Shown here piece by piece: positions 1 through 64,000 of a DNA stretch of 64,000 nucleotides (position 1 is its first letter; the number at the start of each line of letters is the position of its first letter). Below the pieces are notes generated by a model. That model did no database searches, was not told where the DNA came from, and saw only the letters and a list, made by a program, of their open reading frames with translations. Where the stretch lies: NCBI GenBank assembly GCA_046306055.1, contig JBKDXR010000058.1:110792-174791 (forward strand), read 5' to 3'. The position numbers were made by a program, and so were the translations under genes. This DNA comes from Flavobacteriales bacterium (GTDB taxonomy: Bacteria; Bacteroidota; Bacteroidia; Flavobacteriales_F; PHOS-HE28).

Positions 1-602
1 AAGGGACTGCCCACCGAAACGCCTTCCGCGCCCCAGGCCAGCATTTGGTCCATCTCGGCCTTGTTGCCCACGCCACCGGCCGAGATCACCGGAATGGTGC
101 AATGTTGCTTCAGCAGGGCGATCAGGTCCTTGGGCGATAGGTTCCCGCGGTGCCCGCCTGCTTCGTTGTTCACGGCAATGACCGCATCGGCACCCAGCGC
201 CTCTACCTTCTGCGCAAAACGCAGGTCCGTGACATCGCAAAAGACCTTGATGCCCACCTTGTGCGCAGCGTTGATCGTCTCCTCCGGACTGCCCAGCGAG
301 GTGATGATGAAGTCGCAGCCCTCTTCGCACAGCATCTCCAGCTGCTTGGCGGCCTTCGGGTTGCTCTTGTTCACGATCAGGTTGAAGCCGTAAGCGCCTT
401 TGCCGAGATCGGCCTTGGCGGCCTTGAGCTCCTTGCAAGCGGCCCGCAGTTCCTCCAACGTGCGGTAGTTCAGCGCAGGAATGCAGCCCGCCACGCCGCA
501 GCGCATACCTTCCTTCACCATGGCCACATTGCTCACCAGGAACATCGGGGCCATGATCAAGGGGTGCTCCAGGTGGAGCAGGTCGGTAAGGCGGGTGCGC
601 AT
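1..602 (-). CDS. FMN-dependent nitronate monooxygenase / FabK-like oxidoreductase (NMO family), 5' part; C-terminus lies beyond the window start
   Basis: Minus-strand reading from the ATG at ~600-602 gives MRTRLTDLLHLEHPLIMAPMFLVSNVAMVKEGMRCGVAGCIPALNYRTLEELRAACKELKA..., and later ...AVNNEAGGHRGNLSPKDL (the E-x-GGH-x-G motif of NMO/FabK). The frame stays open to position 1, so it is absent from the complete-ORF track. ORF 150..620(+) is its antisense shadow. Confidence 0.7.
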   Translation of the reverse strand, partial: MRTRLTDLLHLEHPLIMAPMFLVSNVAMVKEGMRCGVAGCIPALNYRTLEELRAACKELKAAKADLGKGAYGFNLIVNKSNPKAAKQLEMLCEEGCDFIITSLGSPEETINAAHKVGIKVFCDVTDLRFAQKVEALGADAVIAVNNEAGGHRGNLSPKDLIALLKQHCTIPVISAGGVGNKAEMDQMLAWGAEGVSVGSP

Positions 603-795
603 GGGGCAGTGGTTCAGTAGGGCAGAGGTGATATACCGCGGATCACGGTGTTCTTCCTCACCGTCCGAAGGTAGGACCAGGGATCGGAGTTCGAGTTGGA
701 TCCTTGTCCGGTGACCGGGACCATGTTACGGACCACTGATGAACACAGGATCGTCCTGATATCACCTGCAACGAGGTCCGGGGACCAGTGTTCGC

Positions 796-1425
796 TCAGC
801 GCCCGAAATAGCGGTTCACGGCCTCCACGCGGTTCTGCACATGCAGCTTGCCGTACATGCGGTGGATGTGCTGCTTCACGGTGCCCACGGTCAGGCCCAG
901 CCGGTCGGCGATCTCCTTGTAGAGGAGGCCTTCGGCGAGCAGTTGGAGCACGGCATATTCGCGCTCGCTCAATGGGCTGGTGGGATCGGGGCGTTCGGGT
1001 GCGGGCCGGAAGTGGTTGATGACCCGGCGGGCGACGGCGGTGCTCATCGGCGCCCCGCCCTGCATCAGTTCGCGCACGGCCTCGATGATCTGGTCGGGCG
1101 TGCTGCTCTTCAGCAGGTAGCCATTGGCCCCGGCCTTCAGCGCCTCGAACACGCGGTGGTCATCATCGTGCATGGTGTACATCAGGAACTGCGTACCGGG
1201 CAGCTCATCGGCCACGGTGCGCACGCAGTCGATGCCGCTCATGCCGGGCATGCTGATGTCCATCACCACCACATGCGGCTGGTCGGCACGCAGGCCTTCC
1301 ACAGCCTCCTCGGCATTGCGGTAGGCGCGCACCAGCTCGAAGCCCGGCTCTGGGCTGAACAGGGTGATGAGCGCCTCTCGGATGAGGGCCTCATCCTCGA
1401 CCAGGCTGATGCGGATGTTCGGCAT
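796..1425 (-). CDS. Two-component response regulator, NarL/LuxR family (REC + HTH_LuxR)
   Basis: Inside ORF 796..1620. Starts MPNIRISLVEDEALIREAL...VVVMDISMPGMSGID (receiver domain) and ends ...LSEREYAVLQLLAEGLLYKEIADRLGLTVGTVKQHIHRMYGKL (LuxR-type HTH). Overlaps the upstream kinase by ~35 nt. Confidence 0.85.
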   Translation of the reverse strand: MPNIRISLVEDEALIREALITLFSPEPGFELVRAYRNAEEAVEGLRADQPHVVVMDISMPGMSGIDCVRTVADELPGTQFLMYTMHDDDHRVFEALKAGANGYLLKSSTPDQIIEAVRELMQGGAPMSTAVARRVINHFRPAPERPDPTSPLSEREYAVLQLLAEGLLYKEIADRLGLTVGTVKQHIHRMYGKLHVQNRVEAVNRYFGR

Positions 1426-3310
1426 GTGCGGTACGAAGGTCCGGCGGTGACGCGGGGCGTGCAATAGAACCTTTGTTAGGGGTGTGGAACGGCACGATGC
1501 AGCCGAACCGTGTGCCTTGGTCCACTGTGAAGTGGCAGGTACCGCCCAAGGCCTGCAAGCGCTGGCGCATGTTGCGCAGGCCGTTGCCACCGTCCACGTT
1601 GTCGGGGAACCCCACGCCATTGTCGTGCACCACCATGCTGAGGATGCCTTGGTCGCCGTCGGTGCGGTAGGTGATGGTGAGGTCCACTGCGGAGGCCTGG
1701 GCGTGCTTCACCACGTTGTGGAGCGCTTCCTTCAGCACCAGGAAGAGGTTGCGCCGCTGTTCCACGCTGAGCTGCACGATCGGCCATGTGGGGTCAGTGG
1801 TCACGAGCAAGGCCAGGTCGTTCTCTGCGCAATAGGTGCGGGCATAGCTGGTGGTGTAGACCACCCAATCCTCCAAGGTGGACTGGTCGTGGCCCATGGT
1901 CCAGATGATCTGGCGCATGCTGCCGATGAGCTCGCCTGCGCTGGCGGCCATGGACTGTAGCTGCTGCCGCTTTGCAGGGTCCTTCTCCACGCGTAGGGCC
2001 ATTTCGCTGCGGAGCTTCAATCCACTGAGGCCCGCACCCAGGTCGTCGTGCATGTCGCTGGCAATGCGCATGCGCTCGTGCAGGATGGCCTGTTCGCGTT
2101 CAAATTCCGCCTTGCGCCGCCGCCGGTCGATGATGGTCCACATGACCGAAGCACCGATCACCAGCACGCCCAGCAGTACGGCCAGCAGCAACTTGCGTTG
2201 GTTGGAAGCCTTCACCTCGGCAAGCACGCGCGCGTTCTCCGCCTGCTCGCGCTCGGCCACGTAGGCCAGGCTGTCCTGCAGGGCCTGCTGCCGATAACTG
2301 AAGGCGATCTGCGCACGCAACAGCTCTTCGCGCCCCTTCTCGTTGTGCAGGCTGTCCATCATGGTGGCGTACAGCTCGTGCATGGCCAGGGCCTTCCGGA
2401 GGTCGCCCTCCTGCTTGTAGAGGGTGTGCAGGCTCCCCGCAGCGTCGAACACTTCGGCGGCCATGGAGCTGGCTTGTGCCAATGCCAGGGATCGTTCGTT
2501 GAGCGCAATGGCTTCACGGCGCCGACCCTGCGCGGCGCGCAAGTGACCGATGCTGCGCAGGAGGATGGCCTGTTGCCGTTCGTCCATGATGCGTTCAGCG
2601 ATGCGCAGTGCGGATCCCAGCCGTTCCTCGGCCATCGCCAGCCGGCCCGCCGCACGGTCCAGGTTGCCCAGGTTGCCAAGCACCAGCGCTAGGCTGCGCT
2701 CATCGCCCGAGCGTTGGTGCAGCCGCTCCGCTTCCAGGAAGCGCGCGTAGGCGGCAGCCGTATCGCGCAGCTGCAACAAGGCGGTACCGCTGTTGAGCGC
2801 CGCGTTGCCCATGCAGGCCGTATCGCCCGCCAATGTACATGCCACCATGCTGCTGTCGCAGTGGCGCAGGGCCTTCGTGTGGTCGCCCAGATCGGTATGG
2901 ATGGCGCCGATGTTGGCGTGCGAGATGCCGATCCGCCGTTGATCGCCCATGCGTTTGAGCACCGCGATACTGCGTTGGTAGCGGTCCAACGCACCCGGCC
3001 GATCGCCCCGCAACTGCAGCGAGGCGCCCTGCGCGTTCCACCCGATGGCCTCGTGCTTCAGGTCCTGCTGGCGGCGCGCCAGTTCCACCAGCTGCTCGGC
3101 GAGCTGGTAGGCCGTGTCGGGCGCGTGGAACATGTAGTGGTCAAAGGCCAGGTAGTCCAAGGCCTGCATACGCTCCACTGCAGGCTGTGCCCCATCGCGC
3201 ACCACCGCCCACAACGAATCGGCGTTGACCTGCGCATGCACACACCCTACGGCGGTCGTGGTGAATAGGGCGGACAGCAATGCAGTGCGGAACATGCGCG
3301 GTGTGGTCAT
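1391..3310 (-). CDS. Sensor histidine kinase with periplasmic/N-terminal TPR repeats (HisKA_3 + HATPase_c)
   Basis: 639 aa. Signal peptide, multiple TPR-like repeats, one TM helix (LLLAVLLGVLVIGASVMW), then RIASDMHDDLGAGLSGL (His box, NarX/DegS type) and an HATPase region (HDNGVGF...GNGLRNMRQRL). Cognate to the adjacent LuxR regulator. Confidence 0.8.
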   Translation of the reverse strand: MTTPRMFRTALLSALFTTTAVGCVHAQVNADSLWAVVRDGAQPAVERMQALDYLAFDHYMFHAPDTAYQLAEQLVELARRQQDLKHEAIGWNAQGASLQLRGDRPGALDRYQRSIAVLKRMGDQRRIGISHANIGAIHTDLGDHTKALRHCDSSMVACTLAGDTACMGNAALNSGTALLQLRDTAAAYARFLEAERLHQRSGDERSLALVLGNLGNLDRAAGRLAMAEERLGSALRIAERIMDERQQAILLRSIGHLRAAQGRRREAIALNERSLALAQASSMAAEVFDAAGSLHTLYKQEGDLRKALAMHELYATMMDSLHNEKGREELLRAQIAFSYRQQALQDSLAYVAEREQAENARVLAEVKASNQRKLLLAVLLGVLVIGASVMWTIIDRRRRKAEFEREQAILHERMRIASDMHDDLGAGLSGLKLRSEMALRVEKDPAKRQQLQSMAASAGELIGSMRQIIWTMGHDQSTLEDWVVYTTSYARTYCAENDLALLVTTDPTWPIVQLSVEQRRNLFLVLKEALHNVVKHAQASAVDLTITYRTDGDQGILSMVVHDNGVGFPDNVDGGNGLRNMRQRLQALGGTCHFTVDQGTRFGCIVPFHTPNKGSIARPASPPDLRTAHAEHPHQPGRG

Positions 3311-3366
3311 GACGCATTGGCATCATGGGATCGCCAAACTACGGCGTGCCGCCTTCCCGGCCAAGC

Positions 3367-4998
3367 TCACCGCTTCTCCAGCTCCAGCACGATGGCCAGT
3401 GCGTTGCCGCCGCTGCTGCTCGCCCCGATGGTGGTGCCGTCCGTGAAGTGCACGTCGGTGGATAGCTCATCACCGAGCACCTCGCTGAGCTTGGCCGCGA
3501 GGCCCACGGCCTTGCTGGCAAGCAGGCGTTCATTCAGCTTCGGATAGTCGAAGGGCTGGTTGGTGACCAGCACGGCCATTACATCACGTTGTCCTTCATC
3601 ATCGGCCATCAGGCTGTGGTCGCTGGGGAAGATGCGGGTGCCGGTGATGCCACAGTAGGGCGAATGTTTCGGGGTGTAGGGGAAGAGCACATAGGTGCTT
3701 CCGTCGGCCTCCTGCCCGAACACATACGTATAGCACTCGGCGTTGTTGGTCACCTCGATCTTGAACTTCGCGCCTTTGGCGACCGTGGTGGTGCTCCGGA
3801 ACACATTGCCTCCGGTATTCCTCAAGGGAATGTTCTTCTTGGTGGCGTTGTCCACGAAGCCGAAGCGGATATCGAATCGGGTGGGTTTCACGTCCACGCC
3901 TTCACCCTGCGGATAAACGGCATAGGCCTCTTTGGCGAAATGGTCGAATACGGGGTAGGGTACCCAGGCCATGCCGTTCTTCCCCCATTCGGGACCCCAA
4001 CTGTTCATGATGAGGAAGCCGCCGGAATCGCCGAACTTGAAGTCATCATAGCCCACCACGCACATGGCATGTCCGCCGAAGCCCCGTTGGGCGTAGTCCT
4101 GTTCGTTGGGCAGCCAGGCATCGCGGCCTTCCATGGCCTGCATGAAGGAGCCGCCCACCATCATGCCAATGACGATGGGAGAGCCCTGGGCCAGGTGCTG
4201 TTTCATGGCCACCATATCGGTGCGCTGCTCGTTCGCCCCCAGCGTGAGGCGTTGGAATCCCTTGATGCGGTAGGGCAGGGCCTGCTTGCGTTCATCGGCA
4301 TTGGGCAGTTTGTCGCAGCGCTGGTCGGTGTAGGCGAATTGGCTGAAGGGGAGGGCGCCGCCTTTCAGCATCTGCTCCATGGCGCGATAGATGTAGGATC
4401 CCTGGCAGTCGCTGCCATCGATCTTGATCTGGTTGTACATGAAGGCCGGGCTGAAGGCGATCTTCTGCTTATGAATTACACCTTCTTGGAAATCAGCGAC
4501 TGAAGAGTCTCGTCCATCTATTGATTCGAAACTGCCTTCTTCAATAATGTCCATCGCCTTGTTGTAAACGATGGTGCGCGCTGCGTAAGCACTGGCCCAC
4601 GCCACGCAGCTTCCCTGCTGGCCCTGGTTGAGACGGGGCGGACAATACTGCTCCAATGTGATCCGCTCGGGCAGCGGGTTCTTCACGTTGTCCGCCAAGG
4701 GTTCGTATACCTCGGCCTGGTCGTAGAGCGCCGGGTCGAAGTTGGCGCCGGTGCTGAAGTTGGCCAGTTGGGAAAGCATATCCCCACCTCCGCTGTTGCG
4801 ACCCACGAAGAACCACCATAGCCCGCCAAGGACCAGCACCAGGAGCAGGAGCTTGGGCTTCTTGATGAGCAGGCCGATGATCATGGGCAACAGCCGTCCC
4901 AAGCCCCCACCCATGCTGCCACCTCCAGCGGAGCGACGTGGTGTGGGCGCACTACGCCGGCTTCCACCGGGCTCGTCGGGTACCATACGAATGGCCAT
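3367..4998 (-). CDS. Membrane-anchored papain-family (C1) cysteine peptidase with C-terminal beta-rich domain (DUF4384-like)
   Basis: N-terminal cytoplasmic Gly/Arg-rich tail plus a TM segment (LLPMIIGLLIKKPKLLLLVLVLGGLWWFFV). Catalytic motifs QGSCVAWASAY (Cys), GGHAMCVVGYDD (His), NSWGPEWGKNG (Asn-Ser-Trp). Confidence 0.7.
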   Translation of the reverse strand: MAIRMVPDEPGGSRRSAPTPRRSAGGGSMGGGLGRLLPMIIGLLIKKPKLLLLVLVLGGLWWFFVGRNSGGGDMLSQLANFSTGANFDPALYDQAEVYEPLADNVKNPLPERITLEQYCPPRLNQGQQGSCVAWASAYAARTIVYNKAMDIIEEGSFESIDGRDSSVADFQEGVIHKQKIAFSPAFMYNQIKIDGSDCQGSYIYRAMEQMLKGGALPFSQFAYTDQRCDKLPNADERKQALPYRIKGFQRLTLGANEQRTDMVAMKQHLAQGSPIVIGMMVGGSFMQAMEGRDAWLPNEQDYAQRGFGGHAMCVVGYDDFKFGDSGGFLIMNSWGPEWGKNGMAWVPYPVFDHFAKEAYAVYPQGEGVDVKPTRFDIRFGFVDNATKKNIPLRNTGGNVFRSTTTVAKGAKFKIEVTNNAECYTYVFGQEADGSTYVLFPYTPKHSPYCGITGTRIFPSDHSLMADDEGQRDVMAVLVTNQPFDYPKLNERLLASKAVGLAAKLSEVLGDELSTDVHFTDGTTIGASSSGGNALAIVLELEKR

Positions 4999-5043
4999 GT
5001 ACCGTTGTATTTGGGAAGGTTGTAGGTGAACGGTCCGTGCGTA

Positions 5044-5397
5044 TCAGCCCCGCGGCCTGAACGGTTCCTTGCCGGTGAGCAGGTCCCAGAAGAGCAGGAA
5101 GTCACTGGCAAGGCTATATGCCGGATATTGGAAGGTGGCGGGCTTGTTGCGTTCAAAGAAGTAATGTCCCACCCACGCGAAACCGTAGCCGGCCAATGGG
5201 ATCATCACCAACCAGAGCGCGTTCCGGGTGACCAGGGCCAGTGAGCACCACACCACGATAAGCCCCGTACCGATGAAATGGAGCACGCGACAGACCGGGT
5301 CCTGGTGCTCACTGAGGTAGTAGGGGTAGAACGTCCTCAACGATCGGAAGCGCTCGGGGGGACTGTCCGTTGTCATGGTCCGGGTGATGATGCGCAC
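5044..5397 (-). CDS. DUF962 (Mpo1/YGL010w-like) small membrane protein
   Basis: FYPYYLSEHQDPVCRVLHFIGTGLIVV...GHYFFERNKP pattern typical of DUF962. The true start may be the internal Met at residue 8. Confidence 0.55.
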   Translation of the reverse strand: MRIITRTMTTDSPPERFRSLRTFYPYYLSEHQDPVCRVLHFIGTGLIVVWCSLALVTRNALWLVMIPLAGYGFAWVGHYFFERNKPATFQYPAYSLASDFLLFWDLLTGKEPFRPRG

Positions 5398-5425
5398 CTA
5401 ATTTAGGCCAATAACCCACTGAGCC

Positions 5426-5782
5426 ATGAACCTCCTTCTCGCCCTTGTGACCGCATTGGTCCTGCCTCTGCAGGCCTTCACCGTTCCCGTGTTGCCGGAG
5501 GCCCCTGCCAATTCCGACATTGCGGTGGTACTTCATATCGAAGGCCTGGATGATGCCATGCTTGCCCGATTGGCCAAGCAGATCGGCCGTGATAAGAACA
5601 CCACCATCGAGTATTCCTGCGTGTCCTCTGGTGTGGTGGTACTGCGGTTCACGGACGCGCCGGTGAACGAGCGTGCCGATGTCATCACCATGGTCCGCAG
5701 GCAGCTTACGGCCGCGGGGATCGAGCAGGGCGTGGAGTTCCTGCACATTCATATCGAGGCCAAGGGTCCGGGCAAGTGTTGA
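5426..5782 (+). CDS. Hypothetical small secreted protein
   Basis: 118 aa, N-terminal signal peptide MNLLLALVTALVLPLQA. No recognisable domain. Confidence 0.45.
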   Translation: MNLLLALVTALVLPLQAFTVPVLPEAPANSDIAVVLHIEGLDDAMLARLAKQIGRDKNTTIEYSCVSSGVVVLRFTDAPVNERADVITMVRRQLTAAGIEQGVEFLHIHIEAKGPGKC

Positions 5783-5832
5783 CCGGAACGGGGCGTGCTG
5801 GGGCGTTCGCTCCCGATACCTTTGTGCTCCGC

Positions 5833-7419
5833 ATGCAGCCGCACTGTGTCCCTTACGCCGCCACGCACCGTTTCTCCCCGTTGGTGCTGGACTACCTGGC
5901 GGATGGTGAGCGTACACGGGAGTTCCACGCTGGCCGGCCCGATCTGGCCGGTCTGGTGAAAGCCGCTTCCCAGCGGCAGTTCGACCCGGCCGCTCGCGAG
6001 GCGCTTGTGCGCGTTCTGCGGTCCCAATATGATGGCCTTCCGGCGGAAACAGCGGTGGAGCAGAGCCTTCGAGATCTCGCCAGGCCGGATGCGTTAACGG
6101 TCACCACCGGCCACCAATTGGTGCTGTTCGGCGGACCGTTATATGTGCCGTTCAAGCTGCTCAATACCGTTCGCGTGGCACGTGAACTGCAGGCTGCCAC
6201 GGGCCGTCCGGTAGTTCCGGTGTTCTGGATGGCCACCGAGGACCACGACCGTGCCGAGGTCGATCATACCTACTTCAATGACCATATGCTGCAATGGCCC
6301 GGCCAGGCAGGTGGTGCGGTCGGTCGTATGCCCCTGCATGGCATAGGACCCGCGGTGGAGGAGGCCATTGCGCACCTTGGCGAAGGAGCGCATGCCCTTG
6401 AAATGGCTTCGCTTCTCCGGGAACACTACCGGCCCGAGCGGACCTTGGCAGAGGCCACACGCGGCTTTGTGCATGCGCTCTTCGGTCGCTTCGGCATCCT
6501 GGTCCTGGATGCGGATGCACCTGAGCTGAAGCGCTTGTTCGCACCGGTGGTGAAGGAGGAGTTGCTGAACCAGGTCGCGGAAAGAAGCGTCTCCTTTGCC
6601 AATGCCCGGTTATCGGAACAGTTCACCGTGCAGGCCCATGCCCGCGAGATCAACCTCTTCCACCTTCGGCCAGGTCATCGCTCACGCATCGTGCTGGATG
6701 GGGATGCCTTCCGTGTACTGGACGGCGGTCCTTCGTTCACCCTGGACGAACTGCTGGCCGAGGTGGACGCCCATCCCGAGCGCTTCTCTCCGAACGTGCT
6801 GCTCCGTCCGGTATACCAGGAGGTGGTACTGCCCAATGTGGCTTATGTGGGCGGAGGTGGTGAGCTGGCCTACTGGCTGCAACTGAAATGGATCTTCCAG
6901 GCGCTGCAGGTCCCCATGCCACGTGTGTTGCTGCGGACCAGTGCAGGATTCATCAGCACGAAGCGCTTGCACCAATGGCAGGCCTTGGGGCTGGCCACCG
7001 AGGACCTCTTTACTGATCAGTCACCCCTGATGGCCCGCGTGGCCACTGACCTTTCCACGTTCAGCACGGACCTGGCCGGTGAACGGGAGCGGTTGACCGC
7101 GTTTTATGATGGCCTGTTGGCCAAGGCCAGTGCGGCCGACCCGACCCTGCGAGGCGCCGTGGAAGCACGTCGGGCCAGTGCACTGAAAGGGGTGGACCGC
7201 CTTGAGCAAAGCATGGTGCGCGCCGCCAAGCGTCAGCAGGCAACGGCCATGGACCGGATGCGCAGCGCCCATGCAGAGCTGTTCCCCGGTGGCGGTCTGC
7301 AGGAACGTCGGGCCAATATCCTGCCCATGCTGGCCGCGCGTGGCGTTGGGTTCCTGGACGAGCTCTTGGAACGCCTCGATCCCTTGAGCCCCTGCTTCAC
7401 CCTCTTCGAGGAGGCCTGA
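5833..7419 (+). CDS. bshC: Bacillithiol biosynthesis cysteine-adding enzyme BshC (putative)
   Basis: 528 aa from the Met at residue 20 of ORF 5776..7419. N-terminal LVLDYL...; Rossmann-like TTGHQLVLFGGPLYVPFKLLNTV...WMATEDHD signature and a C-terminal coiled-coil, as in BshC (YllA family). Confidence 0.65.
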   Translation: MQPHCVPYAATHRFSPLVLDYLADGERTREFHAGRPDLAGLVKAASQRQFDPAAREALVRVLRSQYDGLPAETAVEQSLRDLARPDALTVTTGHQLVLFGGPLYVPFKLLNTVRVARELQAATGRPVVPVFWMATEDHDRAEVDHTYFNDHMLQWPGQAGGAVGRMPLHGIGPAVEEAIAHLGEGAHALEMASLLREHYRPERTLAEATRGFVHALFGRFGILVLDADAPELKRLFAPVVKEELLNQVAERSVSFANARLSEQFTVQAHAREINLFHLRPGHRSRIVLDGDAFRVLDGGPSFTLDELLAEVDAHPERFSPNVLLRPVYQEVVLPNVAYVGGGGELAYWLQLKWIFQALQVPMPRVLLRTSAGFISTKRLHQWQALGLATEDLFTDQSPLMARVATDLSTFSTDLAGERERLTAFYDGLLAKASAADPTLRGAVEARRASALKGVDRLEQSMVRAAKRQQATAMDRMRSAHAELFPGGGLQERRANILPMLAARGVGFLDELLERLDPLSPCFTLFEEA

Positions 7420-7452
7420 TCCGCTGTTCGTTCCCGCTCCCGACAGGGCTGC

Positions 7453-7460
7453 TACTTTTG
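7453..7460 (+). promoter_or_regulatory. Bacteroidota-type -7 promoter box TACTTTTG ~26 nt upstream of the guaA GTG start
   Basis: Matches TAnnTTTG. Supports the Bacteroidota assignment. Confidence 0.4.
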
Positions 7461-7485
7461 AGGCGTCATCGGATCATCTGTACCG

Positions 7486-9033
7486 GTGGCTACCCATCCC
7501 GTGGCCGGTTCCATCCTTATTCTCGATCATGGCTCCCAGTACACCCAGCTCATTGCCAGGCGTGTTCGTGAGCTGAACGTGTATTGCGAGATCCATCCCT
7601 TCAGCAAGGCCCAGCAGTTCGTTGGCGATCCCACCGTCAAGGGCGTCATCCTGAGCGGTAGTCCCAGCAGTGTGCACGATGTCAATGCGCCTGATACCGA
7701 CCTTACGGGTATCATGGGACGGGTGCCCGTGCTCGGTGTTTGCTACGGTGCCCAGCTCTTGGCCAAACGCGCCGGCGCTCCGGTTGAACGTTCCACGGTG
7801 CGGGAATACGGCCGCGCCCACCTCACCACCATTGGCGACAGCCACCTGTTCGACGGCATCCAGGCCGGCACACAGGTGTGGATGAGCCACGGCGACAGCA
7901 TCACCGCGCCCAGCGAGGCCATGGATGTGATCGCCAGTACCAAGGACGTGCCCGTGGCCGCCTACCGGCTGCGCGATCACATGACCTTTGCCGTACAGTT
8001 CCATCCCGAGGTCTACCACACCACGGACGGGCTGCAATTGCTGCACAACTTCGTGATCGGCATTTGTGGCTGTGAAGGTGACTGGACCCCGCACGCCTTC
8101 GTTGAGCACACCGTGGAGCGTCTGCAACAACAGCTCGGGCAGGACCAGGTGGTGCTGGCCTTGAGCGGGGGAGTGGATAGTTCCGTTGCCGCCCTGCTTC
8201 TGGACCGCGCGATCGGCGACCGTCTCCATTGCATCTTCGTGGACAACGGTCTGTTGCGCAAGGATGAGTACACCCGTGTGCTGGAGAGCTATCGCCACCT
8301 GGGCCTCAACATCACCGGGGTGGATGCCAAAGCGGAGTTCTATGCGGCCCTGACGGGATTGGAGGAGCCCGAGGCCAAGCGCAAGGCCATCGGCCGGACC
8401 TTCATCGAGGTGTTCGACCGGGAGGCGCACCGCATCAAGGACGTGAAGTGGCTGGGCCAGGGCACCATCTACCCCGATGTGATCGAGAGCGTGAGCGTGA
8501 ACGGCCCCAGCGTCACCATCAAAAGCCATCACAACGTAGGCGGGCTTCCGGACCGCATGAAGCTTCAAGTGGTTGAGCCTCTGCGCCTGCTCTTCAAGGA
8601 CGAAGTGCGACGGGTGGGCCGCGAGATGGGCCTCGATCCCAACATCCTGGGCCGTCACCCTTTCCCCGGACCGGGCCTGGCCATCCGTATCCTCGGTGAG
8701 ATCACCCAAGAAAAAGTGGCCCTGCTCCAGGAGGTGGATCACATCTTCATCCAAGGTCTCCGGGACGAAGGGCTCTACGACCAGGTCTGGCAGGCCGGCG
8801 CCATCCTGCTTCCCGTGCGCAGCGTGGGGGTCATGGGCGACGAACGGACCTACGAGAACGCCGTGGCCCTGCGTGCAGTGACCAGCACCGATGGCATGAC
8901 GGCCGACTGGTGTCACCTGCCGTACGAGTTCCTGGCACGGATCTCGAACAGCATCATCAACCGGGTGCGCGGCGTGAACCGAGTGGTGTACGATATCAGC
9001 TCCAAGCCCCCGGCCACCATCGAATGGGAATGA
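7486..9033 (+). CDS. guaA: GMP synthase (glutamine-hydrolysing)
   Basis: GTG start. GATase-1 domain ([30 protein letters not shown]), an ATP-PPase SGGVDSSV motif, and a C-terminal dimerisation domain ending ...PPATIEWE. Confidence 0.95.
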
Positions 9034-10799
9034 CCATCCGTTTTCCCTTGGTCCTGGCCCTGATGCTGTGGACCATGCTCTCCTTCGCACAGGGAACGCG
9101 CACCATCGACGGTCGCACCTACACGGTGCATCGTGTGGAGGCGGGCCAAACGCTTTACGCCATAGCACGTTCTTACGCTGTTCCGGTGGATGCGCTTCTG
9201 GCCGCCAATCCTACTGCAAGCGCCGGTCTGGCCATCGGGCAGGAACTACTTGTACCCAGGGATGCGGTGGTGAAGAAGGAGGTGAAGGCCGCGCCCACCA
9301 TGGCCAAGGACGGCGAACTGGTGCATACGGTGGCGAAGAAGGAGACCCTGTTCGGGATCGCCCGCAACTATGGTATGGACGTGAACGTGTTGTTGGAGCG
9401 CAACCCCGATGCCCAGGCCGGATTGCGTGAAGGAATGACCATTGTGGTGCCCGTGGCGGGCAAGGTGCAGGGTCAGCCTGATGTTGTTACCCGGCCCGCC
9501 GTGCCAGAGACCGTTGTGGAGCACACGGTGAAACAGGGCGAGACCCTGTACGCGCTGGGTCAATTGTATGGCGTGGCACCAGAGGCCATTCAGAAAGCGA
9601 ATGGTGGATTACCCGAAGGGTTGAAGGCGGGAGCCGCAGTGCGTATTCCGTTGCCCCCCGGCGCCAAGGCTCCGGAGGTGCCTGTGGCCACAGTGCCGAA
9701 AGCCAGCGATCGGGTCACGGTGGCCTATCTGCTTCCCTTTGCCTTGACGCGTAATGACAGCGTGCTGGCCGTGCCTTCCGATGAACCACGGTTCTATGAG
9801 GCCACGCGCATTGCCACGCAGTTCTGGGCCGGCGCACGTATCGCATTGGATTCCCTGCAACGCCTTGGCGTCAACGCCGAGGTGCGGGTGGTGGACATGG
9901 GTGACGATGCCCGCACATGGAACGCGGCCCTGAAAAAGCCTGAACTGAGCGGCGCTGACCTGTTCATCGGGCCCTTCCATCGGACGGCCATTGAACAGCT
10001 GGCCCGCACCACCAGTGTGCCCATCGTGTGCCCGGTCCCACAAAGCAACAAGGTGATCCTTGGTCACCCCACGGTGAGCAAGGTGACCCCCACCCGAAGC
10101 GATCTGGTCCGGCACAGTGGCCGATTCGTGGGAACGCGATTCGCTCGCGAGAACATCATCTTGTTGAGCCCCGACCTTTCAGCGGAGAAGGAGATGCAAG
10201 AGCAGATGGCCAGGGCCGTGCGCGATGCCCTCGCGGGTCAGTCGGCCCGGTTGCGGGACAGTGCCGTTGTGGCCAAGCCCGGTCGTCGTGAACTGGGTGA
10301 CCTGGTATCCAAGCTGGATGTTAATCGCCTGAACGTGCTGTTGGCCCCTGGTGAGGACGTGGAATACGTGACCACCCTGGTCAGCAAGCTGAAACCGCTG
10401 GCCACCAAGTACAAGATCATGCTCGTGGGGCTGGAGTCGTGGCAGACCATGGAGACCGTTGCCACCACCGACCTGGAACTGCTGGGCTTCCATTTCGCTG
10501 CGGCCTCTTTCGCCGATCCGGACGATGCCTCACTGCAGGCCTTCACACGCACCTTCCGCGAGCGCTATCACAATGATGTGGACGAGTATGCCCTGCTCGG
10601 GTTCGATGTGACCATGGCCTATGTGAAGGCACTGAGCGAAGTTGGTGCTGTTGGGCTCATGGAACGCATGAGCAATGCTGGAAAGACCCCGCTCCACATG
10701 GGCTTTCGCATGACGCGGACAGGCCCTGAGAACGGCTACCGGAACGAGTACGCCGTGATGTTGAAGCAGGAGGACCTGCGCCTCGTCAGGGCAAGGTAG
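9030..10799 (+). CDS. LysM-repeat protein fused to a periplasmic-binding-protein-like domain
   Basis: ATG overlaps the guaA stop (ATGA). Signal peptide [21 protein letters not shown]. Three LysM repeats ([18 protein letters not shown]..., [20 protein letters not shown]..., [19 protein letters not shown]...), followed by a type-I PBP-like region. Confidence 0.8.
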
Positions 10800-10800
10800 T

Positions 10801-11907
10801 TCAGCCGATCGCCTCGTTCAGGTCGGGGAGGCCCACCCTTCGCAGCAAGCTGAAGTGCGATCGAAGCGCACCCCAGAGCGTGGGATTCACTTGGTAGCGT
10901 AGTCCGAACTCCTGCGCCGTGCGTTGCACAATGGGGGAAAGAGCAGGGTAGTGCACATGCGCCACGCGTGGGAACAGGTGGTGTTCGATCTGGTAGTTCA
11001 GGCCACCCACGTACCAGCTCAATAGACGGTTGCGTGGACTGAAGTTCATGGTCGTTTCCAATTGGTGGATGGCCCAGTCGTTGGCAATAACTCCCTCCGC
11101 ATTGGGCAATGGATGGGCTGTGCCTTCCACCGAATGGGCCAGTTGGAAGACGAGCGTGAGGATCAGGCCGGCCACGAAATGCATCACCAGGAATCCCGTG
11201 AGCACCTGCCACCAGGGAAGTCCCACAGCCATCGGAGCCCCCAGCACCACGGCGAAATAGACCACCTTCAACGCAATGATGCGCAACAGCGCCATGTTCC
11301 GTTGGGCGCGGGTCCCGGTGTTCACACCATTGCGTGTGAACTGGGCGAACTGCACGAAGTCCTTGGCCAGCACCCAATAAAGCGTGAGCAGACCGTAGAA
11401 CAGCGTGGCATAAAGACCTTGGTACCGATGGTACCATTTCCGTTCCGTATGGGGCGAGAACTTCAGTACGAGCCGGTCCTGGATGTCCTCATCCACGTGG
11501 GTGATGTTCGTGTACGTATGGTGCAGGATGTTGTGCTGCAATTTCCAATTGTGCGCGCTGCCCCCGCAAAGGTTCAACGTGTGTCCGATCCAGTAATTCA
11601 CACGGTCGCTGGCCGAAAAAGCGCCGTGGTTGGCGTCGTGCATCACGCTCATCCCGATACCCGCAAGGCCCAACCCCATGATCACCCACAACAGGAGCGC
11701 CCATTGGTAGGCCGGCGCAAGCGCAACAATGACCACGAAGGGAACAAGGTAGGTGGCCAGCATCACAACGGCTTTCACCACCAGGGCTGTATTGGCGTGC
11801 CTGTCCATCCCGTGCTCTTTGAAGTAGGCTTCCACCCTGGTCTTCAAAGTGGGGTAGAACTGGCTGCGTTCGTTGGGAACGAACTTGACGTGAGGGCGTG
11901 TGCTCAT
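10801..11907 (-). CDS. Membrane fatty-acid (acyl-lipid/acyl-CoA) desaturase
   Basis: Three histidine boxes (HDANH, HNILHH, HQIEHHLFP) and four TM segments. Confidence 0.85.
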   Translation of the reverse strand: MSTRPHVKFVPNERSQFYPTLKTRVEAYFKEHGMDRHANTALVVKAVVMLATYLVPFVVIVALAPAYQWALLLWVIMGLGLAGIGMSVMHDANHGAFSASDRVNYWIGHTLNLCGGSAHNWKLQHNILHHTYTNITHVDEDIQDRLVLKFSPHTERKWYHRYQGLYATLFYGLLTLYWVLAKDFVQFAQFTRNGVNTGTRAQRNMALLRIIALKVVYFAVVLGAPMAVGLPWWQVLTGFLVMHFVAGLILTLVFQLAHSVEGTAHPLPNAEGVIANDWAIHQLETTMNFSPRNRLLSWYVGGLNYQIEHHLFPRVAHVHYPALSPIVQRTAQEFGLRYQVNPTLWGALRSHFSLLRRVGLPDLNEAIG

Positions 11908-12067
11908 GCTGGGCGTTTGCTAGCCCCGATGGTGGTCTGGGAATGGAACGGGAACGGATGTTCCCCACCTACGGTCTGGAGGATCTGCAGGTACGAGTCT
12001 AAATCGTGATCGTCCACTGCGGCGGTACAAAGGTAGGCCATGCGTTAAGCAAGGTCCGAAGGGCGAA

Positions 12068-12886
12068 CTATTCCTTTGCGGTTGCAAGGGAGCGCGGGGC
12101 ATCGGTCTGGAGCCTGTCCGGGCCTTTCAACAAGGCCTCACGATGGTCCCACCAGCCCTCCACTCCGAACAATGTGACCTTCAGTCCTTGGGCGTGGGCC
12201 GCTGCCACCTGTTCCGAGGTTATACGGGCATTGTCCATGGTCAATCCCGCGCAGCCAAGGGATCGTGCACGGATCATGCCTTCCGAGGCCTCGTTGGCAT
12301 AGAGGTATAGCGGGAGCGAAGGGGCCTTGCTGCGCAACATGCCGAGGAACTCATCGATCTGGCATTCCACAATAAGCCGTCCGTACAGGTCGGGATGTTC
12401 ATGGAGGGCCTTCAGGGCACTGCTGAAATGGTCGAGATAGGTCATCCAATCCCCTTCGGCGAAGAGCTTGATATCCAGGGTGAGGTCCGCAGCGGGGAAC
12501 GATGCAGCAAGGGCTGGTAACAAACTGTCCAGCCGGGCGATCGGATAGGCACGTTCGCCCTCGGCCGTATTGGGGCACCGACGCAGTTCCTCCCAGCGTT
12601 TGGCGTTCACTTTGCCTTCACAGGGCGTCAGATCGTTCAATTGGGCCGGGTGATAGGCCACCAACACATCATCGGCGGTCATTTGTACATCGAGCTCCAC
12701 GCCATCGATCCCCAATGCAAGCCCGGCCTCCAAGGCCTCCCGGGTGTTCATGGGGTGCTCGCCTTCCGGACCCGATCCGCCGTGTCCAATGATCTGCACG
12801 GAACCGGCCTCGGGTAGTGAACATCCGGACAGGCCCAGTGCCAAGGTGAGCAGGAAGGAGGGCAGCGTTGAACGGAGGGCGCGCAT
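12068..12886 (-). CDS. Glycerophosphodiester phosphodiesterase family lipoprotein
   Basis: Lipobox LALGLSGCS; GDPD motifs IIGHGGSG...EHPMNTREA...ELDVQMTADDVLVAYHP. Confidence 0.75.
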   Translation of the reverse strand: MRALRSTLPSFLLTLALGLSGCSLPEAGSVQIIGHGGSGPEGEHPMNTREALEAGLALGIDGVELDVQMTADDVLVAYHPAQLNDLTPCEGKVNAKRWEELRRCPNTAEGERAYPIARLDSLLPALAASFPAADLTLDIKLFAEGDWMTYLDHFSSALKALHEHPDLYGRLIVECQIDEFLGMLRSKAPSLPLYLYANEASEGMIRARSLGCAGLTMDNARITSEQVAAAHAQGLKVTLFGVEGWWDHREALLKGPDRLQTDAPRSLATAKE

Positions 12887-12929
12887 GGCGGTGCGGCCAC
12901 AGAGATACGCAACCCCGGTCATCCGCGCA

Positions 12930-13583
12930 TCAGCGTTCCACCACGGTGGTCAGCAGCGGGCAATCATAGAGTGCACCGGGCGATATCATGAGCTCATCCA
13001 GGGGTGGGGTACTTCCATACCGAGCACGCATCAACTCCTGCACGGGCGGTGAGCCCAGGTCGTGCTCGCGCATGGGGCGGGGCGCACAAAGCTCAATGCC
13101 CGGGCCTTCCTTGTACATCTTCCAGACCAGTTCAGAGCAGTAGATGCGCTCATCGCTCCAGTTGAACTGCAGGTCGTAGGGAAGGCCTTTGAAGCGAGCG
13201 CCGGCGGTCCTGAGCTGGGCAAGCTCTTCCTTGGTCAATGTGCGGTCCTTGGTCCCCCAGCGTTTGGCGGTCCAATGGTGGTCGGTGCCTCGTTCGATCC
13301 ACTCCTTAAGTGGCTCATATTGCACAGGTCCCACGGCCTCGTATACCATCCAGTGGCCGTTCAGTTTAAAAAGGACCCCCACATGGGTCCAAGGGGAACC
13401 GGTTGCCAGCCGAACCGCACGCCCTTGTTCACCGCCGGTCTGCTGGAAGAGGATGTCCCCTTCGCGAAGCAGGTCCGTATAGGAGGTGGGACCGGTTGCC
13501 GCCCAGGGTGTTTCGCTTTGCAACCCCAGTAGCACCGATGCCGTGATCAGTGCACCGGCCAGCAGAAAGGTCCTTGATCGCAT
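12930..13583 (-). CDS. YiiX/DUF830-like permuted papain-fold (NlpC/P60 superfamily) protein, secreted
   Basis: Signal peptide. GDILFQQT...SPWTHVGV...IYCSELVWKMY arrangement typical of the permuted-papain YiiX family. Confidence 0.55.
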   Translation of the reverse strand: MRSRTFLLAGALITASVLLGLQSETPWAATGPTSYTDLLREGDILFQQTGGEQGRAVRLATGSPWTHVGVLFKLNGHWMVYEAVGPVQYEPLKEWIERGTDHHWTAKRWGTKDRTLTKEELAQLRTAGARFKGLPYDLQFNWSDERIYCSELVWKMYKEGPGIELCAPRPMREHDLGSPPVQELMRARYGSTPPLDELMISPGALYDCPLLTTVVER

Positions 13584-13623
13584 GTTCGGTCAACGCGATT
13601 GTTCAGGCTTCGCGTATGTCCTG

Positions 13624-15375
13624 TTAATGCGTGAAGGCCATTTCGTAACGTGTGGAGTTGCCGCGGTCGTCGGTCACCTCCAGCACGAAGGTGCGCTTCC
13701 CTGTTCCCTTGCTGTGCTTGTCGAAGGTGTGGGTGAGGGTCTTGTTCTTGGGTTCGTATTCCAGCAGGATCCACTTTCCATCCAAGTTGCCGCGCCAGCT
13801 GGCCACGCCCGAAAGGCCATCAGAGACCTTGATGGTGAAACTGTTACGCCCTTTCATGTCGGCGCGGAGGTCCACATTGGTGATCACCGGTGCCACGGTA
13901 TCCAGCATCAGCGTGTAGGCCCCGAAAGCGCGTATGTTGGCCGTTACCGCACCATCGCCCACCGTACCGCCCACCGCGCTCACCTTGCCGCCGTCATCCA
14001 GGCGAACGATAAGGGCCTTGTTGCGCTTTTCGACGGGCAGATCGGGCAGTTCGATCCGGAGTGAACTGTTGCTGTGGATCGGCGTGAGCGGGTCGTGCAA
14101 TTGGTGCAGCGGTACGATCGCTTTGGCCGGTGCAGGCTTTCGCGCATAGCGCACATAGGTGTCGTCGTACAACGCGTTGGGCGGTAGCGTTAGTCGCACA
14201 CCCTCCTCCTTAAGCACGTTCTCGGTATCGTATCGAAAGAGACTGCCTTCCAACGGCTTAATGGGCCAAATACGAGCCTCTTCCAAGGTGGCGCCACGCA
14301 GGTTGAACTTAAGTTCGGAACGGTTGCCGTTCGCATCGGTGGCCAACAGCCTGATACGGTGGTCGCGGCCGGGCGCCAACGCAATGCGGCCCTGCACCGG
14401 TTCCTTGCCATAGATGCGGAGCTTGTTGTTCGGCTGCTTGTAGCACCGGTGGTATTCCAGTTTCTGCCCCTTGTACACCTCGTAGTCCATGTGGGCGTTG
14501 CAGTACCGGTTCACATCGAAGTCCACATGGTCCAGCAAGGTGCTGAACGCCAGTATACTATCCACGTACAGCTCGATCTTCCGCACGCCGAACTTGGCCC
14601 CGCTGTTGTCGTACCGGTCGATCACGTGGAGCGAGACCCCGACCGTACCATAGGCCGTGGGTACCAGGCCGGGTTTCAGCGCATACTTGCCAGCACCGCC
14701 CTGGGTGGCGTAGCCTTTGGCGTTGGCCGGGTAGGGCGCCACCAACGAACTGTCCGTGAGCGGATGCAGCCGAACCCCGATCATTTCCGGTGGCGTTTGG
14801 TCCGGTATGTCATAGCCAAGGGCCTCGGGGTCAACGGCATGCTGGTCGCCCGGACGCCTCAGTTCAAAGTGCAGGTGAGGCCCTCCGCTACCACCGGTGT
14901 TCCCGCTCAATCCGATCACTTCCCCCTGTTTCACAGGTAGTTCGCCCTTCGCCGGGTAGATGTCGATACTGAAATCCTTGCGTTCGTACTGGGCGTTCAG
15001 GCAGGCCTCTGCCACAGGGCCTTTCAATTGCTGCAGGTGCCCATAAACCGAGGTATGGCCATCGGTATGTTCTATGTAGACCGCCTTTCCATAGCCCCAC
15101 GGACTGATCTTTATCCGGGATACCCACCCATCGGCCACCGCCTTTACCGGGATCCCTTCGCGCCCCTCGGTCCGGATGTCCAGACCGGAATGAAAGTGGT
15201 CGGTACGGGGCTCCATGAAGTTGCCCGAGAGCTGCATGGGGATGTCCATCGGAGCGATGTACTTGCGTGTCCCGGATGGCGTTTGCGCATTAACATCGAC
15301 TCCAATTAAAACACTGAATAACAGCAGTATGATATTATTTACTGAAAGTAGATCCGAGGTATTTCTCAGGTGCAT
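13624..15375 (-). CDS. M23 family metallopeptidase (large, secreted)
   Basis: 583 aa. Signal peptide; M23 motifs HSGLDIRT...GWGYGKAVYIEHTDGHTSVYGHL...GNTGGSGGPHLHFE. Confidence 0.85.
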   Translation of the reverse strand: MHLRNTSDLLSVNNIILLLFSVLIGVDVNAQTPSGTRKYIAPMDIPMQLSGNFMEPRTDHFHSGLDIRTEGREGIPVKAVADGWVSRIKISPWGYGKAVYIEHTDGHTSVYGHLQQLKGPVAEACLNAQYERKDFSIDIYPAKGELPVKQGEVIGLSGNTGGSGGPHLHFELRRPGDQHAVDPEALGYDIPDQTPPEMIGVRLHPLTDSSLVAPYPANAKGYATQGGAGKYALKPGLVPTAYGTVGVSLHVIDRYDNSGAKFGVRKIELYVDSILAFSTLLDHVDFDVNRYCNAHMDYEVYKGQKLEYHRCYKQPNNKLRIYGKEPVQGRIALAPGRDHRIRLLATDANGNRSELKFNLRGATLEEARIWPIKPLEGSLFRYDTENVLKEEGVRLTLPPNALYDDTYVRYARKPAPAKAIVPLHQLHDPLTPIHSNSSLRIELPDLPVEKRNKALIVRLDDGGKVSAVGGTVGDGAVTANIRAFGAYTLMLDTVAPVITNVDLRADMKGRNSFTIKVSDGLSGVASWRGNLDGKWILLEYEPKNKTLTHTFDKHSKGTGKRTFVLEVTDDRGNSTRYEMAFTH

Positions 15376-15545
15376 GTGAGCGTGGTTCCGGAGGGCAGTG
15401 CAAGCTATTGCGGCATACGGGCCGGGTTTCCCCGGTGCCTTGTAAAGCCATCAACACCTTGGGGTTCAAACAAAAGCCGTGCAGGAGCAGGGTGCCCGGT
15501 TATCTTTGGACCCGGACCATTGAACGCCATTCTGTTCAGTTCCCC

Positions 15546-15845
15546 ATGCATATCCTCACGGAACGTCTCATTGCCATGCAGCAGAAGGTCGCCCTCTTGG
15601 TGGGCGAACACAAGGCACTGCATGTGCGTGCTAACGAACTGGAGGTGGAGGCCCACGAGCATCGCCGTACGGTGGAGGTGTTGAAGGCCCGCGTGACGGA
15701 ACTGGAACGGGAGAACGGGGTCCTCCGGAAGGCACGGTCCGTCGAAAGCGGGCCGGGCACCACGGGAACGAAGGAACGCATCGATGAACTGGTCCATGAG
15801 ATCGACCGCTGCCTCGCTTTACTGACGCCAGAGGCTGCACGATAG
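15546..15845 (+). CDS. Coiled-coil cell-division protein (ZapB-like)
   Basis: 100 aa, all coiled-coil (LHVRANELEVEAHEHRRTVEVLKARVTELERENGVLRKAR), immediately upstream of zapA and rny. The start is chosen at the first Met that gives a compact protein. Confidence 0.5.
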   Translation: MHILTERLIAMQQKVALLVGEHKALHVRANELEVEAHEHRRTVEVLKARVTELERENGVLRKARSVESGPGTTGTKERIDELVHEIDRCLALLTPEAAR

Positions 15846-15851
15846 AACGCC

Positions 15852-16133
15852 ATGGAAGAACGATCGATACGCATAGAACTGGCCGGCCGCGCCTACCCGC
15901 TGACGATACAAGCAGTTGAGGAGGAGCACCTACACCGCGCCGTGGACGAGATCAACGAGAGCATCGCCCGCTTGAAGGCCCAGTATCCACTGACCGACAA
16001 GCAGGACCTGTTGGCCATGGCCTCCCTGGAAGTGACCGTGCGCGCATTGAACAGCGCCGCGCCCCAGCACAAGGCCAACGCCGAAGCGGCACTGACCGCC
16101 ATGGAACGGATGCTCGCCGAGGTCTTGCCCTAG
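15852..16133 (+). CDS. zapA: Cell division protein ZapA
   Basis: 93 aa. [33 protein letters not shown]...ALNSA matches the ZapA fold. Conserved position upstream of rny. Confidence 0.7.
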
Positions 16134-16201
16134 AGTTCCTTCGTACACCCAGGTGCCGGCCCCAAGGGGGAACATGGTCCGCTAAAAACACAGCGAGACC
16201 C

Positions 16202-17743
16202 ATGGATATGATCAGCATTTTGGTGGGACTGCTCGGCGGCCTTGTCGTCGGCGGTGCCATCGTGTTCGTTACGCTGAACAGCGTGATGAAGAAACGTGCC
16301 TCCGGCATCCTCAAGGAGGCCGAAGCAGAGGCCGAAGCCCTCAAGAAGGAGAAGATCCTTCAGGCCAAGGAGCGCTTCCTGCAGATGAAGGAGGAGCATG
16401 AGAAGGAGGTGCGCGAGAAGGACCGCGCCTTGCAACAGGCCCAGGAGAAGGCGAAGCAACGCGAACAGCAGCTCAGCCGCCAGCAGCAGGACCAGGCCAA
16501 CAAGGAGAAGAACGTGGACCGCCTGAAGGGTGAGCTCGAGCAGAAGTTGGAGGGCCTGGAGCGCCGCCGCGAGGAGACCGAAAAGATGCACGCCAAGCAG
16601 GTGAACCTGTTGGAGAACATCAGCGGTCTGAATGCCGAGGAGGCCCGCAAGCAACTGATGGAGAGCCTGAAGGATGAGGCCCGTACCGCTGCCATGGCCC
16701 ACATCAAGGACGCCCAGGAGGAGGCCAAGCTCACCGCCAACAAGGAGGCCAAGCGCATCGTCATCCAGACCATCCAGCGGGTGGCCACCGAGCACGCCAT
16801 CGAGAACTCGGTGAGCGTGTTCCACATCGAGAATGACGACGTTAAAGGCCGTATCATCGGTCGCGAAGGGCGGAATATCCGCACGCTCGAGGAAATGACC
16901 GGGGTGGAGATCATCGTGGATGATACCCCGGGTGCCATCATCCTCAGCTGCTTTGATGCCGTGCGCCGCGAAGTGGCACGGCTCTCCCTCCACCAGCTGG
17001 TGAAGGACGGACGCATCCACCCGGCACGCATCGAGGAGATCGTGGCGAAGACCCGCAAACACCTCGAAGAGGAGATCATGGAGGTGGGCAAGCGCACCTG
17101 CATCGATCTGGGCATCCACGGTCTGCACAACGAGCTCATCCGCATGGTGGGCCGCATGAAGTACCGCAGTTCCTACGGGCAGAACCTGCTGCAGCACAGC
17201 CGCGAGGTGGCCAACCTCAGCGCCATCATGGCCGCCGAACTGGGCCTGAACCCCAAGGTCGCCAAGCGTGCCGGCCTGCTGCACGACATTGGCAAAGTGC
17301 CCGATGAGGATCCCGAGCTGCCGCACGCCATCCTGGGCATGAAGCTGGCCGAGAAGTATGGCGAGAAGCCCGATGTGTGCAACGCCATCGGTGCCCACCA
17401 CGACGAGATCGAGATGACCACCCTGCTCTCGCCGATCGTGCAGGCCTGCGATGCCATCAGCGGTGCCCGCCCGGGTGCCCGTCGCGAGGCCACCGAGGCC
17501 TACATACAGCGTCTGAAGGACCTCGAGAGCCTGGCCATGAGCTACGGTGGGGTCACCAAGGCTTTTGCCATCCAGGCCGGTCGCGAACTGCGCGTGATGG
17601 TGGAAAGCGAGAAGATCACCGATGCACAGAGCGACGAGCTGAGCATGCAGATCGCCGATCGCATCATGAACGAAATGACCTATCCCGGACAGGTGAAGAT
17701 CACCGTGATCCGCGAGAAACGGTCCGTGGCCGTGGCGAAATAA
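16202..17743 (+). CDS. rny: Ribonuclease Y
   Basis: N-terminal TM helix, long coiled-coil, a KH domain ([24 protein letters not shown]) and an HD domain ([17 protein letters not shown]...HDIGK...AHHDE). Confidence 0.95.
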
Positions 17744-17801
17744 GGCCATTGAACAAGGGTGAAAGTGGGGGCGGCAGCGATGTCGCCCCTTTCTTTGTCG
17801 C

Positions 17802-18491
17802 ATGTCCGCTCCGAACGACCACCTTGATCTGTACTTCCAATGGGAGGTACGCTCCTGGTCGCGGGCCTTTCCGCTCTGGCACCGCACCTTGGCGGCTATT
17901 CCCAAGGAACGATGCTGGGCGCTCGCCTTGGGTGAACGGGATGGAGGACTGAGCTTGATGCTCGCCGATCACGGATTCACTACGGTCTGTAGCGATCTGC
18001 ACGGACCCACGGACCGGGCCAAAGCGCTTCACCGGACCTTCGGCTGGGACGAAGCCATTACCTACGAAGCCATCGACGCCACAGCGATACCCAAGCCGGA
18101 CGCGAGCTTCGATGTGGTGGTCTTCAAGAGCATGATCGGGGCGCTGGGAAGCAAGGAGAAGCAGGCACTGGCCATCCGCGAAATGCACCGTGTCCTAAGA
18201 CCGGGAGGTGTGTTGCTCTTCGCGGAGAACCTTCATGGCAGTCCGTTGCACATTTGGCTGCGCAAGCGCTTCGTGGCCTGGGACCACTACTGGCGCTACC
18301 TCGATCCAGTGAAGGACCGCGACCTGTTCGCACCCTTCGCCCATTTGGAGGACCACACCACCGGCGTGGTGGCGAACCTGGGCCGTTCGGAAGGCCAACG
18401 AGACCTGTTGGCCCGGTTCGATGCGCTCATCCAACCGCTCATTCCGCCCACACAACGCACCATCTGGTATGGCGTGGCGGTGAAAGGCTGA
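17802..18491 (+). CDS. Class I SAM-dependent methyltransferase
   Basis: Motif I-like ALALGERDGGLSLMLADHGF, FDVVVF, LRPGGVLLF. Confidence 0.6.
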   Translation: MSAPNDHLDLYFQWEVRSWSRAFPLWHRTLAAIPKERCWALALGERDGGLSLMLADHGFTTVCSDLHGPTDRAKALHRTFGWDEAITYEAIDATAIPKPDASFDVVVFKSMIGALGSKEKQALAIREMHRVLRPGGVLLFAENLHGSPLHIWLRKRFVAWDHYWRYLDPVKDRDLFAPFAHLEDHTTGVVANLGRSEGQRDLLARFDALIQPLIPPTQRTIWYGVAVKG

Positions 18492-18581
18492 TCGTGGAAA
18501 AGCCCGGAACCCTGGGGCAGAAGGACTTCCCGTGCCGGTCTACCTTCGCCATCCGAGGCGCGATCCAGCGTCCATCGCCAA

Positions 18582-19565
18582 ATGTCAGACCGCGCGTCCC
18601 TTCCCGTACTGGTCACCGGTGGCTCCGGGTTCATTGGCAGCCATGTGTGCGATGCACTGTTGGAACGAGGCATGGCCGTGCGTTGCATGGACAACTTCGC
18701 GACCAGTAAGCGGAGCAACATCGCCCATCTGGAAGGTCGATCGGACTTTGTGCTCGTGGAAGGTGACATTCGCGATGCCGATGCCTGTCGCAGGGCGATG
18801 GTCGGCGTTCGGGCGGTGGTGCACTTGGCCGCATTGGGTTCCGTACCTCGGTCCATTGCCGATCCGCTCGCTTCGCATGCCACCAACCTCACCGGTTTCC
18901 TGAACGTGTTGGACGCGGCCCGGCTGGAAGGGGTGGACCGCTTCGTGTACGCATCCAGTTCCAGTGTTTACGGGAACTCCAAGGAACTGCCCAAGCGAGA
19001 ACCGAACACCGGCGATCCGCTCTCGCCCTATGCCGTTACCAAAGCGGGCAACGAGCTCTATGCGCAGTTGTACACGCGGCTGCACGGCATGAATACCATT
19101 GGGCTGCGCTTCTTCAATGTGTTCGGCGAACGGCAGGACCCCGAAGGACCTTATGCGGCTGCCATTCCGCGGTTCATCAAGGCCTTTCTAAAGCACGAGG
19201 CCCCACAAGTGCATGGCGATGGACAGCAATCGCGCGACTTCACCTACGTGGGCAATGCCGTGATGGCCGTGTTAGCGGCGTTGGACAGCACCGATCCACG
19301 AGCCGTTGGGCAGGTGTTCAATGTGGCCTATGGTGATCGCACTACGCTGTTGCAGCTGATCAACGCTCTGCGGGAGGCATTGGCCTTGACCGATGCGGCC
19401 ATTGGTAGTGTGGGCGTGCAGCATGTCGCCGAACGCCCGGGCGACATCCGCGATTCGCTCTCCGATATCAGCAAAGCGCGCGAACTGCTGGGCTATGCTC
19501 CACAGTTCGACCTGAAGGCAGGTCTTGATCGCGCGGTGCCTTGGTATGTCCGGAACTGGGGCTGA
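18582..19565 (+). CDS. NAD-dependent UDP-sugar 4-epimerase (WbpP/WbgU-like UDP-GlcNAc 4-epimerase family)
   Basis: VLVTGGSGFIGSH, VYASSSSVYGNSKELP, PLSPYAVTK (the SDR YxxxK motif). The pattern matches WbpP-type epimerases. Confidence 0.8.
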   Translation: MSDRASLPVLVTGGSGFIGSHVCDALLERGMAVRCMDNFATSKRSNIAHLEGRSDFVLVEGDIRDADACRRAMVGVRAVVHLAALGSVPRSIADPLASHATNLTGFLNVLDAARLEGVDRFVYASSSSVYGNSKELPKREPNTGDPLSPYAVTKAGNELYAQLYTRLHGMNTIGLRFFNVFGERQDPEGPYAAAIPRFIKAFLKHEAPQVHGDGQQSRDFTYVGNAVMAVLAALDSTDPRAVGQVFNVAYGDRTTLLQLINALREALALTDAAIGSVGVQHVAERPGDIRDSLSDISKARELLGYAPQFDLKAGLDRAVPWYVRNWG

Positions 19566-20868
19566 GGCTGCCCAGTTGGTCCACCCGCAGGAATACCTTC
19601 CAGTAGCGTGCCTTGTCCATGTCCTCCCAATGGATCTGGTAGTAGCGTGCCTGGTAGGTCTGTACTTGACAAAGCACGGTCAATAGCACCGCCAGCGTCA
19701 TCACCACTTTGCGCACCCTGGCGCTGGACGAGCTGAGCAACAGGCCGAACAGCAGCGCGAACAGTCCGAGGAATTCCACCAGCACCCGGCTGCCGAAGCT
19801 GCCGCCGTACCACCAGTTCCACCACGAGGAGAGCACGTACACGAGCAGGGTGAAGAACCCGGCCCAAGCCAGTGCCGCCCAGCGATGCGCCCGGTACAAG
19901 GGGACCAGTCCGAGCATGCTCAGCAACAGCAGTGGCGTGTAAACGAATGCGCCCTTCTTGTAGCTGAACAGAAAGTCGAACAGCGCCGGTGCCGTCCATT
20001 GGAATCCCTCCTCGCCGTAGGAGTACACGAGCCATTCGCCCGTGGCCCATTTGTAGTACCCCAGCTGCAAGAACGGGATGCCCAAGGCCAGTACCGCAGC
20101 AACTGAAATTGCAACGGGGTTAAGGAACAGTGAACGGAACAGCGGACCAACACGATGCCCCTGTGGCACCAATGCCGCCAAGGCCAGTACCACGATGCCG
20201 TTCACTGGACGTACGAGCACGATGAGGCCCCAAAGCGCTGCCAGCTTCCACAGGTCCCTGGTGCGCGCACCGAGCAGCACCGAACGGCCTTTCCAGAGAA
20301 AGAGGCTCATGAGCCCGAAGCTGTACGCATGGCTCATACCCGGTGCCACCACGGCGTAGTAGAAGAGGTTGGTGCCGAACGTGAACGCCAACAGAGTGAA
20401 CGCGATGTGAGGGTCGCGCACGCCGTAGCTGGCCAGCAGCTGGACCAAGGCCCAGCAACCCAGCAGCACCCACGCAACGGCCGCCAGGTTGACGGCCACC
20501 ACGTAGGGTTTGGCGTAGCCATCGTTCAAACCGCCAGTTACGGTCGTGGTCAAGTGGGCCACCAAAAAGAAGGGGGCCTGGACCACGGCGGTGCCCATGA
20601 AGTACTTCGGGATATGGCGGCCGTTATGCGCGGAGCGATAGTCGTAGAAGAGGTCGGGGTTGTAGTAGGTCTCCCGCTCGATCCGGTCGAAGAAGCCGAT
20701 ATTGGGGTCGTGGTGGATGACGATCGCCGGGAGGTAGGCATAGTATCCCTTCGCGTCGGCCTGCATCACCGTGCGCCAGTGCTCTTTGCCCCAATTGATG
20801 TTGGAACTGCTGATCAGCAGCAGCAGCCCGATGATCGCCAGGGCCAACGTGCTCCAGGGGGATCTCAT
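19468..20868 (-). CDS. Polytopic membrane protein, putative GT-C-fold glycosyl/aminosugar transferase (ArnT/PMT-like)
   Basis: About 11 predicted TM helices with an early periplasmic-loop acidic motif (ADAKGYYAY). The start at the Met whose ATG overlaps the WD40 gene stop (ATGA) indicates translational coupling. The family assignment is an inference. Confidence 0.5.
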   Translation of the reverse strand: MRSPWSTLALAIIGLLLLISSSNINWGKEHWRTVMQADAKGYYAYLPAIVIHHDPNIGFFDRIERETYYNPDLFYDYRSAHNGRHIPKYFMGTAVVQAPFFLVAHLTTTVTGGLNDGYAKPYVVAVNLAAVAWVLLGCWALVQLLASYGVRDPHIAFTLLAFTFGTNLFYYAVVAPGMSHAYSFGLMSLFLWKGRSVLLGARTRDLWKLAALWGLIVLVRPVNGIVVLALAALVPQGHRVGPLFRSLFLNPVAISVAAVLALGIPFLQLGYYKWATGEWLVYSYGEEGFQWTAPALFDFLFSYKKGAFVYTPLLLLSMLGLVPLYRAHRWAALAWAGFFTLLVYVLSSWWNWWYGGSFGSRVLVEFLGLFALLFGLLLSSSSARVRKVVMTLAVLLTVLCQVQTYQARYYQIHWEDMDKARYWKVFLRVDQLGSLSPSSGHTKAPRDQDLPSGRTVEHSPAVRALC

Positions 20869-21806
20869 GGCTTCACCTCCCATCTCTTGATCATGCGGTC
20901 GTCCGAGGCGGTGAGCAATGCGACCGGGGTCCAGAGTACGGCGTTCACGCTGTGGGTGTGACCATGCACTGAACGGTCCAAGCGTTGAATGGGCTCAAGC
21001 GTATTCGCGTCCCATAGCTTCACGGTCTTGTCGCGGCTCACGCTGCAAAAGCGCTGTCCGTCAGGGTTGAACACCAGGCGGTAAATGGATCCCTTGTGTG
21101 CCGGTATGCCGAGCAACGGCCTGAACCCTTCCGTTGCGTGCCAGCTGCGCAGGTACCCGTCCTTGCCTCCGCTGATGAGCACGGGCTTGTGCGGATGGAA
21201 GGCAATGCTGGTGGCCCCTCCAGGCTGTTCGAACAGGGTGGGATGTGCTGCTATGGTCGCCTTTTCGTTGAAATAGGTGGTATCCAGAATGCGAACCTGG
21301 CCATCGCCACAGGCTACTGCCAGCAGTTCATCCTGGGTGTCCACGGCCAGGTCGCGCAGTTTCTCTTCGCACAGGGGGAAATGACGCACCAGTTCCAATG
21401 TCGCGCCGTTGCCCGTGTTCGTTCGCCAGATGCTCAGCGTACCATCGCCACCGGCGCAGGCGATCCTGTTATCGCTGAAAGCCACCATGCGGAAGATCCC
21501 CTTCCGGTGTACGGTGAAGCGGTGGAGCTCGCGCCCGTGCACGGCATCGATCACGAACAGGTCGCCGCCTTCGGTGCCGATCAACAGGAGCGTGCCCCTG
21601 CGCAACAGGCTGAAGACCGCCTGTCCCACGTTCACCAGCACATGACCCGCCTCCGGGTCATGAAGCTTCCAGCGCACCACCAGTCCATCACCTGAACCTG
21701 AAAGGAACGTGTCGCCATCCCCCTCGGAGGCCAGCGCATAAACGGGCCCACGATGACCGGTGAACGTGGCTCCCACCAACTGGTCCGTTGACCGCTCCAT
21801 GGGCAA
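20865..21806 (-). CDS. WD40-repeat beta-propeller protein
   Basis: Repeated GH...SGS.DG.V..W WD motifs (FTGHRGPVYALAS...SGSGDGLVVRWKL and others). Confidence 0.75.
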   Translation of the reverse strand: MPMERSTDQLVGATFTGHRGPVYALASEGDGDTFLSGSGDGLVVRWKLHDPEAGHVLVNVGQAVFSLLRRGTLLLIGTEGGDLFVIDAVHGRELHRFTVHRKGIFRMVAFSDNRIACAGGDGTLSIWRTNTGNGATLELVRHFPLCEEKLRDLAVDTQDELLAVACGDGQVRILDTTYFNEKATIAAHPTLFEQPGGATSIAFHPHKPVLISGGKDGYLRSWHATEGFRPLLGIPAHKGSIYRLVFNPDGQRFCSVSRDKTVKLWDANTLEPIQRLDRSVHGHTHSVNAVLWTPVALLTASDDRMIKRWEVKP

Positions 21807-21810
21807 TAGG

Positions 21811-22632
21811 TCAGTCCGTACCGAGTTCCTTTTCCAAGCGCCGCATCAGCTCCAATCGCTTCTCCCGTGTGTGCTCTCTGAGGCGGAAGGTATGCCCCTC
21901 GCTTTGGGGCTGAACGGTCGGCCGTAGGTCACCCTGAACGAAGTGTTCGATGACCCACGGATAGTGCTCTACGACCATCAGATTGTTGAGCGCACGTAAG
22001 TGGAAGGGGTCCGTTGGCCAGCCCGTTTCCGCAGGTTTCTGGAACAGGATCTGGCCCGTATCCACGCCGGTGTCCACGAGGTGAATGGTGATCCCAGCGC
22101 TGGTGGTATCGTTGTTCAGGCATTGCCAGAACTCGGATCGCGTGCCGCGGTAAGCGGGTAGCAGGGAAGTATGGGCGTTCAGTGTCCCCTTGGTGGGGAC
22201 TGCCAGCAGGGGCGCCTTCAGGATCTTCGTGCCGTACACCACGAGCACATCGGGCCGTGCGTCGCGGATGCGCTCTATGGTCTCAGGGGTGTTCAGGTCC
22301 GTGGTCTCCACGCGCTCCACCTCGGGCCATTCGGCGCGTAGTCCTTGCGTGGATGCGCTCTCCATGAAATAGTGATCGGCCTTGTTGGCCAGCCGTTCCT
22401 CAAAAGCAAGCAAACGCCGCATCTCGGGGGTCAGGCGGACGCGATGCATCAGCCGGTCCACCATGCGGTCACCGACCACGGAACGCACGCGGTTCGACCA
22501 TTTGCTGTAGGGTCTGGCACCGGTATCCACCTGTTGCACGATCAAGGTCAGGCCAGTGGTGTTCGCCAGCCGGTCGGCCAGCACCCGTGCCACGGGCTGG
22601 TCGCTGGTCAGCAGGACGATCCGCGGGTTCAT
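21811..22632 (-). CDS. Formyltransferase (Formyl_trans_N; ArnA-N / sugar N-formyltransferase-like)
   Basis: NAHTSLLPAYRG plus a downstream D, as in the N10-formyl-THF-dependent transferases (Fmt/ArnA/WlaRD). Confidence 0.8.
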   Translation of the reverse strand: MNPRIVLLTSDQPVARVLADRLANTTGLTLIVQQVDTGARPYSKWSNRVRSVVGDRMVDRLMHRVRLTPEMRRLLAFEERLANKADHYFMESASTQGLRAEWPEVERVETTDLNTPETIERIRDARPDVLVVYGTKILKAPLLAVPTKGTLNAHTSLLPAYRGTRSEFWQCLNNDTTSAGITIHLVDTGVDTGQILFQKPAETGWPTDPFHLRALNNLMVVEHYPWVIEHFVQGDLRPTVQPQSEGHTFRLREHTREKRLELMRRLEKELGTD

Positions 22633-23852
22633 GCTTCAGGGAATTGAAGGGTGAACGCGTGATCCCCGTGCCGAAGGATGGAATGGGGCACCGCACCTTT
22701 GGTCCCATGCACTGTGATGCCTTGTGGCACCGCCCCTTTGATCGTGAAGGAATGTCCGGCCAGTTCGTGCGGTCCTACGGTGTCGAAGGCCAGTCCATCC
22801 GCCGTGAACGTGAATGCAGCGCCTTGGATGGTCAGGTGGTCACGAAGCACCAGGTAGTCCAGCAGGCGACCGAGCGAGGAAAGCATCAGCTTGCCGTCCC
22901 GGTGCAGGCCGGCCACATGTTCAAGCGACTTCCGTGTTGATGCGGGAACATGCTCCGCATCGTTCTCGTGCCCGGCCTTGCGTTTGCCCAGATGGGTGTA
23001 GGCCATGCAGATCCCGCCTTGCGCCACCAACCGGTCCATCATCGCGGGGGCCAGCAGCACCCCAAGGCCTTGGATGTCGGCCAGTTCCCAACGGCCATAG
23101 CGGGGGAACACATAGCCCAGGCTGCCATCCAGGAACCGGTGTACGCGATAGGCCTGGTTGCCCTGGAACTGGTCCCTGAACGCCTTACCGAGCCCGAAGG
23201 TGTCGCCCACCTTGTGCTTCATCCAGTCCAAGGTGCCGCGTCTGCCTGATCCGGTGCGCTCCAGATGGTATTGTCGCAAGGAGAGTTCGCGGTCCTGGCC
23301 CAGTACCGAGGTGATGGTGCCGTCCCAGAAGTAGCGAACGCCGGCCTTGCGGATCAGGTCCAGCGTGTAGTACTGGTTGGCGTAGGTGTAGCCCGATGCA
23401 TCCTTGAACTCGGGAATGCCCCCGAACTTGTGGTTGTGCAGCAGGTTTCCAATGAACATGCTATGGTCCACCCAAACACGGGGGCGGAAGTTCATCTGCT
23501 CCAAGGTCCTCAGATGCGCCTCGGCATCGCTCCGGTCGAACCCACGTGTACCGGCGAACATGAAGTCGCCCCATGTGTGGATCGTATCGTGCGGGTGGCT
23601 TCCCAGCACTTCGGGATGCCCGTGCAGGTCCACCTGATCGGGCAACTGGATGTTATACGAACGGATGAAGACCGAATCGGAAAAGGGGAGGCCCAGTTCC
23701 TGCCAGATCAACCGGTCCAGTTCCTTCCAATCCGCATGTCGGGTGTTGTCCGGGTCGCTGCTCAGGGTCAACCACGCGGACCATGGGTGCGGAAGCGCCT
23801 GAACACGGCCATCCCGCACGCGTTGCTTCACTGGAGTGTTCCCTGCGATCAT
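22629..23852 (-). CDS. Hypothetical protein, possibly divergent CE4-like deacetylase/deformylase
   Basis: ORF 22629..23903. Weak NodB-like motif spacing (WLTLSSDPD; HGHPEVLGSHPH). Its ATG overlaps the stop of the formyltransferase gene by 4 nt. The assignment is weak. Confidence 0.45.
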   Translation of the reverse strand: MIAGNTPVKQRVRDGRVQALPHPWSAWLTLSSDPDNTRHADWKELDRLIWQELGLPFSDSVFIRSYNIQLPDQVDLHGHPEVLGSHPHDTIHTWGDFMFAGTRGFDRSDAEAHLRTLEQMNFRPRVWVDHSMFIGNLLHNHKFGGIPEFKDASGYTYANQYYTLDLIRKAGVRYFWDGTITSVLGQDRELSLRQYHLERTGSGRRGTLDWMKHKVGDTFGLGKAFRDQFQGNQAYRVHRFLDGSLGYVFPRYGRWELADIQGLGVLLAPAMMDRLVAQGGICMAYTHLGKRKAGHENDAEHVPASTRKSLEHVAGLHRDGKLMLSSLGRLLDYLVLRDHLTIQGAAFTFTADGLAFDTVGPHELAGHSFTIKGAVPQGITVHGTKGAVPHSILRHGDHAFTLQFPEA

Positions 23853-23945
23853 CGATCCTCCGCCACGGGCCCTCTTCGCACCGTCGGACGGGCAAGATAA
23901 CATCGCACCGGGAAGCGGAACCTCTCAATGGTCAGCCTTGAGCGG

Positions 23946-24740
23946 CTATTCCCCGGGCCAGCGGCGGCGGTCGGTCCAAAGGAAGGTCCATTCCGGAGTG
24001 TACAGGCGCTCGTCAGCACCCACGAAGTACCATGCCCCGGCCTCGGGATGGCGCAGGTTCTTGAGCACGTGCAGCTGCTGGGCGGGCATGTAGCTCTGCG
24101 CCAGGAGCATGGCCGTGCTGCCATCCGATCTTGTCGAAACATCAACCACCAGCACTGCATGGCCCGGGCTTCCGCCATGTATGTACACGTCGCCAGGCTT
24201 CACCGCATCGGTCATCGGCACCAGTTCACGCGAGAGCGAGAGGGTGCCCGCATAGGTGAACACCATGTTCAGGTAGCGGAGCAGCTGCTCGTGCGAACGG
24301 TCCGGCACCGCACCAGCATACCAATTGCAGGTGTTGCCGCTCACACGGATGCGCTCGCCCCTGGCCCAGCGGTCCCACCGAGCCTCGAACCCATTGGTGA
24401 ACCGGAACGTGATCTCGCGGTCCCTGCCGCTGGCATACAGGTATTCGGTCCGCAGGCGCATCACGGCATCGGCGCATTGTTGCAGGTCCCTGTCGCCCAC
24501 GCTCACGTCGAGTACGGCCGCATGTACGTCCTGCCGGCCTTTGGCGCTGCCGTTGTACAGTGAAACGCCGGTGCCGGTGGGCAGTAGATGAAGGTTGCGT
24601 AGAAAGTTCCCGAACGACGTTGGGGGAACTGGTACCCTTGCGAACCCGCTCGGGACCGCGAACCTATCGACGATCCGGTCCTTCGTGGGGGCAGCGGTCA
24701 GGCTAAGCAGGAGCGGCAGGAGCAAGGCGAAGGCGCGCAT
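23946..24740 (-). CDS. Hypothetical secreted protein (DUF4846-like)
   Basis: Signal peptide MRAFALLLPLLLSLTAAP. A conserved-looking Bacteroidota hypothetical. Confidence 0.5.
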   Translation of the reverse strand: MRAFALLLPLLLSLTAAPTKDRIVDRFAVPSGFARVPVPPTSFGNFLRNLHLLPTGTGVSLYNGSAKGRQDVHAAVLDVSVGDRDLQQCADAVMRLRTEYLYASGRDREITFRFTNGFEARWDRWARGERIRVSGNTCNWYAGAVPDRSHEQLLRYLNMVFTYAGTLSLSRELVPMTDAVKPGDVYIHGGSPGHAVLVVDVSTRSDGSTAMLLAQSYMPAQQLHVLKNLRHPEAGAWYFVGADERLYTPEWTFLWTDRRRWPGE

Positions 24741-24777
24741 GTCCTTGGGAATGCACGCCATCGCCCGAGGTAACGGA

Positions 24778-26253
24778 TCAGGCCTGCGCCGAGGCCTTTT
24801 GCGGTGTGTAGCCGAACAGCCGATTATCCTTGATCATATTGTCCACGTAGGGCGGCACCATCTCCTCCCAGCCGTCCTTGCCGCTTCGGATCATGTCCAG
24901 CACTTGCTTGCTGAAGATGTGCAGCACGTTGGGGTCGAAGTTGGTGATGTCCACCAACCGTTTGTTGAACAGGAGGTAATCGTACAAGGGCCTCAACCGC
25001 GGATGCACCGGCATGTTCACGGTGGTCATGATCTGCTCGCTGGCGCTGGTGCGGCTCGGGTACACGTAGATCTTCAGGTCGCGGTGGAAGAGGATGCCGA
25101 ACGCCTCCAGCACACCTCCGTTGAGGTCGCGGTAGTAGCGCTCGTCGAACACTTCCACCAGGTTGTTCACTCCCATGATCAGGCCCATGCGCGCCTTGGT
25201 GTAGCGGCTGAAGTACTCCACCAGCTTGTAGTATTCCTGGTAGTTGCTGATCAATACGGTCTGCCCCAGGGAGCACAGGATGTCTGCCCGGTCAATGAAG
25301 TCCTTCTCGTCCACATCGCCCGTATCGCTCTTCAGGTTGTTCAGGGTGATCTCGAAGAGCACTTGCAGGTTCTGACGGTCCACACGCTGTTCCTTGATGA
25401 ACATGTTGTAGCCGTTCATGATCATGTCGATGTTCACCTTGGTCACCGGACGGAAACTACCGCGGATGGCGAGGATGTTCTTCTTGTAGAGCATCTCGCT
25501 GGCCTGCAGGTTCTGGCCATCGGGACCGAAGAGCACGGCGTCGGTGTATCCGCGCTTCACCAGTTGCAGGCTGAGCAGTCGGTTGTCCACCTGAGCGAAC
25601 GCCGGACCGTTCATCTGGATCATGTCGATCTCCAACACGTGCCGGCTCACGTTGTCGTAGAGCGCGGTCATGATCTCCTGCGGATCGGCATGGTTGAACA
25701 TGCATCCATGCATCAGGTTCACGCCCAGCACGCCAATGCTCTCCTGTTGCAGGCTCATGTCGGGATCATGCAGTCGGAAGTGCAGGATCACATCACTGGT
25801 GGGCTGGTCCGGTGCGGTCTGGAAACGGACACCCACCCACCCGTGGCCACTGTGGGGCCGCTCGAAGGTGCTGGTGCCCACCGTGTTCGCATACGTGAAG
25901 AAACGCTTCGTGGGGTGGTCCTTGCGCGAAAGGCGGTCCGTGATCAGCCCATACTCATGGCGGAGCATGTTCTTCAGGCGGCTCTCACACACGAAACGGT
26001 TGCCGGGCTCGGGCCCGTAAATGGCATTGCTGAAGTCCTTGTCGTAGGCGCTCATGGCCTTCGCTATGGTCTGCGAAGCGCCGCCTGCACGGAAGAAATG
26101 CCGCACCGTTTCCTGTCCGGCCCCGATCTCGGCGAAGGTGCCGTAGAGGTCCGCGTTCATGTTGATGCGACGGGCCTTCTGGGCCGGGCTCAGCGGAACG
26201 CGATGGGGGTCCTGCACGATCATGATGGTCCTTGTCTGCGTTGAAGGGAGCAA
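24778..26253 (-). CDS. Conserved hypothetical protein (491 aa), cytoplasmic
   Basis: Protein-like composition throughout (LYGTFAEIGAGQETVRHFF...). ORF 24595..26244(+) is its antisense shadow. No family recognised. Confidence 0.6.
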   Translation of the reverse strand: MLPSTQTRTIMIVQDPHRVPLSPAQKARRINMNADLYGTFAEIGAGQETVRHFFRAGGASQTIAKAMSAYDKDFSNAIYGPEPGNRFVCESRLKNMLRHEYGLITDRLSRKDHPTKRFFTYANTVGTSTFERPHSGHGWVGVRFQTAPDQPTSDVILHFRLHDPDMSLQQESIGVLGVNLMHGCMFNHADPQEIMTALYDNVSRHVLEIDMIQMNGPAFAQVDNRLLSLQLVKRGYTDAVLFGPDGQNLQASEMLYKKNILAIRGSFRPVTKVNIDMIMNGYNMFIKEQRVDRQNLQVLFEITLNNLKSDTGDVDEKDFIDRADILCSLGQTVLISNYQEYYKLVEYFSRYTKARMGLIMGVNNLVEVFDERYYRDLNGGVLEAFGILFHRDLKIYVYPSRTSASEQIMTTVNMPVHPRLRPLYDYLLFNKRLVDITNFDPNVLHIFSKQVLDMIRSGKDGWEEMVPPYVDNMIKDNRLFGYTPQKASAQA

Positions 26254-26324
26254 AGGTAGCCCCTTCGCTCAGGCTGAACATGAAGAACGTCAGGCAAGGC
26301 CTGCATGTTCTTCACTAACGGATG

Positions 26325-26753
26325 TCACTTATCGCTGAAGCCGGAACGCCTGTGGCTGCCATCGCAGTATGGCTTTTTGGCCGATGCCCCGCAACGGCAC
26401 AAGGCCACCTTGCCCTGATGCGTGTCCTCGCGTCCATCAGGGTGTCTTACAATACACGGCCCCTGCAGCACCAATGGCCCGTTGGGCGTGGCCTCTATGA
26501 TCTGTTCGGGGGCTGCGGTCGCCGGGGTGGTGCCGGTGCCATCGTTCATCCGGTAGCTCAGCGCCCCGCTCGGACACTGCTTCACCTGCTCGATGATCGG
26601 TTCCGTACCGATGCCCTCGGGCGTTATCCAGGGCCGTTTGCCGGGTTGGAACACCGCCGGCAGTCCCTTCCAGCAGCGGGTGCTGTGGATGCAGCGGTCG
26701 GGTTGCCAGACGACCGTGACCTCGCCGTTGGTGTAGCTGTGCTCCTTGCTCAT
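26325..26753 (-). CDS. Iron-sulfur protein: divergent 4Fe-4S mono-cluster (Fer4_19-like) domain fused to a CDGSH zinc-finger domain
   Basis: GEVTVVWQPDRCIHSTRCWKGLPAVF (Fer4_19-like Cys pattern) and CRCGASAKKPYCDGSH (CDGSH). Its ATG overlaps the osmC-like stop (ATGA). Confidence 0.65.
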   Translation of the reverse strand: MSKEHSYTNGEVTVVWQPDRCIHSTRCWKGLPAVFQPGKRPWITPEGIGTEPIIEQVKQCPSGALSYRMNDGTGTTPATAAPEQIIEATPNGPLVLQGPCIVRHPDGREDTHQGKVALCRCGASAKKPYCDGSHRRSGFSDK

Positions 26754-27166
26754 GCCTTGAGGCCCGCGCTCAAATGGATCGGGCTCTCCAAGGTACGGTG
26801 CACTGGACATGACCGTGCGATCTGCAACATCCGGTCCTTCTGTTCCTGCGTCAGGTGCTGGGGCAGGTCGATGTCCAGGTGGATCTTCGTATCGATGGTG
26901 GCGCCGGACTGCGTGCGTTCCATGGTCGCGGTGACACCGATGGGCGCCACGTTCCACTGTTTGCGGTCGGCATACATGCGCAGGGTGATCGCGGTGCACG
27001 AGGCCAGGGCGCTCAACATCAGCTCATGGGGCCTGAATCCAAGGTCCTGTCCGCCGTGATCCAACGGTTCATCGGCCACGAGCTCGAGCCCGCGGGTGCT
27101 GAGCTTGGTGGTGTAGGGGGCGCCTTCCAGAACGGCCGTTACGCTGCGGTGGCTGGTGTGTTGCAT
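26750..27166 (-). CDS. OsmC/Ohr family peroxiredoxin-like protein
   Basis: 138 aa. GFRPHELMLSALASCTAITLRMYA...IARSCPVHRTL, the conserved two-Cys OsmC signature. Confidence 0.85.
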   Translation of the reverse strand: MQHTSHRSVTAVLEGAPYTTKLSTRGLELVADEPLDHGGQDLGFRPHELMLSALASCTAITLRMYADRKQWNVAPIGVTATMERTQSGATIDTKIHLDIDLPQHLTQEQKDRMLQIARSCPVHRTLESPIHLSAGLKA

Positions 27167-27211
27167 GGCACAAAGGTGTGCGCTCTTCGCCCGAGGTCGT
27201 TCTGCCCGTGG

Positions 27212-27973
27212 TCACCAACCCGTCACCAGAAGGCGTCGTGCACCATTGATGCCGCACTTCTGGTAGGTATTGTAGGCTTGTGCGGCGCGTTCCTGCACCG
27301 CCGTTGGGGCCTCCTTCCGCACCCAGCCTTCCAATGCGGCCTTCAGCGTGTAGGCTTCCGGCGCCATCAGTCCGGTTGTCCACAGCAGGGGCGTGGCGCC
27401 GGTGTTGCGCAGGTGGGGGGCATAGTACCGTTTGCTGATGCAAGCCAGAATGATGGTCTCGCGCATCCGCTTATCCTGTGCGGGATAGCCCTGTTCCAGT
27501 GCAAAGTCCATCAGTCCGTCGTGCCCCACGTAGGCGATCAGGTCCGCGCCCCCGCCTATGGTCAGGGTACGGTCCGCGATCTTCAGAGCTGTGCTACCGG
27601 CCCCACTGGCGTAGCGCAGCAGGTCAACCGTGGCCTCACGGATGTTGCGGCCGTCGTAGGCATCGGCCACTAAGTAAACCGCACTGTCGCGGTGTTTCCA
27701 GGCCACGCGCTCCAGGATATGTGGTACGCCCGAAGAGGGTACCTGCACACGGACCCATTCCGCCGCGCGATCGAAGTGGGTGCGCACTCCGTACCCGGCC
27801 CCCCAGTACAGATTGGTGCCCGGTTTCTGGCCGTTGCCAATGCCCGCCGGTACTTTCACGATGCCTTGATGCTCGTTGTCGCAAAGGGCCACCAGTACAT
27901 GCACCACGCGTGTGCCTGCCAAGGCGATCGTGTGTGCTAGCACGATCAGGAGGAGGAGGAGAATACGCAGCAT
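27212..27973 (-). CDS. Hypothetical secreted protein
   Basis: Signal peptide MLRILLLLLIVLAHTIALAG. No recognised domain. In an operon with the OsmC and Fe-S genes. Confidence 0.45.
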   Translation of the reverse strand: MLRILLLLLIVLAHTIALAGTRVVHVLVALCDNEHQGIVKVPAGIGNGQKPGTNLYWGAGYGVRTHFDRAAEWVRVQVPSSGVPHILERVAWKHRDSAVYLVADAYDGRNIREATVDLLRYASGAGSTALKIADRTLTIGGGADLIAYVGHDGLMDFALEQGYPAQDKRMRETIILACISKRYYAPHLRNTGATPLLWTTGLMAPEAYTLKAALEGWVRKEAPTAVQERAAQAYNTYQKCGINGARRLLVTGW

Positions 27974-28019
27974 GGTCCTTGGAATGCGGATGTTCCACAC
28001 TGGTAACGGCGTGTAACAC

Positions 28020-28640
28020 TTAAACCTTGCCCGGACGGGGGAACAAGGCCGGTACTTCGCGCCGGTAGCGCACATAATCCTCCCCGAAGGCGGCGATCAA
28101 CTTCCGCTCTTCCAAAGCGATGCCAATGGGCAGGTAAACGAAAGTGATGCCCACCACCAGCAGTGTTGTTCCGTGCCCGTCCAGCAACAGCCAGCCTATT
28201 GCTGCGGAAATGATACCGGTGTAGATGGGATGCCTCATCCGGCCGTGCATGCCCGTGCGCACCAGACCCGCCGCACGTTCCGGTGCCAATCCAAGGAAAC
28301 CCGCCCCGCCGAAACGGAGCACAGCCACCGTGGCCAATAGCCCGCCACCCAGCACCAGCAGCAGGCCTGCCACACGCATGGCCGCAGTGGGGTGGTAGAG
28401 GGCATCGCCGGTCCGGGCATTGTAAAGAGCGAACAGGACCCAGCCGGAAAGCACGGTCGAGACCAGCGTGTAGGCCAGTCGGTACCAACGCGTAAGGCCC
28501 CAGCGCTCCGCTGCCCAGCGCTTGGTGGCGTTCAGCGCGAGCAGGCTGTGCAAGGTGTAGAACACCACCAGGGCAAGGGCCAGGTGCAACATGGCAGCAA
28601 GGTAGAATGCGAAAGGCCACCAGTGAGGTGGCCTTTGCAT
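28020..28640 (-). CDS. Isoprenylcysteine carboxyl / phospholipid methyltransferase family membrane protein (ICMT/PEMT)
   Basis: Five to six TM helices; C-terminal RHPIYTG...EE..L...FG..Y..Y...V motif. Confidence 0.7.
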   Translation of the reverse strand: MQRPPHWWPFAFYLAAMLHLALALVVFYTLHSLLALNATKRWAAERWGLTRWYRLAYTLVSTVLSGWVLFALYNARTGDALYHPTAAMRVAGLLLVLGGGLLATVAVLRFGGAGFLGLAPERAAGLVRTGMHGRMRHPIYTGIISAAIGWLLLDGHGTTLLVVGITFVYLPIGIALEERKLIAAFGEDYVRYRREVPALFPRPGKV

Positions 28641-28676
28641 TGAGGCAGGAGCGTATTGTCGGCGCTCCTGTATTGA

Positions 28677-29327
28677 TCAGCGCATGTCGTTCACTTCCAC
28701 GCCGGGGTACTTCGCCTTGTCGAAGGTGAAGAGCGCATCGGCGAGCGCGGCATTGGCGGTGAACTTTTTCAGCGTGTAGGTCACGATGTTGCCGTCCTTG
28801 TACAACACCTGCACGCTCTTGGGCTCGTTCTTCGCCTTGTCCACGGTGAGCACCACGGTGTGGTAGGGTTTCTTGCCCGCGTCCGTGGGGAACAGCTTCA
28901 CCACCTGTACCACGGTGCCCGTGGCGTCGGTCTTCTCTTCCACGAACTGCACTTTGAAGCCTTTCTCGTACTGCGTGAAGATCTTGGTGGGGTCCAGCTC
29001 CTGGTCCATTTCCGCGGGGTCGTTCAGGGTCACCTCGTTGGTCTCCTTGCTGTACGTGTACATGGTGGTCCCGTCGTTGATCACCGTGTTCTTGTCCAAC
29101 TGCAGGCGGAACTTCTTACCCTTCACCTTCATGTTGCCCTCCTGCTTCACGTCCAGTTTGTCCTTGGTGCTTTGCAGGCGGCTGCTGAAGTCGGCCTCGA
29201 AACTGGTCCACGTCTTGGCGGCGGCCATTAGTTTGTCCACAATGGCCTTGCCCTTGGCATCGTCCTGGGCGTTGGCGGACAGGTTGGCCACGAGCAGCGC
29301 AACGATCAGGAAGAGGGTCTTTTTCAT
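28677..29327 (-). CDS. LolA-like outer-membrane lipoprotein carrier/sorting protein
   Basis: Signal peptide MKKTLFLIVALLVANLSANAQ. Length and unclosed beta-barrel-like pattern typical of LolA-like proteins. Confidence 0.5.
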   Translation of the reverse strand: MKKTLFLIVALLVANLSANAQDDAKGKAIVDKLMAAAKTWTSFEADFSSRLQSTKDKLDVKQEGNMKVKGKKFRLQLDKNTVINDGTTMYTYSKETNEVTLNDPAEMDQELDPTKIFTQYEKGFKVQFVEEKTDATGTVVQVVKLFPTDAGKKPYHTVVLTVDKAKNEPKSVQVLYKDGNIVTYTLKKFTANAALADALFTFDKAKYPGVEVNDMR

Positions 29328-29416
29328 GGGGGCGAATTTACGCCGAGGGTGAAGGCAAAGGCTGTGCCACGTCAGGCCTGGGTGGTTACGTTATCCGGGT
29401 AGGCGCGTTCTAATGA

Positions 29417-29938
29417 CTACTTGTTCCAGTCGGGATTGGCCTTCACAAAAGCCTTGTACTTCTTGCCGCTGAGCATGGTGCCACGGCACTTTTTCGAGCC
29501 GCAGCGACAGGCCCAGGTCTTCAACAGTTCCTTGGTATACGGCAGGTCGAACTCGAACCCGTAATCGTAGAAGATCTCCTCGCCGGGCTCAATGCTGCGC
29601 AAGGCCTCAATGATCACCCGGTCGTTCTTCGGGTCGGGGTTCTTCTTTTTCTCCTCGTGCACGAACGCGATGGCGTTCGGTTCGCAGCTGGTGTTGATCC
29701 ATCGCGCCACATTGCCCTTCACATTGGCATCCAGGATCCACTGGTCGTTCAGCGTGAACAGGAAGGTGTGCCCAGAGGCCACGTCGCCGTGGTACTGTTC
29801 ATCGGCTTGGTCGTGGGTGATCAAGCGGCCCTTGTATTCAACGATGTGTTCGCCTTTGCGGATGGGGGCGACAGCGAACACGCCATTGCCATGGATCTTG
29901 GAACGACGACGGACGATCTTCAGGGGCTTCTCGGTCAT
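29417..29938 (-). CDS. SET-domain protein-lysine methyltransferase
   Basis: GNGVFAV...ARWINTSCEPN...EEIFYDYGFEF and a post-SET Cys cluster CRCGSKKCRG. Start at the Met of MTEKPL; the upstream part of ORF 29417..30064 would overlap the neighbouring lipoprotein gene. Confidence 0.8.
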   Translation of the reverse strand: MTEKPLKIVRRRSKIHGNGVFAVAPIRKGEHIVEYKGRLITHDQADEQYHGDVASGHTFLFTLNDQWILDANVKGNVARWINTSCEPNAIAFVHEEKKKNPDPKNDRVIIEALRSIEPGEEIFYDYGFEFDLPYTKELLKTWACRCGSKKCRGTMLSGKKYKAFVKANPDWNK

Positions 29939-30005
29939 GGGGTCCGGTGCTTCAACGGGGCGCAAAGAAAGCGGAAGGAACGATCGCCCATGGGATACCC
30001 GGCCT

Positions 30006-30425
30006 TCATTCGTCCCACTCCAGCCCTTCGTACACCATGGCCTTGTCAAGGCGGTACATGGCACCGGTCGCGGGGTCCACGATCAACATGCCGATGAACG
30101 CGGCCCCGCCGAACAGGACATTTCCCCAATACCATCCGTTCACTCGGGCGTGTAACACAGCTGATGCTGGCTTCCGGCCTTCAAGGACCAGATCGACACG
30201 GTAAATGCCGCGCTTGAAGTAGCCATTGGCCGCTTTCAGTTCCACCAAGGCAGGTGTGATACCCTCCTTGACCACCTTTCCCTTGCGGTCCGTGATGCGG
30301 TAGGTCGCGCCGGAGGGCTCCGTTCGGATGGGCACCGTGTAGCGCGTGCTCGACACAATGGTGGCGCAGGAGGGGAGCAACAGTGCAATGGCCAGCAGGT
30401 GGGTCGAATACCGACGAAAGCGCAT
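30006..30425 (-). CDS. Hypothetical lipoprotein
   Basis: Lipobox LLLPSCAT; 139 aa. Confidence 0.45.
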   Translation of the reverse strand: MRFRRYSTHLLAIALLLPSCATIVSSTRYTVPIRTEPSGATYRITDRKGKVVKEGITPALVELKAANGYFKRGIYRVDLVLEGRKPASAVLHARVNGWYWGNVLFGGAAFIGMLIVDPATGAMYRLDKAMVYEGLEWDE

Positions 30426-30497
30426 GCGTCGAAGTTATCCAGCGCGGCCGCATCGAGCAGGTCAACGGCATCGAACGGCGAACGTTGTGCGCCGGGA

Positions 30498-31925
30498 TCA
30501 GAAGTACAGCTGTACCACGAATACCGCCGTGATCACGCACACCAGGTCGGCCAGCAGCATGATGGCCAGCGTGTAGCGGCTGTCCTTCACGTTCACGCTG
30601 CCAAAGTAGAGCGCCACCACGTAGAAGGTGGTCTCGGCCGCACCCTGGAACAGGCAGCTCAACTGGCCGGTGATGCTGTCGGGACCATAGGTCTTCATGG
30701 CATCGAGCATGAATCCGCGTGAGCCGCCGGCGCTGAACGGACGCATCAAGGCGACAGGGATGGCATCGATCACTTCCTTGCTCACGCCCACCTGCGCCAT
30801 TGCCCAGCTCAGGCCGTCCATCACAATGCCCATCAGCCCGCTGTTGCGGAAAATGCTCAAGGCCGCCAGCATGGCCAGCATGTAGGGCAGCACGCGCAGT
30901 CCGGTAGTGAAGCCGTCCTTGGCCCCATGCACGAAGCTGTCGAACAGGTTGGTGCCCTTGGCCGTGAAGTATTTCTCCACCAGGAAGGCATAGCCCACGA
31001 TCAGCCCGATGATGGTGAGCAGCATGCCGTTGCTCAGGTTATCGGTGAAGTGGAACTTGGCCACGCCCGTAAGCCCGCCGATGTAGGCCATCAGCCCGCC
31101 GATCACGCCACTGATGCCCAGCACGGTGAGCATCACCGGCCAGTTGAAGAGGTTGATGCGCTGCTTGCCCGCCACCATGAACAGCGCCGCGAGCGTACCC
31201 GCGAAGCTGGTGATGATGGTGGGGATCATGATGTCCGCCGGATTGGCCGCCCCCTGTGCCGCACGGTAACCGATGATGCTGGTGGGCAGCAGGGTAAGGC
31301 CCGCGGCATGCAGGCACAGGAACATGATCTGGCTGTTGGTGGCGCGGTCCTTCTGCGGATTGTCCTCCTGCATGCTCTCCATGGCCTTCAGGCCGAAGGG
31401 CGTGGCCGCACTATCCAGGCCCAGGAAGTTGGCCGCGAAGTTCAGCGTCATGAAGCCGTAGGCCGGGTGGTCCTTCCGCAGTTCGGGGAACACGCGGTGG
31501 AAGACCGGTGATAGCACCCGTGCCACCTTTTCCATGGCCCGGGAGTCGATCAGCAGGTTCAGCAGGCCGCAGAAGAAGGTGAGGTAGCCGATCAGCGGCA
31601 GCCACAGGTCGGTGATGGTGTTGCGGCAGGTGGCGAAGAGGCCGTCCGCAGGCTGTTTGCCCACCGTGGTCCTCACCACTCCGGTGTTGGTCAAGGTGTA
31701 CAGCGTGTCGCCGCGTTGTATGCCCGCTTCACCGGCCACGCGGAGATCGCTCAGGAACAAGGTGCCTTGGTACGCCGCACTATCGCGCTCGGCCACCACC
31801 AAGGCCTCGCCCTGTTTGCCATTCACCAACATGCCCAGGGAATACTGCCGCCCGGTGCCCAGCATCACCAGCACGTAGCCGATGCTGAGTATCAGCATGA
31901 AGGTCCAGAACCGACTGAGGGCCAT
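30498..31925 (-). CDS. Nucleoside-recognition (Gate) domain membrane protein, SpmA/SpmB-like fusion
   Basis: 475 aa. Two Gate/nucleoside-transporter-like halves, 10-12 TM helices. Confidence 0.65.
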   Translation of the reverse strand: MALSRFWTFMLILSIGYVLVMLGTGRQYSLGMLVNGKQGEALVVAERDSAAYQGTLFLSDLRVAGEAGIQRGDTLYTLTNTGVVRTTVGKQPADGLFATCRNTITDLWLPLIGYLTFFCGLLNLLIDSRAMEKVARVLSPVFHRVFPELRKDHPAYGFMTLNFAANFLGLDSAATPFGLKAMESMQEDNPQKDRATNSQIMFLCLHAAGLTLLPTSIIGYRAAQGAANPADIMIPTIITSFAGTLAALFMVAGKQRINLFNWPVMLTVLGISGVIGGLMAYIGGLTGVAKFHFTDNLSNGMLLTIIGLIVGYAFLVEKYFTAKGTNLFDSFVHGAKDGFTTGLRVLPYMLAMLAALSIFRNSGLMGIVMDGLSWAMAQVGVSKEVIDAIPVALMRPFSAGGSRGFMLDAMKTYGPDSITGQLSCLFQGAAETTFYVVALYFGSVNVKDSRYTLAIMLLADLVCVITAVFVVQLYF

Positions 31926-32018
31926 GGGCGCAAAGAAGGGGAGTGGTTCCCGCCTTTTCCCTTGCTCGCTTCGTTCTTGGTGAACAGGTGGCTGTGGACG
32001 AACCGTTCCGCGACATGC

Positions 32019-32120
32019 TCAGCGCAGCGTATCGAGGTCGCGTCCCATCAACCAGTCGCGCATCATCGCCACATCCAGCAAGCTCCCGACAATGCGGTAG
32101 TGCGGATTCGCCAGTGGGTC
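32019..32120 (-). pseudogene. Relic copy of the 3' end (~30 codons) of the DUF1287 gene
   Basis: Reads ...EGFIAGNDPLANPHYRIVGSLLDVAMMRDWLMGRDLDTLR* versus the parent C-terminus ...PLEGNNPLANSHYRIVGSLLDVAMMRDWITGRDLSDPR*. There is a 53-nt identical core (~32052-32104 vs ~33010-33062). Confidence 0.55.
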
Positions 32121-32252
32121 GTTGCCCGCGATGAAGCCTTCAAGGTCATAACATCTGCGAGCCAAGCTGTTGCGGTAAACGGGCTTTCCAGCGCGCGCGG
32201 TTGGTGTTGAAGCAGGCGGTGTGGTCGATGATGATGCGGTTGAGTGTGTTTC

Positions 32253-32990
32253 TCACCGCTTGGCATACAACTCTTGGAACACATCGATGTCCGGGCCATG
32301 AAGCCAGGCGCTTTCGGTCACAAGCTCATGGACCCTGGCCTCGGGTATCGGATGCAAGCCGAAACGCAGGGCGGTATCAACAGCTTTGTCAAGTCTCCGG
32401 TTGATCCGCTTGCAGGATATGAATGGGGTGAATGGTGTGTGATGTATCACCGAGGATGCCTCAACGCGCAGAAGGGTCATGCGTCCTGAGAAGAAGCCCG
32501 GTGCAAGTTCTTCGTTGATGCGGTCGAGTAACCTGGTGTCGAGCTTGTCGTGGTGGTCCTTTGGGGGCTCGAAATAGACCATTATGGTGAGTTCACGATC
32601 GCGACGATGCAGGCGTGATTCCGGATTCACGAAGATGCGCGCGAAGTAGCCCCTGTGCTCGCCCCTGAGTCCGTGATAATCACCGATGCGCTCCTCTGTG
32701 AAGCCTTGGGCCAACAGGCATTTCAGCCTGCGGTCGATAGCTATCCCGCGATGCAGACGTCTGGACCAAAGCTCATCGATGCTCAAGTAGATGAACAGCA
32801 AAAGGCCACCGATCGGGGGGATGGGCCAGTAGTAGCCCCAGTGAACCTCCAGCGTGAAGTGGGCAAGGGCAGCGAAGATCCCGGCCACGCTGAATGCAAC
32901 GATAGCGTTCTGAGAATGGTTGAGCCGGGAGAGGTCGTTGTGCGGCATGGCTGCAAGGTTAGCCATGGGAACCGCTTTAGCGTGGATCAC
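32253..32990 (-). CDS. Hypothetical membrane protein
   Basis: Two TM helices near the N-terminus; no domain recognised. Confidence 0.4.
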   Translation of the reverse strand: MIHAKAVPMANLAAMPHNDLSRLNHSQNAIVAFSVAGIFAALAHFTLEVHWGYYWPIPPIGGLLLFIYLSIDELWSRRLHRGIAIDRRLKCLLAQGFTEERIGDYHGLRGEHRGYFARIFVNPESRLHRRDRELTIMVYFEPPKDHHDKLDTRLLDRINEELAPGFFSGRMTLLRVEASSVIHHTPFTPFISCKRINRRLDKAVDTALRFGLHPIPEARVHELVTESAWLHGPDIDVFQELYAKR

Positions 32991-33690
32991 TCAGATCACG
33001 CCCCGTGATCCAGTCGCGCATCATCGCCACATCCAGCAAGCTCCCGACAATGCGGTAGTGCGAATTCGCCAGTGGATTATTGCCTTCCAGCGGCTCGCTC
33101 ATCACGCCCACCTCGGGGTGGTAGTAGCTGCTGTGTACGAAGCGCGCCACCCCGCCGCGCACCACGATGAAGCCCACGTGGTTGTCCAGCCCTACTTTGT
33201 AAAGGCCATCACCGCGGGACCGAAGCCAGGTCTCCAGTTCGCTCACGGGCCGGTCGCGGTAGCGCTTCACGGTGCCCGCCAGTTTCAGCGTGATGGGTTC
33301 CGCCGCCTCCTGCGACCATTTGATGCGAGGCAGCCGGAAGCCAGCGTCCAGTAGCACGGTGTTCACGAAGTAGCCGCACGCGATCTTGCCCTGTCCCGGC
33401 ACCCGTGTTATGCCGTTGAAGTCCCACGGTGTGCCATACCACGCAGGCAGCAGGTCCTGCGTAATGCGGTCGAAGAGATAGGCCTTGGCACTGTCCAGAA
33501 TGATCCGCTGCCCAACGCTGTCCGCGTTCTGGTAGCTGCGCTGAAAGGCCAGGCGGCGTTCCTCCATGCCTTGTTTGGTGGCGGAGTAGCTCGTGTTCGG
33601 TGTGCTGGGGATCAGCAGGGGTAAGGCGGTAAGCAGGGTGGTGAGCATGGGCTGTGGATCGGTGTTCCCTTTAATGTCCGATCGCATCAT
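32977..33690 (-). CDS. DUF1287 family secreted protein
   Basis: Signal peptide. YFVNTVLLDAGF...HVGFIVV...HSSYY pattern of DUF1287. The C-terminal ~30 codons are duplicated at ~32019-32120. Confidence 0.55.
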   Translation of the reverse strand: MMRSDIKGNTDPQPMLTTLLTALPLLIPSTPNTSYSATKQGMEERRLAFQRSYQNADSVGQRIILDSAKAYLFDRITQDLLPAWYGTPWDFNGITRVPGQGKIACGYFVNTVLLDAGFRLPRIKWSQEAAEPITLKLAGTVKRYRDRPVSELETWLRSRGDGLYKVGLDNHVGFIVVRGGVARFVHSSYYHPEVGVMSEPLEGNNPLANSHYRIVGSLLDVAMMRDWITGRDLSDPR

Positions 33691-33767
33691 TCGTAACGGT
33701 CGATGGTTTTCGTCAGCTTTTTCACAGGCATGTCATGCTAGCTTGCCTCACCAAATACCCAAATGTC

Positions 33768-34670
33768 ATGACACGTATTGCGTCCTACATGCTCGCCGTA
33801 GTGCTGCTCTCGCTGTTCGGCACCTCCTGCGTTTCCAAGAAGAAGTACCTGTCCATCCAGGCATCGAACGAAACACTGCATAGCAAGCTGGATGCATGCA
33901 ACCGGGACCTGGAGGCCTGCCGGGGCGAAAGGTCCGTTCAGGATGCCCGCATCGCCGGGTTGGAGAATGCCAACCAGCACCTGAAGGAGCAGGTGAACGA
34001 CCTGAACAATACCAATGCCGCCCTGCTGAACAACGTAGGGCAGATGGCCACCTTGTCCAAGCAGGAGGCCATCAACCTGGAGAAGTCGCTGGAGCAGATC
34101 CGCGAGCAGGACCTGCGCATCCGCACGCTGCACGATGCGCTCAGCAAAAAGGACTCGGTGACGCTTGCGCTGGTGGTGAGCCTCAAGAGCTCGCTCGGCA
34201 ACCTCAACGATACCGATGTGGTGGTTAACGTGGAAAAGAGCGTGGTCTTCATCTCGCTTAGCGACAAGATGCTCTTCCGGAGCGGCAGCACGGAGCTTTC
34301 TCCCCGTGCCCGCGAGGTGCTCGCCAAGGTGGCCTCCGTGCTCAACGACAAGCCGGAGATGGAGGTGCTGGTGGAAGGCCACACGGACAATGTGCCCATC
34401 AAGCGCGATTGCTTCAAGGACAACTGGGACCTCAGCGCATCGCGCGCCACGGCCATCACGCGTGTACTGCAGAACGACTATAAGGTGGATCCCGCGCGCA
34501 TAACGGCCGGTGGCCGAAGTGAGTACGTGCCATTGGCCACGAACGATACGCCCGAAGGCCGTTCCACCAACCGCCGCATCCGCATCGTGATCCTGCCCAA
34601 GCTGGACCAGTTCTTCGGCATGATCGAGGAAGGGTTGAAGATGGCCGGCGAGGACAACGGCGGCAAATAG
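33768..34670 (+). CDS. OmpA-family lipoprotein with N-terminal coiled-coil
   Basis: Lipobox SLFGTSCVS, a long coiled-coil, and a C-terminal OmpA_C domain (VEGHTDNVPIK...NWDLSASRATAITRVL). Confidence 0.8.
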   Translation: MTRIASYMLAVVLLSLFGTSCVSKKKYLSIQASNETLHSKLDACNRDLEACRGERSVQDARIAGLENANQHLKEQVNDLNNTNAALLNNVGQMATLSKQEAINLEKSLEQIREQDLRIRTLHDALSKKDSVTLALVVSLKSSLGNLNDTDVVVNVEKSVVFISLSDKMLFRSGSTELSPRAREVLAKVASVLNDKPEMEVLVEGHTDNVPIKRDCFKDNWDLSASRATAITRVLQNDYKVDPARITAGGRSEYVPLATNDTPEGRSTNRRIRIVILPKLDQFFGMIEEGLKMAGEDNGGK

Positions 34671-34695
34671 TCCATCAGGTCGTAGTGTATTCGGG

Positions 34696-34717
34696 GGACC
34701 CGGCGTAATGCCGGGTC
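34696..34717. repeat. Palindromic repeat GGACCCGGCGTAATGCCGGGTC (copy 1). It forms a hairpin 25 nt after the OmpA-family gene stop and probably acts as a terminator
   Basis: 8-bp perfect stem GACCCGGC/GCCGGGTC with loop GTAAT. Second copy at 35719..35741. Confidence 0.55.
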
Positions 34718-34869
34718 TCTCCATTTCAGGCCGTGCCGGAGCTTCGCTCGGTCAGCATTATTCGACGTTCTCCTGGTCAGACCTGATAAATGTCATACCG
34801 GACGGATCGCGTTATTCGTTAACTTTCAATGTCCAACAGATCAGCACGACCCTAACACCTACCATAACC

Positions 34870-35640
34870 ATGAAAAACTGGCTAACGATCAGTGCCTTGG
34901 TGCTGTGCCTCCCGGCCGCAAAAGCCCAAGAGGCGGCCGCAGTGGTCAGCGAGATCTTCGCTCCACGTTACATGCTGAAGACCAACGTGGTCAGCTATGC
35001 GTGGCTTTCGATCAATGCGAACTACGAGCAGAAGGTGGGTCCCAAGATCACCGTGGGCCTGCTCGGCGGGTACAAGCTGCCCACGGTCGTCCATGTGGAT
35101 GCCATTGCCAACATCGATGGAGAGAACCAGACCTATACGGGCGACATCGAGCCTGAAGGGTTCTACCTCAACCCTTATTTCCGGTTCTATCCCAAGCAGG
35201 CGTTCAAGGGCTTTTACGTGGAGGCCTTTCTGCGTTACTTCGACTATACCTACCTGGTGCCCTATGACTATGAGAAGAACGGGGGCACCATCCGCGCCAA
35301 CCTCGACGGTACGGCCTCGGCCATGGGCGGTGGCTTGGGAGTTGGCGTGCAGTTCGAACTGGGGCCCCGTGTTTACCTCGACCTAAATGCAGGCTACGGT
35401 ATGGCCATGGGCGATGCATACATCCGCACCAGCGACCCCAACCTCGAGCCGGAGGACTATGTCATCATCAAGGAGAACATCGAGAAGTACGAGGACGATG
35501 CCGATGTGCAGGTCTTCATCCTTGGCGATGTGCTGACCGACCCCGAAGCGTATGCCTATGAGGATTACGCAGAGGCCTATTTCCGTAACAAGGTGTTCCC
35601 CATCGTGCGTGGTGGGATCACCATCGGTTTCGCGTTCTGA
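34870..35640 (+). CDS. DUF3575 outer-membrane beta-barrel protein
   Basis: Signal peptide MKNWLTISALVLCLPAAKAQ. Alternating amphipathic beta-strands, C-terminal GGITIGFAF. Confidence 0.6.
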   Translation: MKNWLTISALVLCLPAAKAQEAAAVVSEIFAPRYMLKTNVVSYAWLSINANYEQKVGPKITVGLLGGYKLPTVVHVDAIANIDGENQTYTGDIEPEGFYLNPYFRFYPKQAFKGFYVEAFLRYFDYTYLVPYDYEKNGGTIRANLDGTASAMGGGLGVGVQFELGPRVYLDLNAGYGMAMGDAYIRTSDPNLEPEDYVIIKENIEKYEDDADVQVFILGDVLTDPEAYAYEDYAEAYFRNKVFPIVRGGITIGFAF

Positions 35641-35709
35641 CCTACCGGCATCGTCTTCGACCAGGGTTGGGCCGCTCTTGAGCGGATGACCATCCAGTAC
35701 AATGAAACA

Positions 35710-36423
35710 TCACGGTGTGGACCCGGCGCAATGCCGGGTCCATGCGTTCCGGGCCTCTTCGTGGCGCTGGATGGCCGCTTGCTCCAGGTCGCTGCAGCCC
35801 TCTGCATTGCGCCCATGGCGCAGCAGCAGGATGCCCCGTTCGTAAAGGCAGTTGCCCACCTCGAAGCCCTGTTCAATACAGACGCTTAGCCAGTCGTAGG
35901 CTTTCACCGTGCTGTCCAGTTCCAGATAGCTCAGGGCGAACGCATACCCAACGTGCTTGTAGGGGACATCGAACTCGGGTGGTTCAATTCCCATGCCTGC
36001 GTTGCCGGTCATCTCCATGAACACGTGCGCGTTGCCGGGGGCGTTCTCGTCCCACCCAGGGCTCTTCAAGCGCATTAAGGTCTCCAGGTCGTTCACGGCC
36101 CCCGCGTGGTCGCCCAGCCGCCCCTTGGCCAGGGCCCGGTTGAACAAGGCGGTCTGGTTCTCCGGGTCCAAGGCCAGTACCGTATCATCATCTGCACGGG
36201 CTCCCGCATGGTCGCCCAAGTGGGAGCGGAGCACCCCGCGCTCAATGCGTGCCCACAAGTGCTTTCCGTCCTTGCGCACTGCTTCGTTCAGGTGGAACAA
36301 GGCCGAGTCGCTCTGTCCCGCCGCCTCCAGCTCACTGGCGATGCGCAGGTGGTCATCCGTCGTGCGCACCTGGCAACCCCACCAGACCAGCGCGAGCAGT
36401 GTGATGGCCCATGTGTGCCTCAT
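35710..36423 (-). CDS. TPR-repeat secreted protein
   Basis: Signal peptide; four or five TPR units. The last 8 codons are supplied by a palindromic repeat element (see repeat 35719..35741). Confidence 0.7.
   Translation of the reverse strand: MRHTWAITLLALVWWGCQVRTTDDHLRIASELEAAGQSDSALFHLNEAVRKDGKHLWARIERGVLRSHLGDHAGARADDDTVLALDPENQTALFNRALAKGRLGDHAGAVNDLETLMRLKSPGWDENAPGNAHVFMEMTGNAGMGIEPPEFDVPYKHVGYAFALSYLELDSTVKAYDWLSVCIEQGFEVGNCLYERGILLLRHGRNAEGCSDLEQAAIQRHEEARNAWTRHCAGSTP
35719..35741. repeat. Palindromic repeat GGACCCGGCGCAATGCCGGGTCC (copy 2). It is embedded in, and supplies, the last 8 codons of the TPR gene 35710..36423
   Basis: Same stem as copy 1. One loop substitution. Confidence 0.55.
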
Positions 36424-37232
36424 GGCAGACCGATCTCCGGCTTCGTCGCCACCAGCCCGTACACCATGGGCAGTTTGCCTTCCATGCCCTTTATCCGGTA
36501 CAGCCCGTCCGGGCCCTGAACCGTGTTCGCGAAGGAGTCGTGCGGCGAGCTGTCCAGTTCCGTGAACCGGTCAATGCGCAATCCCGCCTCCAGCAGGACC
36601 GTCAGCACTTCGCCCAAGCCGTGGTTCCAGCCGTAGGAGGTGAGCCGGATCGGCGCGTTGCGGTCCGCGTAGGTGCCTTGTTCCTCTTCCACAATGGTCT
36701 CCCGGTTGAAGTAGGAGTAGGCCACATGCGTGAAGTCGTTGTCGAACATCCACACTGCCGGGTGGAACTCCACGAACACCAGGCTTCCGCCCGGCCGCAG
36801 ATAGCGCGCGATGTTCGCTGCCCACGGACGCAGGTCGGGTAACCACCCGATGGTGCCGTAGCTGGTGAATACGATGTCCGATCCTCCGTCCAGTTCCGGG
36901 CGATGGTCCACCACGTTGCTTTCCACCCACTGTGCCGTGATCCCGCAGCGTTCGGCCAGCTTGCGGGCCTCGGCCAATGCAGCGTCCGAAATGTCCAGAC
37001 CGGTCACTCGGGCGCCCATGCGTGCCAGGCTCAGCGTGTCCTGTCCGAAGTGGCATTGCAGGTGCAGGATGTCCTTTCCGGTCACATCGCCCAGCAGTTC
37101 CCGTTCGATCGCCGTCAGGGAGCTGCGCCCCGCCACGAAACCCTCCACATCGTACATCCGTGAGGTGAGGTGATGCGGCACCCGGGCGTTCCAGAGGGCC
37201 CGGTTGGCGGCGAATTGGTCATGGTAGGACAT
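36420..37232 (-). CDS. Class I SAM-dependent methyltransferase
   Basis: DILHLQCHFGQDTLSLARMGARVTGLDIS (motif I) and LRPGGSLVFVEFHP. Confidence 0.75.
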   Translation of the reverse strand: MSYHDQFAANRALWNARVPHHLTSRMYDVEGFVAGRSSLTAIERELLGDVTGKDILHLQCHFGQDTLSLARMGARVTGLDISDAALAEARKLAERCGITAQWVESNVVDHRPELDGGSDIVFTSYGTIGWLPDLRPWAANIARYLRPGGSLVFVEFHPAVWMFDNDFTHVAYSYFNRETIVEEEQGTYADRNAPIRLTSYGWNHGLGEVLTVLLEAGLRIDRFTELDSSPHDSFANTVQGPDGLYRIKGMEGKLPMVYGLVATKPEIGLP

Positions 37233-37306
37233 GGAGCGAAGCTAATGGCACACACCGTTCACCCCTCGAGCGCAATGGAGCGTACGCCACCGTTCATCTT
37301 TGTTCC

Positions 37307-38134
37307 ATGAAGCCCGTGCCCGCCCTGTTCGCTGTTCTTCTGGTGGCCTGTTCCGAGACGCCTGCACCCGAGCAGGCGCTGGTCCCTGCAGCTGGCCACA
37401 CCTTGCGCGATGACCTGGCCCACCTCTTCGCCGACCGCCAGTTGCAAGGCTCCTTTATCGGCTACGACGCCCAGCAGGAGCACTGGTCCTTCATCGACAG
37501 TGCCAGCTGCGATGTGGCCACTCTTCCGGCCAGTACCTTCAAGATCATCGGCAGCCTCCTCGGGCTGGAGAGCGGCGTATTGCCCGATACCGGCCACGTG
37601 ATCAAGTGGGATGGGCAGGACTACGGCCGCGCTGCCGCCAACCGCGACCTCAGCTTGCGCCAGGCCTACGATGTGAGCGCCTACTGGTACTTCCGCGATG
37701 TGGTGCGCCGTATCGGTCCGGCAGGCTTCAAGCAATGGCTCGATACCGTGGGCTATGGCAATGCCGACACCACCGGCGGTTTCGACCAGTGCTGGGTACG
37801 GGGAGGGCTGCGCATCACCCCGCGCCAGCAGATCGAATTCCTGCGCAAGCTTCACGCCGAGGAACTGCCCTTCAGTGCCCGCACCTTCGCCCTCACTAAG
37901 GACATCATGGTGCGCGAGGACACCCTTGGTCACGTGTTGCGCGCCAAGACCGGTTGGGCCCAGGGCGATGAAGGAAGCATCGGCTGGTACGTGGGCTGGG
38001 CCGAAGCGCCGGGCCGGGCGCCCTACTTCTTCGCCACCCGCATTTCCACCAGCGATACCGCCCACGCCTCCTTTGGCAACGATCGCATCGCCATCACCAG
38101 GTCGGTGCTGCGCGAAGCGGGGGTGTGGCCTTAG
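37307..38134 (+). CDS. Class D (OXA-type) beta-lactamase
   Basis: Signal peptide. Active-site S-T-F-K (LPASTFKIIGSL), S-x-V (DVSAYW), Y-G-N (TVGYGNADT) and K-T-G (LRAKTGWAQG) elements in canonical order and spacing. Confidence 0.85.
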   Translation: MKPVPALFAVLLVACSETPAPEQALVPAAGHTLRDDLAHLFADRQLQGSFIGYDAQQEHWSFIDSASCDVATLPASTFKIIGSLLGLESGVLPDTGHVIKWDGQDYGRAAANRDLSLRQAYDVSAYWYFRDVVRRIGPAGFKQWLDTVGYGNADTTGGFDQCWVRGGLRITPRQQIEFLRKLHAEELPFSARTFALTKDIMVREDTLGHVLRAKTGWAQGDEGSIGWYVGWAEAPGRAPYFFATRISTSDTAHASFGNDRIAITRSVLREAGVWP

Positions 38135-38296
38135 AGCCTGTTTGGGATCTCCGCATTTGGCTCCGCTATGGTCTTTGGCGACCATACTTCGTTGCGGAAG
38201 CCGTCACGTAGCTTCGGCTATGCTCCGGTTCCGCGCCTCGTCTGGTCGCCAGATCCTCATCGCTCGCTTCAAAAGGAGAGATCCCAAACAGGCTCT
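38133..38296. mobile_element. MITE-like element: 19-bp perfect terminal inverted repeats (AGAGCCTGTTTGGGATCTC) flanking a ~125-nt structured core
   Basis: The left arm starts 1 nt inside the bla stop codon (38133-38151). The right arm is at 38278-38296 and is the exact reverse complement; the match extends to ~24 bp with 2 mismatches. The core contains nested palindromes (GGCGACCA/TGGTCGCC; GCGGAAGCCG/CGGTTCCGC). Confidence 0.35.
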
Positions 38297-38710
38297 TAGG
38301 AGATGCCCGGCGTCTTAAACTTCCGCAACAGGTCCAGGAAACCCAGCACCACCAACGCCACGGCGGCGCCAAGGAGCGTATCGTACAGCCTGCCGCTCAT
38401 GGTGCTCGCAGATTCCGGCTCCTGGCCGAAGGTGGCCAGCGTCTGGGCCCATGGGCGTTCCGATGGCCAATGCCGCTCGCAGTCCGGCACCCCAGCGCCA
38501 TTCACCTTGTTGCAGGCGCATGGCGTGGTGTACCGTGCGTCGGGTGCGGGGTATGCGCAAGCGGGGTCGCATGGGGGCGCGAAGTTGGGGTGCGTGGCCG
38601 CTTGGGTCCGTCGATCATCGCCCCCGTTCGGACGATAAGGGCGGCCTTACTGCCGAAGTTCACGAACAACGCCACCCGGCCCCCGTAACCACCACCAAAC
38701 CCCTGCACCC

Positions 38711-39220
38711 ATGAACCAGCACAAGCTCCCCACCCGTTCGGCCGCGATGTTGGTTGCATGTATCGCTCTATGCTCCACGGCCATGGCCAAGGCCCCGGCA
38801 AGCGCCGACCAGGAGTCCGTGGTACTTACGGGTTGGCAGCACGTAGAGGACCACAGCTTTAGTGGTGCCACCGTTGCCGTAAAGGTGAACGGCGCCATTC
38901 GCGATGCCGTGGTGTCCGAGACCGGGCGCTTCACTGTTACGCTGCCCGCCGGAACCAAGGCCCTGCTGCGCTTCGAGATGCCCGGCCACCTGACCAAGGA
39001 AGTGGTGGTGGATACCCACTTCGCCACGTTGGGCGATCCCGGTCAGCGGGTGCGCCGTGTTCGCTTCGCCGTTGTACTGGAACTGGAACGCCACATGGCC
39101 GGTTTCCGCTATCTAGGCCCTGTGGGCTCCATTGGCTTCGATCAGGGAGGCGGCTGCCTCGCCATAGCCCGAGATCGCAAGCTGGTACCCGCCAGGCGCC
39201 AGGCCACCATGGTGTTCTGA
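38711..39220 (+). CDS. Hypothetical secreted protein with CarboxypepD_reg-like N-domain
   Basis: Signal peptide. The N-domain is paralogous to the N-domain of 55894..57105 (FEMPGHLTKEVVVD vs FEKPGFVAKKLSFN; FAVVLELERHMAGFRYLGPVGSIGFD vs FEFAVSLFKQYDDINIVVFNQPVGVIRYESGLGDFD). Confidence 0.5.
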   Translation: MNQHKLPTRSAAMLVACIALCSTAMAKAPASADQESVVLTGWQHVEDHSFSGATVAVKVNGAIRDAVVSETGRFTVTLPAGTKALLRFEMPGHLTKEVVVDTHFATLGDPGQRVRRVRFAVVLELERHMAGFRYLGPVGSIGFDQGGGCLAIARDRKLVPARRQATMVF

Positions 39221-39321
39221 GCATTCTGGTGGATAGCCCTTCAAGCGCAAGGCCCCTGTGGACAGGTTGTTCCGCAGGGGCTTTGTGTAATGGGCCTTGT
39301 CCACAGATTATCTTCGGAGTA

Positions 39322-40494
39322 ATGGTCGCCTTTCAGTTCCGATGGTTCACATGCCTGTTCTTGCTGATGACGGTGTTGCCCAGCGCGGCACAGACCACGC
39401 CTGCCACCGTGGTGTATGGCAAGGTGCGCCAGGTCTCTGTGGCACACAACGGTTCCATTTGGCTCACCACGAGCACGGGTAACATTTACCATACTGCATC
39501 GGTGGATTCCTTTTGGCAAAAGGGCCTGCAGACCAACCCCGTGTCGGACTACTCCGGGCTTTCCACCAGTTTCGATCGTATCCTTTTCTTCTCCAGCGAC
39601 ACGGCCGTGCTGTTCGGCAATATCCGCTGCGGTTCCGATACTTATGAGCGCAACTGCATCCGCCGCACCGCCGATGGTGGCCGTAGCTGGTTCGTGGTGC
39701 GGTTCGGCAAGGAAGGGGCCTGGGTGCGCCACGGACAGCTGCTTGCCGGTGGCGTGGGCTACATCTCCGCATCCAACGGACGCATCTACCGCACCTCCGA
39801 TCACGGGGATACGTGGGTGACGCTGCCGAACATCTTCGGAAAGGAGCGCGAGGCCTATTACCGTGCGCCCGACCTCTGGTCGTTCCACTTCGCCGATACA
39901 AGCACGGCGATCGCCACCAACCGAAGCAACCATCTGGCCATCACCATCAATGGCTTCGCCTCCGCGCAGCGCATTGCCACACCGCTGGATCAAGGCCTGT
40001 TCCAGCGCGTGTACAAGCCCTACTACCTCAACGGCAAGGGCCGGAAATACGTGGACAATTGGAATATTGACAAGGTCCGGATCTTCGGCGATCACCTGTT
40101 GGTCCTCCAGAACGGACGCATGTACCATACGCGGCGCGATGTCATTGCCTGGAAAGCCGGTTCTGCTGATGTGCTCGACTTTGAGGTGGATGACGCATCG
40201 GGCAGGCTTTTCGCCATTACCGCTGACCAAGGGGTGGGGGAGTTCGCTGCTGATCTGAGCTTCACTTCCTGGGGACAGGTGAACACGGGGGTGCGGCCGC
40301 TGAACATCAGGGTGCAGCGCGATGTGGTATACCTTCTTTACGCTACTTACCTGGACGAGGTGGGCACCGATGTGGTGCGCGAACATGTGGCCGGTCTCGC
40401 AGTCACTGAGAAGAACCACAAGCGCGTTGGCGGCTACCATGTGTTCCGTGCCACACCGGAAGAGATCCGCTACACGACCGTGAGATCTCATTAG
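39322..40494 (+). CDS. BNR-repeat (Ycf48/sortilin-like) beta-propeller secreted protein
   Basis: Signal peptide MVAFQFRWFTCLFLLMTVLPSAAQ. BNR motifs TADGGRSW and TSDHGDTW. Confidence 0.6.
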   Translation: MVAFQFRWFTCLFLLMTVLPSAAQTTPATVVYGKVRQVSVAHNGSIWLTTSTGNIYHTASVDSFWQKGLQTNPVSDYSGLSTSFDRILFFSSDTAVLFGNIRCGSDTYERNCIRRTADGGRSWFVVRFGKEGAWVRHGQLLAGGVGYISASNGRIYRTSDHGDTWVTLPNIFGKEREAYYRAPDLWSFHFADTSTAIATNRSNHLAITINGFASAQRIATPLDQGLFQRVYKPYYLNGKGRKYVDNWNIDKVRIFGDHLLVLQNGRMYHTRRDVIAWKAGSADVLDFEVDDASGRLFAITADQGVGEFAADLSFTSWGQVNTGVRPLNIRVQRDVVYLLYATYLDEVGTDVVREHVAGLAVTEKNHKRVGGYHVFRATPEEIRYTTVRSH

Positions 40495-40519
40495 GTCCAG
40501 CAGCACGGTCGCTACGTGC

Positions 40520-40687
40520 TCAGCGGCTGTACACCTGCCCGCTCCCCAGGTCCGTAACGCTGGCACGCCGTCCTTCCACCACCACGAACAGTCGCGGCAC
40601 GAAGTTCCTGGCAACGCCAATGGGGTAGGCCTTGAAGATATCGTCGTGCCGCTCCTGGTCCACGCACACCAGCGAGCGCAAAGTCAT
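40520..40687 (-). CDS. Small hypothetical protein (55 aa), below the ORF-track size cutoff
   Basis: ATG...TGA reading MTLRSLVCVDQERHDDIFKAYPIGVARNFVPRLFVVVEGRRASVTDLGSGQVYSR, with GC3-rich codon usage like neighbouring genes. Confidence 0.3.
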   Translation of the reverse strand: MTLRSLVCVDQERHDDIFKAYPIGVARNFVPRLFVVVEGRRASVTDLGSGQVYSR

Positions 40688-40808
40688 TTAGGCGACCCTG
40701 CTGGAGGGAGGTTGCCGAATACGGTCAGGTCGCCTTGTCGCAACGCCAAGCGCCATGGATCCCAGCAGTGATCGGCTGAAATAAGTTGGGCCTCACGCCT
40801 AAAGCAGC

Positions 40809-40834
40809 AACGGCCGGCCGCTCGGCCGACCGTT
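40809..40834 (-). terminator. GC-rich hairpin downstream of the Zn-peptidase gene
   Basis: AACGGCCGGCCGCTCGGCCGACCGTT, a 10-bp stem with 1 mismatch, ~22 nt after the stop codon. No strong U-tract. Confidence 0.4.
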
Positions 40835-40855
40835 CTGCAATTGAAGGAATCCCGC

Positions 40856-41554
40856 TCAATCCCTACGGTTCATGTAGATCATGATGTAGTAGAGCAGGGT
40901 GCCAACGGAGCCAATGGCGGCCACCAGGTAGGTGCGGGCGGCCCACTTGAGGGCATCGGCGCTCAGCTCGTGCTCGCCGCTGGTGACCACGCCGGTGCGT
41001 TCCATCCACGCCAGGGCGCGGTTGCTGGCATCGTATTCCACAGGCAGGGTGATGATGCTGAAGAGGGTGGTGAGGGCGAAAAGCACGATACCGAACAGCA
41101 GCAGTCCGGTGCCGAAGGAGTTGACGATCAGGATCCCGCCCAGCAGCACCCATTGGATCCATTGCGAGGCTACGCTGACCACGGGCACCAGCTTGCTGCG
41201 CATCTCCAGCCAACTGTAGGCGGTGGCGTGCTGCACGGCATGGCCCACCTCGTGCGCGGCCACGGCGGCGGCAGCGGCGTTGCGGGCGTGATACACCGGC
41301 TCGCTCAGGTTCACCGTGCGGGTGGCGGGATTGTAGTGGTCCGTAAGCTGCCCTGGCACGCTGATCACCTGCACGTTGGTGATGCCGTGGTCGCGGAGCA
41401 TGCGCTCGGCCACCTCGCGGCCACTGAGGCCGTTGCGCAGGGGGGTGCGGGAGTATTTCTCAAAACGGCTGCGGAGCTGCTGCCCCACCAGCCAGCTCAC
41501 GAGCATGATCACGGCGCCGATCAGATATGCGCCCATCATCGGGTTGCCTTCCAT
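40856..41554 (-). CDS. Membrane zinc metallopeptidase (YugP / Zn_peptidase_2 family)
   Basis: HEVGHAVQH (HExxH) in the characteristic position, with TM helices at both ends. Confidence 0.8.
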   Translation of the reverse strand: MEGNPMMGAYLIGAVIMLVSWLVGQQLRSRFEKYSRTPLRNGLSGREVAERMLRDHGITNVQVISVPGQLTDHYNPATRTVNLSEPVYHARNAAAAAVAAHEVGHAVQHATAYSWLEMRSKLVPVVSVASQWIQWVLLGGILIVNSFGTGLLLFGIVLFALTTLFSIITLPVEYDASNRALAWMERTGVVTSGEHELSADALKWAARTYLVAAIGSVGTLLYYIMIYMNRRD

Positions 41555-41680
41555 GGTCTGTTGTTCGTTGTCCTTAAGTGAACAACGCTCCCTTCAGATC
41601 GTGCGCCGAACATACGAGGGTGCCAAAACGACAGCAGGGGACCCCAAGGTCCCCTGCCTTTAGTAGAATGTGGTGCGGGA

Positions 41681-42256
41681 TCATTCTCCGGCCGCCTCGG
41701 CCTTCTTGATCTCCATGTCCAGGATCTCGTCCATGAGCTTCAGTTCCTGTTCGCTCACCTTGGCATCGGTGCGCGCCTGCTTCTTCATGAAGCGGAACAT
41801 GGCGTTCTTCTTGATCTCGTAGGCCACGTACACGGTGTACTCCTTGGTGGTCTCGTTGAAGTAGGTCTCCTCGCCGATCTTGCGCAGGTCGGCCAGTTCG
41901 GTGTTCATCACCTCACGCACCAGGCTCTGGAACTTGTCTGCCACATCGGCGGCGCGGGCGTTCTCGGTCTGGCCCAGGTACTGGTCGGTAACGGCGCGCA
42001 TGTTGGTGCCCACCTGTGCGGCCACCTGGTTCTTGGCGTCGATATCGGCCTTGCCGCGGGCAATGTTCTGCTTTACGCTGGAGCCCTGCCCCGTGCCGCG
42101 GAACCAGGCGGCGTTGCTCTCGTACTTGCCGCCGCTGAAGGGTTGCTTCACCTTGGTGCCGGCAGGGTTGCTGTTGGTCTTGCACGCAGGCATGGCCAGG
42201 GCCATCAGGGCCAGGAGGATGACCGGAAGGGTCCGGCCCATACGCAGGGTGATCAT
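41681..42256 (-). CDS. LPP20-like lipoprotein
   Basis: Lipobox LALMALAMPACKT. Coiled/alpha-rich, ~190 aa. Confidence 0.5.
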   Translation of the reverse strand: MITLRMGRTLPVILLALMALAMPACKTNSNPAGTKVKQPFSGGKYESNAAWFRGTGQGSSVKQNIARGKADIDAKNQVAAQVGTNMRAVTDQYLGQTENARAADVADKFQSLVREVMNTELADLRKIGEETYFNETTKEYTVYVAYEIKKNAMFRFMKKQARTDAKVSEQELKLMDEILDMEIKKAEAAGE

Positions 42257-42391
42257 GGTGGTTGGAATGGTTCGCTGCCGACAAAGAAAACACCGTGCCA
42301 CGCTATGATCGTGATGGACGGTTGGGTACGGCGCGGGTCGTTGGGGGTTATTTCGGGACCAAAGCCCCATCTTTCGTGCAAATACAAGACC

Positions 42392-43432
42392 ATGCGTGCC
42401 CTCAAGACCCTGCTGATCATCCTGTTATCCCTTCTAGCCCTGCTCGTGGTGCTGGGGCTGATGGGCCCTTCCACCTACCGGGTGGAGCGTTCCACGGTGG
42501 TGGCTGCGCCGCCCGAGGTGGTGTATGGGTATGTGAGCCGATTGGAGAGCATGAAGCAGTGGGGCCCCTGGCAGGAAATGGACAAGGACCAGGTGCAAAG
42601 CCTGGAAGGCACCGACGGCACCGTGGGCGCTGTATGGAAGTGGGAGGGCGATACCGTGGGCAAGGGCAGTCAGACCATCATGTCCTTGGAACCGAACAGG
42701 TCCGTGCGCTGCAAGCTGCACTTCGTGGAACCCTTCGAGTCCATCAGCACCGCCACTTACGACCTGCAGGCCGTGGGCGACAGCACCATGGTGACCTGGG
42801 GCATGGAAGGGGAGAACGGTTTCATGGGCAAGGTGATGGGCGTGTTCATGGACATGGACAAAATGATCGGTCCCGACTTCGAAAAAGGTCTCGCCAATCT
42901 GAAGGGCCTGGCCGAGAAAGAGCAGGCGGACAAAGCGGCCGCAGTGGCCGGGAAGACCTTCGGGGGATATGTGATCGAGACCATCGAGCGCCCCGAAATG
43001 GTGTATGTGGGTAAGCGGAGCAAGGTGAAGTTCAGCGAGTTGGAGAAGTTCTATGGCAGCAGTTTCGGTGCCGCCGGTGCGGCCATCGGCACGGCCGGGC
43101 TCAACATGGCCGGCGCGCCCAGCGGGGTGTACTTCCAGTGGGATGAGAAGGCCCAGGTGGCCGACCTGTTCGCCGGCATGCCCGTGGTGGCCCCAGCCGA
43201 TGTGAAGCTACCCGGCATGGAGGTGTACACGGTGCCTGCCTCGAAGATGCTGCACATTGCCTACTACGGATCTTACGATGGCTCCATGCGCGCCCACATG
43301 GCCATGGACGAGATGATCCAGGCCAAGGGCTTTACGCACTACGGCAACGTGATCGAAGAGTTCATCACCGACCCCATGGCCGAGCCCGATACGACCAAGT
43401 GGCTCACGAACATCTACTACATGATCAAGTGA
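42392..43432 (+). CDS. SRPBCC (Bet v1/AHSA1-like) domain fused to a GyrI-like small-molecule-binding domain
   Basis: N-terminal TM anchor, then an SRPBCC region (STYRVERSTVVAAPPEVVYGYVS...WKWEGDTVGKGSQTI) and a C-terminal GyrI-like half (YVIETIERPEMVYVGKR...HIAYYGSYDGSMRAH...NIYYMIK). Confidence 0.6.
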   Translation: MRALKTLLIILLSLLALLVVLGLMGPSTYRVERSTVVAAPPEVVYGYVSRLESMKQWGPWQEMDKDQVQSLEGTDGTVGAVWKWEGDTVGKGSQTIMSLEPNRSVRCKLHFVEPFESISTATYDLQAVGDSTMVTWGMEGENGFMGKVMGVFMDMDKMIGPDFEKGLANLKGLAEKEQADKAAAVAGKTFGGYVIETIERPEMVYVGKRSKVKFSELEKFYGSSFGAAGAAIGTAGLNMAGAPSGVYFQWDEKAQVADLFAGMPVVAPADVKLPGMEVYTVPASKMLHIAYYGSYDGSMRAHMAMDEMIQAKGFTHYGNVIEEFITDPMAEPDTTKWLTNIYYMIK

Positions 43433-43569
43433 TCGGCAGATGGGGCGGGCCGTGCTGGGCTCAGCGGCCTTCAGTTCCTCGAAGGACGAGAATCGGCGAA
43501 GGGTGTTCATCGGTCCAGCGGTGCTCCGTGCCTCCAAGATACGGCAACGGCTGGCGGTCGAGTTAAACG

Positions 43570-43746
43570 TCATTCCCGGCACGCCGCCCGCAGCTCCTCG
43601 AGCGTGCGGTAGTTGAGCGCGGGGATGTAGCCCGCTACGCCCGCGCGCATGCCCTCGGCCACCATGGCCACATTGCTCACCAGGAACATCGGTGCCATGA
43701 TCAAGGGGTGCTCCAGGTGGAGCATATCGGTGAGGCGGGTGCGCAT
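43570..43746 (-). pseudogene. Relic copy of the 5' end (first ~55 codons) of the NMO/FabK-like gene found at 1..602
   Basis: Reads MRTRLTDMLHLEHPLIMAPMFLVSNVAMVAEGMRAGVAGYIPALNYRTLEELRAACRE then TGA. About 88-90% nt identity to ~430-602, then unrelated sequence on both sides. Confidence 0.6.
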
Positions 43747-43817
43747 GGTGTAAAGGTCGTATACGAGCAGCCGATCCGCGATCGATCATGCTCGTGGACG
43801 GCGCATGACATGTAGGT

Positions 43818-44219
43818 TCAAGGGCACGGGATCAGCCGCAGTTCACGGCCACCGCCGAACTCCTCCGTAAGCCGGATGCACGCGCCCAGCTCTCCCTGGC
43901 GCAGATGCCGTGCCCTCGTTACGCAGTGTTCCGGTGGGTCCGGGTTCATGCGAAGGCCGCTGATGAGACCGGTGGGCTTTGCACAGGGGATGGGTCCGCA
44001 GAGCAGCACTGAGTCCATCCGGAGCGTCCGGGTGCTGTCTGGGGCGAGCCCACCGAGGCTCATGCCGGCAAAGGTGAAGGCATCGATGCGGTGGCCTGTA
44101 TTATTGGTGAAGCGCAGGTCCACCTGGGCGAGGGCATGCATGGCCGGGAAGATCAGGCCCAGCATCAACAGCGTGCGCCGTGCACCGCTCGCTGCACGGT
44201 CAGGGATGGCGTTGATCAT
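43818..44219 (-). CDS. Hypothetical small secreted protein
   Basis: Signal peptide LLMLGLIFPAMHALAQ. The start is chosen at an internal Met. Confidence 0.35.
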   Translation of the reverse strand: MINAIPDRAASGARRTLLMLGLIFPAMHALAQVDLRFTNNTGHRIDAFTFAGMSLGGLAPDSTRTLRMDSVLLCGPIPCAKPTGLISGLRMNPDPPEHCVTRARHLRQGELGACIRLTEEFGGGRELRLIPCP

Positions 44220-45003
44220 CGGGTGTCGGACTTGGGTGTTGAAGACCCCGGGCCCAATGGTGGACGACAAGGTACCAGCGTTGCGTGGTATCGTTCACTG
44301 GTCCGTTATTCGTGCGCACAACGCCCAGGGCAGCGGTCTTCCGGCGGTTGCGTAGCACGCGCCGCACGTCCACGGTGAGCTCGGTCTCCGGCGCGGCGAA
44401 CCGCTCGCCCACGCTGTAGCTGCCCAGCCGCACGGTGTCGCCGGGGGCCAGGGTGTGCTCGCTGTCCTTCAGCGCGGGGGAGGGCCGCAGAACCTTCACG
44501 TTGGCCTTGCCGGCCTGCCGCGTGGCGTTCACCAGGAAGACCTCGTTGGTGAAGAGCTTCTGGCAGTGGGCCAGCACGGGTTCATCCGGCCCCGTGTGGA
44601 AGCGCAGCGTGGTGAGGTCCTCGTGGCTCTGCTGCCAGAAGCCGGTCTGGTTGCCCTGCTCATCGAAGGTGGTGGTGCTGCGGTACCATTGGATGCCGGC
44701 ATCGGGCGCATCGCTTGCTTCGGCCTTGCTCACCGCGCCATTGGGGTGGTAGCTGAAGTTGACACTGGCATGCCCACCGATGCGCCGGGTGCCGTAGCGG
44801 AAGATCTCCTTGCCGCTGCGGTCGTACGCCGTGGTGAGTCCGAAGCGCTCGTCGGTGTCCATCCATTCCTTGGTGCTCACGCCGCCGTTCCTGAATTGGT
44901 GCAACACCACCAGCCCGCTATCCGTGCGCAGTTCCATGCGACCGATCTGGGCGGAAAGCGTGAGCGTGCTCAGTGCGACGAAAAGGGTGGTGGAGAGGCG
45001 CAT
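44200..45003 (-). CDS. Hypothetical secreted protein, paralog A of a tandem pair
   Basis: Signal peptide [19 protein letters not shown]. Shares [13 protein letters not shown] / DTVRLGSY and overall ~40% identity with 45371..46237. Confidence 0.55.
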
Positions 45004-45076
45004 GGCCGGGCAAAGCCAAAGATCAGGCCAAGGCTTCGCGTCTTCGCGGTCCCTGCGGTCCGGCAGGTCGAACCAG

Positions 45077-45196
45077 ATGGCTAAAAAGATCCAGAAGCTG
45101 CTCGTCGCCAACCGTGGCGAGATCGCCCTGCGCGTGATGCGCTCCGCCCGCGGGATGGGCATCAGCACCATGTCGGTCTTTTCCGAAGCCGACCGC
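45077..45196 (+). pseudogene. Relic copy of the first ~40 codons of accC (biotin carboxylase)
   Basis: [40 protein letters not shown] versus the genuine acc[42 protein letters not shown]; the sequence diverges afterwards. About 25 nt of upstream leader is also copied. Confidence 0.6.
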
Positions 45197-45370
45197 CACG
45201 CCGACCAGTTGTCGGCATGGAACACCGCTGGCAGGTCCGTGGTGCTTTTCACGCGCTGCAGCGCCCGCCAACGCCCGTATGCGGCGGCGATGCCGGTGGC
45301 CAGGGCGATCAGGTGGAAGGTGGCGAAAAGGTAACGGACCATCATTGGCCTCAAGGGAAGGTATTGGGGC

Positions 45371-46237
45371 TCAGCCCCAGATCATCCACCACTTTGATCC
45401 GCCCCGGGGCAACGGTGTGATGCCGTCCTCGCGCTTGAACTGGTCGTTGCGGCCTTTCTTCCAGCCTGTGATCCGGATCACGTATCGAACGTGCTCTGGA
45501 CCCACCATTTCCGCGTCCGTTCGGGTCTCCGGCACGCGCCTCTTTTTCGCGTCAGGGCCGACCTGCTCGATGAAGAAGGTGAGTTGGCGGTCGGGTGGCA
45601 CGAACGCCTCGTAGTACGCATAGGTCCCCAAACGCACCGTGTCGCTCGGGTCAAGGAAATGGGTGCCACGCGGCAGGGTGGGATGCTCGTACACCGGGCT
45701 CACCACCGCTCGACAGGCCTGGTCCGTTCCGTTCACCAGGAACACCTCGCTCACGTACAGCTTCTGGCATTCCGCGATCGGCCGCTCCGGATGCCACACC
45801 TCGCCAGGGCCTGGGCGCAAGGCGCTGTCGGGGTGTGATAGGAGGTCAGCCTCCTTGTTCCCACGCTCGACGAAGCGGTTCCGGTTCCCCTCCGGGTCGA
45901 AGCCGGTGTAGCTGCGGTACCACGGGCCACTTCCTTCGGGGGCCGTGCTGTACTCCACGGCGGCCACGGAGCCGCTGGCGTGGTAGGAGAAACGTACGCC
46001 GAGATGGCCGGGGATGCGGCGGGTCCGGTGCGCCACCAGCACGGTCCCGTCGCGTTTGAACGCCCAACTCCGGTCCCAGGCCTTGTCCTTGTCCGTCCAG
46101 TCCAGTGTGCTCAACTCCCCCGTGGAGAAGAAATACAGCCGGACCTGTCCGCTGTCGGTCTGGAGCGTGCAGGTCCGTACCTGCGCAAGGAGGAGCGGGG
46201 CAACGGCAACGAGCAGGAGGCTGATCAGCGCGCGCAT
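45371..46237 (-). CDS. Hypothetical secreted protein, paralog B of a tandem pair
   Basis: Signal peptide MRALISLLLVAVAPLLLAQ. Homologous to 44200..45003. Divergent to accC, 63 nt between the two start codons. Confidence 0.55.
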   Translation of the reverse strand: MRALISLLLVAVAPLLLAQVRTCTLQTDSGQVRLYFFSTGELSTLDWTDKDKAWDRSWAFKRDGTVLVAHRTRRIPGHLGVRFSYHASGSVAAVEYSTAPEGSGPWYRSYTGFDPEGNRNRFVERGNKEADLLSHPDSALRPGPGEVWHPERPIAECQKLYVSEVFLVNGTDQACRAVVSPVYEHPTLPRGTHFLDPSDTVRLGTYAYYEAFVPPDRQLTFFIEQVGPDAKKRRVPETRTDAEMVGPEHVRYVIRITGWKKGRNDQFKREDGITPLPRGGSKWWMIWG

Positions 46238-46300
46238 CAGCGTGAATAGTGTCAAAGATCAGGCCAAGCCTTCGCATCTTCGCACTCCCTGAACAGGACC

Positions 46301-47797
46301 ATGGCCAACAAGAAGATCCAGAAACTACTCGTCGCCAACCGTGGCGAGATCGCCCTGCGCGTGATGCGCTCCGCCCGCGAGATGGGCATCAGCACCGTGG
46401 CGGTCTATTCCGAAGCCGACCGCAACGCACCCTTCGTACGCTTCGCCGATGAGGCCGTGTGCATCGGGCCTGCCGCCAGCAAGGAGAGCTACCTGGTGAT
46501 CGACAAGATCGTCAAGGTCTGCACCGATCTGAAGGTGGATGCCGTGCATCCCGGTTACGGCTTCCTCAGCGAGAACGGCGACTTCTGCCGTGCGCTGGAG
46601 AAGGCGGGCGTCACCTTCGTTGGTCCTTCGCCCCACGCCATGAAGGTGATGGGCGACAAGCTGGCCGCCAAGGAGGCCGTGAAAGGCCATGGCGTTCCGC
46701 TGGTGCCCGGTACCGAGGGTGCCGTGAGCAGTTTGGAAGAGGCCATGGCCGTGGCCAGGACCATCACCTTCCCGATCCTGATCAAGGCCGCGGCCGGTGG
46801 TGGTGGCAAGGGCATGCGCATCGTGGAGCGCGAGAGCGAACTGAAGGAAGGCCTGGAGCGCGCCATCAGCGAAGCACAGAACGCGTTCGGCGATGGCAGT
46901 GTGTTCATCGAGAAGTACGTGACCGGTCCGCGACACATTGAGGTGCAGATCATGGCCGACACGCACGGCAACACCTGCTACCTGTTCGAGCGGGAGTGCA
47001 GCGTGCAGCGCCGTCACCAGAAAGTGGTGGAGGAGGCCCCGAGCGCCGTGCTCACCCCCGAGCTGCGCAAGCGAATGGGCGAGGCTGCCGTGGCCGTGGC
47101 CCGCAGCGTCGACTACACCGGCGCCGGCACCGTGGAGTTCCTGCTCGACTCCAGCATGGAGTTCTACTTCATGGAGATGAACACCCGCCTGCAGGTGGAG
47201 CACCCGGTCACCGAGATGATCACCGGGCTGGACCTGGTGAAGCTGCAGATCCGCATGGCCGAAGGGGAGAAGCTGCCCTTCACGCAGGATGACCTGAAGA
47301 TCAACGGCCACGCCATCGAGGTACGCGTGTATGCCGAGGACCCCGCCAACAACTTCCTGCCGGACATCGGCAGGCTCACAACCTACCGGCCCCCGCAAGG
47401 CCCGGGCGTGCGTGTGGACGATGGTTTCGAGGAGGGCATGGACATCCCCATCCACTACGACCCCATGATCGCCAAGCTGATCACCCATGGGGCCACCCGC
47501 GAAGAGGCCATCAACCGCATGGAGCGCGCCATCGACGATTACGCCATCAGCGGCGTGGAGACCACCTTGGGTTTCTGCCGCTTCACCATGGGGCACGAGG
47601 CGTTCCGTAGTGGCACGTACGACACCCATTTCGTGCGCGACCACTACCGGCCCGAGCTCCTCGATGGACAGGACCCCGAGGAAATGGCCGCTGCCGCGGC
47701 CGTGGCCGCAGGCCTGTTCGAGGGCCGGAACCAGCGACCTACGCTTACCGGGACCGGTGCCAGCGCAGTAAGTGCCTGGAAACTAAAGCGGCGCTGA
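46301..47797 (+). CDS. accC: Acetyl-CoA carboxylase biotin carboxylase subunit
   Basis: 498 aa. ATP-grasp biotin-carboxylase motifs throughout ([36 protein letters not shown]). Confidence 0.95.
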   Translation: MANKKIQKLLVANRGEIALRVMRSAREMGISTVAVYSEADRNAPFVRFADEAVCIGPAASKESYLVIDKIVKVCTDLKVDAVHPGYGFLSENGDFCRALEKAGVTFVGPSPHAMKVMGDKLAAKEAVKGHGVPLVPGTEGAVSSLEEAMAVARTITFPILIKAAAGGGGKGMRIVERESELKEGLERAISEAQNAFGDGSVFIEKYVTGPRHIEVQIMADTHGNTCYLFERECSVQRRHQKVVEEAPSAVLTPELRKRMGEAAVAVARSVDYTGAGTVEFLLDSSMEFYFMEMNTRLQVEHPVTEMITGLDLVKLQIRMAEGEKLPFTQDDLKINGHAIEVRVYAEDPANNFLPDIGRLTTYRPPQGPGVRVDDGFEEGMDIPIHYDPMIAKLITHGATREEAINRMERAIDDYAISGVETTLGFCRFTMGHEAFRSGTYDTHFVRDHYRPELLDGQDPEEMAAAAAVAAGLFEGRNQRPTLTGTGASAVSAWKLKRR

Positions 47798-47861
47798 TGC
47801 GTTGAAGGGAATAACGGCGCGCGATCGGCGTTGTACCTTCACGATCCCAGCGACCGTAGGA

Positions 47862-48569
47862 ATGAACTTTCGTTCCCTTCACTTGATAGCTAGTGTCGTA
47901 CTGGGCCTTTGGTCCTGCGGCATGTTCGCCCAAACGGACGGCGGCTTTCATGTGCTGCAGGCCAACGTGATCAATGGCGATACGGTCCCCTTGGTGCAAC
48001 TGCCCGAGACCCGGGTGGAGGCCCGTTGGCGCCCACGCGACCGGCGCGAAGCGGCCCGGTACGACAAGTTGACGCGCAACATCATCCGGGTGTATCCCTA
48101 TGCGCGCATCACCGGCGAACTGCTGCGGGAGTATGAGCACGATCTGACACAGATCCAACGGGAGAGCGATCAGGACCTGTACCTGAAACTTGCCGAGGCC
48201 GAACTGCGCGCCGAGTTCGAGGAGGAGGTGAAGGACCTGACCATGAGCCAGGGCCGGGTGCTCATCAAGTTGATCGACCGCGAGACCGGCAAGACATCCT
48301 TTGACCTGGTGCGCCAGCTGCGCGGGTCGTTCACGGCGTTCGTATGGCAGGGCCTGGCCCGTTTGTTCGGCCATGACCTGCGCAGCACCTACGACCCGGA
48401 AGGCGAGGACCGTATGATGGAGCTGGTGGTGCAACGCATAGAGCGGGGCGAACTGGCCGTGGCCCCCAGGGCGGCACGTACGGCCAAGGCCCAGGCCCGA
48501 TTGGAAAAGCGCAAGGCCCGGTTGTACCGCAAGTACGGCCTTCCCTTGGAGCCAGTGAGCGCCAATTGA
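47862..48569 (+). CDS. DUF4294 family secreted protein
   Basis: Signal peptide. ARYDKLTRNIIRVYPYARI...MSQGRVLIKLIDRETG pattern typical of DUF4294. Confidence 0.55.
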   Translation: MNFRSLHLIASVVLGLWSCGMFAQTDGGFHVLQANVINGDTVPLVQLPETRVEARWRPRDRREAARYDKLTRNIIRVYPYARITGELLREYEHDLTQIQRESDQDLYLKLAEAELRAEFEEEVKDLTMSQGRVLIKLIDRETGKTSFDLVRQLRGSFTAFVWQGLARLFGHDLRSTYDPEGEDRMMELVVQRIERGELAVAPRAARTAKAQARLEKRKARLYRKYGLPLEPVSAN

Positions 48570-48579
48570 AAGTGCTTGC

Positions 48580-49070
48580 TCAGAGCATGAGCTCCATCAC
48601 GAAGTCGTCCATCACGTAGCCCTGCCCGATGGGGATCACTTCCTCGCGAACGGTCCGGAAGCCCTGGCGCTCATACCATTGCTTGGCCGGGTTGTACTTG
48701 TTCACGTTCAGTTCAATGGCCTCAGCGCTTTTGGTTCGGGACTCGTCCAGTACTGCTTCCAGCAGGGCATGCCCCACGCCTGAGCCTTTCACACCGGGCA
48801 GGACATAGAGTTTATGCAACCGCGAACGGCCTGACCCTTTGTAACGGTGTTCCACGGTGGCAAAACCGATTGCGATCCCGCCCTCTTCCGCCAATAGGAA
48901 GCGGTGGCCTTTGTGCCGCAGCTGCTCGACCAGCACGGACTCGTCATACATGCGGTCCAGCATGTATGCCAATTGCTCTTTGGAAAGGATCGTGGCATAG
49001 GCCACGGGCCATCCGGCATGGGCAATGGCCCGGATCGCCGGGATGTCGCCCAATTCGGCCGTTCGAACGG

Positions 49071-49074
<4 letters not shown>
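48580..49074 (-). CDS. GNAT family N-acetyltransferase
   Basis: 164 aa; acetyl-CoA-binding motif A (VLPGVKGSGVGHALL). Confidence 0.8.
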
Positions 49075-49958
<884 letters not shown>

Positions 49959-50062
49959 GGGTTCACGGAATGGACGGCGAAGGTAACCCGCAGTGTTGTT
50001 CAGCAAGGCGTTGCAGTTAGGCCATGTGAGGTCTAATTTGCACCAATTCAGATCCACCTCCC

Positions 50063-52036
50063 ATGCGCACAATGGTACTCCTGGTCTCGCAACTGTTCAC
50101 GGTCCTTGTGTCCGCCCAGCAGCAGGTCTTCTTCGAGGATTTCGAGGCACCCATGCCCGCGTTCGCACCGAACACGCCCGATGTGGGTTCGGTCACCTCG
50201 GGGGACAATACCTGGTTGATCAATAACGCCTATTCCGGAGGCAACGGGACCATCACCTGCCTGGGCTTTCCGTTCTCCTTCACCGTGCCCACCACGGCGG
50301 CACAGCCGGGAGGCATCACTACGCCCAACGGACGTTACCTGCACACCACCAGCACGGCGGCCATCGCCAGTGGTGTGCAGAACTGCTGCTTCGTGGCCGC
50401 CGATGGCCTGTGTGCCCAACCGGCCAATCATTTCGCGCGGATGACACTGGACGTGAGCACCATCGGCGCTGCTAGCGCCACCCTCACGTTCTGGTGGCTG
50501 TGCGGCGGCGGCACCAGCAACTACGGCGAAGTGTATTACAGCACGAACTCAGGCACCACCTGGAACCTGATCTCCACGCCCATTGCCCAATACCGGAACC
50601 AATCCACATGGACACAGCAGACCATCACCCTTCCCGAACTTGGTGGGCAGTCCACCTTGCGTTTCGGGTTCCGGTTCGTGAACGGCACCACACTCAGCGC
50701 ACAGGACCCCGGCTTCGGCATCGATGATGTGCGCATCACCGTGCCTACTTCGGTCACCAACACCATCACTACTGGTGATCTGGCCTCTTCGTTGATCTGC
50801 CAAGGGGCTTCGATCGGTGTGCCTTACACGGCAACCGGGACCTGGGGAGCGGGCAACGTGTTCACGCTCCAACTCTCCGATGCCAGTGGCAGCTTCGCGG
50901 CTCCGGTCGCCATCGGCACCTTGGCGTCCAATGCGTCCGGTACCGTTCCCGGCCTTGTGCCTGCGAACACCCCGCCGGGTGCGGGTTATCGCTTGCGGGT
51001 CGTAGGTAGCGATCCGCTCACCGTTGGCGTTGTGGGCAGCATCAGCTACGAGGTGGTGCCGGCGCCATTCGCTGGTGATGATGCCACGGTATCGCTCTGC
51101 AAGAACACGGGCACCTACGATCTCTTCGCCTTCCTCAGTGGAGCACCGGCCACCTGTGGATCTTGGTCGGGGCCCCAAGGGGCGGTCCCTTCCGGTCTGA
51201 TCAACACGGCCACGGACGTTGGCGGCCAATACGTGTTCACCACGGCATGCCCGGGCGGTTGTCCGCAGGATGAGGCCACCCTCGCCATTACGCTGTTCGA
51301 TCCGGCGAACGCAGGCATCGATGTGGCCTTGTCCGAATGCGACGATAACCTGCCCGCTACCCTGTACGGCTACGTGAGCGGTGGCAGTCTTTCCGGCATC
51401 TTCTTCCTGAACGAGCAGCCTGTCACCAATTCCATCCTACAGAACGCAGGTGTGTATCCGTTGCATTACGTGGTCTATGGCACAGGACCTTGTGCGAACG
51501 ACACCGCTTCGATAACGATCACCGTGAACCCCGCGCCGAACGCGGGCGTGAGCACCACCTTCACGGCTTGCGTGAACGGTAGCCCGGTCGACCTGATCAA
51601 CCTGCTGGCCGGAGCCGATGAAGGAGGCACATGGGAAGCCCCCGGAGGGGGGGCGTTCGCAGGGACCTTGGTACCTTCCACTGGCTTATCAGGGCTTTAC
51701 ACGTACACCGTCCCGGGAACAGCACCCTGCATGGATGCGCAGGCCTTCGTTGCCGTGGTGATCGATCCCTGCCTGGGCATTGGCGATTCGGTCGAATTGC
51801 CCGCGATCCAATGGGGAGGCCAACAGACCGAAGGACACCTGCTGATCATGCCGGATGATCATCGTGTGCTGGACGTGATCACTACGAACGGTAACCGCGT
51901 GGACCATCGAAGGATCCCCTCGTCCCAGGGTCGCCAATGGCTTCAACTGGCAGAAGCTTCCAGCGGAGCCTATTGCGTTCGCATTTCGGGTCCGGAAGGC
52001 GTGCGTGTGCTTCGCTTGTTGCATACGGCCCAGTAG
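50063..52036 (+). CDS. T9SS-secreted surface protein: MAM/choice-of-anchor-J-like N-domain, Ig-like repeats, C-terminal Por_Secre_tail sorting domain
   Basis: Signal peptide. N-domain FFEDFE...YYSTNSGTTWNLI...GIDDVRIT; a Thr/Gly/Ser-rich middle; C-terminus ...GAYCVRISGPEGVRVLRLLHTAQ, which is type-A CTD-like. Confidence 0.65.
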   Translation: MRTMVLLVSQLFTVLVSAQQQVFFEDFEAPMPAFAPNTPDVGSVTSGDNTWLINNAYSGGNGTITCLGFPFSFTVPTTAAQPGGITTPNGRYLHTTSTAAIASGVQNCCFVAADGLCAQPANHFARMTLDVSTIGAASATLTFWWLCGGGTSNYGEVYYSTNSGTTWNLISTPIAQYRNQSTWTQQTITLPELGGQSTLRFGFRFVNGTTLSAQDPGFGIDDVRITVPTSVTNTITTGDLASSLICQGASIGVPYTATGTWGAGNVFTLQLSDASGSFAAPVAIGTLASNASGTVPGLVPANTPPGAGYRLRVVGSDPLTVGVVGSISYEVVPAPFAGDDATVSLCKNTGTYDLFAFLSGAPATCGSWSGPQGAVPSGLINTATDVGGQYVFTTACPGGCPQDEATLAITLFDPANAGIDVALSECDDNLPATLYGYVSGGSLSGIFFLNEQPVTNSILQNAGVYPLHYVVYGTGPCANDTASITITVNPAPNAGVSTTFTACVNGSPVDLINLLAGADEGGTWEAPGGGAFAGTLVPSTGLSGLYTYTVPGTAPCMDAQAFVAVVIDPCLGIGDSVELPAIQWGGQQTEGHLLIMPDDHRVLDVITTNGNRVDHRRIPSSQGRQWLQLAEASSGAYCVRISGPEGVRVLRLLHTAQ

Positions 52037-52315
52037 AAACGGGCGGTGCACAACTTGTGGATAAGCCGGGGTCGAAAAACTTGATGAGCACCCGCTCCTG
52101 AGGGTACTTTCGGATCACCAATGTTCTTTGTGTCATTCGATCGTGCTGTAACGCACAACGGGTAAGGGTTGAGGCAAATCGTGAGCTACGGCTTACGGCG
52201 GGTTTGGTAAGAAACCCCGCATCAACCTTGGGCGGCATGCCAGACGTGTCCCCGAACCGGATCGCACCTTGGATGCATTCATCCAAGGAGGGCGCAGGGG
52301 ATGAGGGCATACGAT

Positions 52316-52380
52316 GGGGACCACGGTCAACATCGGATGGGAGCGGGGATCGCCAAAACGGTGGTCCCCGCTTCATTTTT
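52316..52380 (+). terminator. Stem-loop followed by a T-run (possible intrinsic terminator or ncRNA 3' end) inside the long intergenic region
   Basis: GGGGACCACGG ... CGGTGGTCCCC (one mismatch) followed by GCTTCATTTTT. Confidence 0.3.
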
Positions 52381-52419
52381 CACCTGCGCTCCACACTGCG
52401 CTGATGTTCCGGTGATGAA

Positions 52420-52433
52420 CACGATCGATCGTG
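52420..52433. promoter_or_regulatory. Perfect 14-bp palindrome CACGATCGATCGTG (candidate operator) ~45 nt upstream of the -7 box of the PhoH2 gene
   Basis: Exact dyad symmetry, seen directly in the sequence. Confidence 0.3.
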
Positions 52434-52478
52434 GATAAGTGCGATCCAATTGGACCCCGCTTCCGGAAAAGCTGCGGA

Positions 52479-52486
52479 TAGCTTTG
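52479..52486 (+). promoter_or_regulatory. Bacteroidota-type -7 promoter box TAGCTTTG (TAnnTTTG) 23 nt upstream of the PhoH2 start
   Basis: A perfect match to the sigma-A(Bfr) -7 consensus at the typical distance from the start codon. Confidence 0.45.
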
Positions 52487-52508
52487 ATGCACACCGTTCC
52501 TTGATCGA

Positions 52509-53843
52509 ATGAAGAAAAAAGACCGCAAGATCTTCGTACTGGATACATCCGTGATCCTCTACGACCACTCGGCCATCGAGAATTTCGAAGAGCACGACGT
52601 GGCCATCCCCATACAAGTCCTGGAAGAGCTCGATACGTTCAAGAAAGGAAATGACACCATCAACTTCGAAGCCCGGGAGTTCATCCGGCATCTGGACGAC
52701 ATCGCAAAGACCGATGTGCTGACCGATTGGATACCGCTGAACGGGCCATCGCACGGCAAGTTCAAGGTGGTGGCCAAGCATGACCTGAACGGGGTGGATG
52801 CCACCAAGGTCTTTGCCGACGGCAAGAACGACCACCAGATCCTGAACGCCACCCTCACCCTGCAACGCCAGAACCCCGGCCGCAAGGTGGTGCTGGTCAC
52901 CAAGGACATCGCGCTCCGCCTGAAGGCCAAGAGCCTGAACCTGCTGTCCGAGGATTACCTCACGGGCAAGGTTCGCGATGTGCGCGAGAAGCTGTACACC
53001 GGCCGCACCGTGGTGGACGATTACTCCGAGGAACAGATCGATCGGTTGTTCTCCGAAGGCAGTATCGAGGTCTCGGAGCTGGGCGTGGAAAAGCCCAAAG
53101 GCAACCACTTTTTCATCCTGAAGCACAAGAAGAAGAGCATCCTTGCGAAGTTCGACCCGCGCACCGGACGCGTGGACCGGGTGGAGAAGCAGAGCGTGTT
53201 CGGTATCGGTCCCAAGAACGCGGAGCAGGCCCTGGCCATGAGCGCCTTGCTGGACCCGGAGATCAAGCTGGTGACCCTGCAGGGTGCGGCCGGCACGGGC
53301 AAGACCCTGCTCGCTTTGGCCTGTGCCTTGGAGCAACGACGGGAATATCGACAGATCTACGTGACGCGTCCCGTTGTGCCATTGAGCAACAAGGATATCG
53401 GTTACCTGCCCGGCGATATCCAGAGCAAGCTGGACCCGTACATGCAACCCTTGTGGGACAACCTCAAGTTGATCAAGGGCCAGTTCGAGAAGCACGACAG
53501 TACGCCGAAACGCATCGATGAGATGCTCGAGAACGAGAAGATCGCCATCGCGCCACTGGCCTATATCCGAGGTCGCAGCCTGGCCAACATCTTCTTTATC
53601 GTGGATGAGGCCCAGAACCTGACGCCGCTGGAAGTAAAGACCGTGATCAGCCGCGCCGGCGAGGGCACCAAGATCGTGTTCACCGGTGATGTGCACCAGA
53701 TCGACACACCCTTCCTGGATACGGAGAGCAATGGCCTCAGCTACCTGATCGACAAGGCCAAGGGTGATCCGCTGTTCGCACACATCACCTTGGAGAAAGG
53801 CGAACGCAGTCCGCTGGCCAACCTGGCGAATGACCTGCTCTGA
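52509..53843 (+). CDS. PhoH2-type protein: N-terminal PIN domain fused to a PhoH-like ATPase
   Basis: PIN (KIFVLDTSVILYD...IPIQVLEELD), Walker A GAAGTGKT, and the PhoH C-terminal signature. Confidence 0.85.
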   Translation: MKKKDRKIFVLDTSVILYDHSAIENFEEHDVAIPIQVLEELDTFKKGNDTINFEAREFIRHLDDIAKTDVLTDWIPLNGPSHGKFKVVAKHDLNGVDATKVFADGKNDHQILNATLTLQRQNPGRKVVLVTKDIALRLKAKSLNLLSEDYLTGKVRDVREKLYTGRTVVDDYSEEQIDRLFSEGSIEVSELGVEKPKGNHFFILKHKKKSILAKFDPRTGRVDRVEKQSVFGIGPKNAEQALAMSALLDPEIKLVTLQGAAGTGKTLLALACALEQRREYRQIYVTRPVVPLSNKDIGYLPGDIQSKLDPYMQPLWDNLKLIKGQFEKHDSTPKRIDEMLENEKIAIAPLAYIRGRSLANIFFIVDEAQNLTPLEVKTVISRAGEGTKIVFTGDVHQIDTPFLDTESNGLSYLIDKAKGDPLFAHITLEKGERSPLANLANDLL

Positions 53844-53877
53844 ACGTTTCGATCTTACCCATCAGCACCCAACGAAA

Positions 53878-53899
53878 GAACCCCGCGATCGCGGGGTTC
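53878..53899. terminator. Bidirectional hairpin terminator between convergent genes
   Basis: GAACCCCGCGATCGCGGGGTTC is a perfect 22-nt palindrome. It lies 34 nt after the PhoH2 stop and 23 nt after the stop of the minus-strand gene. Confidence 0.6.
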
Positions 53900-53922
53900 T
53901 GTCGTTCATGGAGGGGATGTGA

Positions 53923-54321
53923 TCAGAAAAGGTCCTTCACCTCAATGAAGTTGAAGTCCAGATTGAAGAAGCTTTGATAATCCTTGCCGGTCTCTGCCAT
54001 TTCCTCATCACCGGTCTCGTAGTGCCAGTTCACCTGAACGCGTTGTCCCCGTTCGCTCACGGCATCGAGCTTTTGGAAGATGTTATAGAGGTGCTTGGAG
54101 GAGCTGGTGTCCAGGTAGTCCAACCGCATGTTCACCGTGGTTTCCACCTTGGGGGCGCGCAGGTACTCATCAAGCCAGTTGTACACGCGGTGGTAGAACT
54201 GCTCGGAATTGTGCGGCAATGAACGCCCTATGAACTCGAGTAGTCCTTGGTCGAGATCAAGGTCCACCTCGGGCGAGGTCTCTGTACGTTCAATGTGGAA
54301 TCGCTTCATGGCCTCGGTCAT
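53923..54321 (-). CDS. DUF1987 (SiaC-like) protein
   Basis: LEFIGRSLPHNSEQFYHRVYNWLDEYL...RLDYLDTSSSKHLYNIF...VQVNWHYETGDEEM...FNLDFNF matches the DUF1987 pattern (FxGxSxPEN...WL..Y...L.YxNTSS.K...). Confidence 0.55.
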   Translation of the reverse strand: MTEAMKRFHIERTETSPEVDLDLDQGLLEFIGRSLPHNSEQFYHRVYNWLDEYLRAPKVETTVNMRLDYLDTSSSKHLYNIFQKLDAVSERGQRVQVNWHYETGDEEMAETGKDYQSFFNLDFNFIEVKDLF

Positions 54322-54413
54322 TACAACACATCAAAGGTGCTGTTGCGTGGCCGAGGGATATGGTTGGAAAAGAACCTTGGACCAACACCCCGATGTTGAT
54401 CGGTGGCGTTGGC

Positions 54414-54824
54414 CTATCGGCTGCGGTACTCCGTAACGATCTCGTGGTCCGAGGGAAGAATGATCTCCGTGTCGTTCACACGACGCACCCAGTAGAGGTA
54501 TTTGCCGGTGCCCTGACAGGCGAACACGGTCAAGACCTCATTGCCGGAAAGCGTGCGCACCGGGAAGATCCGCCATGTACCGTTCTTTTCCTGAACGGCC
54601 ACTTTCACCTCCACGAGGTCCGTACAGGTGTTCTTGAGGTCCACGCTGTAGGTGCCGCTGAAATCACGTTTGTATCCGTCCTTGTAGATCTCGCACTTCT
54701 CACAGGGCGCTCCCCAGCGGCTGGCGGTCTTGATCAGGCAATCCGCAGGGTCGCGGTCCTGGGCACCTGCCCAGAACGCCATCAGCACACCAAGGATGAG
54801 CAGAAGGGTCTTCTTCACGGTCAT
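54414..54824 (-). CDS. Hypothetical secreted Cys-containing protein
   Basis: Signal peptide MTVKKTLLLILGVLMAFWAGAQ; 8 Cys. Its ATG overlaps the stop of the upstream TPR gene. Confidence 0.45.
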   Translation of the reverse strand: MTVKKTLLLILGVLMAFWAGAQDRDPADCLIKTASRWGAPCEKCEIYKDGYKRDFSGTYSVDLKNTCTDLVEVKVAVQEKNGTWRIFPVRTLSGNEVLTVFACQGTGKYLYWVRRVNDTEIILPSDHEIVTEYRSR

Positions 54825-55354
54825 TTGCAGCGGTTGTTGTTCAGGATGATCTTGGCTTCCGCATTTCCCATGCGCTGGCTGCTTCGCCAGGCCTTGCAAG
54901 CACTGTCCATGTCGCCCTTTGCTTTGTAGGCCCAGCCTTTGTTGTTCCAAGCCTCCTCATTCCGGGGGTCAAGGCTAATCACCATTTCAAGGTCCGCCAA
55001 GGCCTTGTCGTGCTCTCCGGACCTGAGATATGAACTGCCGCGTGTGGTATACGCCAAGGCATGGGTGGGCTCCCGTTCGATCACCAGGGTGAGGTCCTTG
55101 ATCGCATCGGCGTACTGCTTCAGCATCACCAAACAGAAAGCCCTGTTCAAGTAGGCGTTCAGGTGTGTCGGGTCCAAGGCGATCGCTTCCGTGAAGTACA
55201 CCACGGCCTCGGTATGGTCACCACGGCGAAAGGCCTGTTCGCCCTGCTCATAAGCGCCCTTGTTCGTGGTCGATGTACGCGCCTCTGCCATGTACTGGGC
55301 CCTGCTCATGAATACGGCAAGGAACATGAAGGCCAGAACAAGCGATGAGCGCAT
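54821..55354 (-). CDS. TPR-repeat secreted protein
   Basis: Signal peptide MRSSLVLAFMFLAVFMSRAQ; three or four TPR units. Confidence 0.65.
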   Translation of the reverse strand: MRSSLVLAFMFLAVFMSRAQYMAEARTSTTNKGAYEQGEQAFRRGDHTEAVVYFTEAIALDPTHLNAYLNRAFCLVMLKQYADAIKDLTLVIEREPTHALAYTTRGSSYLRSGEHDKALADLEMVISLDPRNEEAWNNKGWAYKAKGDMDSACKAWRSSQRMGNAEAKIILNNNRCK

Positions 55355-55398
55355 GATGGGGTTTATCGGATAAGGCCCTGTTACGTCGTGGACCGGCC

Positions 55399-55830
55399 TC
55401 AAGGTTTCGATGCGGGCATGCAGGTGAGCGAACGACGCTCTTCGATGAGCACCACGAGTGTCCGTTGGACCCGCTGCAACTGCGCGGCCGAAAGTGTTGT
55501 GGGAAGTGCCGTGCGCCCCGACCTGATGGTGGATGCCGTGCGGAACTGTTCCTTGGCAATGCACCTTCCCGAAGCCCCCGTACAACCGAACACCAACTGC
55601 GCGGACAACGTGTCCGATCGCACCGCTGCGGGGTCCAGGTCGGCAAGCGGGGCCAGGTATTGAGCGATCCTACGGCCGTCGTCGATATGGTCCATGACCA
55701 GCCTGTCGTGTTGGTCGATCCGAAAGGTCGTGCTGCCGCCAAGGAGCGCGTTCAGCGTATCCAATGCGGGTTGCGCCCGGCCAGCGAGCGCTTGAAAGAA
55801 CAGGGGTAGCAGTATGATCCGCAGTGGCAT
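55399..55830 (-). CDS. Hypothetical secreted protein
   Basis: Signal peptide MPLRIILLPLFFQALAGRAQ. Confidence 0.4.
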   Translation of the reverse strand: MPLRIILLPLFFQALAGRAQPALDTLNALLGGSTTFRIDQHDRLVMDHIDDGRRIAQYLAPLADLDPAAVRSDTLSAQLVFGCTGASGRCIAKEQFRTASTIRSGRTALPTTLSAAQLQRVQRTLVVLIEERRSLTCMPASKP

Positions 55831-55893
55831 GGGAGAACCCTTGGGCCCGTTCGTACGTAAACCCGCGTCGCAGGTTCAACCTGTGGCAAACCG

Positions 55894-57105
55894 ATGGCCT
55901 ACCGAACGCATCACTTCAGGGCACTATTCACCTGCTTCCTCCTGCTGGCCGGCACGTTGGTGCTGGGTCAGGGCAAGTTCACCGTGAACGGCCGAATGAA
56001 GATCGAAGGAAGTGACCTGTCCGGGGCACGTGCCGTCATCTACAAGAACGGCGAGAAGGATCGCACGGTCACAACCAACCTGAACAAGTTCACGTTGGAA
56101 CTCGACCTGAACGAGAACTATGTCATCTCGTTCGAGAAGCCTGGTTTCGTGGCCAAGAAGCTCTCGTTCAACACACGCGTACCCGCTGATGCGGTCACCA
56201 AGGGCTTCACGCCGTTCGAGTTCGCTGTTTCCTTGTTCAAACAGTACGACGACATCAATATCGTGGTCTTCAACCAACCCGTGGGGGTGATCCGATATGA
56301 GAGCGGACTGGGCGATTTCGATTACGATACGGACTACACGAAGTCGATCCAATCGCAACTACAACAGGTGTTGGCAGAGGTGGAGAAACGGCAGAAGGAG
56401 GAGGCCCAGCAAGCCAAGGCCCAGGCCGCTGCCGATGCCAAGGCCCAGGCCGAAGCGAAGAAACAGGCGGATGCCCAGGCCGCAGCCGATGCCAAGGCCC
56501 AGGCTGAAGCGAAGAAGCAGGCGGATGCCGCAGCCAAGGCCGAACGGGAAGTCCAGGAGGTCGCACGTAAAGCGGAGGAGGCCCGCCTTGCGGAAGCTGA
56601 ACGTGCCGAGGCGGAGAAGCCCAGGCCGGTGGCCGCAAAGCCCAAGGAGGAGGCTCGACCTGTGCCGCCACCGGTGAAGGCCACACCAGCCCCGGTGCCG
56701 GTCGCCACCAAACCACCACCGGTAGTGCCTCAGCGCAACCATGCCATGGCCAAGGCCCACGAGGATTCCGACACCCGCCGCACCACGGTCCCGATCGAAG
56801 CAGGAGAGGCTTCGCCTGTGGCACTGGCCCGGCCGGTCGCAGCAGAGGAGGTTCAGCCCGTGGCGGTGAATGAGGAGGCGGTGACCGTGCGGAATGAAGA
56901 GCTCGTGGTTGAACCCAATAAAGTGATGACCATCATCCGGCTGGAGACCAACGGGGTTACGACCGAGTATCGCAAGGTGATCCACAAGTGGGGTACCACG
57001 TACTACTTCCGCAATGGTCAACCTTGTACGCAGCTCGTCTATGAGCAGGAGGTCTTGACGGAGGACCGTCTGGCCGGTGCAATGCCGCGGGCCAAACTGC
57101 CCTGA
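55894..57105 (+). CDS. Secreted repeat protein: CarboxypepD_reg-like N-domain, Ala/Lys/Gln-rich tandem-repeat coiled-coil, Pro-rich linker, conserved C-domain
   Basis: Signal peptide. The N-domain is paralogous to 38711..39220. Two perfect or near-perfect 18-aa repeats AQAAADAKAQAEAKKQAD. Confidence 0.6.
   Translation: MAYRTHHFRALFTCFLLLAGTLVLGQGKFTVNGRMKIEGSDLSGARAVIYKNGEKDRTVTTNLNKFTLELDLNENYVISFEKPGFVAKKLSFNTRVPADAVTKGFTPFEFAVSLFKQYDDINIVVFNQPVGVIRYESGLGDFDYDTDYTKSIQSQLQQVLAEVEKRQKEEAQQAKAQAAADAKAQAEAKKQADAQAAADAKAQAEAKKQADAAAKAEREVQEVARKAEEARLAEAERAEAEKPRPVAAKPKEEARPVPPPVKATPAPVPVATKPPPVVPQRNHAMAKAHEDSDTRRTTVPIEAGEASPVALARPVAAEEVQPVAVNEEAVTVRNEELVVEPNKVMTIIRLETNGVTTEYRKVIHKWGTTYYFRNGQPCTQLVYEQEVLTEDRLAGAMPRAKLP
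56419..56526 (+). repeat. Two tandem 54-nt (18-codon) repeats inside the CDS, ~94% identical
   Basis: GCCCAGGCCGC(T/A)GCCGATGCCAAGGCCCAGGC(C/T)GAAGCGAAGAA(A/G)CAGGCGGAT, twice. Additional degenerate GCCAAGGCCCAGGC units flank them. Confidence 0.7.
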
Positions 57106-57126
57106 TCCGTTCCCGACCTTTGGGGC

Positions 57127-57567
57127 ATGCCCCCGCGCAGCTACCTACGTGATGGCCGTGCCCCAGTGCCTGCCGATGAGCGCATAAGCGCGGTCATGAG
57201 CCGCATCCGGCTCAAGCACACCACACCCGAACTGCTGGTGCGCAAAGCGCTAAGGTCGATCGGGTTGACCGGTTATCGCCTTCATTATACGAAGGTGCCC
57301 GGCAAACCGGACATTGCATTCGTAGGGCGCAAGGTGGCGGTGTTCGTGAACGGTTGTTTCTGGCACGGATGCCCCCATTGCCGACCCCGGCGACCGCGAA
57401 CGCATCAAGGCTTCTGGAACGCCAAGCTGGACCGTAACATGGAACGCGATGCGGAGAAGACCAAGGCGCTGGAACGGTCCGGATGGAAGGTGGTCACGCT
57501 ATGGGAATGCCGCGTGAAGCAGAATGCCGACCGGGAGGCCGCACGCGTAGCATGGCTATTGGCCTGA
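57127..57567 (+). CDS. vsr: Very-short-patch repair endonuclease
   Basis: PELLVRKAL...GYRLHYTKVPGKPDIAF...VFVNGCFWHGCP...WKVVTLWEC, the canonical Vsr motifs. Confidence 0.85.
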   Translation: MPPRSYLRDGRAPVPADERISAVMSRIRLKHTTPELLVRKALRSIGLTGYRLHYTKVPGKPDIAFVGRKVAVFVNGCFWHGCPHCRPRRPRTHQGFWNAKLDRNMERDAEKTKALERSGWKVVTLWECRVKQNADREAARVAWLLA

Positions 57568-57933
57568 TGCCTTGCGCTTGCCGAACAAGCGGCCGAAGAA
57601 CCGCTTCTCGAAGGCCCAGAAAAAGCTGAACTGGCCGAACAGCGCTCCATAGATCAGGAGCACCACATTGTACAACGGAAGGATGAGCACATAGTAAAGC
57701 ACCGAGAAGATCAGGGGCGCGTCACCCTCTCCGGTCACCCAGGCGACAATGGGTTTTTTCAGGAACATGACCGTGAATCCGGTGCAGGCGAACACCAACA
57801 GGATCACCAGCACACGCGAGGGCGCAACGCCCCAGCGCTCACCCAAACGGGCCATCCAACCCTTGTTGCCTCCCTTCGCTTGGTCCATCGGCATTCGGCT
57901 GGCGAAGTTCGCGGTTCCGCTATGATCACTCAT
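57556..57933 (-). CDS. Hypothetical small membrane protein
   Basis: Three TM helices (VLVILLVFACTGFTVMF..., LIFSVLYYVLILPLYNVVLLIYGALFG). The start is chosen at an internal Met. Confidence 0.4.
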   Translation of the reverse strand: MSDHSGTANFASRMPMDQAKGGNKGWMARLGERWGVAPSRVLVILLVFACTGFTVMFLKKPIVAWVTGEGDAPLIFSVLYYVLILPLYNVVLLIYGALFGQFSFFWAFEKRFFGRLFGKRKASGQ

Positions 57934-58003
57934 GGTAATTACGGAACAACCGTGTTCCCTGTTCGTTCGGTCAGCCTCCGGAACGCGGCCGATCGGCAAA
58001 GGC

Positions 58004-59119
58004 TCAGTCCTGCCATTCGGCCAGGAACAGGTTGGTCTCGCGTGTGCCGTTGTTGTTCCGGTTGCTGCTGAACACCAGGTAACGGCCATCGGGGCTGAAC
58101 ACGGGGAACGCATCGAAGGTGTCCCCGAAACTGACCTGTTCAAGCCCGGTGCCGTCGATGTTGATCATGAACAGCGTGAACGGGAATCCGCGCTGGCTTT
58201 TGTGGTTGCTGGCGAAGATGATCTTCTGTCCGCTGGGATGCCAGAAAGGCGCCCAGTTGGCCTGGCCCAGTCCGGTCACCTTGCGCATGTCGCTGCCATC
58301 GGCATTGGCCACGTAAAGCTCCATGTCGGTGGGTTTCACCAGTCCTTCCTTCAGCAGGGACTTGTATTCGGCCAGTTCCTCCTTCGTACTGGGACGGCTT
58401 GCACGCCACAACAGCTTGGTGCCATCGGGGCTGAAGAAGGCGCCACCGTCGTAGCCCGGAGCATTGGTGATCCGCTTTACGTCACTACCATCGATGTTCA
58501 TGGTGTAGAGTTCCATGTCGCCATCACGCATGCTGGTGAACACGATGCGATCGCCCTTGGGCGACACGGTGGCCTCGGCATCATAGCCGGCGGTCTTCGT
58601 GAGCTGTTTGCGGATGTTGCCGTTGAGGTCGCTCACGTAAATGTCGAAGCTGGGATATATGGGCCACACATACTTGCCGTCGGCCCTGCGCTCCGGCACG
58701 GCAGGGCAGGTGGCACCGGCCTCGTGGGTGCTGGCGAACAGGACCATGCTGTCGCCCGGCAGGAAGTAGCTGCAGGTGGTCCGGCCACCTTTGATGCTGA
58801 TATGCGTCGGCTTGCCGCTGCGGAGGTCATCGGTGAACGGGTTGAACACATGGATCTGGTCGCACTGCTCGTCCCAGGCCGGGTTCGAGGATTGGAAGAC
58901 GAGCTTGCTGCCATCGAAGCTCCAATAGGCCTCGGCGTTGTCGCCACCGAAGGTGAGCTGCTTCAAGCTCTTGAAGTGCTTCTCATCAGGATGGATGAGG
59001 GAGTCCTTTACCGCGACCGTATCCACAGCCGTGGCCGTAGTGTCATCGGGGGCAGGACCTTCCTGGCAACCGGTGGTGAGCAGGATCGCTAGCGGAAGGG
59101 CGGGCAGCAGTCGGTACAT
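58004..59119 (-). CDS. TolB-like periplasmic PD40 beta-propeller lipoprotein
   Basis: Lipobox LLTTGCQ. Repeated PD40 motifs (SPDG.k..F.S.R.G...ly). Confidence 0.75.
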   Translation of the reverse strand: MYRLLPALPLAILLTTGCQEGPAPDDTTATAVDTVAVKDSLIHPDEKHFKSLKQLTFGGDNAEAYWSFDGSKLVFQSSNPAWDEQCDQIHVFNPFTDDLRSGKPTHISIKGGRTTCSYFLPGDSMVLFASTHEAGATCPAVPERRADGKYVWPIYPSFDIYVSDLNGNIRKQLTKTAGYDAEATVSPKGDRIVFTSMRDGDMELYTMNIDGSDVKRITNAPGYDGGAFFSPDGTKLLWRASRPSTKEELAEYKSLLKEGLVKPTDMELYVANADGSDMRKVTGLGQANWAPFWHPSGQKIIFASNHKSQRGFPFTLFMINIDGTGLEQVSFGDTFDAFPVFSPDGRYLVFSSNRNNNGTRETNLFLAEWQD

Positions 59120-59215
59120 GGTCGTTGTTGAGGGCCGCGAAACTACACCAATGGGTTCGGACCGAATGTCATCGCATAGCCATAGGGAAGGGCGGTCGGT
59201 TATCTTGTTCGCAGC

Positions 59216-60295
59216 ATGATCGATGGAAAACCCATCAAGGGCAGAGGGGCTGGAGGCCAGGTGCGGAACCGCTTCGCGCAGCGCCATTATGCGGACGTGC
59301 ACTGGGAGGCCATTGACGAGCCGATCGACGAACATGGGCAGGCCACGAAGTACATGGAGACCCATGCGCGGACCATCGTGAACCGTGTGGATTCGCCGGA
59401 CCTGCCGTTCCGATGGAGCCTCAATCCGTACCAAGGCTGCGAGCACGGTTGCAGTTACTGTTATGCCCGGCCTACCCACGAGTACTGGGGTTACGGCGCC
59501 GGACTCGATTTTGAGCGGGTGGTGCTTCTGAAGCGCAATGCACCAGAGTTATTGGAAAAGACCCTGCGTGGCCCCCAATGGCAGGTGGATCCCATTGTGC
59601 TCTCCGGTGCCACCGACCCGTACCAGCCCATTGAGCGGAAGGAGAGGCTCACGCGTGCCCTGCTCGAGGTGCTACGGCGCTACAAGCATCCCGCCGGGCT
59701 GATCACCAAGAACGCTTTGGTGCTGCGTGACGTTGACCTTCTGCGCGAAATGGCGGCCGAGCGACTGGTCTCCGTGGCCATCAGCCTCACTACGCTCAAC
59801 GAGGACCTCCGGCGCCGCTTGGAACCGCGCACCAGCAGTGGCTTGAACCGCTTGAAGACCATCGAGGCCCTTCGGCAGGCCGGAGTGCCGGTATTCGTGA
59901 TGATCGCCCCCATCATTCCCGCGCTGAACGAGCCCGAAGTACCGCTGTTGTTGCGGTCCGCGGCGGATGCCGGTGCACTCGGCGCGGGCTACACCGTATT
60001 GCGCACCAATGGCGCGGTGGGCGAGGTGTTCGAGGCCTGGTTGCACACCCATTATCCGGACCGCGCGGCCAAGATCATGGCCCAGACAAAGGCCTTGCAT
60101 GGTGGTCGCATGAGCGATACCGAGGCCGGGAGACGCATGCGTGGTGAAGGTGTGTTCGCCACCAACATCGCGAGGCTGTTCGAGGTGATGAAGCGCCGCT
60201 ATTTCGAGGGGCGGTCGGTGCCCGAACTGGATCGTACGAAGTTCAGCCCGCCACCTCAGGGGCAGTTGGACCTGTTCGGGCCAGCGGCCAGGTGA
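59216..60295 (+). CDS. Radical SAM protein, SplB-like (spore photoproduct lyase / PA0069 family)
   Basis: CEHGCSYCYA (CxxxCxxC) near the N-terminus; ~360 aa with an SplB-like C-terminal region. Confidence 0.8.
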   Translation: MIDGKPIKGRGAGGQVRNRFAQRHYADVHWEAIDEPIDEHGQATKYMETHARTIVNRVDSPDLPFRWSLNPYQGCEHGCSYCYARPTHEYWGYGAGLDFERVVLLKRNAPELLEKTLRGPQWQVDPIVLSGATDPYQPIERKERLTRALLEVLRRYKHPAGLITKNALVLRDVDLLREMAAERLVSVAISLTTLNEDLRRRLEPRTSSGLNRLKTIEALRQAGVPVFVMIAPIIPALNEPEVPLLLRSAADAGALGAGYTVLRTNGAVGEVFEAWLHTHYPDRAAKIMAQTKALHGGRMSDTEAGRRMRGEGVFATNIARLFEVMKRRYFEGRSVPELDRTKFSPPPQGQLDLFGPAAR

Positions 60296-60815
60296 TCAGC
60301 GGTGTATGTATGGTGCCGTGCGGGCCGGGCTCAGAGCGGAACAGCGTCAATTCGCGCAGCGGGAACTCGTGCAGGACGGTGGGGGGCTTCTGTAGAACAT
60401 CTGCTTTGCCGCGCGAACGGGCCAGCGTGATGTGTGGCCAGTAGGGCACGTGTTGGCTGGGTGGCATGAAGAGCGCTTGGGCCAGCCGGAGGTGCAAACG
60501 GGTCAGTTCAGCGTGCGGGTCGAAGCGGACCCAGAGCATGGTGGGCCCGTCCTCGGGCATGGTCCGGAGCGCTCCGTTCTCCAACCGGATCACCGGGGTA
60601 TCCACGACGATGCGTTCCACGGCCGCTTGGATGCCAGGCAGGTCCTTGGTCGGCCGTTCCCCGATGAACAGGGCAGTGACATGCCATTGTTGTTCCGGGG
60701 CCACGCGCCAAACGGGGTGGGCGAGGTGCTGGTCAGCGGTGCTGCGCACCAGCGTTACCACGTTCGCCGGTACGCGCGTACCGATGAACAGGCGGATGCG
60801 TTCCAAGGCGGCCAT
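60243..60815 (-). CDS. RNA 2',3'-cyclic phosphodiesterase (2H family, ThpR/LigT-like)
   Basis: Two H-x-T/S-x motifs, HVTALF and HITLAR, ~190 aa. Its 3' end overlaps the convergent radical SAM gene by ~50 nt. Confidence 0.7.
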   Translation of the reverse strand: MAALERIRLFIGTRVPANVVTLVRSTADQHLAHPVWRVAPEQQWHVTALFIGERPTKDLPGIQAAVERIVVDTPVIRLENGALRTMPEDGPTMLWVRFDPHAELTRLHLRLAQALFMPPSQHVPYWPHITLARSRGKADVLQKPPTVLHEFPLRELTLFRSEPGPHGTIHTPLITWPLARTGPTAPEVAG

Positions 60816-60843
60816 CTGCCGCTAAGTTCGCACAGGTCCGTGC

Positions 60844-61023
60844 TCAATGTCCGGAATGCCCCTTCTTCTCCAATTGCATGGCCCGCAGGTAGGCGTCCAG
60901 GCTATGGCCTCGCTCGGCCTGCAGCACGGAGTTCAGGATGGTGCGTGTGCGGGAATCAAGGATGCGGCCTTGCTGTTCCGGATGCTTGGTGCGTTGCAGG
61001 AAGCGTTTGCCGATGGTGGTCAT
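60844..61023 (-). CDS. Small hypothetical protein (59 aa), below the ORF-track cutoff
   Basis: MTTIGKRFLQRTKHPEQQGRILDSRTRTILNSVLQAERGHSLDAYLRAMQLEKKGHSGH. A clean ATG...TGA. Confidence 0.3.
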   Translation of the reverse strand: MTTIGKRFLQRTKHPEQQGRILDSRTRTILNSVLQAERGHSLDAYLRAMQLEKKGHSGH

Positions 61024-61196
61024 GGTCGTTCGTGTTGATGTCTGTCAAAACTCCACATGCACAGGGCCGCACCCAATACCGGGATCGTGGTATGTGCGCG
61101 TGAAATGGTGAACGATCGATCGTTCTTGTTTGCTGCAGAAGGATGACATGGCTCATTCGGCTGGTCGCTCGAAGTGTTAGCACGTAGCTTCGCCGC

Positions 61197-61862
61197 ATGT
61201 CCCGTGGGCGCAGTGTGTTCCTCTTCCTGATGGTATCCCTGGTGTTCGCATTGCCGGCATTACTGGCCGTGCTGCTCACCGATCAGTTGGATTTACACAG
61301 CGCCATCAACCGGTATCACGCGGGGTGGGCCGATCGCTTCTTCCGGTTCATCACGCACTGGGCCGATGGCCTGGTGCCGACCGCCGTGGCATTGCTCTTC
61401 CTGTTCTTCGGAACGCTTCGCTCGTTCATGATGATGGGGTTGAGCTGTGGTCTAAGCGCGATCGTGGCGCAACTGCTCAAGCGACAGGTGTTCGATCACG
61501 TGCATCGGCCCTTCATGTTCCGTGAGCAGTTGAACGATATGCACTGGGTGCAAGGCGTTGAGCTGCACCATCACTTCAGCTTCCCGAGCGGCCATTCCAC
61601 GGCAGCCTTCAGCATGTGCCTGGCACTGGCGGTGATCGCGGCGAGGCCGAGGTTGGCGGTCCTATTGGCCGTGGCTGCTTCGCTGATGGCCTTTTCGCGG
61701 GTCTATCTCTCGCAGCATTTCACCGAGGATATACTCGCCGGTGCGGCCGTGGGTTCGGCGACCGCCGTGCTGATCTGGCGATGGCTCTATGTCGGGAAGT
61801 TCGCCGAACGCCCATGGCTGGACCGGCGGGTGATACGGTCAACGAGCACTATGTTGCCGTAA
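61197..61862 (+). CDS. PAP2-superfamily lipid phosphate phosphatase (membrane)
   Basis: PAP2 motifs KRQVFDHVHRP (KxxxxxxRP), FPSGHS, SRVYLSQHFTED (SRxxxxxHxxxD). Confidence 0.75.
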   Translation: MSRGRSVFLFLMVSLVFALPALLAVLLTDQLDLHSAINRYHAGWADRFFRFITHWADGLVPTAVALLFLFFGTLRSFMMMGLSCGLSAIVAQLLKRQVFDHVHRPFMFREQLNDMHWVQGVELHHHFSFPSGHSTAAFSMCLALAVIAARPRLAVLLAVAASLMAFSRVYLSQHFTEDILAGAAVGSATAVLIWRWLYVGKFAERPWLDRRVIRSTSTMLP

Positions 61863-61978
61863 AGCCGGTGATCGCTGACGGAGGTCCAGAATGTGTCGAT
61901 GAAATAGCCTTTACTGCCGACCGGATATTGACATCGCTCGACGAACGAAGTAGCTTGACGCCCCTTAACCAAGCCGTC

Positions 61979-64000
61979 ATGTACTTCAAGAAGCCGTTCT
62001 GGATCATCATGGGCGAGCGCCCCAAGGCCTTCATTCGGATGATCCTGTCCGGTATGGCGGCGGTGCTGGTCCTTTCAACGAACGGACAGACCGTGCCTGC
62101 GGGATTCAGCGATGCGCTGGTGATGGGTGGCTGGAGCGAACCGGTTGGCGCTACCTGGGATGCGAACGGCCGGATGTACGTATGGGAGAAACGCGGGATG
62201 GTGTGGATCGTGGAGAACGGCGTGCGGTTGCCGAACCCGTTGATAGACATCAGTGCGGAGGTGGGGAACTGGCGCGATCACGGATGCCTTGGATTCGCCC
62301 TCGATCCTGCCTTTCTCACGAACGGACGCATCTACCTGATGTATGCCGTGGACCGGCATCACTTGATGCAGTTCGGCAGCCCCAACTACAGTGCCACCAC
62401 GAACGAGTATTATGCGGCCACCATCATGCGCATCACGCGCTACACCGCTGTTGGCCCGAACTTCAATACAGTGGACCCCGCAAGCCGGTTCGTGCTGGTG
62501 GGTGAAACACGCCAGACCGGTATCCCCCTGCTTCATGAATCGCACAGCACGGGTTCGTTGATGTTCGGGACCGACGGCACGCTGCTGGCCACAACGGGCG
62601 ATGGTGCCAGCTACAATGTGGTGGATGCCGGCAACAGCGGGGATACCTATTGGTCACAGGCGCTCACCGATGGTATCATCCGCCCCGCCGAGAACGTGGG
62701 TGCGTTCAGGTCCCAATTGGTGGATTGCCACAATGGAAAAGTGCTGCGCATCGACCCCAATACAGGCAATGGGGTTCCGAGCAATCCCTGGTACGACCCC
62801 AGTGCACCACGGGCCCCGGGCTCCCGGGTATGGGGGCTTGGTCTGCGCAATCCGTACAGATGCACGTTCAAACCCGGTAGTGGCAGTGCCGACCCCGCAG
62901 CGGGTGATCCGGGCACGGTGTTCATTGGCGATGTGCAATGGAATGTTTGGGAGGAACTGGATGTGTGTTATGAAGGAGGGATGAACTTCGGCTGGCCGAT
63001 GTACGAGGGAATGGATCCGATCAATGGATACATGGCGGCCCTCACCACGAACCTGGATGTCTCCAATCCGCTGTACGACGGAGTGGGGTGTACGCTTCAA
63101 TACCTGCGTTTCCAGGACCTGTTGAAGCAGGACACCCCCATACACCTGAACGGGCACCCGAACCCATGCAACAGCGCGGTGCAGATCCCCAACAGCATCA
63201 CGAAGTTCTACCATGCACGGCCGGCCATTGACTGGCGCCACGGGAACCAGTCGCGCTGTGGTGCTTTCACCGGAAACACGGCGGTGACCTACGACCTTGA
63301 TTCGCCGCTATCACCTGTGCCAGGCCCTCGTTTCGGTGGCTATGCGGCGCTTGCAGGTCCATGGATGAGCGGGCAGAACCTGCCGCTAGGCTACCAGAAC
63401 AGTTCGTTCCATGGCGATTATGCCGGTGGCTGGATCCGTCGTTTCATGTTCAATGAGCAGGATGCGCCGGTAAGCGTTCATGATTTCGCCACGGGGCTCG
63501 GGGCCATTACCTGGATCGGGGCCGGGCCGGATGGTTGCGTGTGGTACATCAGCTACAGCAGCGCCCAACTGCGCCGCATCTGTTACACGCTGGCCGTGAA
63601 CCTGCCACCCGTGGCCGTGGCCACTCAAAGCGCACAGTTTGGACCGGGGCCGCTGGCCGTTTCGTTCAATGGAGCGGGTAGCAGCGACCCCGAGAACGGT
63701 GCCATCACCTACAGCTGGAACTTCGGCGATGGTTCACCGGTGTCCAATGCTGTTGCTCCTTCGCACGTGTTCAATGCGCCGCCCGGTGTACCCACGAGCT
63801 ACACGGTAACACTCACGGTGACCGACAACCAGGGCCAGACCAATTCCACCACCTTGTTGGTCTCGGTGAACAACACGCCACCATCGGTCCAGATCACGAG
63901 CATTCCTGCGGATGGCTACTTCCCCGTGGGCGTGGATACGGTCTATCAGCTTCAGGCGGCAGTAGGCGATCTGGAGCATGGTCCCGGCCAGCTGACCTAT
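61979..64000 (+). CDS. PQQ-dependent sugar dehydrogenase-like (GSDH beta-propeller) fused to a PKD domain; 3' end beyond window
   Basis: No stop before the window end, so it is absent from the ORF track. Signal peptide-like MILSGMAAVLVLS. GSDH-like region (MYVWEKRGMVWIV...GRIYLMYA...HSTGSLMFGTDGTLLATTGDG...HNGKVLRIDPNTG) and a PKD motif TYSWNFGDGSP...YTVTLTVTDNQG. Confidence 0.6.
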   Translation, partial: MYFKKPFWIIMGERPKAFIRMILSGMAAVLVLSTNGQTVPAGFSDALVMGGWSEPVGATWDANGRMYVWEKRGMVWIVENGVRLPNPLIDISAEVGNWRDHGCLGFALDPAFLTNGRIYLMYAVDRHHLMQFGSPNYSATTNEYYAATIMRITRYTAVGPNFNTVDPASRFVLVGETRQTGIPLLHESHSTGSLMFGTDGTLLATTGDGASYNVVDAGNSGDTYWSQALTDGIIRPAENVGAFRSQLVDCHNGKVLRIDPNTGNGVPSNPWYDPSAPRAPGSRVWGLGLRNPYRCTFKPGSGSADPAAGDPGTVFIGDVQWNVWEELDVCYEGGMNFGWPMYEGMDPINGYMAALTTNLDVSNPLYDGVGCTLQYLRFQDLLKQDTPIHLNGHPNPCNSAVQIPNSITKFYHARPAIDWRHGNQSRCGAFTGNTAVTYDLDSPLSPVPGPRFGGYAALAGPWMSGQNLPLGYQNSSFHGDYAGGWIRRFMFNEQDAPVSVHDFATGLGAITWIGAGPDGCVWYISYSSAQLRRICYTLAVNLPPVAVATQSAQFGPGPLAVSFNGAGSSDPENGAITYSWNFGDGSPVSNAVAPSHVFNAPPGVPTSYTVTLTVTDNQGQTNSTTLLVSVNNTPPSVQITSIPADGYFPVGVDTVYQLQAAVGDLEHGPGQLTY

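Follow-up and report, generated by a model that had tools for sequence, protein, structure and literature searches.

The intergenic region studied here occupies positions 52037-52508 of the window, by which we mean the whole 64,000-nt stretch of DNA that was analysed. It is 472 nt long and separates an upstream gene encoding a 657-aa protein (stop at 52036) from the gene for PIN-PhoH2, a poorly understood enzyme in which a PIN RNase and a PhoH RNA helicase are joined. A sequence-only reading of this region had listed several hairpins, a palindrome and a -7 box, all of which are present, and had proposed that it contains an unannotated small RNA ending at a T run, as well as an operator-type promoter for the PIN-PhoH2 gene. 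For comparison, we used a set of 44 related loci, and 45 copies of the predicted RNA were found in all. The features of the region and their coordinates are given in Table 1.

Table 1. Predicted features of the intergenic region and the adjoining PIN-PhoH2 gene (positions are those of the window).
Feature	Position	Strand	Details or basis
P1 upstream element GTGCACAACTTGTGGATAAG	52046-52065	+	conserved as GTKCACAAsTTGTGsAWAAG in ~30 loci
P1 core promoter	52075-52112	+	A-rich tract, -33 TTG (52081-52083), 21-nt spacer, -7 box TACTTTCG (52105-52112)
Predicted structured non-coding RNA, ~264 nt	~52117-52380	+	fold, homologues, covariation
Closing helix	52118-52134 (CC...GUUCUUUGUGUC) with 52291-52307 (GGCGCAGGGGAU...GG)	+	predicted fold
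Variable hairpin H1	52143-52156	+	predicted fold
Junction helix	52165-52175 with 52219-52229	+	predicted fold
Hairpin H2, UACG loop	52179-52198	+	predicted fold
Hairpin H3, GGUAAG loop (52206-52211)	52198-52220	+	motif and covariation
Hairpin H4, CCAGA loop (52240-52244)	52230-52253	+	covariation
Hairpin H5, variable sequence at fixed position	52267-52288	+	predicted fold
Three-part hairpin H6 (CAU/AUG, CGAUG/CAUCG, GAC/GUC), CACG loop (52322-52325)	52308-52339	+	covariation
Terminal 15-bp G+C-rich hairpin (52340-52374) and UUUUU (52376-52380)	52340-52380	+	terminator form
P2 upstream element ACACGATCGATCGTGGATAAGTGCG	52419-52443	+	near-invariant in ~24 related loci
P2 -7 box TAGCTTTG and 18-nt leader ACACCGTTCCTTGATCGA	52479-52508	+	-7 box 52479-52486; predicted start ~52491
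PIN-PhoH2 gene	52509-53843	+	444 aa; Pfam PIN_4 E = 3e-32, PhoH E = 1e-49

The upstream element of the first putative promoter, P1, starts 10 nt past the stop codon of the upstream ORF. It can be read as two box units ~11 bp apart, and also as an inverted repeat. The right unit, TGTGGATAA (52056-52064), is the sole perfect DnaA-box-like 9-mer in the 64-kb window. Sigma-A promoters of the Bacteroidota are characterised by a -7 TAnnTTTG motif, which may be accompanied by a -33 TTG some 19-21 nt upstream, and in a mapped flavobacterial transcriptome, the -7 box is located at -12 to -5 (PMC9723704). The predicted P1 core conforms to this pattern: TACTTTCG matches the -7 motif at seven of the eight positions, with a TTG 21 nt upstream, and these elements are conserved in relatives, where the layout of GAAAATTGG, 20-21 nt and then TAnnTTCG is repeated (~30 loci). 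Transcription from P1 would be expected to start at an A at about position 52117.

The second putative promoter, P2, precedes the PIN-PhoH2 gene. The 14-bp palindrome CACGATCGATCGTG that had been noticed earlier is located at 52420-52433 and overlaps the box CGTGGATAA (52430-52438). The 14-mer is exactly conserved in 16 loci, and together with the flanking GGATAAGTGCG, it is near-invariant across the relatives; sequences matching it with at most two mismatches occur three times in the window, against 0.35 expected. A related palindrome is located at 61111-61124, ahead of a PAP2 phosphatase gene. The -7 box reported near the PhoH2 ATG is also found, 22 nt ahead of the start codon (52509), and TAGCTTTG is an exact TAnnTTTG, conserved in relatives, as predicted for a sigma-A promoter. 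Every close relative keeps the -7 box and the leader, whether or not it has the RNA and even where the upstream gene is divergent; the RNA-less relatives in which the P2 elements are conserved are L009, L013-L016, L020-L023 and L027. The near-invariance of the palindrome and its flank, and the conserved -7 box, agree with the presence of an operator-type promoter in front of PIN-PhoH2. P2 contains no recognisable -33 element, which would fit a dependence on an activator.

NrdR boxes are 16-bp palindromes with the consensus acaCwAtATaTwGtgt, which normally occur as tandem pairs near the core promoter. When compared by eye, ACACGATCGATCGTGG agrees with this consensus at 11 of the 16 positions, and it is present as a single copy centred near -65. 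An identity as a LexA operator was rejected because the motifs differ: the non-canonical LexA operator of Bacteroidetes is a GGA-N5-TCC or CTAA-N5-TTAG palindrome (PMC8565304), and the conserved palindrome and box fit neither of the two. We also do not claim a hairpin that sequesters the start codon in the phoH2 leader (UUCNUU...AAUGAA), the variation of which is not compensatory.

In both P1 and P2, the same box is present 39 nt ahead of the -7 box. It is of the type TGTGNAWAA and falls at ~-61 to -53 from the predicted start; compared with Bacteroidota sigma-A promoters, P1 and P2 hence possess an additional, conserved upstream element. Moreover, the start of the predicted transcript (CGTTCNTT / ...CGUUCNUU) is common to most P1 and P2 copies, and the P2 leader and the 5' end of the RNA are alike in 12 of 16 loci. 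Judged by these sequence features, P1 and P2 are paralogous modules and, because they share a common box, the RNA and PhoH2 are probably induced by the same DNA-binding factor. Of 52 distant Bacteroidota loci, 17 also have a box of this type ~85 nt ahead of the phoH2 start, versus 2.8% of background windows. The analysis defines a conserved phoH2 promoter element whose binding factor could be identified.

The structure of the region is beyond that expected by chance: folding of the whole intergenic region resulted in z = -5.57 for the + strand and z = -3.33 for the - strand. For the RNA part alone, z was -6.32 and none of 200 shuffled sequences was as stable; the frequent G-U pairs on the + strand indicate that this is the transcribed strand of the RNA. 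Comparative evidence and covarying helices support the small RNA that had been proposed, but not its full extent: an end at the T run is still the most likely, but it would not take up all 472 nt, the ~80 nt from 52037 to 52116 constituting its own putative promoter and the RNA itself corresponding to ~52117-52380. Homologues have lengths of 251-302 nt in the 17 genome loci, and 28 further copies are present in metagenome loci. The two strands of the closing helix fit each other better when matched within a homologue than when swapped between homologues (-18.75 vs -14.06 kcal/mol for 16 homologues), and none of 20,000 permutations reaches the matched mean. At the positions of H1, the junction helix and H2, the predicted folds of the homologues contain hairpins of unrelated sequence. 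The same holds for H5: the perfect 9-bp hairpin CCTTGGATG-CATT-CATCCAAGG that had been singled out at 52267-52288 is present, but its sequence is preserved only in L001, the nearest relative; in the other relatives, every predicted minimum-energy fold has an unrelated hairpin in this position, past H4 and ahead of the 3' strand of the closing helix.

Covariation analysis of orthologous loci, which the sequence-only reading had suggested as a check, was performed on loop-anchored segments and revealed that helices of the RNA covary. For H3, H4, H6 and the terminal hairpin, none of 500 shuffles reached the observed score, and slid controls paired far less. H3 corresponds to the stem GCGGGTTTGGTAAGAAACCCCGC, listed earlier merely as a further stem and now located at 52198-52220. 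Its motif, TGGTAAGA, is present in all 17 sequences of the genome set, and was itself the criterion by which the 28 metagenome copies were recognised. The H3 stem varies as CCU/AGG, CUU/AAG, GUU/AAC and UUU/AAA, with five of its six pairs changing on both sides. In H4, whose loop CCAG is near-invariant (CCAGN), this applies to seven of the eight pairs, and 78% of the cells are paired, versus 26-46% with a slid partner. A covariance model built on H3-H4, R1, matches the H4 region with E = 7e-14; another match of R1, at 21108-21156 (E = 0.002), lacks the GGUAAG loop and was regarded as noise. All 11 pairs of H6 change on both sides among the 17 sequences, and the loop of the family is YACG. In the terminal hairpin, the sequence of which is unusually conserved, 95% of the cells are paired and seven pairs show double changes. 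Relatives retain both the GGTAAG hairpin and the terminal hairpins, and the loops are near-invariant even across loci with unalignable flanks. A loop-loop pairing between UGG of H3 and CCA of H4 may be possible, but L025 lacks CCAG yet keeps GGUAAG.

The long stem-loop followed by TTTTT that had been described at 52316-52380 can now be resolved into a stem-loop at 52340-52374 and TTTTT at 52376-52380, with a second hairpin (52308-52339) ahead of it. In the window, this terminal structure has the form of an intrinsic terminator, consisting of a 15-bp stem with 10 G-C pairs followed by ATTTTT. At least five U residues in the 8 nt after the terminal stem are present in only 23 of the 45 homologues, and some relatives have RCGTTC instead of the U tract. 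In many relatives, termination may be leaky, with the RNA possibly serving as an extended phoH2 leader.

We then considered whether the RNA or its DNA corresponds to something already known. A search of the 64-kb window with Rfam 15 (4227 models, including 6S, SRP, RNase P, tmRNA, riboswitches and Flavobacteria motifs) gave no matches at gathering thresholds. Only chance-level matches were obtained in 51800-52700 at E ≤ 10, and a search of nine homologous loci at E ≤ 1 gave nothing on the RNA. No Rfam family thus explains the structure; hallmarks of tmRNA, RNase P, SRP and 6S RNA had not been recognised in the earlier reading either. ARAGORN detected no tRNA or tmRNA in the window, and resemblances to a tRNA D-arm, to RNase P J11/12 and to 23S rRNA have no tool support and are not claimed. 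A literature search found no paper on a phoH-linked RNA motif in Bacteroidetes. The RNA contains no conserved ORF, several homologues having stops in all three frames, and no Pfam match. Tandem Repeats Finder (score ≥ 30) detected no tandem repeats in 51900-52600, and the direct repeats in the region are two-copy only, 9-20 nt long and of chance size. A repeat or mobile element was rejected since the region has no second copy in the window; a 34-nt match at 48249-48282 is chance-like, and long ORFs are predicted there on both strands. Likewise, a pseudogene derived from phoH2 or the upstream gene was rejected because tblastn showed no similarity, and a defence system was dismissed, PADLOC giving only weak matches to generic helicase models. 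The predicted RNA represents a well-supported, previously uncatalogued family of ~265 nt, with 45 copies, four statistically supported helices and near-invariant loops, at a time when few non-coding RNAs of Bacteroidota have been catalogued.

The RNA is tightly associated with phoH2. A metagenome scan keyed only on the terminal hairpin of the RNA identified the 28 copies mentioned above, and phoH2 is the next gene in all 27 for which the downstream sequence is readable; in the genome set, the RNA precedes phoH2 in 17 of 17 copies. The upstream 657-aa gene is beside only 16 of the metagenome copies, and L003 and L005 carry the RNA though this gene is absent and the neighbour divergent. Because the RNA immediately precedes phoH2 regardless of the genes beyond it, it is most likely a trans-acting RNA, and it may be the natural partner of PhoH2. 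Conserved complementarity between the RNA and the phoH2 leader was not found beyond that resulting from their shared 5' sequence. Close relatives with 86-90% identical PhoH2 have no adjacent RNA, so PhoH2 does not strictly need the RNA there.

The main rival to a separate RNA gene is a read-through leader, i.e., a cis-acting leader or attenuator of phoH2, either riboswitch-like or protein-dependent. P1 would then be the main regulated promoter and P2 only a basal one; the folded domain would sense a signal, and the terminal hairpin would decide on read-through into phoH2. We regard this as possible, though rather unlikely. Such a leader would be expected on the same strand and immediately upstream of one gene family, as is the case in all readable loci (27/27 metagenome, 17/17 genome), and the conserved loops and covarying stems are aptamer-like. 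Moreover, a plain terminator would need far less sequence conservation than the terminal hairpin shows, a strong U tract is missing from half of the homologues, and the box layout of P1 resembles upstream elements of phoH2 promoters in distant Bacteroidota. However, a complete, conserved P2 promoter is predicted between the hairpin and the ORF, and it is kept in relatives that lack the RNA or have a divergent upstream gene. The terminal hairpin is also 125-350 nt away from the start codon, and no conserved antiterminator pairing was seen on inspecting 17 folds; the sole candidate, between the 3' flank of H4 and the 5' arm of the terminator, is present only in the window and L001. Matches to an Rfam riboswitch or leader family were not obtained either.

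Three further explanations were considered. That the region is the 3' UTR of the upstream 657-aa gene with its terminator, the other hairpins having arisen by chance in G+C-rich DNA and only the PhoH2 promoter being functional, is very improbable. It is true that the region begins directly after the stop codon at 52036, that the upstream gene is syntenic in most loci and that terminator-like matches are not enriched (2 versus 1.1 expected in a simple consensus scan), but a 3' UTR would not account for a conserved promoter architecture from 10 nt past the stop codon, compensatory changes in four helices, near-invariant loops between unalignable flanks, or the retention of the RNA in loci with a missing or divergent upstream gene (L003, L005 and ~11 metagenome loci). 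A small protein, be it a PhoAT-like antitoxin or the product of ORF 52204-52404 (+), 52301-52438 (+) or 51882-52376 (-), is hardly credible. Stop-free stretches exist in this G+C-rich region, but the ORFs have no Pfam match, stop codons occur in all three frames of several homologues, the distance between the conserved loops varies by non-multiples of three (33-38 nt), and the substitutions in the stems are compensatory, not codon-like. That the region is a replication origin, titrates DnaA or belongs to a mobile or repeat element is just as improbable. It does hold the only perfect DnaA-box 9-mer in the window, with a one-mismatch copy 374 nt downstream, and it has 8 GATC sites, where 472 nt elsewhere contain 3.3 on average; against this, there are two boxes only and no A+T-rich unwinding element (G+C 0.56-0.58), the cumulative GC skew is monotonic, rising through the region without a turning point in the window, there is neither another copy in the window nor a tandem repeat, and the position relative to phoH2 is fixed in 44 loci.

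We favour a reading in which a small RNA gene, restricted to one clade, is linked to PhoH2 and co-regulated with it. On the sequence evidence, the intergenic DNA probably comprises two head-to-tail transcription units, an RNA gene with promoter P1, and the PhoH2 promoter P2. The sigma-A type P1 (52046-52112) would drive the non-coding RNA, which is predicted to fold into a closed multi-helix structure whose closing helix puts the 5' end beside the 3' domain. The GGUAAG and CCAGN hairpins, the junction helix and the variable hairpins would lie inside the closing helix, and the three-part hairpin and the terminal hairpin with its U run beyond it, where transcription most likely stops. P2 would drive PIN-PhoH2 from ~52491, with an 18-nt leader. 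The RNA may act together with the PhoH2 RNase-helicase or upon it, for which the roles of decoy, inhibitor and substrate come into question, or it may control the phoH2 mRNA. A more specific and quite tentative suggestion, which we think unlikely to hold in full, is that the RNA is a dedicated partner of PIN-PhoH2, a structured decoy or inhibitor in the role played by the PhoAT protein in mycobacteria. The 5' end of such a partner would copy that of the phoH2 mRNA, and its short 5' tail followed by a helix would resemble the preferred substrate shape of the enzyme, since mycobacterial PIN-PhoH2 prefers RNA duplexes with a 5' overhang (PMC7390352). If true, the RNA would be a new kind of antitoxin or regulator that lacks repeats, is directed at a PIN-domain enzyme and, owing to a duplicated promoter, is induced along with its target. 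The covarying RNA is a concrete candidate ligand, substrate or regulator of PhoH2.

Several known systems share part of this organisation. In terminator-type riboswitches and T-box leaders too, a conserved folded domain and then a terminator hairpin precede one gene family on its own strand, and the size of the domain, estimated at 100-300 nt, is similar to that of the RNA described here. Such leaders share a single transcript with the ORF that they regulate, no promoter intervening. In the present locus, by contrast, the hairpin and the gene are separated by a conserved putative promoter, the distance to the start codon is long, and neither a conserved antiterminator, on inspection of 17 folds, nor an Rfam match was seen. 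The Y RNAs of bacteria, located beside rsr/Ro60, are structured small RNAs encoded next to their protein partner. The RNA described here would likewise be of a structured, non-base-pairing type linked to the gene of an RNA-handling protein; however, it shows no sequence or Rfam similarity and no tRNA-like module according to ARAGORN, and its partnership with PhoH2 is suggested by linkage only. Type III toxin-antitoxin loci (ToxIN and relatives), whose RNA binds and inhibits the nuclease and is processed by it, are comparable in that an RNA gene is located directly upstream of, on the same strand as and tightly linked to an endoribonuclease gene, with a terminator-like hairpin in between. ToxI-type antitoxins, however, consist of tandem short repeats that are cut into units by the toxin, whereas the RNA here is repeat-free and is predicted to form a single, large fold of several helices; its neighbouring nuclease is a fusion of PIN and PhoH and has a putative promoter of its own, and the locus belongs to the syntenic core genome, not to a defence island. 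In mycobacteria, phoAT is a short genetic element directly upstream of phoH2, as is the RNA gene here; it forms a type II-like module with phoH2, encodes a small VapB-like protein, is co-transcribed with phoH2 and is thought to modulate PIN-PhoH2 (PMC7390352). In contrast to phoAT, the element described here contains, in place of a conserved ORF, a covarying RNA structure with its own putative promoter and terminal hairpin.

The gap between the gene for a 657-aa protein and phoH2, which encodes a PIN RNase-PhoH helicase fusion, is 472 nt long. A sequence-only reading had proposed a small RNA ending at a T run, followed by an operator-controlled phoH2 promoter; all of the features it listed were found where it had placed them, and comparison with relatives supports its interpretation with refined boundaries. 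Against dinucleotide shuffles, gap folding gave z = -5.57 on the + strand and a weaker z = -3.33 on the - strand. Across the whole window, no Rfam family scored at its gathering threshold, and a permissive scan of 51800-52700 returned chance-level matches only.

Eighty genomic loci (L001-L080) were recovered with PhoH2 as the protein query; of these, L001-L027 are close relatives from uncultured Flavobacteriales genomes (PhoH2 76-100% identical in amino acids). Their DNA similarity to the gap is limited to the last ~200 nt, with two exceptions: L001 matches the gap over its full length at 94.7% identity, and L019 has an extra shared block directly after the upstream stop codon. The alignment of the 260 nt preceding the phoH2 ATG contains four conserved blocks: a hairpin pair, a near-invariant ACACGATCGATCGTGGATAAGTGCG, a -7 box and the leader. 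The exact 14-bp palindrome, the suspected operator, recurs in 16 loci; the sequence of the perfect 9-bp hairpin is kept only as far as L001. The predicted phoH2 promoter, P2, is kept in relatives lacking the RNA, even where a divergent upstream gene lies only ~200 nt away, which argues that P2 is a promoter in its own right. In L019 (2650-3000), ~350 nt separate the RNA hairpin from phoH2; a CCACATGTCGCC...GGGGCTAC unit occurs there three times and may represent the insertion of a small repeat element. Downstream of phoH2 are a gene for a SiaC-family (DUF1987) regulatory phosphoprotein (53923-54321, -) and a 189-aa ORF without a family match (54360-54929, +); synteny of both extends to almost all of the close relatives, whether the RNA is present or absent.

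Searching upstream for -7-like boxes detected a second putative promoter module, P1, which appears paralogous to P2, lies directly after the upstream stop codon and has a layout common to ~30 loci. The box GTGGATAAG is located exactly 39 nt ahead of the -7 box in P1 and P2 alike, and the predicted transcripts share a ...CGTTCNTT start in 12 of 16 loci. Because the -7 box spans -12 to -5 in a mapped flavobacterial transcriptome (PMC9723704), the starts are predicted at ~52117 (P1) and ~52491 (P2). L003 and L005 lack the 657-aa gene and have a divergent neighbouring gene, yet both keep P1, so the RNA is not the 3' tail of the 657-aa gene.

Features of the gap and its flanking genes
Feature	Position	Strand	Basis
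657-aa ORF	50063-52036	+	only a sub-threshold Reelin-subrepeat match
P1 upstream element GTGCACAACTTGTGGATAAG	52046-52065	+	conserved layout
P1 A-rich tract with TTG	TTG at 52081-52083	+	conserved layout
P1 21-nt spacer, then -7 box TACTTTCG	52105-52112	+	conserved layout
Conserved start of P1 transcribed region, CACCAAyGTTCTTTG		+	comparison of loci
Closing helix	52118-52134 (5' end) with 52291-52307	+	predicted folds; strand-swap test
H1, variable hairpin		+	predicted folds only
Junction helix, enclosing H2 and H3	52165-52175 with 52219-52229	+	predicted folds only
H2, inside junction helix		+	predicted folds only
H3, loop GGUAAG	52198-52220	+	predicted folds and covariation
H4, loop CCAGN	52230-52253	+	predicted folds and covariation
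H5, variable hairpin (the perfect 9-bp stem)	52267-52288	+	predicted folds only
H6, three-part hairpin, loop YACG or CAAG	52308-52339	+	predicted folds and covariation
Terminal hairpin and U run	52340-52374 (hairpin)	+	predicted folds and covariation
Two adjoining conserved hairpins	52308-52339 and 52340-52374	+	alignment of relatives
P2 upstream element, near-invariant ACACGATCGATCGTGGATAAGTGCG	52419-52443	+	alignment of relatives
P2 -7 box, form TAnnTTTG	52479-52486	+	alignment of relatives
Conserved phoH2 leader CCGTTCCTTGATCGA	before ATG 52509	+	alignment of relatives
phoH2 (PIN_4 + PhoH)	52509-53843	+	domain matches

Counted from the P1 start through the terminal hairpin, the RNA is 251-302 nt long in the 17 genome copies, and its fold in the window (52115-52383 tested) has z = -6.32. 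Individual predicted folds agree on one architecture, and covariation was counted on loop-anchored or natural alignments. For H3, 84% of the cells are paired and five of six pairs change on both sides; for H4, the values are 78% (slid controls 26-46%) and seven of eight; and for H6 plus the terminal hairpin, 86% (slid controls 37-52%) and 18 of 26. In each case, none of 500 shuffles matched the score. Matched strands of the closing helix average -18.75 kcal/mol versus -14.06 when swapped between species, and none of 20,000 permutations equalled the matched mean. The many G-U pairs on the + strand indicate that this strand is the one transcribed. In about one-third of the RNA copies (L004, L017, L019, L093, L096, L098, L099 and others), the terminal hairpin is followed not by a U tract but by RCGTTC, which repeats the CGTTC motif of the RNA 5' end and the phoH2 leader.

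The coding potential of the RNA region is poor: no open frame is shared among the copies, several of which have stops in all frames, and distances between conserved loops differ by non-multiples of three. Local ORFs gave no Pfam match, and no tandem repeats at the RNA, similarity to PhoH2 or the 657-aa protein, or second copy within the window were found. Nine homologous loci scanned likewise gave no Rfam match on the RNA.

Scanning metagenome contigs with a pattern from the terminal hairpin alone gave 78 loci. Fifty have neither the H3 motif nor the palindrome further downstream, many of them match on both strands, and all fifty were taken as unrelated G+C-rich hairpins; the other 28 have the GGUAAG hairpin upstream. 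phoH2 follows immediately in all 27 metagenome RNA copies with enough downstream DNA, whereas the 657-aa gene precedes only 16. A covariance model of H3-H4, run on the window and L001-L080, finds the RNA only in the window, L001-L008, L010-L012, L017-L019 and L025; a low-G+C version in L024 was recognised by eye. No matches were obtained in L009, L013-L016, L020-L023 and L027, or among the 53 loci whose PhoH2 is ~60% identical. The RNA family is therefore confined to one clade and patchy inside it.

A TGTKNAWAA box occurs in 17 of 52 distant Bacteroidota phoH2 loci (L028-L080) versus 2.8% of background windows, at a nearly fixed position, 84-98 nt upstream of the phoH2 start in most; it often lies within an AACAA-N4-TTGTT inverted repeat. 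The box seems to be an ancient part of phoH2 promoters, and P1 an apparent copy of it. The P1/P2 box fits the DnaA-box consensus (TTWTNCACA) and is also similar to Pho boxes with their TGT-core direct repeats; in E. coli, phoH is a classic member of the phosphate regulon. By eye, the 16-bp ACACGATCGATCGTGG agrees at 11 of 16 positions with the NrdR box consensus. With only two DnaA boxes and no turning point in the GC skew, the gap was excluded as an origin of replication, and a LexA operator was rejected since Bacteroidetes LexA motifs (PMC8565304) differ from the P1/P2 elements.

Similar sites occur elsewhere in the window. At 18490-18548, in the 90-nt gap upstream of an NAD-dependent epimerase/dehydratase gene (18582-19565), GATCGTGGAAAAG is followed after 38 nt by a -7-like box, TACCTTCG; the regulator of the RNA and phoH2 may act at this promoter-like site too. 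A palindrome variant, AACGATCGATCGTT (61111-61124), identical to that at phoH2 in L003, L005 and L025, lies between divergent genes, with a TAGCTTCG box 59 nt downstream and then the gene for a PAP2-family phosphatase (61197-61862), which hints at a phosphate-related regulon. CGCGATCGATCATG (43777-43790) differs from the palindrome at two positions and overlaps with the start codon of an ORF on the minus strand (43208-43789); it is probably a chance match. GATC is enriched in the gap (52037-52508; eight sites versus a window mean of 3.3 per 472 nt) and stands upstream of the box in the window's P2, many relatives' P1 copies and the epimerase promoter, which could matter if the organism methylates GATC.

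The organization best supported by these comparisons comprises two units: a distinct small RNA gene, which P1 would drive, and after it phoH2, which P2 would drive independently. The main rival is that the RNA is a read-through leader of phoH2. Two findings suit a leader: no more than 23 of the 45 copies carry a good U tract, and the terminal hairpin shows sequence conservation. However, this hairpin lies far from the phoH2 ATG, the conserved P2 intervenes, and no conserved antiterminator was found.

If the RNA is a separate gene, the kinship of P1 and P2 makes it probable that it is co-regulated with phoH2, and the strict linkage to phoH2, whatever the upstream neighbour, argues that its function concerns PhoH2. 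In mycobacteria, phoH2 shares a transcript with phoAT, whose small protein product is proposed to restrain the PIN nuclease, and mycobacterial PhoH2 favours RNA duplexes bearing a 5' overhang (PMC7390352). In the predicted RNA, a short tail leads into the closing helix, and the 5' sequence is a copy of the one that begins the phoH2 mRNA; we infer from this that it might be a decoy, inhibitor or substrate of PhoH2.

The RNA looks like a structured bacterial small RNA that is specific to one clade, has a conserved partner gene and belongs to no Rfam family. Its anatomy is like that of a riboswitch leader, but, judged from its sequence, the locus does not appear to form a single transcript. By analogy, it would work most like the RNA-plus-nuclease pair of type III toxin-antitoxin loci or like the phoAT-phoH2 pair, in which an element is likewise paired with phoH2, but it lacks what defines each of them: the repeats of the former and the upstream ORF of the latter.
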